From Candidatus Saccharimonadota bacterium (GTDB lineage: Bacteria > Patescibacteriota > Gracilibacteria > Absconditabacterales > Absconditicoccaceae): a stretch of 32,000 bases of DNA. The DNA lies in assembly GCA_965231145.1 (NCBI GenBank), contig OZ246420.1, positions 150,001-182,000 on the forward strand, given 5' to 3'. Positions 1 to 32,000 of the stretch are shown here, in pieces (the first letter of the stretch is position 1; every line of letters starts with the position of its first letter). Below the pieces are notes generated by a model. That model saw only the letters and a list, made by a program, of their open reading frames with translations, had not been told where the DNA came from and did no database searches. The translations under genes and the position numbers were made by a program.

Positions 1-292
1 TGATCCCAAAGCCAATACAGTAGATCAGAAAAGGAATCATTTCGGGCTCACCCCAGGCTATGAGTCCTATGAAGCCATTTATGCAGATGATGCCAAATGC
101 CCATAGTAACCATAAGTCAGCTTTCTCTTTCTTATCACGCACAGCATCTGTTATAAAGTATGCTATGAGGATATTAAACAAGAAGCCAAATTTACATATG
201 GTTGGATCAAATAGTTCATATGGAACTTCATAATAGATGATAAGATTAAATACCACCAGGAGAACTATGGATATAAGGTCTTTGAGTCCCAT
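1..292 (-). CDS. hypothetical integral membrane protein; C-terminal part lies beyond the window edge
   Basis: Hand translation of the - strand from ATG (292..290) to base 1 is stop-free: MGLKDLISIVLLVVFNLIIYYEVPYELFDP...LWLLWAFGIICINGFIGLIAWGEPEMIPFLIYCIGFGI. It has several hydrophobic helices. The start overlaps the 3' end of the upstream gene by 28 nt. No family recognised. Confidence 0.4.
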   Translation of the reverse strand, partial: MGLKDLISIVLLVVFNLIIYYEVPYELFDPTICKFGFLFNILIAYFITDAVRDKKEKADLWLLWAFGIICINGFIGLIAWGEPEMIPFLIYCIGFGI

Positions 293-681
293 GCTGTTTT
301 GTTTAGGTAGTGAGCAAATCTTTGTTTTATTTCCCTTGTTGTTTTGATGTGCTGGCGTATCTCAGTTATAAGATAGCCGATGAATACTTCTGTTGCATAG
401 GCGCAGAGAGTGACGTCGAGCTTATGTGCTACCAGGCCGGCCGTTATGAACATGCCTAAGCAGAACAGAAGAAAGAATACGGCCATGAGTATGAAGCCGG
501 TTTCTTTTTCTTTCCGTGAGAGATATGCAGCAGAACCGACGATAACTATGCCGTTTTGTATGATGCCCCACCAGAGCTGTAGTGGATCGGTTGGGTCAAG
601 CATAATGTGTTCGTCGCTTATTGCCAATGCAGGCAAGCAACACAGGAGCAGTATGCTCAAAAGTAGTGTAGTCTTTTTCAT
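265..681 (-). CDS. hypothetical secreted/membrane protein with N-terminal signal peptide
   Basis: ORF-track 265..756 trimmed to the internal ATG at 681. This gives MKKTTLLLSILLLCCLPALA (a signal-peptide-like start) followed by about 3 hydrophobic helices. Real stop is TAG at 265..267. Confidence 0.55.
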   Translation of the reverse strand: MKKTTLLLSILLLCCLPALAISDEHIMLDPTDPLQLWWGIIQNGIVIVGSAAYLSRKEKETGFILMAVFFLLFCLGMFITAGLVAHKLDVTLCAYATEVFIGYLITEIRQHIKTTREIKQRFAHYLNKTAWDSKTLYP

Positions 682-764
682 GATATTTTTCTTTTGGTTT
701 GATGCTGCAAATGATACGCGCATGCTATGCAATGTCAATAGTTCTCTTACATACATTCACTTAT

Positions 765-795
765 AAAAAAAGTCTGCCTGAGATTCAGGTAGACT
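765..795 (-). terminator. rho-independent terminator downstream of the 832..1203 gene
   Basis: An 11-bp stem, AGTCTGCCTGA (771..781) / TCAGGTAGACT (785..795), has one mismatch and a 3-nt loop. The A-run at 765..770 becomes a U-tract on the - strand transcript. Confidence 0.65.
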
Positions 796-831
796 TCGTG
801 TTTCGTATGAGGCTCTGAGTTTATTTTTCTT

Positions 832-1203
832 CTATGCTGTTGGGCCTGCGGCTCTTTTGTAGAGCCAGCACAGAAAGACCCCCACAGCTATTTCTAATAG
901 GTAAACAATAGAACCAATAAGAAGGCTATGGATGCCTGCCATGTTTAGGCCTATTAGCGCTGCAATTATTAAGCCTAAGATAAGGCTTGACGTGTTAGAC
1001 GGCATGAGATCCCAGAGAAAGGAACATCCTATGAGTAGCACGCCGATAGTGATAACAGCTATCATATGAGCTTGGTGGTCCAAACCTGCATGAAATATAA
1101 CCTTGCCGAGATAGTGGACTGACAAGCCAAATGCTAGTACTGTTAGGCAAATGTATAAAAGCTCTGTAAGTTTTGTGCTGTTCTTTTTGGTAGATGTGTT
1201 CAT
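832..1203 (-). CDS. hypothetical small integral membrane protein
   Basis: 123-aa ORF with an ATG start and TAG stop and about 4 predicted TM helices (LYICLTVLAFGLSV, MIAVITIGVLLIGCSFLW, LILGLIIAALIGL, LLIGSIVYLLEIAVGVFLCW). No family recognised. Confidence 0.55.
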   Translation of the reverse strand: MNTSTKKNSTKLTELLYICLTVLAFGLSVHYLGKVIFHAGLDHQAHMIAVITIGVLLIGCSFLWDLMPSNTSSLILGLIIAALIGLNMAGIHSLLIGSIVYLLEIAVGVFLCWLYKRAAGPTA

Positions 1204-1276
1204 TTTTCTTTGTTTTTGTGTATTATGATTATATTCGGAGATTTGTGTAAGTCAATAGCTGCTGTCTTTCTCGTTC

Positions 1277-1305
1277 TTGCAATCTTATGGCTAAAATTTA
1301 CTATC
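1277..1305 (+). promoter_or_regulatory. candidate sigma70-type promoter for alaS
   Basis: TTGCAA (1277..1282), a 16-nt spacer, then TACTAT (1299..1304), about 80 nt upstream of the alaS ATG. Motif match only. Confidence 0.3.
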
Positions 1306-1385
1306 TTATCTATCGATTCTTCAATAGAAAATGGAAAATAAAAAATATTTTCTATCTTCTATTTTTTATTAGATATTGAGTAGCG

Positions 1386-3239
1386 ATGTTAAGTTCAGAT
1401 CAAATTAGACAGAAATATATTGAGTATTTTCAGAAGCAGAGGCATGCGCATATTGAAGCATCGAGACTTTTGCCACAGGGTGATAGTTCGCTTTTGTTCG
1501 TAAACTCGGGAATGTTCCCATTGGTTCCGTACCTATTAGGCGCTGATCATCCACAGGGGACAAGACTCGTGAACTATCAGAGATGCTTCAGAACAGACGA
1601 TATCGATGAGGTCGGAGATCAGAGACATACGACATGTTTCGAGATGCTTGGTAACTGGTCTCTTGGTGACTACTTCAAGAAAGAGCAGATTCACTTCTGG
1701 TACTCATTTCTTTTTGACGAATTGAAGCTTGATCCATCAAAAATTTACCAATCAGTTTTTGGAGGAAACGACGAAGTTCCAGCAGATGAAGACTCTATCG
1801 AATTTCTGAAAGCAGAGTTTGCGGCTCGTGGTATAACAGCGGAAGTAGGACCAAAGACAACAGGAAAAGGTGAGGATGGACCTGGTGTTGCATGTGATTT
1901 CTCTACCCAAAGAATCTTCCAATACACTGACAAAAATTGGTGGCAGAGGGGCAAGGTAGTTGGTGAGGTTGGAGGTCCTGATACGGAAACTTTTTACGAC
2001 ACCGGAAAAGAACACAATACAAAGTTTGGTGCACACTGTCATCCAAACTGCGACTGTGGACGTTTCATCGAGATCGGTAACAGCGTATTTATGCAGTACG
2101 TTCTTAGAGAGAATGGTTGGCAGAAACTTGATCGCCAAAATGTTGACTTTGGCGGAGGTCTCGAAAGAATTACGATGGCGGTACAAGGACTCGATAATGT
2201 CTTCAATGCTGATATCTTCCAACCGTATATCCAGATACTACAAAACAATTATAATATTTCTTATACAGACCATGCAAAGGACATCGAGGTAATCGTCGAT
2301 CATATCAGAGCCATCGCGCGGCTTATCATGGATGGAGCTTTGCCATCCAACAAAGATCAGTGATATTATCTTCGCCGTCTTATCAGAAGAGTTGCATCAA
2401 AACTACAGCTATTGAATGTTGATATGAAAGCAGTAAATGAGTTGTTAACCGCTGCAATTGATAAGCTCGGTGTGACATATCATGAGATGAGAGATAAAAA
2501 ATGAGAAATAATAGAGGTCGTAGAAAAAGAAGTGAAAGCGTTTGGACAAAATCTGAAACAGGGTTTAAAATATTTTGAAAAAGTTATTGCGCGTGATAAT
2601 GGCATCACAGCAGAAGAGGCATTTATGTTGCAGACGTCATACGGATTTCCTATTGAATTGATCGTGGAAATTGCTGCTGATCGTGGTGTAAAAGTAGATG
2701 TTGAGTGATATAAAGCGAAGATAGAAGAACATAAAAATATTTCGAGACAAGGTATGGAAAAGAAGTTTAAGAGCGGACTTGGTGATACAGGAGAGCAGAC
2801 AGTCAAGTATCATACTGCAACGCATCTGCTTCATCAAACGCTTCGTGATGTGCTCGGTGAGCATGTGCAGCAAAAGTGATCAAACTTGACCGCAGAAAGG
2901 CTGAGATTTGACTTCTCTCATCCAACTGCTATCTCAAAAGAGCAGCTTGCGGAAGTAGAACAGAGAGTAAATCTGCTTATTAAAGATGGCTTTACCGTAA
3001 AGGTGGAAACCATGAAAACCGATGATGCATTTGCAAGCGGAGCGTTAGGTTTCTTCGGTGACAAATATGGTCCAGAAGTAACAGTGTATACGATGACAAA
3101 TCCGCATGGCGTTGTTATCAGCAAGGAAATTTGTACCTGACCGCACATACAAACGCTCGAAGGATTTGGTAACTTCAAGATCATAGAAGAATCAAGTGTC
3201 GCCGCAGGCGTGAGACGTATAAAGGCTGTGCTTAACTAA
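1386..3239 (+). CDS. alaS: alanine--tRNA ligase, short form (617 aa, no C-Ala domain)
   Basis: One frame is joined by 5 in-frame TGAs (2361, 2502, 2706, 2877, 3138). Class II AlaRS motifs are present: FVNSGMFPLVPY, RCFRTDDIDEVGD, HTTCFEMLGNWSLGDYFK, FGGGLERI. TGA falls on conserved Gly in PSNKDQ(G)YYLRRLIRR, QQK(G)SNLTAERLRFDFSH and C-T-(G)-P-H. The HxxxH editing motif is YHTATHLLH. True stop is TAA at 3237..3239. Confidence 0.95.
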
Positions 3240-3249
3240 TAACTATTTC

Positions 3250-3323
3250 AGCAATTAGATATTAGATTTTAGATTATAGCAATCTTACATTTGCCAACAT
3301 CTAACATCTATAATCGAATTGCT
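3250..3323 (+). repeat. long heptamer-periodic hairpin, AGAT family, copy 1 (after alaS)
   Basis: The 5' arm is AGCAATT AGATATT AGATTTT AGATTAT AGCA (3250..3281). The 3' arm is TGCCAAC ATCTAAC ATCTATA ATCGAAT TGCT (3292..3323). Arms are 32 nt with about 7 mismatches. It starts 11 nt after the alaS stop and has no clear U-tract. Confidence 0.6.
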
Positions 3324-3433
3324 ATTAGATAGCTTAAGCAAATGTTGTCTAGTAAAAAATAAGCTGTAAGGCTTGTTTTTTTATATATGTTTTGTATGCT
3401 CGGAAGGATTTATCTGCATAATTTTTGGCTTCC

Positions 3434-4678
3434 ATGAATTATAAAAAATGAATGCTTGTAGTAGTTGCAGGAGCAAGTATGATCCTTGCTGGTTGCGGTA
3501 ATTCGTCAAAAAACATGACTTTCCAAGATACATACAATGCTTTTTTCGATAGTCATATGAGTAAAGCAGTAGATATGTTCAATCATTTTGCTATGGCTCC
3601 GGCTATCGCCGAAGAAGCAAGATACGATCTTAGTGGTTCCGTGATGAGCGGTGTTGTGGTTCGCGCTATGATAGGTGCAAAATCAACCGTGGTAAATAAG
3701 GGAGCAGATACAGAAAGTACTGTGTCTATAAGCGGTAGCATCGTGCAGCCAGATGTTGATGATACGATCAATCTTGATTCGAATATCCTTTTGAAAATGA
3801 TCAGCGGACAGTCGTATATAAATCTTTCAAAACTTTCTCTCACGTCAGCAAAGGGAAACCCGCAGATTAGTATGATCGGAGCGTTCTCTGCTATACTGAC
3901 AAACAAGTGGATCGCGATAACAAGTTCAGGATCTACTATGGCTCCACAGTCATTCAATCTTGCAACTATGTATACGCTTCCGTCTCAGATGCTTCAGTCG
4001 CTTAAGGCTCATCCTATCTTTGTAGAAAAGAGTAAAGAGATTGTAGATGGAAATCCTGTCTATCATGTATCGCTCGACACAACGGGTCTGTATCTTGCAG
4101 CAAAGGAAATAGTTTCTACTGAAGCAGTAAAGACTCTTCTCAGAGGAGAGGAACTTACAGATGCAGAGCTCTGGGAGTGGGCACAAGCTTTCGTAGCTAA
4201 CTCAGCTTTTGATGGAACACTGACAGCAGTAAGCAAAAAAGAAGTGATACTTACGATCAACTCTCTCAATCTTGATAAAACAAGTATTGCACAGGGAGTT
4301 ATCAATCAGGATGATGCGCAGTTCACAGTAATTGATACACCACTTGTGGGTACAGGAGATATCTCTTCGGCTTCTTCTCAGTCAGCCATTGTTGCAACAG
4401 CGTCTCTTACAGAAAAAGGAGATACAACTGTCCTTACAGTTTCTGCTCCTCAGGAACCTCTTGATCTTACAGTAAGTGTTGATATGAAGAAGGCGACAAG
4501 TAATTCGATCTCATATCTTTTTAGTCTTATGCTTCGTCATCCATCTGTATCATTGGATCTCAATGGTGATGCGCAGATAGAAAAAACAGAGCCGGTCGTG
4601 ATCGAAGCTCCATCGTCGTTTGAGACAATTGACTCACTCCTTGGAGGATTTGGTTCTCTTCTCGGTGGAACTGAGTAA
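3434..4678 (+). CDS. hypothetical lipoprotein
   Basis: MNYKK(G)MLVVVAGASMILAGCGNSSK is a signal peptide with the lipobox LAGC. The ORF-track start at 3452 is extended to the ATG at 3434 through the in-frame TGA at 3449; 3452 remains possible. The mature part is Ser/Thr-rich. Stop is TAA at 4676..4678. No family recognised. Confidence 0.7.
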
Positions 4679-4786
4679 CAAACTAACAAAAAAAGATATA
4701 GTAAGAGACAGAGACATAGGCCGATCCTATATCTATATCTAGAACGTATGTCTATTAGTTTTAGTTAATTAGTAAGGTAGTTTTTC

Positions 4787-6226
4787 ATGTCATTTCAAAA
4801 AAAGAAGATTCACGCAGATCAATATACTATACAACAGGGCGGAGCAAGTAGAAAAGTTATCATTTTTGTGATAACGATTTTGCTTTGTTTCGGTATTGTG
4901 CTTTTTGCATGGGGATCTCTGAAACCATATCTGCAACAGGGTGCGCATTGGATCGGTCAGTCGGCCGTTTCTATTGTCAGTAAAACTGCTGGGATAGAGC
5001 CTCAGAAAGATGAGAAGTGACATATCAATGCTATGATACTTGGATTTGGTGGAGAGTGACACGCAGGCGGATATCTGTCTGATTCTATCATGATTGCATC
5101 GTTTGATCCAAAGATAGGAGGAGTGACATTTATCTCTGTGCCAAGAGATCTCTACATAGAAAAAACACTCGGTGGATATGGTAAGATCAATGGTGACTTT
5201 GCATCTCTCTATTACCACTATGAAAAAGATCTGTTGCAGGCAGGAAGCGGCTTTGCAAAAAAGCTTACACAGATCACGGGAGTGCCTATTCATTACTATT
5301 TCATGATTGATTTCCCGGGCTTTGAAAAACTTATTGATCAGCTTGGGGGGATAGATATTGATGTGCCATATAATATTTATGATACGACATATCCTGGACC
5401 AAATAATAGCTTTACGACATTTTCTGTGAACCAGGGAATGCAGCATATGGATGGAGCAACGGCTCTCAAGTATGCAAGAAGTAGACATACAACTTCAGAC
5501 TTTGCTCGCAGCTTAAGACAGCAGCAGATTATCAAGGCAGTGATGGAAAAAGTATTTTCATTTAACAATATCACTAGTCCAAATAAAGTAAAAGAACTCT
5601 ATGCTCAGTTTCAAAGTGTGGTGCATACAAACATGACACTGGATGAGATCATAGGAAGTATGCAATATGCTTATAAGGTGAAAAAATTCTCTTCGTTCCA
5701 GTATGCTGTATGTCCGGTATATAACTGGGAAACGGCTCAGCCAGGTTGCCTTCTGTATAATCCTCCCATCGCTATGTTCGGAGCATCAGTAGAGATCCCA
5801 GCTGAAGCTACTCCAGATAATGTTTCTCGTTATGATGCGCTAAGATCTTTTGCAAGTCAGGTTGTATACCATAACGGATACCTCGTAGAGGATGCAACTA
5901 TCCGTATTCTCAACGGTACCGATACTGGCGCTGCAGCTCTCTTGAAAGGAAGAACTATCGCGAGCACGACAGCGATGGATTATGTAAAGATGTGATTGAA
6001 AGTGTTTGATGTTGGTAATTCAGAGACAGTCTATCCGCAGACAACTCTTCTGATAAACGGGACTGGTGACTATACAGATACTATCGTTCAGATGAAGAAA
6101 ATCATTGCGATCCCTCATGTGACTACAGGTGTCTACGTTCAGGATGGACCAACGCTTACACTTATCCTTGGAAATGACTACCTACAAAATGTAGTCGAGC
6201 AAAAGCCTCTATTTCTCAACTATTAA
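4787..6226 (+). CDS. LytR-CpsA-Psr (LCP) family cell-envelope phosphotransferase with LytR_C-like C-terminus
   Basis: Fragments 4787..5020, 5090..5995 and 5996..6226 share one frame and are joined by TGAs at 5018, 5057 and 5993. It has an N-terminal TM anchor. The LCP core reads INAMILGFGGE(G)HAGGYLSDSIMIASFD, FISVPRDLY, GKINGDF, ALKYARSRH. C-terminal segments IRILNGTDTG and TLLINGTGDY resemble LytR_C. Confidence 0.9.
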
Positions 6227-6240
6227 TTAAAATCGTAAAA

Positions 6241-6271
6241 CTTAAAACGTACATCCGTTTTAGGTTTTTTT
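6241..6271 (+). terminator. rho-independent terminator after the LCP gene
   Basis: Stem CTTAAAACG (6241..6249) / CGTTTTAGG (6256..6264), a 6-nt loop, then T7 at 6265..6271. Confidence 0.7.
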
Positions 6272-6356
6272 GTTATTGTAGTAGTCATTATTTTCTATAT
6301 ATATGGTTGTTACCATTTGTTTTTCGTTTTTTGTTTTAGGTTTTTAGCTGACAAGT

Positions 6357-6803
6357 ATGAAGGTTTTTGTTCCGAGAAATATACAGAAAGGGTGGTTCAA
6401 GATGAACTTCCAGATGGGGCCTATCAGTGTGACATTGATACAGCTTATCCTGCTTGCGGTAGGTATGGCGGTTGCATTGGTTATATGGAATTCGATGGTG
6501 AAGTCAGGTTCGACAAAGACAGTTGCTGCTGTGGTTGCTGTGCCTGTGTTTCTTATTTTTGTTTTCATCGCGTTTTTCAAAGTCTCGGAGCTTGGGCTTG
6601 TTGCGTTTATCGCAAAACTTATCAGAACAAATTTTCTCGATGCTCCGAAGAAATTTCAGGACGACTATGAGCGCATAGATCCAGCAGATATTGCTATAAA
6701 AAAATCGAAAGCTGCTGAAGATCAGGTGAAAGTACGTGTGTCAAAATACGATGATGTGAATGATGAGAAGCTCAATAAACTTAAGAAGGATACCTTATTT
6801 TAA
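6357..6803 (+). CDS. small two-TM membrane protein, tentatively PrgI-like
   Basis: 148-aa ORF with an ATG start and TAA stop. The layout FVPRNIQ...GPISVTLIQLILLAVGMAVALVIW, a second TM, FFKVSELGLVAFIAKLIRTNFLDAPKKF and a charged tail resembles my recollection of PrgI-family proteins of Gram-positive/CPR T4SS loci. Not verified. Confidence 0.55.
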   Translation: MKVFVPRNIQKGWFKMNFQMGPISVTLIQLILLAVGMAVALVIWNSMVKSGSTKTVAAVVAVPVFLIFVFIAFFKVSELGLVAFIAKLIRTNFLDAPKKFQDDYERIDPADIAIKKSKAAEDQVKVRVSKYDDVNDEKLNKLKKDTLF

Positions 6804-6818
6804 CTAATTAACTTATAG

Positions 6819-6890
6819 GCAGTTAGATATTGGATATTAGATATTGGCAAGGTGCTACAATCTAATATCTATAATCTAATTGCTTTTTTA
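6819..6890 (+). terminator. long heptamer-periodic hairpin, AGAT family, copy 2, with U-tract
   Basis: GCAGTT AGATATT GGATATT AGATATT GGCA (6819..6849), loop AGG, TGCTACA ATCTAAT ATCTATA ATCTAAT TGC (6853..6883), then TTTTTTA. The 31-bp stem has 4 mismatches and 3 G-U pairs that only pair in the + strand RNA. Confidence 0.75.
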
Positions 6891-6898
6891 TAAGACAT

Positions 6899-7867
6899 AT
6901 GATCTATAGCAACTTCGGTCGAGTGGTTCTCGCAGTAGTTATTTTATTGTGTGTGATATTTCTGAGAAGACCTTGGAAATCTTTTTTTGTCTATCCGTGG
7001 AAAACAAGACAAGGGAAATTGTTTGCTCTCAGAAGTACTGTACGAATCTTGAGCGTTCTTGCTGTTGTGCTCCGGTCGTTTGATATACAGCGAATCAATG
7101 GTTCCACGATCGTGCAGACACCACAGCGCGACGTTATGTTTATGCTTGATGGCTCACTGTCAATGAGTGCTGATGATGCACAGCCTAACAGATTTGCTCG
7201 CGCGACGTCACTTATTGCTGATATAGTTTCATGACTTTCATGAACACAGTCATCGCTCATCGTGTTCTCATGACTGCCGGTTATTCGCGTACCGCGAACG
7301 CAAGATAGACAAGGGTTTGTACAAGTACTTTCCGGCATGAAGCTTGGTGAGTTTCCTCCAACGGAAGGATTCTTGTGAACCGCACTCGGTGATGCATTGC
7401 TTTTATCGCTGCAGCAATTTTCACTGACCGATCCAAGCAATACTCGTGCACTAGTTATCATCAGCGATGGTGATAGTAACAAAGGCTACAATCCATATGC
7501 CATTATTCCATTGCTTCAGGAGCGTCATATTCCTGTCTACTTTATTGCTATTGGGCAGGAAGGATACAAAGTTGGTATAGATAGGACATGATTGCCGGTG
7601 ATCACATCGTTTGATACTGATCTTATAGAGCAGTTTACCACCGAGACAAACGGTCGTCTTTTTTTCAATCCTGATGCACAAGAAGTGCAGCAGCTCAGTG
7701 ACATATTGGCTGCAAGAGAAGCAAAAGATAATGTTCATTACATACCGCATACATATCATCTCAATGCAGATCTAGCTCCCATTTTACTTATATGTTTCTC
7801 TCTGCTCTCTGTGTTGCTTATTGGTTCTTTGAGGTCTCGTTCCACTAGGTGAAATCCTCTAAACTAG
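6899..7867 (+). CDS. BatA-like von Willebrand factor A domain membrane protein
   Basis: Fragments 6899.., 7397.. and 7592.. share one frame joined by in-frame TGAs (including 7232, 7376, 7589 and 7850). Features are an N-terminal TM, the MIDAS motif MLDGSLSMSADDAQPNRFARA, (G)TALGDAL, VIISDGDSN and a C-terminal TM. The apparent TGA stop at 7850 is read through to TAG at 7865..7867. Confidence 0.9.
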
Positions 7868-7904
7868 CCGTTGTTATCAACTTATAATTACCTATACTTT
7901 GAAC

Positions 7905-8891
7905 ATGAAAGATAACGTTTTTCTCTTTACCGGAGATAGTCCCTATCTGCTCCGACAGGAGCTGAAAAAGTGGAAAACCTCGTTTGCTGCGAAGTACGGA
8001 GAGCAGTATATATTTTCGTTTTCGTCGGATAATTTTGATATACCGCAGATTATTGATACGATATTTTCCGGAGGACTTTTTGTGACGAAAAAACTCGTTA
8101 TTATATTTGGTGCGCCGGGAGATAAAGTGTCAGACAATAAAATTTCAGTTTCGAAGCTAGAGCAGTTTGAGCAGGGATTTTATTCTCGCTTGGATTATCT
8201 GACGGCAGATACTATTATTATCTTTGTCTCGTACGATCCCGATAAGAGACTAAAGCTTTTTAAGGCGCTTAGTGAGACAGCTCAAATTAAAGAATTTAAG
8301 ACGCCAAATGCGCCATGACTCAAGAAATTTCTTGCACAGAAGCTGGGTGATGTTGTCTCTGATGCTGATATAGATTACATGCAGGGACAGATAGGTACTG
8401 ATATGTTTCGTCTTGCGCAGGAGGCTGATAAGGTCGTAACTTATGCGAAGTATCATGGTCTTACAAAGGTTGATCAAAAAACGATAGATTCGATCATTTA
8501 TACCGAAACAGATTCAAATAACTTTGCGGTGCTTGATACGCTTCTTACAGATACAAAACAAACTCTGGATACTATTGACCTTGTTTCTGCAAACATGGTC
8601 GACTGGAATGAGTTCCTTGGTATGCTGTACTGGTGACTCAAGCATATGCTACAAACATTGGACCTCTACGACCAAGGAGAGAAGGACAGCAAACAAATTG
8701 CGTCAAAGATTGGCATACATTTTTTTCCGATCATGAAAAACCTCAAGCACATCGATCAGATTCGTGCAAAAAAAGAAAGACTCATCCGGATGTACGATGA
8801 ACTCATGGATCTTGATATGTCTATCAAAAGCGGAAACTATCCTGGCGAAGGATTTTATTCTGCAGTGAAGCAGATTATTGTGAAACTGTAA
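7905..8891 (+). CDS. holA: DNA polymerase III delta subunit
   Basis: Three same-frame fragments are joined by TGAs at 8316 and 8634. The N-terminus FLFTGDSPYLLRQEL, the segment LVIIFGAP and the central DMFRLAQEADKV match a HolA-like layout. ATG at 7905 is preferred over the TTG at 7899 used by the ORF track. Stop is TAA at 8889..8891. Confidence 0.75.
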
Positions 8892-8908
8892 ACATGCAAA
8901 CTTACAAG

Positions 8909-8973
8909 GCAGTTGGATTTTAGATGTTAGATTATAGCATCTTGCCAATATCTAAAATCTAACATCTAATTGC
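8909..8973. terminator. long heptamer-periodic hairpin, AGAT family, copy 3, between convergent holA and the DUF721-like gene
   Basis: GCAGTT GGATTTT AGATGTT AGATTAT AGCA (8909..8939), loop TCT, TGCCAAT ATCTAAA ATCTAAC ATCTAAT TGC (8943..8973), then TATTTTG. The stop codon of the - strand gene (8973..8975) abuts the 3' arm. Confidence 0.7.
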
Positions 8974-9251
8974 TATTTTGTAACAATGTTTTTCAACGTA
9001 TAAGCTAGCCCAAATTTCACTAGTTCCTTATTGATTTCTCCGAGCAGTTGAGGCTTTTCCCTGTAGAGTAGTATGCAGGCTTCCCTTGGTAGTCATTTCA
9101 CAAAGAGGATATTGTGTCTTATGTAACCATCGCATTCAGCGATGCTATAGCGTTGTTTGATAATACGAAAACAAACACTGATGACAGTGAGAGAACTTCC
9201 TACTTTCTTTGAAAGAGAGCTTTTCTTGAGTAATTGCTTAATGTCTACCAT
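8973..9251 (-). CDS. DUF721 (DciA-like) family protein
   Basis: Only visible with TGA=Gly (TGA at 9096..9098): MVDIKQLLKKSSLSKKVGSSLTVISVCFRIIKQRYSIAECDGYIRHNILFVK(G)LPREACILLYREKPQLLGEINKELVKFGLAYTLKNIVTK, 92 aa, TAG stop. The C-terminal half resembles the DUF721 pattern (L.V.v.s..wa.eL......l...in..l). From memory only. Confidence 0.5.
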
Positions 9252-9322
9252 AGTGAATTTAGCATTGAGAATACGATATGTAATGAGTATACAGATGAGG
9301 TATTTATTTTACCATACAAACT

Positions 9323-9790
9323 ATGAAGAAATTATTGTTGCTTATAGCAGTTTTGGGTTTTCAGGTTTGAGTTTTTAGTTCTGTTGTGGGAGCAGTTGAG
9401 AATACTTTTGATATCATTCCAAAGAGTGAAACAGATGTGTCGAGTGATGTGACTGAAATCGGGAAAGCCGGAGGAAAAGTCTGGGATAAGCTCAATGAAA
9501 AAGCGAAGCAGTATGAAGAAAATGATGATATCGGTGCGCAGTTTGCAAGTGGTGCATTCACGTGGAATACACTTCTGAATTACGTGATTTATCTGGTAAG
9601 ATTTCTTTCGCAGTTGGCATTGGTGATAGGAGCAACTATGATCATAGTCGCATGATACAAGTATGCGTCTGCATCTTTTACTGGGAAGCCATCAGGTTCG
9701 GAAGACGTAAGGAATGCCATTGTAGGTGTGCTTATTGTGATATTTTCATATGCACTTATCAGGATACTTACGGAAGCGTTCCTCACTTAA
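9323..9790 (+). CDS. small secreted two-TM protein resembling the CPR T4SS-pilin-like (TrbC/VirB2-like) family
   Basis: The ATG at 9323 is joined to ORF 9386..9655 and beyond via TGAs at 9368 and 9653. Signal peptide is MKKLLLLIAVLGFQV(G)VFSS. The C-terminal module is LLNYVIYLVRFLSQLALVIGATMIIVA(G)YKYASASFTGKPSGSEDVRNAIVGVLIVIFSYALIRILTEAF, that is TM, short polar loop, TM. Stop is TAA at 9788..9790. Confidence 0.7.
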
Positions 9791-9819
9791 TTACGAATTA
9801 ACAGTTGCGAATTACGAAT
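9789..9819 (+). repeat. tandem heptamer array AATTACG AATTAAC AGTTGCG AATTACG AAT
   Basis: AATTACGAAT occurs at 9789..9798 and 9810..9819 (21 nt = 3 x 7 apart), starting inside the stop codon of the preceding gene. The same 10-mer recurs at 21208..21217. Confidence 0.5.
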
Positions 9820-9837
9820 ACAATAAGGAGTAAAGGA

Positions 9838-9875
9838 TAGACCTTCCTACTATGGCGGGTCTGTTTTTTATTTTT
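9838..9875 (+). terminator. rho-independent terminator
   Basis: Short stem AGACC (9839..9843) / GGTCT (9858..9862) followed by the T-rich run TTTTTTATTTTT. Confidence 0.45.
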
Positions 9876-9877
9876 GA

Positions 9878-9905
9878 TTGAAAAATGAGTTGCCTTCGCT
9901 ATAAT
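9878..9905 (+). promoter_or_regulatory. sigma70-type promoter for efp
   Basis: TTGAAA (9878..9883), a 16-nt spacer, TATAAT (9900..9905), 39 nt upstream of the efp ATG. Confidence 0.5.
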
Positions 9906-9943
9906 CTGCTGATTATGTTATTTAATTTGTTACTCCGAATACC

Positions 9944-10504
9944 ATGGTAAAGATCGACACGAAAGAGATTAAAAAAGGAACAATCCTCGATATTGATGGA
10001 AATCTCCTCAAAGTCCTTGATACAAGCTTCATGCAAATGCAGCAAAGACAGGGATCATACACATATAAGGTACAAAATATTGTTACAGGAAATGTACAAA
10101 ATATTACGTACAAATCAGGTTCTGTGCTCGATGTGGCCGATGTTACAAGAAAGCATGCGACATTTCTCTACAAAGGTGGTGACACATTTAGCTTTATGGA
10201 AAGCGACAGTGGAGAGATTTATGAACTTCCGCTTTCAACAGTAGGTGAAGAAGTTGCTCCTTATCTCAAGGAAAATATGGATCTTTATCTTGAAATCCAC
10301 GGAGATAATAACGTTCTCAACGTGCTCTTGCCAGCAACGGTGACATATAAAATAGTGTCTACGGTTCCAGGTGTAAGAGGAGACAGAGCTCAGGCAGGGA
10401 AGAAACCTGCGACACTTGAAACAGGTCTTGAAGTGCAGGTTCCTCTTCATAAGAATGAAGGAGATGAAGTAACTATCAATACGCTTACTGGTGAAATAGC
10501 GTAG
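9944..10504 (+). CDS. efp: elongation factor P
   Basis: Uninterrupted 186-aa ORF with an EF-P-like three-domain sequence: KKGTILDIDGNLLKVLD, TFLYKGGDTFSFMESDSGEIYEL, VPGVRGDRAQAGKKPATLETGLEVQVPLHKNEGDEVTINTLTGE. Confidence 0.97.
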   Translation: MVKIDTKEIKKGTILDIDGNLLKVLDTSFMQMQQRQGSYTYKVQNIVTGNVQNITYKSGSVLDVADVTRKHATFLYKGGDTFSFMESDSGEIYELPLSTVGEEVAPYLKENMDLYLEIHGDNNVLNVLLPATVTYKIVSTVPGVRGDRAQAGKKPATLETGLEVQVPLHKNEGDEVTINTLTGEIA

Positions 10505-10535
10505 TTGCTATAGATTAAATCAGAAAATTTCTATG

Positions 10536-10592
10536 AGGTCATAGATGGTAGGTTGTAGGTCATGCTATTACTTATTACCTATGATCTTTTTA
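10536..10592 (+). terminator. heptamer-periodic hairpin terminator after efp
   Basis: AGGTCAT AGATGGT AGGTTGT AGGTCAT GC pairs with ATTA CTTATTA CCTATGATCT using several G-U pairs that form only in the + strand RNA. TTTTTA follows. Confidence 0.65.
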
Positions 10593-10604
10593 TTACATGC
10601 AATC

Positions 10605-12176
10605 ATGATGAAGAAAAAAGCACCAAAAATATTGCAGGATATCCTTATAGAAAGGATAGGCTATGGCGGAGTAGGTATTGCGAGGCATGCTGATGGGCGT
10701 AAGATCCTCGTGTCATGAGGAGTGCTTCCTGGTATGAAAGCTGCTATTACTGTGACAAAGCAGAAGAAAGATTATACAGAAGGAAGACTCTATCATGTGC
10801 AATCATATGATCCCTCTTTTACGTTAGATCCAACTGCAGTTCGTTGTCCGCATTATGTGTTCAATCCGCAGGACGGATTGACTCATGACGGTATGGGCGA
10901 GCATAAGGTTGGCTGTGGAGGATGTAAGTGGCAAATTCTTACGTATGAGAAACAGCTTATCCTTAAGCAGCAAATTGTCAAAGATAGCTTTAGGCATTTG
11001 AGAGACGTAGTTGAAAAGGTTGGCATGAACTCTTTCGTTCCTGCTCCAGAAGTATTCAATTATAGAAACAAGATAGAGTATAGTTTTGGTAAATATATTA
11101 CCAATGAAGGAAATGACAATCAGCATTGGCAGCTTGGTTTTCATAAGCAGTGACAATTTTCTAAAGTCATTGATGTTGATCAATGCTATCTTGTTTCAGA
11201 GGAAGCAACAAAGCTGTATCGTACGCTCAAATCGATGCTGTTAGCATCGGGACTTATCGTCCATGATTCAAAGACACATGTAGGAATTCTTCGTCATCTT
11301 GTGGTGCGTGAAGGAAGAAACACGGGAAATTTTTTGGTCAATCTTAGTGTAGCAGAGGGTCAATTGGCTGAGCTTGGTATGAGCGAAACATGGGAGTCTT
11401 TTAAAAAGGTGCTTGCTGCGGATGAGTATCTGACAAAGACTATTACAAGCTTTGTCATTACGGTAAATGATGGGCTTGCTGATGTTGTACATGGGCAGGA
11501 TATTCATACCTATGAGCTCTGGGGAGAGGGACATATGTATGAGAAACTCATATTCAATTCACAAATCACAGAGCACAATTCACAATGAAATGAGGATGAA
11601 AATAATACTATAGAAGCGAGTTTCCGTGTGTCGCCATTTTCTTTTTTCCAAACGAATACTCTTGGTGCGCAAAGGCTATTCCAAACAGCAATGGATGCGG
11701 TAGGCAAGGTTGATGGGCATATCTTAGATCTTTACTGCTGAACAGGAACTATCGGTATAAGTTTCCTGAAGGCGGGGATGTGAGATAAAGTATTTGGTAT
11801 TGAAATAGTACCTGATGCTATTGTCGATGCTGTATGGAATGCAAAGATCAATGGTCTCGCAGAGCAGACATACTTTGTTGCATGAAAAGCAGAAGATCTT
11901 ATATCTCGTGATGAGTACATTGCGAGGCATCTTGAAAAGATGCAGCTCGTGATAGTAGATCCACCTCGTGATGGGCTCCATAAAACAGTCGTGGAGTTTC
12001 TTCTCAATCTGAAAAAAAATCATAATTTCACATTGCTCTATATTTCGTGTAATCCTGTAACTATGGCACGCGATATAGAACTTCTTGCTGGAGAGCATTA
12101 TGCGTTACAATCGCTGCAACCTGTTGATATGTTTCCGCATACACATCATGTAGAGATGGTGGGAGTTTTGCGCTAA
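10605..12176 (+). CDS. RumA/RlmD-type 23S rRNA (uracil-C5)-methyltransferase with TRAM domain and Fe-S cysteines
   Basis: Fragments 10722.., 11235.. and 11940.. share one frame from ATG 10605, with 6 in-frame TGAs. Features are the TRAM-like IERIGYGGVGIARH, the cysteine cluster CPHY...GCGGCKWQ, SPFSFFQTN, the SAM motif LDLYC(G)TGTIGISF (TGA at 11739), DPPRDGL and ISCNPVT. Stop is TAA at 12174..12176. Confidence 0.92.
11556..11596 (+). repeat. in-frame 41-nt heptamer-array element inside the rlmD-like CDS (copy A)
   Basis: AATTCAC AAATCAC AGAGCAC AATTCAC AATGAAATGAGGA encodes NSQITEHNSQ(G)NE. It is 35/41 identical to 17845..17885 in the unrelated DUF58 gene, in the same reading frame and with the same in-frame TGA. 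Confidence 0.7.
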
Positions 12177-12329
12177 GTAAATGATTCTTGTCAATATGCT
12201 TTCCCATAACCTTTTCAACAGTCCTTGCTTAACTTAGCATGTAAGAGCACTTTACTATTGCATATTCATCTCTTATCGCTAATCTGCAGAAAATATATTT
12301 GTTATTTTATTCGTTACTTTGCTGTTTAG

Positions 12330-12899
12330 ATGAAAGTTACAAAAAAAGCGTTTACGCTTATAGAGATGCTCATCGTGATCGTCATTATCGGTATCCTTGC
12401 TGCTGCTCTTATTCCAAGACTTCTGTCTGTACAGGGGAGAGCGAGAGACACAAAACGTAAAGCAGATCTTCAACAGATTGGTTCTGCGCTTGCGATCTAC
12501 AAAATTGATAATTCTTCATTTCCTGCAGGTTCAGGTAGTGTGTTTGCTATACTTGTTCCACTCATTAGTGGATATGTAACGGCAACTCCAAACGATCCTG
12601 TTAATACTTCATCTGCTGCCGGAGATATCCAATGATCTTATTCAACAGGTTATGGGTATATTGGCCTTGTAAGAGCTGGTATAGCAAACAACTGATCAGC
12701 ACTATTCGCCCAGACAGAAGGTGACGGTGCAAGTTCAAATATGGTTGGTACAGGTATGACTGCTGCTACTGATGCCGGATACATCGATGGTATCGTTGCT
12801 GGATGTGGAGGTAAGGTGGCGAGAGCTGCAGCCTTCTCGTGGGATCCGGGTGATTGTACATCTACGACAAGTGGATTTAGATACTACTACGTTCAGTAG
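12330..12899 (+). CDS. type IV pilin / pseudopilin with prepilin-type N-terminal methylation domain
   Basis: The N-terminus MKVTKKAFTLIEMLIVIVIIGILAAALIP is the class III signal (cleavage before FTLIE, Glu+5). Two in-frame TGAs are at 12633 and 12693. A C-terminal Cys pair (GCGG...GDCTS) is present. Stop is TAG at 12897..12899. Confidence 0.85.
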
Positions 12900-12918
12900 T
12901 CTATGAAATACAGATAAT

Positions 12919-12949
12919 AAAAAAGTCTCTCATCGTGAGAGACTTTTTT
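12919..12949. terminator. bidirectional rho-independent terminator between convergent genes
   Basis: Perfect 9-bp stem AGTCTCTCA (12924..12932) / TGAGAGACT (12936..12944) flanked by an A-run on the left and a T-run on the right. Confidence 0.8.
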
Positions 12950-12964
12950 GTAGAGAGAAAATAA

Positions 12965-13513
12965 TTATTTGTCGATAAGCGCCTCGATAGCGGCAGAGTT
13001 GTTTTCTTCGGATGCGTTAACAATGATAGACATTTCATTACCAATGTTACCCTTGAAGAAGCTAACAGCAGCCTGATTGAGGCTGTATGTCTTTCCTTCT
13101 TCTGTGAGAGCAATAAACTTCCCTTCTTCTGTCTTAGAAAGCTTTGCTTTTACATACTTTCTTGGCGCTGGAGCGATAAGCTTATAAACGAGCTTTCCGT
13201 CTTCCATGATTCTGAGCTTTAACATATCACCAGGGATGAGTTTTGTCTTGCTCGCATAGTTCATAGGTACAGGATAAATTTTTCCATCCCCTCACTGCAT
13301 AAAATTACCATCAAAACTACCTTCTACTACTTTGATGTTTTCACCTTCTTCTGTAGCTTCTGTAGCAGATTGCTTTGGAGCAGCAGCATCAGCGATGCTT
13401 ACCCCCTGATCTCCATAAAGCTTTTGGATCAATGCTCTTGCTTTCACTGCATCATTTTCGATTTTACTGAGCAGGTGCAAAAGTGTTGTAAGGGTCTCAT
13501 TTTGTTTATCCAT
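12965..13513 (-). CDS. hypothetical protein
   Basis: ORFs 13292..13513 and 12965..13264 share one frame joined by TGA at 13292..13294: ...EGSFDGNFMQ(G)GDGKIYPVPMNYASKTKLIPGDMLKLRIMEDGKLVYKLI... It is 182 aa with an acidic N-terminal half and a beta-rich C-terminal half. Family not recognised. Confidence 0.65.
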
Positions 13514-13612
13514 CGTTATGTTTAACTAGAATATAAAGTTACATAGTAAATTATAAGAGTTTTCTGGGAAAAAGCAAAAAAATCTTAGAGTGGTTTTGTA
13601 TTGCATTCAGCC

Positions 13613-13661
13613 CGGTGTTTCGTACATTTTTCGGTATATGCACACGGTGTTTCACTATAAT
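13613..13661 (+). promoter_or_regulatory. direct repeats CGGTGTTTC x2 plus a -10-like TATAAT in a divergent intergenic region
   Basis: CGGTGTTTC occurs at 13613..13621 and 13645..13653 (32 nt apart). TATAAT at 13656..13661 lies 20 nt upstream of the ATG at 13681. Confidence 0.3.
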
Positions 13662-13680
13662 TTACCTCTTACATAACGCT

Positions 13681-14130
13681 ATGGTTTTCTATTTTATCCT
13701 CATATTTCTTTTGGGTGGATGAGTTGGGTATCTGATCTTTTTTGTCAGATATGAACATAGAGGATTGATTGATGAACTTAGAGATAACTTTCAGGAACAA
13801 AAGAAAATCCTTGATAACGTCCAGCATGATGCGCAGGAACATCTTCAGCAGAATATCATCCTCAAAGAGAAGGTGACAGAACTTATGACAAAAAATGATG
13901 ATCTTTCAAGGATTGTCTCAGAGCTCAGCAGGTATTACTACCACCTCAAGCTTGGAGCAGAAAAGGCTTCTGAGCTGGAGAAGATCCTTCATATCTTTGA
14001 TAAGGACATAGAAGATAAGATGAAATATACTCTCGGAGAGAGGATACTGGAAAGTATCAATGAAGAGAAAAAAGAAGTTTCACACGCAGAGAAGAAGCCT
14101 GTTATGATAGCGGGAACGAAGAAACGATAA
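13681..14130 (+). CDS. hypothetical N-terminally membrane-anchored coiled-coil protein
   Basis: The ATG at 13681 extends ORF 13765..14130 through TGA at 13720. MVFYFILIFLLGG(G)VGYLIFFV is the TM anchor, followed by a heptad-rich charged region (DELRDNFQEQKKILDNVQHDAQEHLQQNIILKEKVTELMTKNDDL). TAA stop. Confidence 0.6.
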
Positions 14131-14204
14131 TTCTCAATTTGAAATGTTGAATGTTAAATGAAAATAACAATATATTCAACGCTTAACATTTGTCATTTAA
14201 CATT
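14131..14204 (+). repeat. heptamer-periodic hairpin, TTCTCAATT family, copy 1
   Basis: It starts directly after the TAA stop: TTCTCAATTTGAAATG TTGAATG TTAAATG AAAATAA... AATGTTAAATGA (14150..14161) pairs perfectly with TCATTTAACATT (14193..14204). The first 19 nt including the stop match 17524..17542 at 17/19. Confidence 0.55.
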
Positions 14205-14214
14205 ATAAGCTAAT

Positions 14215-14829
14215 ATGAGTTATAGAAAAACAAAGATACCTGTTGTGTCGAGTAAGGAAGGATACAACGACGCGGCTGCCCTCTATAAGTCGTTTCATAA
14301 AGAGCTGGCGACGTATGATAAAGGATTGTTTCAAAGATTTCTGCCGAGAGAAATAACAGGTATGTCGGTTTTAGATATTGGTGCTGGTGATAGTAGGCTG
14401 TATAAGTATTTTATGGATAGACAGGTTCGCTATGTTGCTATGGATGTAGCAGAAAGGCTTCTCAAGCGTTCGCCGTCGCGTGTGGAAAAAGTAGTGGCAG
14501 ATGCAGAAGAGGTATGGCCTTTTGAAGATGAAACATTTGATATAGAGCTTTGTTTCTTTGTCCTGCTTCATATCAGCGATATAAGACATTTTTTCAAAGA
14601 AGCCTATAGAACACTGCGTTCAGGCGGTAAAATTATTGTGCTTCAGAACTATCAAAGACGCAGTTATGAGTTTGAGTTGCCAGGCAAAAAGAAATACAAG
14701 ATAGAAGATCGGTCTCATAGTCACAATGAGATCATGAAAGCAGGTGAAAAAGCATTTTTCACTTGAGAGTATCTGCCTCTTGTAGAAAAGGAAAACCAGA
14801 TCGGAATGCTGTACTGTTTTACTAAATAG
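14215..14829 (+). CDS. class I SAM-dependent methyltransferase
   Basis: Motif I is VLDIGAGDSRL, followed by an acidic post-I residue (AMDV), LCFFVLLHI and GGKIIV. The TGA at 14764 is read through to TAG at 14827..14829. Confidence 0.85.
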
Positions 14830-14830
14830 A

Positions 14831-14890
14831 TGAAAGATTAGAGGGCAAAGTTAAAAAGGTACCTTGTTTAATTCTGCTCTCTGCTCTTTC
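14831..14890 (+). terminator. heptamer-periodic hairpin after the methyltransferase gene
   Basis: TGAAAGATTAGAGGGCAAAGTTAAAAAGGT (14831..14860) pairs with ACCTTGTTTAATTCTGCTCTCTGCTCTTTC (14861..14890) around a GTAC apex, followed by ACCTTTTAG. The 3' arm contains CTGCTCT CTGCTCT. Confidence 0.6.
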
Positions 14891-14979
14891 ACCTTTTAGT
14901 TTATTAGTTGTCACAGATAGTTGTAATTTGCGTTAGTAAGTATATGCTAGAGGGGTCATTTTGGTAACTATGCTTGAGT

Positions 14980-15549
14980 ATGAAACAATATGATAAAGCA
15001 TTTTTAAAAAAATTACAGCAGCGCGAAGATACTGCTTTTACGATACTGTACAATGATACCGTTGATACTTTTTTCCGTTATTTGAAGACAACATACTTTC
15101 TTGATGAGAGTGAAATAGATGATCTTATTTCATCGTTTTATGTGAAGCTTTGGGAAAATCTTAAACGTCTAGATGTGAATGCGTCACTGAGTGGATGGAT
15201 GCGAACCATCTTTAAGAACCTTACGAAGGACTACTTCAAGGCGCATAGAGCAACTCATTTTAGTCAGATGAGTTCGTGAGCGGGTGATGATGAATGAGTA
15301 TCAACGTTTGAGGAAAATATTTCTTCAGAGATTGATGTATCAGAAATGTTTTCTGTAAGTTGGGAATATGAAAAAATTGTTGCAGGTATTGATGCGTTGG
15401 AAGGAGATTATAAAGAAGTGCTCTACCTGAAATATGTAGAAGAAAAATCATATGAAGAAATTGCTGCTATATTGAAAAGCACAGAGCAAACTATTAGGCA
15501 GAAAGTCTCAAGATGACTTAAAAAACTCAAGAGTGGGCTTTCTTCGTAG
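14980..15549 (+). CDS. sigma-70 family RNA polymerase sigma factor (two-domain, ECF-like)
   Basis: There are three in-frame TGAs. The region 2-like segment is FFRYL...SSFYVKLWENLKRLD...WMRTIFKNLTKDYFK. The region 4 HTH is YLKYVEEKSYEEIAAILKSTEQTIRQKVSR(G)LKKLK. ATG at 14980 is preferred over TTG at 14974. Stop is TAG at 15547..15549. Confidence 0.85.
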
Positions 15550-15679
15550 CATCGAACATCATGATTATTTTTCATTTTGTCAACAGCAACTTGGTCTTGA
15601 TTGGCTTGAAAGACCTTAAAATGGCTTTGTAGAGCTATTTTATAATTTCTTTGTGCAACCCCGTTTTATGATAAATCTC

Positions 15680-15707
15680 TTGAAAACGGGTTGGTATCGC
15701 CTATATT
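15680..15707 (+). promoter_or_regulatory. sigma70-type promoter for the HU gene
   Basis: TTGAAA (15680..15685), a 16-nt spacer, TATATT (15702..15707), 36 nt upstream of the ATG at 15743. The -35 lies in the 3' arm of the stem AACCCCGTTTT / AAAACGGGTT (about 15657..15692). Confidence 0.45.
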
Positions 15708-15742
15708 GTGAGGGTCTTTATTTCTTATTGTTAGATCACAAC

Positions 15743-16018
15743 ATGACTAAGACACAACTGATTGCACACCTTGCATCAAAGCTCGGAATCTCTAAGAGAC
15801 TCGCTAACGACGCTCTTAACGTACTTATCGATGGAATCATCGCTTCTGTAAAGAAGGGTAATGAAGTAAGAGTACAAGGATTCGGAACTTTCAAATCTTC
15901 TAAGAGAGCTGCAAGAACTGGTGTTAATCCAAGAAACCCATCTGAAAAAATCAAGATCCCTGCAATGAAAGTTGTTTCTTTCAAGGCTGGTGCTGATTTC
16001 AAAAAGGCAGTGAGATAG
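15743..16018 (+). CDS. hup: HU family DNA-binding protein
   Basis: MTKTQLIAHLASKLGISKRLANDALNVLIDGIIASVKKGNEVRVQGFGTFKSSKRAARTGVNPRNPSEKIKIPAMKVVSFKAGADFKKAV is a canonical HU/IHF fold sequence including the RNP arm. Confidence 0.95.
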   Translation: MTKTQLIAHLASKLGISKRLANDALNVLIDGIIASVKKGNEVRVQGFGTFKSSKRAARTGVNPRNPSEKIKIPAMKVVSFKAGADFKKAVR

Positions 16019-16046
16019 TATATTATTATACAAAATCGCGCGCTTT

Positions 16047-16079
16047 TCTCTCTCTCCGCAAGGAGAGGGAGTTTTTTTA
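16047..16079 (+). terminator. rho-independent terminator after the HU gene
   Basis: Stem CTCTCTCTCC (16048..16057), loop GCAA, GGAGAGGGAG (16062..16071), then T7. Confidence 0.8.
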
Positions 16080-16200
16080 TAAAAAAATATCTATTCAATC
16101 TTGTTTACGAGTGATTGTCTTGCAACGCCTGGAAAAAATGATACAACCAGATATCTTTAGAAAATACTGAATTATTCTCTTTATTATTCTGGTTTTTTTG

Positions 16201-17526
16201 ATGAAAGAGCTATTGAAAAAGGTAACGATGTATGATCGCTGGTTTCCGTACTTTTCTGAAACGTATGTCTATAAGATGATCAAAACGCTTAGTGCAAAGT
16301 GGGCGGTTTTTGTACATGGGAATCCATCGCAGGGGATGTTTATTATTGGAGTAACAGGTACTGATGGAAAGACGACGACATGTAATCTCATCCATAAGAT
16401 CGTCAACGATAATCTCGGTAAAGCGATATTAATCTCGACAGCAAATATTAAGATAGGGGACGAGGAAAAGTTCAATCATTACAAAATGACATCGCTTGAA
16501 CCGGCTCATCTGCAGGCACTTCTTGCTGAGGCAAAACATCAAGGTTGTGCGTATGCAGTTCTTGAGGTTGCATCCCATGGTATTTCGCAAAACAGATTTG
16601 CAGGAGTCGAGTTCGATATGGCTGTCCTGACCAATATAACTCCGGAGCATCTCGATTATCATAAAACTTTTGAATCATATGTGAACACGAAAAAGAAGCT
16701 CTTTCAAGGCGTTCTGAAGAATAAGAAACCTGTAAAATACGCAGTCTTTCCTAAAGATGATGAGAGTGGTCGTCAGTGGGAGGAAGATATGAATTTCGAT
16801 AACTATCTTAGTTATTCACTCGTTGCTTCATCGTCACTGAAGGGTGAAAATGTCGAACTCAGTAGTGATAAAACAACCTTTTCTTTCTGATATCTTGGTA
16901 ACAATTACACCGTAGCGCTTCCGCTTCTTTGAAGATATAATGTGTACAATGCTCTTGCTGCATCAAGTGTAGGTCTGCTTCTTGGGCTTGAACCTAACGC
17001 GATTATCTCATCGCTTCAATCATTTCATGGAGTAAGCGGGCGTATGCAGAAGATCACCCATGGTGGAGTGAACTACTTTATTGATTTTGCTCATACACCG
17101 AACGCGCTCGACAGCGCCGTGACTTTTGTGAAAACAATCACGAGCTGAAGAACTATTCTCGTATTTGGTGCGCCAGGGAAGAGAGACGTCTTTAAGCGTC
17201 CGGAGATGTGACGTATTGCCGATAAGAAAGCAGATATTGTTATCGTTACCGATGATGATGCTGATAGTGAAAATCGTGTAACTATTATAGCAGATATAGT
17301 GGCTGGCATCAGCAGGAGTGAATGAGAAAACTTTTTCATTCTTCCAGAAAGAGAGTTTGCGCTTCGTATGGCGGTAGACCTTGCTCAGCCTTGAGATAAT
17401 GTGCTTATTGCAGGGAAGTGACATGAGCAGGTACAGTATACCAATTTTGGAAAGAGAAAATGGAATGATGTTAGTAAACTTACGGACATATTAACCGAAA
17501 AAGCAGAGAGCGAAGAGCAAAATTAA
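16201..17526 (+). CDS. murE: Mur ligase, MurE-type (UDP-MurNAc-tripeptide synthetase) with a very short N-terminal domain
   Basis: One frame with 7 in-frame TGAs. Features are the P-loop GVTGTDGKTTT, EVASHG, LTNITPEHLDYH, (G)RYNVYNALAA, GVSGRMQ, IDFAHTPNAL, VFGAPGKRDVFKRPEM(G)RIA, VTDDDADSE and IAGK(G)HE (TGA at 17419). Only about 50 aa precede the P-loop. Stop is TAA at 17524..17526. Confidence 0.9.
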
Positions 17527-17588
17527 TTCTCAATTCGAAACGCTCAATTCTCAATTGTATTGAGCACTGAGAATTTAGCATTTAGAAT
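17526..17588 (+). repeat. heptamer-periodic hairpin, TTCTCAATT family, copy 2 (after murE)
   Basis: ATTCTCA ATTCGAA ACGCTCA ATTCTCA AT (17526..17555), loop TGT, ATTGAGC ACTGAGA ATTTAGC ATTTAGAAT (17559..17588). Heptad periodicity already starts in the murE C-terminal codons (GCAGAGA GCGAAGA GCAAAAT). Confidence 0.55.
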
Positions 17589-17598
17589 ACTACAAGAA

Positions 17599-18267
17599 AT
17601 GTTGGACTATTTTCTGAAGATCAAAAAACTGCTATGAGTTCGTGGCAACGGGCAATTTTCTTCGTTGTTTCATGGTGCTGGAGTAGATATTGCCGAAAAT
17701 AGACAATACTCGACATGAGATGAAAAGCGCTCTATTAACCGGAAAATGTCAGCAAAGTACGACCAGATGTTTGTAAATTTGTTCCATGAGGAAAAAGCGA
17801 TAGATGTGTATGTGTGTTGCGATATTAACTATAATTGGAGATACAAAGCACAAATCACAAAGCACAGGTCACAATGAAATAAGGAGTTATTCGCTACTTT
17901 CTTTGCGGAGCTCACGTCGTATTTTCAGGAGAAAAAAGCTCATATTACATGATGGCTAGGTGAAGAGATCTTTTTGTCGCTCGAGAAACCTGTAAGTCAA
18001 AAGGGGTTTCTCGAGGCATGCGACAAAAAAATCGGACGTGCGCTGCCTCTCTATACTTCTAAGCTTTGATCTTTGCTTGCTCAGCAGCGCGCGGTAGCTA
18101 AGAAAAGACTTATTATCATCGTTTCAGACTTTCTCAGCTATGGTGAAGAAGAAAAGCGTCAGGTGAATGTGCTTCGTCAGAAGCATGAGGTTATACTATT
18201 ACGTATGCCGATGGATGAGAAGAAAGTGTCGGCTGATATGCTATCATTGGAAGTTTTTTGAGTATAA
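17599..18267 (+). CDS. DUF58 domain protein (vWA-like, Bat/MoxR-associated family)
   Basis: ATG at 17599 and 6 in-frame TGAs. The DUF58 core reads FHGAGVDIAENRQYST(G)DEKRSINRKMSAKYDQMFVNLFHEEKAIDVYVCCDI, then LIIIVSDFL. The final TGA at 18259 is read through to TAA at 18265..18267. Confidence 0.85.
17845..17885 (+). repeat. in-frame 41-nt heptamer-array element inside the DUF58 CDS (copy B)
   Basis: AAAGCAC AAATCAC AAAGCAC AGGTCAC AATGAAATAAGGA encodes KAQITKHRSQ(G)NK and is 35/41 identical to 11556..11596. Confidence 0.7.
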
Positions 18268-18289
18268 AAAAACTCTATCTTTGATAGAG
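18265..18289 (-). terminator. rho-independent terminator downstream of tRNA-Leu
   Basis: Stem CTCTATC (18273..18279) / GATAGAG (18283..18289). The A7 run at 18266..18272 gives a U-tract on the - strand, immediately 3' of the tRNA. Confidence 0.7.
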
Positions 18290-18293
18290 ATTA

Positions 18294-18380
18294 TGGTGCC
18301 TGAAGGGGGAATCGAACCCCCACTTCCTTGCAGAAACCAGATTTTGAGTCTAGCGTGTCTACCAATTCCACCATCCAGGC
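18294..18380 (-). tRNA. tRNA-Leu(CAA), class II with long variable arm, CCA encoded
   Basis: The reverse complement folds as a cloverleaf. Acceptor is GCCTGGA/TTCAGGC (one G-U). The D arm contains GTGGAATTGGTAGACAC. The anticodon stem is CTAGA/TCTGG with loop CT-CAA-AA. There is a long variable arm, the T arm is GGGGG-TTCGATT-CCCCC, the discriminator is A, and the 3' end is CCA. Confidence 0.93.
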
Positions 18381-18394
18381 GCTTATTAATTCAT

Positions 18395-18438
18395 AATTCA
18401 CATTTCACAAAGCATAATGCTCATATGATGAGTGAATT
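18395..18438 (-). repeat. heptamer-periodic hairpin in the predicted 5' leader of pre-tRNA-Leu
   Basis: The + strand reads AATTCAC ATTTCAC AAAGCAT AATGCTC ATATGAT GAGTGAATT. The outer stem is AATTCAC/GTGAATT. It lies between the predicted promoter (18442..18469) and the tRNA 5' end (18380). Confidence 0.5.
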
Positions 18439-18441
18439 GCA

Positions 18442-18469
18442 AATATAAGAATATGCAGAGCATTTTCAA
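18442..18469 (-). promoter_or_regulatory. sigma70-type promoter for tRNA-Leu
   Basis: On the - strand: TTGAAA (18469..18464), a 16-nt spacer, TATATT (18447..18442). These are the same hexamers and spacing as the HU promoter. Confidence 0.45.
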
Positions 18470-18512
18470 TAAAGATTGGTTTAAGATTATTTTTGTATAT
18501 TTGCTAGCAAAA

Positions 18513-18571
18513 TTCGGCGTTCTCCTGAACAGCTAAAAAGGAGAGATAAGCCGAAAAATCAATTGATTTTT
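18513..18571 (+). promoter_or_regulatory. two-tier stem-loop followed by a perfect 18-nt palindrome upstream of ssb
   Basis: TTCGGC...TCTCC...GGAGA...GCCGAA (18513..18555), then AAAAATCAATTGATTTTT (18554..18571), which is its own reverse complement. Confidence 0.3.
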
Positions 18572-18639
18572 GGTGTATGTTGGGTATAGATGCGTCATAT
18601 TACAGACGTTGCTATAAAATTTTACTCTCTAACTGTGTT

Positions 18640-19053
18640 ATGATGACGTTGGATTTGAACAGAGTGACCATTATCGGGAGATGTGCAAGTGATCTTGACG
18701 TAAAAAAGATCGAAAGTACAGGAGCTTCAGTAGTAAATTTTACTGTTGCGACAAATAGAAAGTATAAGAATAAAGATGGAAATCTTCTTGAAGAGGCTGA
18801 GTATCACAGGTGTGTAGCTTATGGTAACAGCGCTGATGTCCTTGGGAGGTATCTCGTCAAAGGAAAGAAAGTGTATGTAGAAGGAAGACTAAAGACAAGA
18901 AAATGGCAAGATAGCAATTGAAATGATAGATATTCAACAGAAATTATCGTGGAGAATTTCATTTTCCTTGATTCAAGAGGACCACAGGAACATGCTGAAC
19001 ATGCGAGTGATGATGATCATGGTAGTATGCTTAGTGATGACCTTCCATTCTAA
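18640..19053 (+). CDS. ssb: single-stranded DNA-binding protein
   Basis: The OB fold reads LNRVTIIGRCASDLDVKK...VNFTVATNRKYKNKDG...EYHRCVAYGNSADVLGRYLVKGKKVYVEGRLKTRKWQD. TGA at 18919 is read as Gly. The tail is acidic and ends DDLPF. Stop is TAA at 19051..19053. Confidence 0.95.
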
Positions 19054-19066
19054 CTAACTAAATGTA

Positions 19067-19131
19067 GCAATTAGATTTCAGATGTTAGATGTTAGCAAGA
19101 TGCTGTAATCTAACATCTATTTGCCTTTTAT
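19067..19131 (+). terminator. long heptamer-periodic hairpin, AGAT family, copy 4 (after ssb)
   Basis: GCAATT AGATTTC AGATGTT AGATGTT AGCA (19067..19097), loop AGA, TGCTGTA ATCTAAC ATCTATTTGC (19101..19124), then CTTTTATT. Confidence 0.7.
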
Positions 19132-19177
19132 TATCAGCAACTAAGTGTATATGTGAATATTTTCTAGACGCAACGAT

Positions 19178-19789
19178 ATGACGACTCCACGTACAGGAGG
19201 ATGGAAGAAATTTATACTCGATTTTTTCGATGTTATTGCATTTGTTATATTTGTAACAGGGGTTATAGCAGTTGTGAGGATCTATGTGTTTCAGCCTTTC
19301 GCAGTCGTGGGAAGTAGTATGGCGCCAACTTTTCATGAAGATGATTTTGTTATTGTTGATAAGATCAGTGAGATCAAGAGAGGTGATGTGGTCGTATTTG
19401 TTCCGCACGGGCAGAAACTTCCTTATATCAAACGCGTTGTGGGCTTGCCTGGTGAAACAATAAAATTACACGATGGTGGAGTCAGTGTCTGTAAGACTGG
19501 AGATGAAGCTTCATGTAAGAAGATAGATGAAACATATTTGCCAGAAGGTACTATGACTGAAGCAAGATGTAGCATTACAAGTTTTGATGTGACCACTGGA
19601 GGTGTGTTTGTGATGGGAGATAACAGAGGATTTAGTACAGATAGCCGCTGTTGTTTTGGTCTCGGGTGTTACTCATGAAGTAACTATCTCGTGACTCCTT
19701 CTGATATGATAGGAAAGGTATTTATGAGAATTTTCCCCGACTCGCACTTGTTCAATAAGGAACAAGCTACATGGAATATCATGCCATAA
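19178..19789 (+). CDS. lepB: signal peptidase I
   Basis: Features are an N-terminal TM, the catalytic Ser box VVGSSMAPTF, the Lys box YIKRVVGLPGETI, and FVMGDNRGFSTDSR. TGA at 19676 is read through. Stop is TAA at 19787..19789. Confidence 0.93.
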
Positions 19790-19813
19790 TTTTATTTACC
19801 CGACACCTCTCCT

Positions 19814-20587
19814 ATGCGGGCAGTAGCGCACTATACCTGTAAAGAATTTCTCAGGAAAAAGGTAATCTATATCATCCTTTTCATAGCATTGCTCTTGATC
19901 TTGGGTTCAGTGCTTGCGGGTCAATTGGCGCTTTCTGAAAAGGTAAAAGTGATGCAGGATATCGCTTTTGGAGTGATAGAGATCTGCTGACTGATCGTTG
20001 TGTTGTTCTTTTGATCACATTTATTATCTGTAGAGATCGAGCAAGGAACCATTTTTATGTTGCTCTCAAAAAACATAAAAAGAGCAAATGTTATCCTCGG
20101 TAAGTATCTTTGATTTGCCGTTATATTATTGTTTTTGTGGCTCGCTCTTTGTGGAGCGTTCGCATTGCTTCTTGCAGTATACCAGATGCCTCGGCTTGAG
20201 ATGTATCGATATGTCTTGCCTGCAATCTTTCTTGGCTGGCTTTTGACGTTTGCTATTGTCTTATTTTTTTCTACTTTTGTGTCTCCGTTTGTTGCGCTGT
20301 TCACCGCGTTGATAGTGTATACACTAGGACACATGCTGAGCTTTGTTGTGTACTATGTAACAGAATTTAAGGCTGTCGCTTTTTCGTCAGTATTTGTGTA
20401 CATGGTCAAAGGGCTCTATTTGTTATGGCCAAACTATACATCGCTTAGCCTCTATGAGTTTATCAATGTTCCCGGAGCAACTCAGATTGTATGATCTCAA
20501 TTTGTAAGCTCGGGGCTTATTTCATTGGTTCATATGGTCTTATTGTTGACTTTGGCTACACTTATCTTTAGAAAAAAACAGCTTTAA
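19814..20587 (+). CDS. ABC-2 type transporter permease (NosY/YhaP-like)
   Basis: ATG at 19814 and 4 in-frame TGAs. It has six hydrophobic segments and the family-typical EIEQGTIFMLLSKNIKRANVILGKYL(G)F after TM2. Stop is TAA at 20585..20587. No adjacent ATPase gene. Confidence 0.8.
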
Positions 20588-20604
20588 TCTTATCTTTCTG
20601 CCGT

Positions 20605-21183
20605 ATGAAAATTCTTTCAAATTTTGATACTGGAGCTCCGCTTGCAGCATATCAAAAAGCCCTTGCAGAATTTGGGGCGGACAAGGTGCTATTCTTTCGT
20701 AGGCATAGGATCTATCTGACATTTTTCGTTGTGCTACCGCTTATTGGTGCGGGACTAATGATCATTGTAGCTTTTCTTGTATGGTGGAACTTCGCGTCCA
20801 ATTTCTTTCCCAATCTCTTTGGTAACCTTCTTTTCACTATTCTTTTTTGACTCATTGCATTGGTCGTCATTGCGAGGATCGCACTTAATTATATAAACTA
20901 TCTTCTCGATTATACGATAGTCACGCCTCGTCTTATTACTTCATATAATCAAACCGGTTTTTTTAAAAGAGAAGTCAGAACTATTGATACAGATAAAATA
21001 AAGACGATTACCGTCAGTGGAAGTACCTTTATGCAAAGTCTTTTTAACTATGGAACTATTATCTTTCTTTCTGAGGGGGATGATGATGATCAATGAGATA
21101 TTCGCTTAAATTATCTCCAGAGACCCAATGAACTGAAAGATGATGTTGTTCGTGTAATAGAACTTGCGAAGGATGATCATTAA
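20605..21183 (+). CDS. membrane protein with bacterial PH (YdbS/YdbT-like) domain
   Basis: Three same-frame fragments are joined by TGAs at 20848 and 21094. There are two TM helices, then ITSYNQTGFFKREVRTIDTDKIKTITVSGSTFMQSLFNYGTIIFLSEG, which resembles bPH_2/DUF304 topology. Assigned from memory. Confidence 0.6.
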
Positions 21184-21187
21184 ACTC

Positions 21188-21222
21188 ATGACGAATTATC
21201 AATTAATAATTACGAATGACGG
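21188..21222 (+). repeat. tandem heptamer array ATGACGA ATTATCA ATTAATA ATTACGA ATGACGG
   Basis: Five 7-nt units start 5 nt after the TAA stop of the preceding gene. The array contains AATTACGAAT (21208..21217), shared with 9789..9819. Confidence 0.5.
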
Positions 21223-21297
21223 TAAGAGAAATCTATTGACTAGAGACTATGAATTATTTTATGAGCCTTCTACTTTATAACTTTATGAACTGTTAAT

Positions 21298-21633
21298 ATG
21301 ACAGGTGTTCAGATACCTATGGATGTGTATGAGTCTCCAAGAGAGCTGGTGATTATGATCCCATTGGGGTGAGTACAGAAGAAAAGCGTAGAGCTTTTTT
21401 TTGAAGATTATAAATTAATCATCAGTGGAAAAAGAGTTCAGCCTAAGGTGAAAGATGATCTTCGTCCATTGCAACAAGAGTGCTACCGGGGTGAGTTCCG
21501 TCAGGAAGTGGAGCTTCCGCCTTACATCTATTTTGATCGTATTCAGTCAACCATCTCTACCGAGAATGTGTTGCAGATTGTTGTGCCAAAATCGCTTTTA
21601 CCGGAGAAGATGAAAGTGAATGTAGACTATTAA
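21298..21633 (+). CDS. Hsp20/alpha-crystallin family small heat-shock protein
   Basis: PMDVYESPRELVIMIPLG(G)VQKKSVELFFEDYKLIISGKR...ECYRGEFRQEVELPPYIYFDRIQSTISTENVLQIVVPK matches the ACD pattern. TGA is at 21370. TAA stop. Confidence 0.88.
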
Positions 21634-21635
21634 CA

Positions 21636-21715
21636 AGTTTGTAAAGTTTATAAAGTTCGTAAAGTAAAAAACTCTATGAAACTTTATGAACATTTAACTT
21701 TCAACTTTATGAACT
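21636..21715 (+). repeat. periodic hairpin between hsp20 and tsaD; the 3' arm abuts the tsaD start codon
   Basis: The 5' units are GTTTGTAAA GTTTATAAA GTTCGTAAAGT (period 9). The 3' units are AACTTTATGAAC (21680..21691) and AACTTTATGAACT (21703..21715). GTTCGTAAAGT pairs with ACTTTATGAAC with one G-U. The tsaD ATG is at 21716. Confidence 0.55.
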
Positions 21716-22819
21716 ATGACGAAGACGTTTGCAATAGAAACAAGTTGTGATGATACTTCTGTATGAATTGTCTGCTATGACAATGGTGTTTTTTCTGTAG
21801 AGAAGCTCCTTGCATATTCGCAAATTCAAGATCATCAAAAATTTGGTGGTGTGGTTCCAGAGGTAGCATATAGACTTCACTCTGAAAAGATGATACATTT
21901 ACTCCAAGAGATCGGGCTGGAGTCTATCTCAGGGATTGACTCTATAAGTGTGACAACTCATCCAGGGTTAGGCTGATCGCTTCTCGTGGGAAAGACTGCT
22001 GCGGAGATGCTCGGCGTTCATTACAGTAAAAAAGTCATAGGTGTAAACCACATTTACGGGCATATTTTTTCACTCTTATTGGAAAGAAATATCGATCAAC
22101 TTCCATTTCCATGGGTTGTGTTGACGGCCTCTGGGGGACACAACGAAATTTACTTCGTAAATTTAATTCAAAATTCAAAATGTAAAATGCAAAATGAAAG
22201 CATTCCTTATTATTTAGAGGACTTCGAAATAAAAAAGTTGGGCCAAACATTAGATGATGCGGCTGGTGAATGTTTTGATAAGGTTGCTCGTATGCTTGGA
22301 TGACCATATCCTGGCGGCGTCTGGATAGGACAAAAAGCGCTTCAGGGTAAGCCAAATGAAAGCGTCCAATTTAAGCGTATTTTTCTTGACCATGATAAAT
22401 ATGAGTTCTCATTTTCTGGCATGAAATCGCAGGTTCATTACTTGCTCAGTACTTTCGAGAAAGAGTGAGTCACATTGACTGAGCAGCTTATCTGTGACAT
22501 TGCTTATGAGTTTCAGGAAGCTGTGGTAGAGGTGTTAGCAAAGAAACTTGTGCAAGCAGCTCATGCCCATGGCGCAAAGACCATGGGGATAGCGGGAGGA
22601 GTTTCGGCAAATGATAGATTATTCCAATATGCTGCAGAGTATGCACAAAAAAGATTTTCTGCGAAAGAGATTATTACTACCAATGAAAATACTGTGGTGA
22701 TCTCTGAGGCATTTGACGGACAAACGCTACCACTCATGCGTCCCATGAAAAAGGTCTATTCGACTGATAATGCTGCGATGATAGGAGTGGTAGGGTTACT
22801 TACCGATATATCGAGATAA
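21716..22819 (+). CDS. tsaD: tRNA N6-adenosine threonylcarbamoyltransferase TsaD
   Basis: One frame with 4 in-frame TGAs. Motifs are FAIETSCDDTSV(G)IV, GGVVPEVAYRLH, VTTHPGLG(G)SLLVG, VNHIYGHIF, TASGGHNE, LGQTLDDAAGECFDKVARMLG(G)PYPGG, GIAGGVSAN and STDNAAMIG. Stop is TAA at 22817..22819. Confidence 0.95.
22165..22206 (+). repeat. in-frame tandem heptamer array inside tsaD
   Basis: AATTCAA AATTCAA AATGTAA AATGCAA AATGAAA GCATTCC encodes part of NLIQNSKCKMQNESIP. It lies between the GGH motif and LG.T.DDAAGE, where the spacer is about 23 aa here against about 8 aa in the E. coli sequence as I recall it. Confidence 0.6.
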
Positions 22820-23533
22820 CATATCTTCCACAACCAAATCATATTTCTCTGGCATCTCGAGAAAGCTGCCATGTCATGCTTTTCCAAGGGTAACGATCAT
22901 GCTTTTCTCATACATGTCGGCTATATGCTCCGCATTTCCTATAGGGTCAGAGAAGTTATTGTCATTTTCCGAAAGCAAAATATGTCATTGAACTCATATT
23001 TTCCCGCTTGTCTCCTTATGTTTTAATGCATATAAACACCTTTGTGAGATTCATTTCTGCAGACCGAGCATGGCGCACTCTGTATTGATTTTATGAGCGT
23101 TTTTTACCGCAAAAGGTGACGATGGGCGATTAAACATTGTTGCTATTTTCTTGATGAGCCATGCATTTTTATAGCCATATTTTCGTATATGAGCTCATAG
23201 CCATAGCAGGAGTCTTGAAGAGATCGAGAGATCTTTGATGTGTCATAGTCAGCATATCGAGACATGTGCGACAACTTTCTCGTTTCACATTCTGAGTAAT
23301 TTTCTTGCTATAAGATCTCCAAAAGAGGTTGAGATAATAACTATCTTTTCATAGTGAGTTTCATCTATGATCTTTTGAATTGCATCGATTTCCATGGATT
23401 CATGAAAAGTGTCTTGAGTCCAATGGTGAGCAATACACATATAACCAAGCTTTTGTGCGATAGCAGGAATGTTGCCTCGGAACTCTATGCCGGCATGGGA
23501 GATGTTTGGCAGTAGTAAACAAAGCTTGCTCAT
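22727..23533 (-). CDS. alpha/beta hydrolase fold protein
   Basis: ORF 23285..23533 continues through 8 in-frame TGAs to TAG at 22727..22729 (268 aa). The nucleophile-elbow-like segment is VIISTSFGDLIA. The C-terminal His motif is TLGKA(G)HGSFLEMPEKY. The last 93 nt overlap the convergent tsaD 3' end. Confidence 0.65.
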
Positions 23534-23565
23534 ACGCTATTTTCAATGTTAAATATGAAATTCTG

Positions 23566-25161
23566 TTATCTGACTTTAGTAGTGACGTTAAACTTTTTCA
23601 TAGGTTTGCCGAGCATGAGTCCAATCTGCGTATGTAGCGCCGGAATGCCGGAAAAGAGAAGAAGCGTTGGTCCCACAAGCAGCGCAAAGGCAAAGAGGAG
23701 TTTCAGGAGTTCCCATCATTTTCTTGGCCGCGATTTGAGTTGTTTCCAAGGACAGAAAATGATCTGTACGCCTATCACGATGATCATGAGAATCATAGAA
23801 AACTTTGCGAAAAGAGAGATCGCTGCGCCAAGACTTACGTAATTACTAAGTTGAATGTCCTTGAAATACGTGAAGAAAAGTCATGCAAGAAGCACGATAT
23901 GAAACGTAGACCAGAGCACAATAGACTCAAAAAGTCTGATGTTTTCGAAGAGCGTGGTTGCTCTCGGGATTGTTTTTCGTTGGTCGATCATCTGACAGAA
24001 ACTGTATGGTATGTCTTCTGCTCCATGAGACCATCTTCTCATTTGTTTGTATTGTGCTCCAGCTGTTTTAAAAACAGATGTGTTGAGATTGCAGTCCTGA
24101 TATACTTTTGCATAGACAGGTACGCATTCGTAATTTCCCTTGAGCGCAAAGTAACTTCTTCGGTACTGATGACCATCTTCCACGATTGTTTGTTTTGACC
24201 GGAAGTGCGTATCTATAAGTGCATCAAGTGGCTGTGCGTGGGTAGAAAAATTTCTTGTGCCGCGAGCTTTCGTGAAATTGAAGAGGATCCAGAAGCTATT
24301 GAAGAGACTAATGATCTTTGAGAAAAAAGGTGCCTGCCAGAAATTATTGAAGAAGAAAATGATAGGCTGATATGCCTTATGTTTTCTGTCCGGTGTGATA
24401 AGATACGTATACGTGAGGATAGAGAAATATTCTTTATCGACATTTGTATCTGCGTCGAGAGTCGTGACGAGAATTTTATCAGGAGTTGTACGAAAATGAG
24501 CAATGATTTCTTCATAGAGCTTTTGTGCTGCAGTCGTAATATTGGCTCACTTACCTATCATTTCATCGCTTGCAAGCTCGTGAAGCGTGTAGTTAAAATA
24601 ACCAAATATTCCTGAAAATTCTGACTCAAGTTTAGACCGCACTGAAAGGAAATGTTCTTTCTTTGCAGCTTCACCATTCACGGTAACAGCAAGTTTCGTA
24701 AGATTATAATTACTTTCTTTGAGTGCCTGGAGTGTATCACGGAGGATTTCATAACTTTCATTGACCATAGGGATCATACACCAGTGAACGATATCGTTTG
24801 CGCTAAGATCTTGAGGAAGAAGCCCCTGCATTCTTTTTTCTTCGCCTGCAAGAGTCTCATTTGCAAAGAGCACATGATCATAACGATGCTTATTTGCTTG
24901 TGAAAGATGAAAAATAGCGATGATCATAAATGTCGCGTATTCAAATCATCTGATCAGCCGCCGCACATAGTAGACGAGTATAAATGCAGCAATCATAAAT
25001 GCGATGCGCTCAGCTCCTACTTGTTGGTCAAAGATGAAAATACCATATCCTACGAAGATGATACAGATGATAAGTAATGCTATTGCTCATGGAATGATCC
25101 CAAGTGCCTTATACAACAGAGGATATTTTCTCTTGGTTTCATTGATCTCTATATGTCGCAT
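23566..25161 (-). CDS. processive family-2 glycosyltransferase (cellulose/chitin-synthase-like) with flanking TM helices
   Basis: ATG at 25161 and 5 in-frame TGAs join ORFs 24547..24927 and 23881..24183 (all one frame). Features are two N-terminal TMs, MIPMVNESYEIL, IGK(G)ANITTA, the DxD motif VTTLDADT, the Q(Q/R)xRW-type motif QYKQMRRWSHGAEDIP and C-terminal TMs. Stop is TAA at 23566..23568. Confidence 0.85.
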
Positions 25162-25185
25162 GTTCTTTATATTTTTCACCTGTCA

Positions 25186-26373
25186 CTAAAAGATAACTGC
25201 AAAGTCTGATGTATTGTCTTTCTTGCTTACTGGCTTCTTAAGCTGTATGTGTACCTCATATTCACCCACTTTGCCAATCCCATCTACATGGAAATATGTA
25301 TCAGAGATGGGGACTTCGCAGCTCGGTGCTCCATTTTCACATACCTTCACTTGCCGCTCGAGAAATGGAAATACTTGATTTACACTGGATGAGAGCCTGT
25401 TGAGAAGGTTGAGCGAGAGAATAGGTTGTCCGAGTGTGCTGTCATTGAGTATAGTTGCAAATCCACTTGATGAGTTAACGACTTGGTCGTTTGCGGGAAC
25501 CGCATTGTGCTCGTCAAGAAGCGACGTACCGATAGAAGGCTGTAAGATGACGTTAAATTCGTAATCTCCGCTTGGGTCTCCCATGAAAAAATTTGGAGTA
25601 TTTGTTCCGAGAGTATCGCTTACGTGATTAATATGGCTTTCTCTGATCGAGTTTTCAAAATCGTAGAGTGGTACTTCCTGATTGTAGTCGACTGAGATAG
25701 TAGGGATAATGGAAAATGTTTCGCTATTCGTGGTATTGATACCGCGCAATCATCGATTGACGATTATATCATCGCTAATCGAATCGTTGTCTATATCGCT
25801 GCCAGTATCTATGCCAGCTCCTGAAAATGAGCCGAGTATTTTGGGTGGTAGTCTCAGTGTTCCCTGAAGATAAATGCCATTTGGTGCAGTGATAGTTGCG
25901 ATCGCACCTGTGGTGTATCTTTCCTCTGGTGCGACAGATAGATCTTTATAAAGTGGTATTTCTATGATACCATCATAACCCATCATGTTGAACTCTTTGC
26001 TTCCAATTCCTGCCAGGAGAGGCTCGACATCGCCTCAGGATACTTGTGGTATGAGACCATTGTTTACTGAGAGGATGGACCGTTGCATTTTATTGTTGGC
26101 GAGAGTGATATTTCAGAAATCTTGAGTAATAAGGTCGCTTATGACTCATGATACGACTGCTCATCCATCAAAACCCCCTCGTCATTCGTATCATGCCTGA
26201 TGATATCTCAGTGATAGTAGAGCTCTTTCGGTGCTTGCTATCGCTCCATAGTATGCGATGTTGTAGTTTGCGGTGTTTCCAAGTATCGAGAAAAAGGGCA
26301 GTATAGATGAATATAGTGCGCTGACGATAACCGCTCACATGGCAATTATAGATATAACGATGACAAGAAGCAT
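25186..26373 (-). CDS. hypothetical N-terminally anchored surface protein (PilX-like N-terminus, tentative)
   Basis: ORFs 25186..25749 and 25750..25986 plus upstream sequence form one frame with 8 in-frame TGAs, starting at ATG 26373. MLLVIVISIIAM(G)AVIVSALYSSILPFF is the TM anchor. NTANYNIAYYGAIASTERALLSLRY is reminiscent of PilX/minor-pilin N-domains. The rest is Asp/Ser/Asn-rich. Stop is TAG at 25186..25188. Confidence 0.6.
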
Positions 26374-26465
26374 GTACAGAAGGAGAAATCTAAATCGTTA
26401 GCTTCGAGAGTATAGATTTCGTCTGCATTCGCAAATAGAAATTAATGAACTAACGAATATATTTC

Positions 26466-27392
26466 TTAATATCCTTTTGTTGTATCCCACGCTCTGGTCT
26501 CTGTATTGTCTTTCATGCTGATAGCGGTTGCATTGTCTGCTTGCAAATATTTTTTATTGAACAGATCCTGCATAAACAGATATTTTCTTTTCATCATCGG
26601 ATCGCTTCCTGCAAGGAGGGCAAACACATGGTGATGATTGAGATACATGTTGAAACTTTCAGCAAAATCCTCGAATGGATCGCTCATTGCGTATCCGCCT
26701 ACAAATCACATTGAGCCAGCATCGTCTTTTCTGATGGAGTTAGTCAGCCAGCTTATGCTATAAAAACCCAATGAGTCGTCGTCGACGGAAAAGAACGTAT
26801 GATCGATGTTTGCAAAATTTTTCTGTAAACGTTTTGAGTCTCCTTGGATCACTCCGAGGTCTATGATATGTCATAATTCGTGAGTAAGGATTTCGATAAA
26901 CTCATCCTGTGATTTGATATTACCAAGATTGATACTGATCGTAGCTTTCCCCGCCCGTCATCTGCGAGATCATTTACCTGTATCGAGAGTGATAGAGTAA
27001 AGTGCATCTGCAAGCTTTATATGAGAGTCGAGGATAGCGTCGATATTTTTGATTTGCCTAATGATCATGGACTGATATTTCCTTTTATCGGCATCAGGAA
27101 AAGCACCTGTAAATTTAATTTTTGCACACAGAGATGTATTACTTGCACAGTTGCTGCTCGTGGGTATAGTGAGCGAGGAAGAACTCGTAGATGTGTTCTT
27201 TGTTCTTATGCTGCCGCCAGATTGAGAGATGTAGACAGGTATTTCGAAGGCAGCTCATTGTGGTCCACCATCAAAATAGAGCTGCTGGGAAATATATCCG
27301 ACTTTAGGAATTTGGTAAGCGTATACTGCTATCATGATGATGATTCATCAGATAGTATAGAAAAGTATCTTACGGAAGAATGGTGCTGCCAT
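26466..27392 (-). CDS. membrane-anchored zincin metallopeptidase (HExxH plus downstream EDFAE, M34/MtfA-like arrangement)
   Basis: ORF 26466..26687 is extended upstream through 7 in-frame TGAs to ATG 27392. The N-terminal TM is FYTIGGIIIMIAVYAY. A Ser/Thr-rich linker follows. The active-site motif is ILTHEL(G)HIIDLG, followed by SDPFEDFAESFNMY, a candidate third-ligand Glu helix. Stop is TAA at 26466..26468. Confidence 0.7.
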
Positions 27393-29442
27393 AATAGACA
27401 AGATCGCTTGAGATAAGATGTTGCAATGGTCCATTTATACATAAAGTGTAGATTTTGTCAATAACTACTTTCTGCGCAATACACTGAAGAAAAAAATCGT
27501 ATCCACCTATGATAACATTGTGTTTAGACTCTTTTATGACAAATATATTTTTCCCTTTACCGCCTGTGATATTTTCTCCGTGTACTTTGTGTTTTTCCGG
27601 CCTATGCTTATGCAGTCGAACGAGTAGTTCCTGAGAAGTCTGTTTATTGTTAGAAAAAACATAGATGTTATTAGCCTCATAATTTATTTTCTCTTTGCCG
27701 GGCCGCTCTTCAAGAGATGGAGCGTTAAATGTATGAGTGCCAGAAATTATGGTTGGCCAGTCTTTCTTTTGTCATGATAAAAAGACGGTGTTATACATAT
27801 CAAAGAGCTGTTGAAACTCACTGTAGTCAAGATAGGTATGAAGTTTCTTTACAAGAAAGTGTACTTCATCGCCGTAGAGCTTTGTGCTGATAGCGCATCT
27901 GTCTGAAATGATTTCAACAAATCTTGCTCGTTTTTCGTTAATAAGAGTGATGTCGTCTTCTGCTACTTCGTTTTGCAGGGAGTTTATAAGCTCATGTATT
28001 TGTTTGATCAGCATACTCGTCTTGTAGAAGTATGTATTGTCTATAACTCTGTCTATTTCTGTTGTATTGTTGCTTACATCTTTCATCAGATCTCCTACTT
28101 CTGTTTGCCAAATTCCAATAAAGATGACGAGCTTCGTATGCAAAGTAGTCCACGCAGATTCTTTGTGTGGTAAGATAAGCTGATCTTTATAGATCAGAGA
28201 ATCTGTCATCTGTAAAAGAGCATGAAGATCAAATAATTTTTGTTCCCATTTCATATGAGTATCATACCATCGATCCTGGTCAAAAAAGAAGATAGTAGTA
28301 TATGGCATGATCTCCTGTTCGCGAAGTTTTTCATACAGATAGTCATGAGTCATAATCTCGACGGTTTTTTGTTTCGCTTGTTGGTTTTTTTCTTTGAGAG
28401 CGTGATAGATTTTTCGATCAACATAATTATTCAAATCTATCGTACTATGGCCAGAGAGAGCATGAAAATAGTACTTAAGCGCAAAGTATATTTCACCATC
28501 ATCAAAGCTTTCTTTGCGGAAGAAAAGCGTCAAAAGTTCTTTGTTAAATACATAGGCAAAGCCCATGTCTATGTGTGTCAATCCAAGTTCATGGAGTAGG
28601 TTCTTTACAATGGTACCCTTGTTTCTTTGTGAAAATGCATAGATTACATTTTCTTTGGGAAGTTTTTTAAGAAGTTCCTTCAAAGGAGTATTGCCTATAA
28701 AATAACTGCTCTTGTCTGCAAAATCTTTGCTTTCCATTCATTCCTGTATACGTAGTTTTTTTTCATTATGCTGTACCTTTGACAGCATAGGAATGGCTCA
28801 TGTCAGGCGAATAGAAGGATGTGCTATATCCATGAGATCCGAGAGTGTTCATGAAGAGCGAGAAAGATAGAGCTCTATCTCAGGGTATTCTTCTGCAATC
28901 TTTGCGATGCGATGATGGCATTCGCGAAAGAGTTTATATGTTGCATATGCGTCATATAAAGCATCATGATGCGAAGACAAAAGCGCAGGAAGTTCTATTT
29001 CTTTCGTAGCAGGCAAAGACTTTTCGAGCACTTCCAGTGAGTAACTTGTAGAAAATGGCATCAGAGACTGCGCCAGCGGAAATGTATCTAACGCTTTATA
29101 GTAGGTCGCTTTCGTAAAGCGTTGTAGAAAGCGTATGTCAAACTGTACATTGTGACCTATGATCACAGTTTTCTTATCAAAAAAGCTTTCTATCTTTTCT
29201 GCAATCTCTCCAAACGTCGGTGCATTTATAACATCGTCTAAACTTAGACCAGTAATGACGCGTACGATATCTTTGAGCTCAGAGATCGGCTTCTCAGGCT
29301 TTATGTAACTCGAAAAAGAATCAATTATTTTTCGATTGTAATCAAAAGAGACTATCCCTATCTGGATAGCTTCATCTTTTTCAACGTCAAGTCCTGTTGT
29401 TTCAAAATCAAGACACACATACTTCAAATCGGATCTTAACAT
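27370..29442 (-). CDS. DnaQ-family 3'-5' exonuclease fused to a degenerate DinG-like (helicase-motif-eroded) region
   Basis: ORFs 28849..29442 and 27772..28737 share one frame. The gap has only TGAs (28849, 28798, 28738), and TGA at 27772 is read through to TAA at 27370..27372 (690 aa). Exo motifs are CLDFETTGLD, IIGHNVQFDIRFL and HDALYDAYAT. The downstream VEIMTHDYLY, TIFFFDQDRW, IISGTHTF and NVIIGGYDFF sit where DinG has NH.LL, DEAH, SATL and SFWEG. No intact Walker A is present. Confidence 0.8.
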
Positions 29443-29610
29443 AATGTAATTTATATCTTAAAACTCAGCTTTTTTTGTGTTTTCTGCTTTGAGCTACTAT
29501 AAGTATGCCCCATTGCAAATCAAATAGAGTTTCATATATTTCAGCTCAGAGAAAATAATAGATTCACAACAATAACTTATTCTCCTGTTTTATTTTTTTG
29601 TCTATGAAAT

Positions 29611-30933
29611 ATGCCATTGCTTCTGTGGCTTTTTCTTCTGGGAACGTCTCTCTACCATGTGTTGGTTACGGTAGTTGTTTATGGCATGTGACGGTCTCAT
29701 GCTGAAGTGCTTGTTATCATCAGAGATGGTTTGTGGCTCCTGTTTTTTCTTGTATCATGCGTCATACATAGAAAGCTTATAGTAGCGTATCTACAGCGTA
29801 CATGGTACTTGCGGCTGGTGTTTATCGCGCTTTGAACACTTGGGGTCGTCGTTTCTTGCTTTCATCAAAAACTTCCAGGTGATATCATTATAGGTGCGAA
29901 ATATGGTATGCAGTTTTTTGTTATTTTTCTTATGGCTATCTTCTTCTGATATGTCTTTTCGCAGCAGAAAGAAAAATATTATCCTTGGTTGAAAAAGATT
30001 TTTTTGATGATAGTAGTCGTGTTGATCGTGTGATTTGTCTGGCAAGCAGCAAAGATGCTTATGCCAGAGTTCTTTTATAGTATAGGTTATGCACCGCTAG
30101 GGGATTGGGTGTTTGGGCAAAATCCACCATTGTATTATCTTACCTGACCTGGATGATATGCAAGACTCAGTTGAATTTTCTCAGGACCAAATAACTATGG
30201 TTATCTTATGGTTGCACTCTTCGGTTTTTGGTGGCGGTATCTTCGCACTCGTGTACAGCATAAAACAACTAAAACGCTCTTACGATTGCTTTTTGGACTT
30301 TCTGTAGTTGGCACTCTTTCCAGAGGAGCTATCATATGAATATTTCTTCAGATTATAGCACTTTCATTTGTGTTATTGCATGCAAAGCGCAAGTATATCT
30401 GGTCGCTTATAGTTGTTGCAATTCTTGCGGTGGGAGTATTGAGTATTGTGAAGCGATGATCGACGTTAGAGCATGTGCGTACAAAGTTTGGAAGTCTTTC
30501 GTATGTGCGGTCAAATCCATGGGGCTATGGTCTTGGCTCGTCGGGTCCGAGCATCCATACATGACATGGCAATATACTTCCTGAAAATTTCTTTGTGCAG
30601 ATCCTGATCGACATAGGTATCCCAGGTTTGCTCTTATGGTTATTCTTTTGGTACCTTGTCTTACATAGCATGCGATCTAATAGAGCAAAGGTGAAAGATG
30701 AAAGAGCAAAGTTACATAAAGAAGAATTGTTGACTAGCAATCAGCAGACAAACCTATGAGATAACACTTTGTTAATATGTCTTTCATTTAGTTTTCTATG
30801 ATTGCTTCTCGAGGGGATGTTCTTACATGTCTTTGAAGACAGTATGGTGAATTATTGGTTCTTTATACTATGGGGAATAGTGTACGGATACGTACAAAGA
30901 AGTGAAAACTGAAAGAGTAGAGAGCAGAATTAA
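29611..30933 (+). CDS. O-antigen ligase / Wzy_C domain polytopic membrane protein
   Basis: One frame is open from 29503 to TAA at 30931..30933 with about 13 in-frame TGAs. ATG at 29611 was chosen as the start. It has many TM helices. Motifs are ARLS(G)IFSGPNNYGYLM, VGTLSRGAII(G), NPWGYGLGSSG and H(T)(G)HGNILPENFFVQILIDIGIPGLLLW, matching the Wzy_C pattern (R..g.f..pN; SRg; H.HN.yl..l.e.Gi.G). Confidence 0.85.
30681..30721 (+). repeat. in-frame heptamer array inside the Wzy_C gene, related to the 14831 hairpin arm
   Basis: TAGAGCA AAGGTGA AAGATGA AAGAGCA AAGTTAC encodes NRAKVKDERAKLHK in a loop between TM helices. 30692..30714 matches 14831..14853 at 20/23. Confidence 0.45.
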
Positions 30934-30983
30934 ATACGGATGAGTAGTTGATAGCTTTCATCGTGTAATATAATTAATAAGAG

Positions 30984-31012
30984 AACTCTCAGGGTCACTG
31001 CTGAGAGTTTTT
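30984..31012. terminator. hairpin terminator between convergent Wzy_C and pilin-like genes
   Basis: Stem AACTCTCAG (30984..30992) / CTGAGAGTT (31001..31009), an 8-nt loop, then TTTTC. Confidence 0.65.
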
Positions 31013-31041
31013 CTATGATTAATTTTGCTCTTTTAATGTGT

Positions 31042-32000
31042 TTATTGTAATAAGACGAAGTTAGTAACAACGTATGCTGTTCCAATGATGATGATACCTA
31101 TGATAATATAGAGGAAATTTCTTTTGATCTTGTCGATTTGTTTTTCGTCGGTCGGGTTTCTGAGAAGGCTGATAGCCTCTATGATAATGAGTACGAGTAC
31201 GATAAATCCTACAAGTCCCATAACCCGGTTGAGCACAACATAGAGCCATGCAAACGATTTGTCTGCAAGCACGCCGCTGCCGATATCTGCAAGTGATGTG
31301 GCAAATGGATTTACCACTTCAGCTTCCTTTCCGTAAATAGTTTCTGCAAGAGATTTTGAAAAGATGATAGTCAATATACCGATGGTGTTCCATATGATGA
31401 TCGTTTTAGCATGGTCCTTTATCTTATCATCTGGACTCATCACAAATCTATACATATGAAGAAGGAGTATGAGGAAGAGTACTCCCATTACTAAGAACAT
31501 GATCATCTTGAGAAACGGAAATATGATCAGACTGTAGAGTTTCCATGCTGCTATATTTCCTTGAAAGAAGCCGTTGAAGTCGAGGACTCCTCATGCTCCG
31601 ATCAGTCTGCTTGCGATAAACGAAGCAGAAAGCATGATGATGATTCCTACGACGCCCCGAAGAAGATACGCAAATCATTTCTTTTGTGCGTCGTCTTTGT
31701 CGGCAGACATAATTTCGTAAAATCCTATGATTGCCATAAGTATCCCAACGATGATGAAAGCTGGGATGATAATCTTTTGTACTACCGCAATGATCGTATC
31801 TCTTGCGCCTTCAGCACCACCTCGTGCACCGGCGAAACCCGCGCCTTCAAGATGATTTTGGATAGGTAATGTGGTTTCTCTGATGGCTATATCAAAGCGA
31901 GAAAATAATAACGATCCTACTGTGGTTCCCATAAATGCGCCTATAACTCCTGCTCATCCACTACCTCCAAGAGCTCCAACAACACCCATGGGCGTGGTGG
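31042..32000 (-). CDS. polytopic membrane protein made of three tandem T4SS-pilin-like (TM-loop-TM) modules; N-terminus beyond the window
   Basis: ORFs 31042..31506 and 31675..31932 share one frame. The gap contains only TGAs (31591, 31675), and the frame stays open to base 32000 (a further TGA near 31963). The modules are IIPAFIIVGILMAIIGFYEIMSADKDDAQKK(G)FAYLLRGVVGIIIMLSASF, MIMFLVMGVLFLILLLHMYRFVMSPDDKIKDHAKTIIIWNTIGILTIIFS and MGLVGFIVLVLIIIEAISLLRNPTDEKQIDKIKRNFLYIIIGIIIIGTAY. Stop is TAA at 31042..31044. Confidence 0.7.

Follow-up and report, generated by a model that had tools for sequence, protein, structure and literature searches.

The locus and its host

The region analyzed here (the window) is a stretch of bacterial DNA 32,000 nucleotides long with a G+C content of 39%, in which all genes between positions 1386 and 22819 lie on the plus strand. 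Among them are alaS, holA and ssb, and these names, given in the original prediction, are supported by Pfam hits precomputed for these genes in matching contigs. The total length of long open reading frames in the window increases threefold once TGA is read through, and conserved glycine positions in the window genes are TGA codons. Because the SAM-binding motif of a RumA-like methyltransferase gene (11940-11960) reads LYC-TGA-TGTIG, TGA is most likely a sense codon in this organism that specifies glycine, as in genetic code 25. The HolA and SSB homologues are labelled Absconditabacteria, Absconditicoccaceae, Gracilibacteria or Patescibacteria, and the host is a TGA-recoded (code 25) bacterium of the Absconditabacteria/Gracilibacteria type.

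Syntenic DNA from six relatives (73-90% HolA identity) was collected via HolA homologues, and DNA from a further three (L146, L147 and L148; 88-90% SSB identity) via SSB homologues. This sample amounts to approximately 100 kb from relatives, and approximately 38 kb of the host genome was covered (the window plus approximately 6 kb beyond it).

A family of long hairpins with heptameric arms

The original prediction described four hairpins of one architecture, and all four are present on the plus strand of the window (c1 to c4; Table 1), where the homologous hairpins span 3250-3323, 6818-6884, 8908-8974 and 19066-19125. They do belong to one repeat family: the architecture is common to all four, and their imperfection is patterned as had been proposed. 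In register, the element reads (A/G)GCA(A/G)TT, (RGATNTY)x3, RGCA, a loop, TGCY, (RNNATCT)x3 and AATTGC, with a total length of approximately 65-90 bp and arms of three degenerate 7 nt units. The loop measures 3 nt in c2 to c4 and 10 nt in c1, and c4 departs from the scheme in having two RNNATCT heptamers instead of three and in ending with ATTTGC instead of AATTGC. The predicted 7 nt periodicity is real in both arms. Units differ at positions 1 and 5-6, and their GAT/ATC cores are invariant at 7 nt spacing. Within individual copies the units are partially homogenized, such that c2 carries three xGATATT units and c4 two AGATGTT units. A fifth copy lies in L119, a metagenome contig of a close relative, and all five copies are extragenic. 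The 25 nt left-arm pattern yields seven matches when up to three mismatches are permitted and both arms are counted, compared with 0.01 expected in shuffled sequences.

Table 1. Positions, sequences, covariance-model scores and folding energies of the hairpins discussed in the text
Feature	Position	Strand	Context	Sequence	Score (bits)	Sense (kcal/mol)	Antisense (kcal/mol)
c1	3250..3323	+	after alaS	AGCAATT-(AGATATT AGATTTT AGATTAT)-AGCA, 10-nt loop, TGCC-(AACATCT AACATCT ATAATCG)-AATTGCT	78.5	-22.6	-26.5
c2	6818..6889	+	p148-vwa spacer	GGCAGTT-(AGATATT GGATATT AGATATT)-GGCA AGG TGCT-(ACAATCT AATATCT ATAATCT)-AATTGC, then TTTTTT	85.1	-32.6	-20.9
c3	8908..8979	+	between holA and convergent small gene	GGCAGTT-(GGATTTT AGATGTT AGATTAT)-AGCA TCT TGCC-(AATATCT AAAATCT AACATCT)-AATTGC, then TATTTTG	82.7	-26.6	-21.5
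c4	19066..19131	+	after ssb, in ssb-lepB spacer	AGCAATT-(AGATTTC AGATGTT AGATGTT)-AGCA AGA TGCT-(GTAATCT AACATCT)-ATTTGCC, then TTTTATT	65.5	-19.4	-20.0
L119 copy						-28.9	-38.8
Ordinary small terminator	3354..3386	+	40 nt downstream of c1	A-run, AAGC-tgtaag-GCTT, T-run			
Unrelated heptamer-phased hairpin	1323..1371	+	alaS leader	AGAAAAT GGAAAAT AAAAAAT / ATTTTCT ATCTTCT ATTTTTT			
Unrelated heptamer-phased hairpin	14136..14204	+	after gene ending 14130	GAAATGT TGAATGT TAAATG / AACATTT GTCATTT AACATT			
Unrelated heptamer-phased hairpin	17533..17588	+	after murE-like gene; -15.5 kcal/mol, z -3.1	TTCTCAA TTCGAAA CGCTCAA TTCTCAA / TTGAGCA CTGAGAA TTTAGCA TTTAGAA			

Beyond the heptamers, the copies have in common the non-repeat ends GCARTT/AATTGC, the apex RGCA/TGCY and a position-specific ATAATCT unit, and c2, c3 and the L119 copy also share an outer flank, CTTAYAAG / TWTTTKRTAA. 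All copies but c4 have an outer stem of 5-6 bp; it reads CTATTT/AGATAG in c1 (giving this copy an extent of approximately 3243-3333), CTTATA/TATAAG in c2 and TTACAA/TTGTAA in c3. Since this stem brackets the T-tract in c2 and c3, the T-tract is part of the element. T-rich tails with 6-7 T in 10 nt follow c2 (TTTTTTATAA), c3 (TATTTTGTAA) and c4 (CTTTTATTAT), and the base of the stem that adjoins the tract is formed by G-C/C-G pairs. Copy c1 lacks a T-tail and is followed by TATTAGATAG.

The RNA folds computed for c1 to c4 have energies of -19.4 to -32.6 kcal/mol (z = -2.8 to -8.0), of which that of c2 is the strongest (-32.6 kcal/mol, z -8.0). Their stems have 27-32 paired positions, a G+C content of 26-34% that is limited to the closing GC and the apex GCA/TGC, and conserved internal loops. 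They had been proposed to be about three times as long as ordinary terminators, and the measured ratio is two- to threefold (27-32 paired positions versus 8-14 in the terminators at 6237, 12919 and 16044). In their respective spacers, c2, c3 and c4 are the sole strong hairpins.

In L130 and L131, Logan assemblies of the same organism from independent runs, c4 has an identical sequence, and position 1 of each contig falls in the loop of c3 (window 8944). This identity, together with the ending of both contigs in the c3 loop, indicates that the hairpins are real and that they break assemblies.

The hairpins are recent insertions at gene ends

The placement of the copies directly after stop codons was correctly predicted, with GCARTT beginning 11, 15, 17 and 13 nt past TAA in c1 to c4, respectively. 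A search with a covariance model recovered no family members in the approximately 100 kb sampled from nine relatives, versus four in the approximately 38 kb of the host genome; the approximately 6 kb of the same genome beyond the window contains no further copies.

Orthologous sites in relatives are informative for all four copies. After alaS, L133 and L136 possess only a small terminator composed of an A-run, a hairpin and a T-run. The small terminator downstream of c1 (Table 1) has orthologues in these AAGC/AGCTCTTG...TTTTTTT hairpins of L136 and L133, and is probably the real alaS terminator, conserved in relatives. Because c1 sits between the alaS stop codon and a small terminator that is also found in L133 and L136, c1 represents an insertion of approximately 90 bp. 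The p148-vwa spacer is 95 nt long with c2 in the window and only 20-27 nt long in L133 and L136, which identifies c2 as an insertion as well. The site of c3 is occupied in L139 (90% HolA identity) and L142 (76%) by two ordinary GC-rich terminators, one per strand, and in L140 (85% HolA identity) by a long repeat hairpin of another kind whose apex is likewise GGCA...TGCT. Finally, the ssb-lepB spacer of L146, L147 and L148 is 43-62 nt long and has no hairpin.

The neighboring vwa-holA spacer (window 7868-7904, 37 nt) contains no terminator, c2 lying one gene upstream instead, and an ordinary GC-rich terminator is found in this spacer in L139 (540-600; 90%) and L140 (2150-2200; 85%).

The reciprocal situation is provided by L119, which is syntenic with window 14215-15549 and carries its copy directly after the methyltransferase stop codon, where the window has none. 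This copy has the opposite polarity, scoring 80.6 bits when read antisense to its two flanking genes versus 61.6 bits on the sense strand, and its T-rich side is upstream relative to these genes. Thus, there is a presence/absence polymorphism: relatives lack the element at the four sites occupied in the window, and the window lacks it at the site occupied in L119. The insertions are recent and were made into short spacers directly downstream of stop codons. Both polarities relative to the neighboring genes occur, although with five copies the 4:1 ratio is weak as a statistic. The empty sites in relatives and the reciprocal L119 copy of opposite polarity indicate that the family is young, polymorphic and independent of orientation.

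The traces that known mobile elements leave were sought at these sites. No consistent target-site duplication of fixed length is present; flanking direct repeats of c1, c2, c3 and the L119 copy occur at chance levels (182-473 of 500 shuffles). The exception is c4, which is flanked by a direct repeat identical at 10 of 11 positions (AACTAAATGTA at 19056-19066 and AACTAAGTGTA at 19138-19148) that is matched in 19 of 500 shuffles, an uncorrected value. No transposase, RAYT included, is visible in the approximately 38 kb of host genome, where the window open reading frames were checked. The element ends, (A/G)GCA(A/G)TT and AATTGC(T), carry no GTAG/CGTC tag in any copy. A BLAST search with c2 against phage and plasmid collections gave no match, as did a comparison of two family-specific patterns with viral contigs.

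We also considered an outward promoter in the right arm and rejected this candidate: TATAAT occurs in c1, c2 and the L119 copy, but it lies 12 or 20 nt from any -35-like hexamer, and a promoter scan is empty there.

With somewhat better than even confidence, we interpret the family as a lineage-specific, REP/MITE-like dispersed palindrome, composed of degenerate heptamers and lodged in terminator slots, that would terminate transcription or protect 3′ ends.

Seven-nucleotide phasing is a general property of the host's intergenic hairpins

The phasing of the arms is shared by intergenic hairpins of the host that are unrelated in sequence. When the four copies are removed from the spacers, an excess at lag 7 is still observed (0.327 versus approximately 0.285, z = 5.8). 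The window contains 20 period-7 segments, versus 1.2 in shuffled sequences and 1-5 segments for periods 5, 6, 8 and 9. Their density is 0.63 per kb here, as against 0.05-0.24 per kb in the relatives. Three hairpins with other units are listed in Table 1, and another heptamer-phased hairpin lies just outside the window (L144, 5345-5403). In the spacer that precedes the methyltransferase gene, relatives have different hairpins or heptamer runs.

Several observations were made alongside. A hairpin with a T-run in the alaS leader, resembling an attenuator, occurs in the window (1323-1371), in L136 (3700-3740) and in L133 (3100-3150); the sequences are unrelated, with (RGAAAAT)x3 arms here and AAAACCTAG...CTAGGTTTTT in L136 and L133. 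A second family of long-hairpin repeats, AGATATAG-GTAMGAGAYAGAGAYATAGG ... CCTMTATCTATATCTA..TATGTCT, is represented after the gene ending at 4678 (window 4694-4750) and, at a different locus, after a p148-like gene in L140 (565-640; an 85% relative). Period-7 runs are present in coding sequence also, namely (AAAATKY)n in tsaD (window 22164-22200), (GAAAGNN)n in an O-antigen-ligase-like gene (window 30685-30712) and a GTTTT-type run in a signal-peptide region (window 9359-9380) that is common to L139 and L140. A heptamer-phased module of approximately 40 nt, CACAAATCACA(G/A)AGCACA..TCACAATGAAAT(G/A)AGGA, occupies the same frame in two unrelated genes, those for the RumA-like methyltransferase (11553-11600) and a DUF58 protein (17838-17885), where it encodes the peptides SQITEHNSQGNED and AQITKHRSQGNKE. 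Like the palindromic elements of Rickettsia, this module resembles a small repeat that has been inserted in frame. Related TTCACA runs are found in the spacer at 18386-18410.

One account of such phasing is that the hairpins grew where they stand. Pre-existing hairpins or spacers would have been remodelled in place by slippage in 7 nt steps and by intrastrand template switching, and the copies would resemble one another because of gene conversion or mutational bias rather than transposition. Phased hairpins with unrelated units elsewhere in the genome fit this account, as do the alaS-leader and pre-methyltransferase hairpins, which are heptamer-phased here and different in relatives. The partial homogenization of units in c2 and c4, the loss of one unit from c4 and the inconsistency of target-site duplications also point this way. 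However, the copies share their non-repeat ends, apex and ATAATCT unit, with the outer flank in addition in c2, c3 and L119, and a separate origin of all these common parts is unlikely. Moreover, the c1, c2 and c4 spacers of relatives have no hairpin or another one. Local growth of the family is therefore unlikely as a whole, although of the alternatives it retains the most credit.

A cassette that stops translation in all frames was also entertained, because TAG or TAA every 7 nt in c1 to c4 stops all three. The TTCTCAA, RGAAAAT and GAATGTT hairpins have no such all-frame stops, and a stop cassette therefore cannot explain the phasing.

Heptamer-phased hairpins in other phyla

Matches to the left-arm pattern were found in species-representative genomes at more than 115 loci, a lower bound. 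Among the matches listed are representatives of Cyanobacteria, Acidobacteriota, Chloroflexota, Bacteroidota, Gammaproteobacteria and several CPR groups, and of 116 RGATNTY arrays from other phyla, 30 have a complementary array within 120 nt downstream, versus 1 upstream. The orientations of the flanking reading frames (+|+ 6, -|- 9, convergent 5, divergent 2) suggest that the cross-phylum hairpins have no polarity preference, a distribution derived from crude stop-to-stop ORFs that are too rough to rely on.

In MAGs of Pyrinomonadaceae and other Acidobacteriota (L005, L015, L020, L034, L036, L040 and L096), a dispersed hairpin family has (AGATGTY)n arms, a conserved loop ACACCACYKGCRTGTCTTGA and then (CTARCATCY)n. 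This family, found repeatedly both inside single MAGs and from one MAG to another, is the counterpart in Acidobacteriota of the host's element. A hairpin with the same ends and unit as the host's, GCAATT-(AGATGTT)x2-AGATGTG...(CTAACAT)x2-CTAATTGC, is present in metagenome contigs of an unrelated organism with 49% G+C (L122, 1358-1420; identical in L126) and scores 56 bits.

It is conceivable that heptamer-phased hairpins, those of the RGATNTY type included, form a single undescribed class that spans phyla and is made or read by common machinery working in 7 nt steps; we consider this rather less probable than local growth. The machinery might be a slippage register of the polymerase or primase combined with symmetrization of palindromes, or a phased single-strand binder such as a cold-shock-domain protein. 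If this were true, a cross-phylum process would be overwriting ordinary terminators and leader hairpins in the host lineage, and terminators that are tunable by a protein or fast-evolving could result. As summarized in PMC4679880, no other long simple repeat is as abundant in prokaryotes as heptamers, for which polymerase slippage is proposed as the cause.

Base pairing of the copies is not under detectable selection

The original prediction took G·U pairs that form only in the plus-strand RNA as a sign of function at the RNA level. The five copies were aligned and examined for compensatory change, and none was observed above the level obtained with shuffled 3′ partners (covariation 0.094 versus 0.121 shuffled; paired cells 79% versus 83%). 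Alignment pairs 13/64, 27/50 and 28/49 are unpaired in all five copies and pair 14/63 in four of five. At pair 30/47, A·C, G·U and A-U are seen, but never G-C. The variable positions are thus conserved mismatches without compensation. The G·U pairs do exist (four in c2, three in c3, one in c4 and none in c1, which has three A·C instead), and their overall excess over A·C, 10 to 4, is weak. The sense strand is not consistently favored, given that c1, c4 and the L119 copy attain lower energy as antisense RNA (Table 1). Comparison of the two strands across the five copies indicates that the asymmetry belongs to the element and not to the direction of transcription. The copies reveal no detectable selection for RNA base pairing, and the argument from G·U pairs to RNA-level function is not supported: covariation is not in excess, the counts are only 10 versus 4, and c1 and the L119 copy contradict it.

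These results bear directly on whether the hairpins constitute a conserved, structured cis-regulatory RNA in the sense transcript, with G·U pairs marking the functional strand. The common polarity of the four window copies relative to the upstream gene would agree with such an RNA, as would the sense folds of c2 and c3, which are better by 5-12 kcal/mol, and the G·U to A·C ratio. Nevertheless, covariation does not exceed that of shuffles, the mismatches are conserved and 30/47 is never G-C, c1 and the L119 copy fold better in antisense, and the orthologous sites of all relatives lack the element, which also has no Rfam match. We consider a cis-regulatory RNA improbable.

Candidate readers of the repeated units

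The invariant GAT/ATC cores at 7 nt spacing, with variation confined to positions 1 and 5-6, raise the question of whether the arms are a phased binding array. A protein with a 7 nt footprint, either a cold-shock-domain protein bound once per heptamer or a HutP-like protein, would then make the hairpins conditional terminators. A HutP-like reader recognizes (UAG-N4)x3, and cold-shock-domain proteins can melt terminator hairpins. The left arm reads (UAGAUNU)x3, and RGATNTY arrays recur as hairpins in several phyla. In addition, CspB binds heptamer repeats with one protein per unit, according to work cited in PMC4679880. Opposing this reading, several units are UGG and not UAG, a candidate protein is absent from the window, and the element is dispensable in close relatives. 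The other 7 nt phased hairpins of this genome use quite different, unrelated units, so that no single sequence-specific reader is likely to be the cause of the phasing. A binding array is, if anything, slightly less probable than a cis-regulatory RNA.

By far the least credible reading takes the arms for inverted pairs of DNA uptake signals that also serve as terminators, a double role known from Neisseria and Haemophilus. The host group depends on DNA uptake, and DUS/USS terminators likewise place a short word and its inverted copy downstream of genes. In the rest of the window, however, the heptamer is no commoner than expected (AGATNTT 40 versus 42 expected, TTAGAT 11 versus 31), and within this stretch an uptake word was rejected.

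Probable function of the dispersed palindromes

We return to the interpretation of the family as a dispersed palindrome in terminator slots. Judged by sequence features, the copies probably terminate transcription or protect RNA 3′ ends. Their location in 3′ regions agrees with the original prediction, and a terminator-like role is plausible there. This role as terminator or 3′-end barrier is inferred from the slot that the copies have in common with the terminators of relatives, from the U-rich tract and from the closing G-C pairs. A copy would be transcribed at the end of the upstream gene, and the transcript would form an imperfect hairpin, long and rich in A and U, whose closing G-C pairs lie beside the element's own U-rich tract. 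This hairpin could act as an intrinsic terminator or as a REP-like barrier to 3′ exonucleases, and either role would render insertion at gene ends harmless or useful. The 7 nt phasing most likely stems from the origin and upkeep of the arms, whereby slippage would occur in 7 nt steps and a change in one arm would be copied to the other. The conserved mismatches would keep the palindrome imperfect, so that a long palindrome may be tolerated.

The copies need not all behave alike. Copy c3 stands where relatives have ordinary terminators. In contrast, c1 has no U-tract and lies upstream of a separate ordinary terminator, indicating that not every copy is needed for termination. Copy c2 ends 15 nt before the next start codon, and the genes around this site are probably co-transcribed in relatives, where they are 20-27 nt apart. 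Within such a probable operon an efficient terminator would cut off vwa and holA, and some copies must therefore permit read-through. The AU-rich stems (26-30% G+C) with internal loops also count against the reading as a textbook terminator.

To our knowledge, bacteria of the candidate phyla radiation have hardly been studied for dispersed repeats or for transcription signals. Here, a repeat family has recently colonized gene ends and at one site has taken the place of the ordinary terminators found in close relatives. The positions of terminators shift from one close relative to the next, and the presence of c3 in place of their terminators suggests that terminators in these small genomes turn over fast and may arrive as portable units. 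The family also offers a compact and datable case for the open question of why 7 nt units dominate the long simple repeats of prokaryotes and pair as inverted arrays. On a practical level, the hairpins break short-read assemblies and in this way contribute to fragmented genomes in the host group. The system is of moderate interest, mainly for the rapid turnover of terminators in a CPR lineage and for the fact, so far without explanation, that heptamer-phased hairpins recur in different phyla.

Comparison with known repeat elements

The suggestion that these hairpins fall outside described classes holds insofar as Rfam returned nothing on the elements, either at gathering thresholds or at E <= 1. 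It does not hold with respect to repeat elements, because inverted heptamer pairs have been described in Xanthomonas (PMC4692102) and gene-end palindromes of the REP/REPIN and MITE kinds are well known.

Like intrinsic terminators, c2, c3 and c4 present a hairpin followed by a U-rich tract right after stop codons, with G-C closing pairs, and c3 occupies the terminator site of relatives. Unlike intrinsic terminators, which have a short GC-rich stem of approximately 5-14 bp, they have a stem two to three times longer with 26-34% G+C and conserved internal loops; furthermore, c1 lacks a U-tract and the L119 copy has its T-rich side upstream.

Similarity to bacterial MITEs of the Correia, RUP, ERIC and Nezha types is evident in the short, non-autonomous palindromic insertion and in the presence/absence differences between close relatives. 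MITEs with terminator-like hairpins can alter transcription of neighboring genes, as the host's element may also do. The host's element differs from MITEs in that it is shorter than most, is built of tandem units, and has neither a consistent target-site duplication nor a known partner IS.

With REP sequences and REPINs, the element shares the form of a dispersed imperfect palindrome, an overall size like that of REPINs, an extragenic position usually just past stop codons, the lack of a consistent target-site duplication, occurrence in either orientation and lineage specificity (PMC12642595, PMC3337134). REP sequences are high in copy number, and the count here is four in approximately 38 kb. 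REP hairpins stabilize RNA 3′ ends without terminating transcription (PMC12642595). Unlike REP sequences, the element has no GTAG/CGTC tag (compare PMC3733652), is AU-rich rather than GC-rich and has an internal 7 nt periodicity. REPINs, which are inverted REP doublets, are mobilized by RAYT transposases, whereas none was seen for this element in the approximately 38 kb of genome covered.

The heptamers themselves recall the inverted pairs of heptameric simple sequence repeats, including GGGAATC in Xanthomonas and STRR, TAACTGA and GGGGAYT in cyanobacteria, Beggiatoaceae and Bacteroidetes, in their intergenic tandem 7 nt units, opposed arrays and lineage-specific abundance (PMC4692102, PMC4679880). 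Xanthomonas has 70-75 GGGAATC arrays, arranged in convergent inverted pairs that are capable of forming stem-loops and have no known function (PMC4692102). The host's element likewise has tandem 7 nt units on both strands, arranged convergently as 3+3 (3+2 in c4). Unlike these pairs, however, it has three units per arm that are degenerate at fixed positions, it carries the non-repeat ends GCARTT/AATTGC and the fixed apex RGCA/TGCY and is dispersed as a whole unit, and its units are AT-rich with no G-quadruplex possible and reside in a CPR host. The hairpins are thus no new RNA class; they are a variant of known bacterial repeat elements, for which heptameric-repeat inverted pairs and REP/REPIN/MITE-like palindromes are the known kinds.

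Follow-up and report, generated by a model that had tools for sequence, protein, structure and literature searches.

A short dispersed repeat family on a seven-nucleotide lattice, with members inside protein-coding genes of a code 25 bacterium

Introduction

Two nearly identical stretches of 41 nucleotides lie in frame inside two unrelated genes, one for an RlmD/RumA-like methyltransferase and one for a DUF58-like protein, within the window analysed here (the whole stretch of DNA, 32 kb in length), and the question that they raise is how the same nucleotides came to be in both. The initial annotation regarded them as a free-standing and possibly mobile element that had been inserted into each gene and that carries a sense TGA codon. 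Short repeats built from seven-nucleotide units occur elsewhere in bacteria, and the cyanobacterial STRR sequences belong to this heptanucleotide repeat class. We compared the two copies with each other, with orthologues of their host genes, with the remainder of the available genome and with public sequence collections, and weighed the explanations that might account for them.

Results

Copy 1 (AATTCACAAATCACAGAGCACAATTCACAATGAAATGAGGA) and copy 2 (AAAGCACAAATCACAAAGCACAGGTCACAATGAAATAAGGA) are identical at 35 of 41 positions, and both are read in frame 0 of long code 25 open reading frames with an in-frame TGA (11586-11588 in copy 1; 17875-17877 in copy 2), as had been claimed from the sequence at the outset (Table 1). 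The encoded peptides are NSQITEHNSQGNE and KAQITKHRSQGNK, which differ from each other at 5 of 13 residues. The similarity outlasts a shuffle null, since a degenerate 37-mer with up to three mismatches allowed matches copies 1 and 2 only and finds nothing in 100 dinucleotide shuffles. The region is 100% identical in three independent assemblies (ERR4405439, ERR4405440, and ERR4405441), so it is not an assembly artefact; no polymorphism in unit number, as would be looked for in a contingency locus, was seen among the three, although all of them come from a single population and the test is weak for that reason.

Table 1 Coordinates of the two 41-nt copies, their host genes, and further members of the repeat family in the window
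Feature	Position	Strand	Description
RlmD/RumA-like 23S rRNA (uracil-C5) methyltransferase gene	10605/10608..12176	+	Code 25, six in-frame TGA = Gly; host of copy 1
Copy 1	11556..11596	+	Core 11556-11590: AATTCAC AAATCAC AGAGCAC AATTCAC AATGAAA; then shared tail TGAGGA
Intergenic member	14129..14163	+	Starts inside the TAA stop of ORF 13537-14130; ends AATGAAA
Intergenic member	17525..17559	+	Starts inside the MurE TAA stop
DUF58-like gene	17599..18267	+	222 aa, code 25; PF01882 on P0121-P0127; gene call in L071; host of copy 2
Copy 2	17845..17885	+	Core 17845-17879: AAAGCAC AAATCAC AAAGCAC AGGTCAC AATGAAA; then tail TAAGGA
Intergenic CAC-type member	18388..18422	+	AATTCAT AATTCAC ATTTCAC AAAGCAT AATGCTC
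TsaD coding member	22165..22199	+	AATTCAA AATTCAA AATGTAA AATGCAA AATGAAA; other frame, (L)IQNSKCKMQNE

The host reads TGA as glycine, with TGA found at conserved glycines in the motifs LYCGTGTIG of the methyltransferase, GKGHEQ of MurE and GGH of a TsaD orthologue, and the relatives are annotated as SR1/Absconditabacteria, as expected of a code 25 (Gracilibacteria/SR1) organism. All six frames of the CAC-type 35-nt core are open under code 25, compared with three of six under code 11, so the frame that the two copies have in common is weak evidence, and we dismissed it as an argument for their relatedness. If UGA is translated at the arrays, the expected peptides are NSQITEHNSQGNEDENNTIEASFR and others containing YKAQITK/HRSQGNK.

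The similarity resides at the level of DNA, as the initial annotation had supposed. All six differences between the copies are nonsynonymous and five of the six affect variable triplets within the heptamers. The CACA cores occupy every codon phase and are identical at 16 of 16 positions; were the differences spread uniformly, at least five of six would fall in the 13 variable positions with p ~0.014. Tandem Repeats Finder (TRF) reports a period of 7 at both copies and also a period of 14 at copy 2, and there are higher-order duplications of 14 nt in copy 2 (TRF) and of 21 nt in copy 1 (NSQITEH/NSQGNED). Units within the arrays share 5-7 of 7 positions, with the CAC(A) core alone fixed and three positions per unit varying, and the near-identical units of a simple-sequence tract are found in neither copy. 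Identity drops abruptly between unit 4 and unit 5, to two of seven positions, which indicates that the local unit 5 was not the template for units 1-4.

How much of this resemblance is specific to the pair depends on the register. Across the four CACA units the copies are 82% identical in register and 71-86% identical after a slide of 7 or 14 nt, and because the identity of the array is register-independent, that part shows only that copies 1 and 2 use the same repeat unit. The pair-specific signal is a 12-nt tail (ATGAAATRAGGA) that is identical at 11 of 12 positions; matches of this stringency are expected ~0.38 times anywhere in 64 kb of shuffled sequence and ~6e-6 times at the exact offset, and it is mainly on this tail that the case for common descent of the two copies rests. 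No RNA structure, hairpin, or terminator was found at the coding copies (z of +0.21 for copy 1 and +0.14 for copy 2). Two other candidate functions were rejected: a sigma-70-like match at 11579-11606 that might be an internal promoter is without counterpart at copy 2, and an ATG within the tail that might be an internal start codon opens merely 2-6 codons.

The methyltransferase has 120 homologues with PF05958, named RlmD or class I SAM-dependent RNA methyltransferase and originating from SR1/Absconditabacterales, and it matches the structures 5xj1 and 1uwv in the PDB. Copy 1 takes the place of the N-terminal part of a hypervariable β-hairpin loop whose length ranges from 0 to ~45 residues across the 120 orthologues, the peptide NSQITEHNSQG occurs among them in this genome only, and the loop is 3 to 9 residues longer than in the three nearest relatives. 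The claim that the segment was inserted where homologues have a short turn therefore stands in one respect, since the solved homologue 5xj1 has just "GN" (a gap) at the site, but in the alignment copy 1 replaces part of a loop that was hypervariable already and cannot be called a clean insertion. In an AlphaFold2 (AF2) model of the orthologue P0002 (pLDDT 89) the site is a β-hairpin turn (strands 294-301 and 309-316, loop 302-308), and together with 5xj1 this model predicts a permissive loop, as the initial annotation had suggested. For the DUF58-like protein the predicted model has a pLDDT of 41.6 from a seven-sequence alignment and is too poor for use.

In the case of the DUF58-like protein, ten residues of copy 2 are absent in seven of seven orthologues, giving a net gain of ten residues relative to each, and with the methyltransferase alignment this bears out the view that both segments are lineage-specific extra sequence and not ancestral. 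The 3′ junction is more complicated, in that the TGA (Gly) and the following AAT (Asn) align with a glycine and an asparagine conserved in all orthologues, one of which reads AAG TGA GAA AAT at the junction position. The junction Gly/Asn being ancestral, the TGA may not have come with the insert, and because the tail corresponds in part to conserved DUF58 residues in array-free orthologues, the idea of a self-contained insert is weakened. The assertion that the embedded UGA makes the insert readable only under code 25 holds for this frame, but in the DUF58-like gene the codon may predate the insert. On sequence grounds the junction fits either copying from the DUF58-like gene to the methyltransferase gene or a junction formed at microhomology.

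The genome sample available for a wider survey is 46.7 kb, being the 32-kb window and a 14.7-kb extension reached via the proteins at the end of the window. In the 32 kb there are ten degenerate arrays of period 7 and none in 20 shuffles, and period 7 alone is enriched, each other period from 4 to 12 having 0-1 arrays. The 41-nt copies turned out not to be free-standing elements but the closest pair, of a "CAC" subtype, within a colinear family of at least seven 35-nt units (5 × 7 nt) in 47 kb, which start with (T)AATTCNN, the full start being TAATTC, and often end with AATGAAA, and which include an array in TsaD and the arms of hairpins. Five copies group in register with copy 1 at 62-84% identity. 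With a leave-one-out weight matrix, scores of the seven colinear 35-mers range from 11-35 bits, six of them reaching at least 20 bits, and the full matrix has eight matches of at least 22 bits in the 46.7 kb, none in 49.3 kb of sister loci and none in shuffles. When the native order of the units is compared with 120 permutations, it comes within the top 2-20% for six of the seven members, and the terminal AATGAAA is identical in four. All seven members are on the plus strand, and at least six are in the sense of the local genes; the copy at 32806 is apparently antisense with respect to a gene on the minus strand.

The intergenic copies begin right at stop codons, two members inside a TAA, or lie in 5′ leaders, and inverted pairs of them form terminator-like hairpins. 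The member at 14129 is the left arm of a hairpin at 14125-14212 (z -1.83), and the member at 17525 pairs with an inverted copy at 17555-17589 in a hairpin that immediately precedes the DUF58 start (z -2.59). The CAC-type member at 18388, found 540 nt downstream from copy 2, lies between the SSB gene and tRNA-Leu(CAA) (18294-18380, minus strand). Intergenic arrays fold well, with z down to -7.3, compared with ~0 for the coding copies. In total the 47 kb contains at least seven AATTCNN-type arrays and four TTAGATN hairpins. The TsaD array adds four residues relative to the L073 orthologue. Heptamer arrays with unrelated units are present in other coding segments (the signal peptide of ORF 9284, the C-terminal tail of MurE, and at 30686), which is what local slippage would predict.

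The 46.7 kb contains just two 41-mer-type copies and one further CAC-type array, with no new CAC-type copy in the 14.7-kb extension. Neither terminal inverted repeats nor a target-site duplication was found in the flanks of any of the seven family copies, no transposase or other associated enzyme was seen in the 47 kb, which is a weak negative, and Rfam matches were to tRNA only. The two syntenic sister loci (L073 and L075) contain no period-7 arrays; the RumA-like protein is ~71% identical to P0002 of L075 and the DUF58-like protein ~60% identical to that of L073. A few AATTCAA-type arrays are present in L076, the closest relative. GCA_030429145.1 and ERZ27257314 k141_458747 are relatives free of arrays, and the SRR24908179 relative is rich in them. 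A scan of public genome contigs with CACANNNCACANNNCACAATGAAA returned no SR1 copy and generic (CACAATK)n arrays from many phyla, and (NNNCACA)n arrays frequently occupy leaders in other phyla, where 17 of 70 stop precisely at the ATG of an ORF with 60 codons or more. No matches came from a metagenome scan with CACANNTCACAATGAAATRAGGA, and a metagenome search for DUF58 relatives gave only the contig already known. A peptide search with three plus-strand frames of both copies gave one candidate and no significant match, a weak negative in a database that does not contain the genome's own RumA. No further 41-mer-type copy was found in the 47 kb or in the public scans, the genome being hardly represented in those collections, and a literature search on Absconditabacteria gave nothing relevant.

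Discussion

With moderate confidence we favour the explanation that the two segments belong to a dispersed heptamer-lattice repeat that spreads by DNA-level copying and survives where a protein segment is permissive, with code 25 making survival easier. By sequence comparison, copies 1 and 2 resemble each other more closely than any other pair in this lineage-specific family of short, dispersed repeats. For the mechanism and direction of copying we infer that coding copies arise inside open reading frames by DNA-level copying, most likely by non-reciprocal, microhomology-primed templated insertion or by short-patch gene conversion, with other family members or a common donor as the source. Such a copy would persist only if the protein tolerates the extra residues, the net change in length is a multiple of three, and no in-frame TAA or TAG is introduced, and tolerant sites would be the tip of the β-hairpin in the RlmD-like protein, the loop after β1 in the DUF58-like protein, and a variable loop in TsaD. 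Reading UGA as glycine opens all six frames of the CAC-type core and so widens the set of survivable insertions. The conserved feature of the arrays is the nucleotide lattice, and the hydrophilic peptide that they encode is probably neutral and without function.

The family shares features with several known systems and differs from each of them. RPEs are repeats found in frame within unrelated Rickettsia genes (PMC10969869), and as in that case there is here a family with intergenic members and with others in frame in unrelated genes for housekeeping or metabolism (RlmD-like, DUF58, and TsaD), which is absent from orthologues, probably adds peptide where the fold tolerates it, and resides in a reduced genome. 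RPEs are, however, palindromes of ~100-150 bp that encode a conserved peptide per family, and the arrays here are not, being degenerate heptamer arrays of ~35-41 nt with unstructured coding copies, a TsaD member in another frame than copies 1 and 2, and no conserved peptide. Heptanucleotide repeats are reported to be the most abundant class of long simple-sequence repeat (SSR) in many prokaryotes, with slippage as the proposed origin (Mrazek et al. 2007, cited in PMC4679880), and PMC4679880 also describes TAACTGA repeats in Beggiatoaceae, Cyanobacteria, and Bacteroidetes, for which a translational role is suggested. With these the family shares head-to-tail 7-nt units above chance, many short arrays dispersed over many loci, mostly intergenic and often at stop or start codons, occasional arrays in ORFs at permissive ends, and a patchy, lineage-specific distribution. 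It differs in that SSR units are near-perfect, whereas here 4-5 positions are fixed and 2-3 variable, the number of units is fixed at ~5 with colinear order, inverted pairs give long hairpins, and several arrays lie in the interior of essential genes.

REPs and REPINs (PMC3116915, PMC3733652) are short (20-40 nt) extragenic repeats at gene ends that occur as inverted doublets, which form hairpins, or as singlets. The intergenic members at 14129 and 17525 and the TTAGATN family are likewise inverted hairpin doublets at gene ends, but the coding copies are not, and REPs are imperfect palindromes, essentially extragenic, and not heptamer arrays. The terminal inverted repeats and target-site duplication of a MITE were lacking in the flanks of all seven copies inspected. 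Phase-variable contingency repeats are also short tandem repeats inside or beside genes, but those tracts are perfect, hypermutable, and frame-shifting and serve surface antigens, whereas the arrays here are imperfect, in frame, identical in three assemblies, and hosted by housekeeping enzymes.

That the copies are independent insertions of a mobile mini-element (RPE- or MITE-like, ~41 nt), moved in trans by a transposase or RAYT-like enzyme and each carrying its own TGA, is unlikely. A multicopy, colinear family with defined ends (TAATTC and AATGAAA), inverted pairs that form hairpins as in REPINs, and the precedent of in-frame insertions in unrelated Rickettsia genes (PMC10969869) speak for mobility, but the coding copies have neither inverted repeats, target-site duplications, nor secondary structure, young copies of near identity are missing (the closest pair matches at 84-85%), the DUF58-like gene has an ancestral Gly and Asn at its junction, no transposase is visible in 47 kb (weak as this negative is), and no tail-bearing copy was found in the public genomes and metagenomes scanned. 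The mobility proposed at the start has no support from terminal inverted repeats, target-site duplication, hairpins at the coding copies, or further 41-mer copies.

We likewise think it improbable that each segment grew in place, with a lineage-specific bias toward 7-nt replication slippage expanding local seeds and the resemblance reflecting convergence on a favoured unit. Arrays of many different heptamers occur throughout the genome, other coding segments included, both copies contain higher-order duplications, the array identity is register-independent, and polymerase slippage has been proposed for the heptanucleotide repeats abundant in many prokaryotes (Mrazek et al. 2007, cited in PMC4679880). 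Local growth does not, however, predict that the copies share 11 of 12 nucleotides beyond the lattice at the same offset, that unit order is colinear over seven members with AATGAAA terminal in four, or that units 4 and 5 are so dissimilar.

It is also unlikely that the arrays are a selected cis-element, a platform on mRNA or DNA with CACA every 7 nt, where a protein resembling S1, Csp, or Hfq, or a regulator that reads heptamers, would bind and act on translation, pausing, or transcript stability. Such selection would suit the retention of cores and tail while the variable triplets differ, the frequent leader arrays of other phyla and their endings at ATG, the shared strand and predominantly sense orientation of the members, and the similar placement of TAACTGA repeats, for which a translational role is suggested (PMC4679880). 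The host genes of copies 1 and 2 have, however, no common function or operon, the orthologues manage without the segment, the copies have no common downstream structure, start codon, or promoter, and no candidate binding protein was identified.

Unlikely too, in our estimate, is an active process dedicated to writing or copying heptamer modules of five units in this genome and a sub-clade that includes L076. Candidates would be a template-directed polymerase, a reverse transcriptase, or an enzyme with site specificity for TAATTC/TAA. The process would set modules at stop codons, where inverted pairs would serve the organism as terminators, and now and then insert them into ORFs, where reading UGA as Gly would make nearly every frame of the A/T-rich modules translatable. 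The heptamer lattice would then be the footprint of the enzyme's register and not of generic slippage, and the AATKCAN arrays of Firmicutes, Bacteroidota, Planctomycetota, and others would stem from a common mechanism that has spread horizontally. Ancestral sequence, or chance similarity of two A-rich coding segments, might be suggested by an AT-rich genome (~40% GC) and the hydrophilic loops in both segments, but is contradicted by the shuffle nulls and by the orthologue alignments, in which the segment is missing from every orthologue examined.

If the favoured explanation of a DNA-level dispersed repeat is true, this would be an RPE-like case outside Rickettsia, with repeat DNA inside essential genes (an RlmD-like rRNA methyltransferase, TsaD, and DUF58) of a CPR-type bacterium with a reassigned stop codon. 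One heptamer-lattice family would supply both terminator-like structures at gene ends and new sequence for protein loops, and the reading of UGA as Gly, which doubles the open frames of CAC-type modules from three to six, would be a concrete relaxation of selection against repeat insertion. In practical terms, the arrays and in-frame TGA codons make gene callers that use the standard code break up the host genes, and the arrays mark fast-evolving loops that may serve as strain markers.

Two similar segments in genes read with UGA as glycine

The segments at 11556-11596 and 17845-17885 of the window (copies 1 and 2) are identical at 35 of 41 positions, and they lie in frame within long ORFs under code 25, encoding NSQITEHNSQGNE in an RlmD/RumA-like methyltransferase and KAQITKHRSQGNK in a DUF58-like protein. 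Three independent Logan assemblies (ERR4405439, ERR4405440, and ERR4405441) carry the DNA of the region with 100% identity, so the two segments are not an assembly artifact. The initial annotation had described such a pair with a shared frame and an in-frame TGA, and it is present as described; the similarity also survives a shuffle null, as a degenerate 37-mer with up to three mismatches matches only these two sites and none of 100 dinucleotide shuffles. The source genome belongs to Absconditabacteria/SR1, in which TGA is read as glycine; TGA occupies Gly positions in LYCGTGTIG of the methyltransferase, GKGHEQ of MurE, and GGH of a TsaD ortholog, and the best homologs carry SR1, Absconditabacterales, or Gracilibacteria annotations. 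In public assemblies of the source organism, gene calling with the standard code splits nearly every gene (L070), and another assembly was called with TGA as Trp (L071, P0121), so that proteins of this organism stand in public collections split or with W for G.

The four CAC units of the pair are 82% identical in register and 71-86% identical when slid by one or two units, and their identity therefore says only that the units are of the same type. What is position-specific is unit 5 with the next six bases, AATGAAAT[G/A]AGGA, a 12-mer tail matched at 11 of 12 positions; by chance the entire shuffled window would give ~0.38 such matches, and a match at the exact offset has an expectation of ~6e-6. 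Unit 5 is a family feature common to the TsaD and 14129 modules, and the TRAGGA that follows it is pair-specific (5/6 identical, p ~0.006 by composition). Each of the six mismatches within the pair alters the encoded residue, and five are in variable triplets; the CACA cores, which occupy every codon phase, are 16/16 identical, so that it is the DNA lattice, not the peptide, that is conserved. The pair is real, and its interpretation as the product of a DNA-level process is broadly right.

A family of five-unit modules on a heptamer lattice

A repeat search aligned five segments to the register of copy 1 (DUF58, 84%; TsaD at 22161, 67%; 17521, 62%; 18384, 62%), and seven segments are colinear five-unit modules of 35 nt when written as heptamers. 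Copies 1 and 2 are two members of this repeat family on a heptamer lattice and not a unique 41-nt mobile element. In leave-one-out weight-matrix scoring the members range from 11 to 35 bits, with at least 20 in six of seven, and the native unit order is in the top 2-20% of 120 permutations, again for six of seven. With the full matrix, eight sites score 22 bits or more across 46.7 kb of source genome, a survey scope that is the main limit on the finding, and no site does so across 49.3 kb from sister loci or in shuffles. The module in TsaD, an essential gene, is read in a different frame from copies 1 and 2 and adds four residues relative to the L073 ortholog, in a variable loop between the GGH motif and LGQTLDDAAGE. 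Modules 14129 and 17525 start within the TAA stop codons of upstream genes and serve as hairpin arms, with the TAA that ends the MurE extension forming the start of 17525.

Coordinates of modules, host ORFs, and other heptamer features (window positions)
Feature	Position	Context	Units or remarks
RlmD/RumA-like methyltransferase ORF	10605/10608-12176	host of 11556-11596	code-25 translation
DUF58-like protein ORF	17599-18267	host of 17845-17885	code-25 translation
Family member	11556	RlmD/RumA-like	AATTCAC AAATCAC AGAGCAC AATTCAC AATGAAA
Family member	17845	DUF58	AAAGCAC AAATCAC AAAGCAC AGGTCAC AATGAAA
Family member	22165-22199	TsaD, ORF about 21716-22819, in frame	AATTCAA AATTCAA AATGTAA AATGCAA AATGAAA; IQNSKCKMQNE
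Family member	14129	intergenic	AATTCTC AATTTGA AATGTTG AATGTTA AATGAAA
Family member	17525	intergenic	AATTCTC AATTCGA AACGCTC AATTCTC AATTGTA
Family member	18388	intergenic	AATTCAT AATTCAC ATTTCAC AAAGCAT AATGCTC
Family member	32806	just beyond window	AATTCTG x3, GATTCTG, GATTGTG
TTAGATN hairpins (n=4, ~70 nt)	3250-3322, 6817-6886, 8908-8974, 19067-19124	just after gene ends	T-run follows each
Signal-peptide array, (AGTTTTG)-type	9349-9380	ORF 9284-9790	in-frame TGA; +2 aa vs three orthologs
MurE C-terminal 8-aa extension (TEKAESEEQN)	17497-17526	absent from L075, L081	AAAGCAG AGAGCGA AGAGCAA run
AAAGRTG period-7 array	30686-30712	within ORF 29503-30933	
AATTACG period-7 array	9789-9819	after ORF 9284 stop	
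GTTTTTC period-7 array	6316-6345	directly upstream of 6357 start	
AATAGAA/TTCTATT hairpin, period-7 array	1322-1371	upstream of AlaS start at 1386	

At a stringent threshold the window holds 10 degenerate period-7 segments (~0.31 per kb) versus none in 20 shuffles, and the remaining periods between 4 and 12 give 0-1 arrays each. No period-7 arrays occur in two syntenic sister loci (L073, ENA k141_458747; L075, GCA_030429145.1), in which the gene order from EF-P to signal peptidase is that of the window, and a few AATTCAA-type arrays are present in L076, the nearest relative. Intergenic arrays form long hairpins with heptamer-repeat arms, and coding arrays are unstructured (z +0.21, +0.14, and -1.13). 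In the TTAGATN hairpins (z -3.1 to -7.3) the arms are TTAGATN repeats, with the six conserved bases paired and the variable seventh bulged, and the four show no compensatory changes; TTAGAT doublets number 10 in the window and none in the sister loci, which also have no TTAGATN hairpin. These hairpins look like REP- or terminator-type elements on a 7-nt lattice. Type IV secretion/conjugation-like genes (T4SS pilin-like, TraG P-loop, and DUF87/TrwB-like) are found at each end of the region (31042-32000 and flanks; L077, L079), and the 9-kb stretch preceding the window, being almost free of heptamer arrays, may be a recently acquired island.

A scan of genome collections matched 69 loci (L001-L069) versus a naive expectation of ~17. 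Most of the hits are true (CACAATT/CACAATG/CACAGTT)n arrays from Clostridia, Tissierellales, Synergistota, Bacteroidota, Planctomycetota, Acidobacteriota, and Chloroflexota, and some are hairpins with heptamer arms. In these 503 kb, 189 arrays have period 7, versus 5 with period 6 and 14 with period 8. Arrays of AATTCAC, AATGCAC, AATGCAA, AATTCTC, or AATTACG occur there in very distant phyla, often as hairpins, and AATTCTC, AATGCAA, and AATTACG are also units of the window. Of 70 CACA arrays in the scan loci, 17 terminate precisely at the ATG that opens an ORF of 60 codons or more, and in L041 (Gudongella) TCACAATGAAATGAGGA, a 17-mer shared with copy 1, directly precedes an ATG. Such arrays look like a class of heptamer-lattice repeats that spans phyla.

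Insertion status in the two host genes

Both segments had been annotated as insertions, which holds for DUF58, where exactly 10 residues are missing at the array site in all seven orthologs (44-61% identity; the window's own protein is not counted). In codon alignments of four orthologous DUF58 loci, N-Y-N-W/R-K is followed by G-x-N-x-K/E-x-F, and the window reads W-R-[YKAQITKHRSQ]-G-N-K-E-L-F at the same point, so that the Gly and the invariant Asn directly 3' of the array are ancestral positions. Because this Gly is ancestral and the array-free ortholog L081 has TGA there (AAG TGA GAA AAT at the junction), the DUF58 TGA would not need to have arrived with the array; alternatively, the 3' junction formed at microhomology with the loss of one codon.

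The insertion claim needs qualifying for the methyltransferase, in which the array partially replaces a loop that was already fluid rather than being cleanly inserted. The segment is placed between YEKLIF and FRVSPFSFFQTN, in a loop of 0 to ~45 residues among 120 SR1/Gracilibacteria orthologs, and NSQITEHNSQG occurs in the window alone; the three closest relatives (~70% identity) have differing loops of 13, 18, and 19 residues, and the window has 22. The short turn and tolerated loop that had been suggested are borne out by the S. pneumoniae RlmCD structure 5xj1, a solved homolog with just 'GN' at the site, and by the AF2 model of ortholog P0002 (pLDDT 89), in which the array site is a beta-hairpin turn (E294-301, loop 302-308, E309-316) where pLDDT dips locally. 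The same loop carries different recurrent peptides in other lineages (P0003, P0114, P0006, P0009, P0048, and P0067), including GEAEES in P0003 and P0114, TKGNPA..KGGN in P0048 and P0067, and VIPAEAGIQ in P0006, which suggests that other repeat DNA has landed in this hairpin tip. Copy 1 and its tail also make a sigma-70-like match at 11579-11606 (TTCACA, 16 nt, AATAAT; 10/12), with no equivalent at copy 2.

Origin of the modules and the role of code 25

On balance we lean toward a dispersed repeat that spreads by DNA-level copying and is tolerated in protein loops. Common origin by copying accounts for both the shared tail and the colinearity, and a short-patch, microhomology-anchored copy, made either from the DUF58 locus to the methyltransferase or from a third family member to both genes, is favored because the DUF58 tail coincides with the ancestral Gly and Asn and the methyltransferase loop is unconstrained. 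We infer the direction. A true mobile element is improbable, and independent slippage at each site, which we consider just as improbable, leaves the shared tail and the colinear unit order unexplained. A selected cis-element is slightly less probable still.

Since TGA falls in the frame that both genes use, the insert is readable only in a code-25 host, as had been proposed. All six frames of the CAC-type 35-mer are free of TAA and TAG, only three of them being open under the standard code, and across seven family members the mean number of open frames rises from 2.9 (standard code) to 5.4 (code 25). More widely, reading UGA as Gly removes the main barrier to tolerating A/T-rich modules in ORFs.

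PMC4679880 describes heptanucleotide repeats as outnumbering other long simple-sequence repeats in many prokaryotes, with TAACTGA arrays just upstream of start codons and now and then within ORFs, and the wide distribution and start-codon placement of arrays in the scan loci agree with this. Rickettsia palindromic elements are the best-known in-frame repeat insertions in unrelated genes (PMC10969869), and copies 1 and 2 are likewise in-frame repeats within unrelated genes. The modules are a variant, in a code-25 lineage, of such RPE-like in-frame repeats and of heptanucleotide repeat families.
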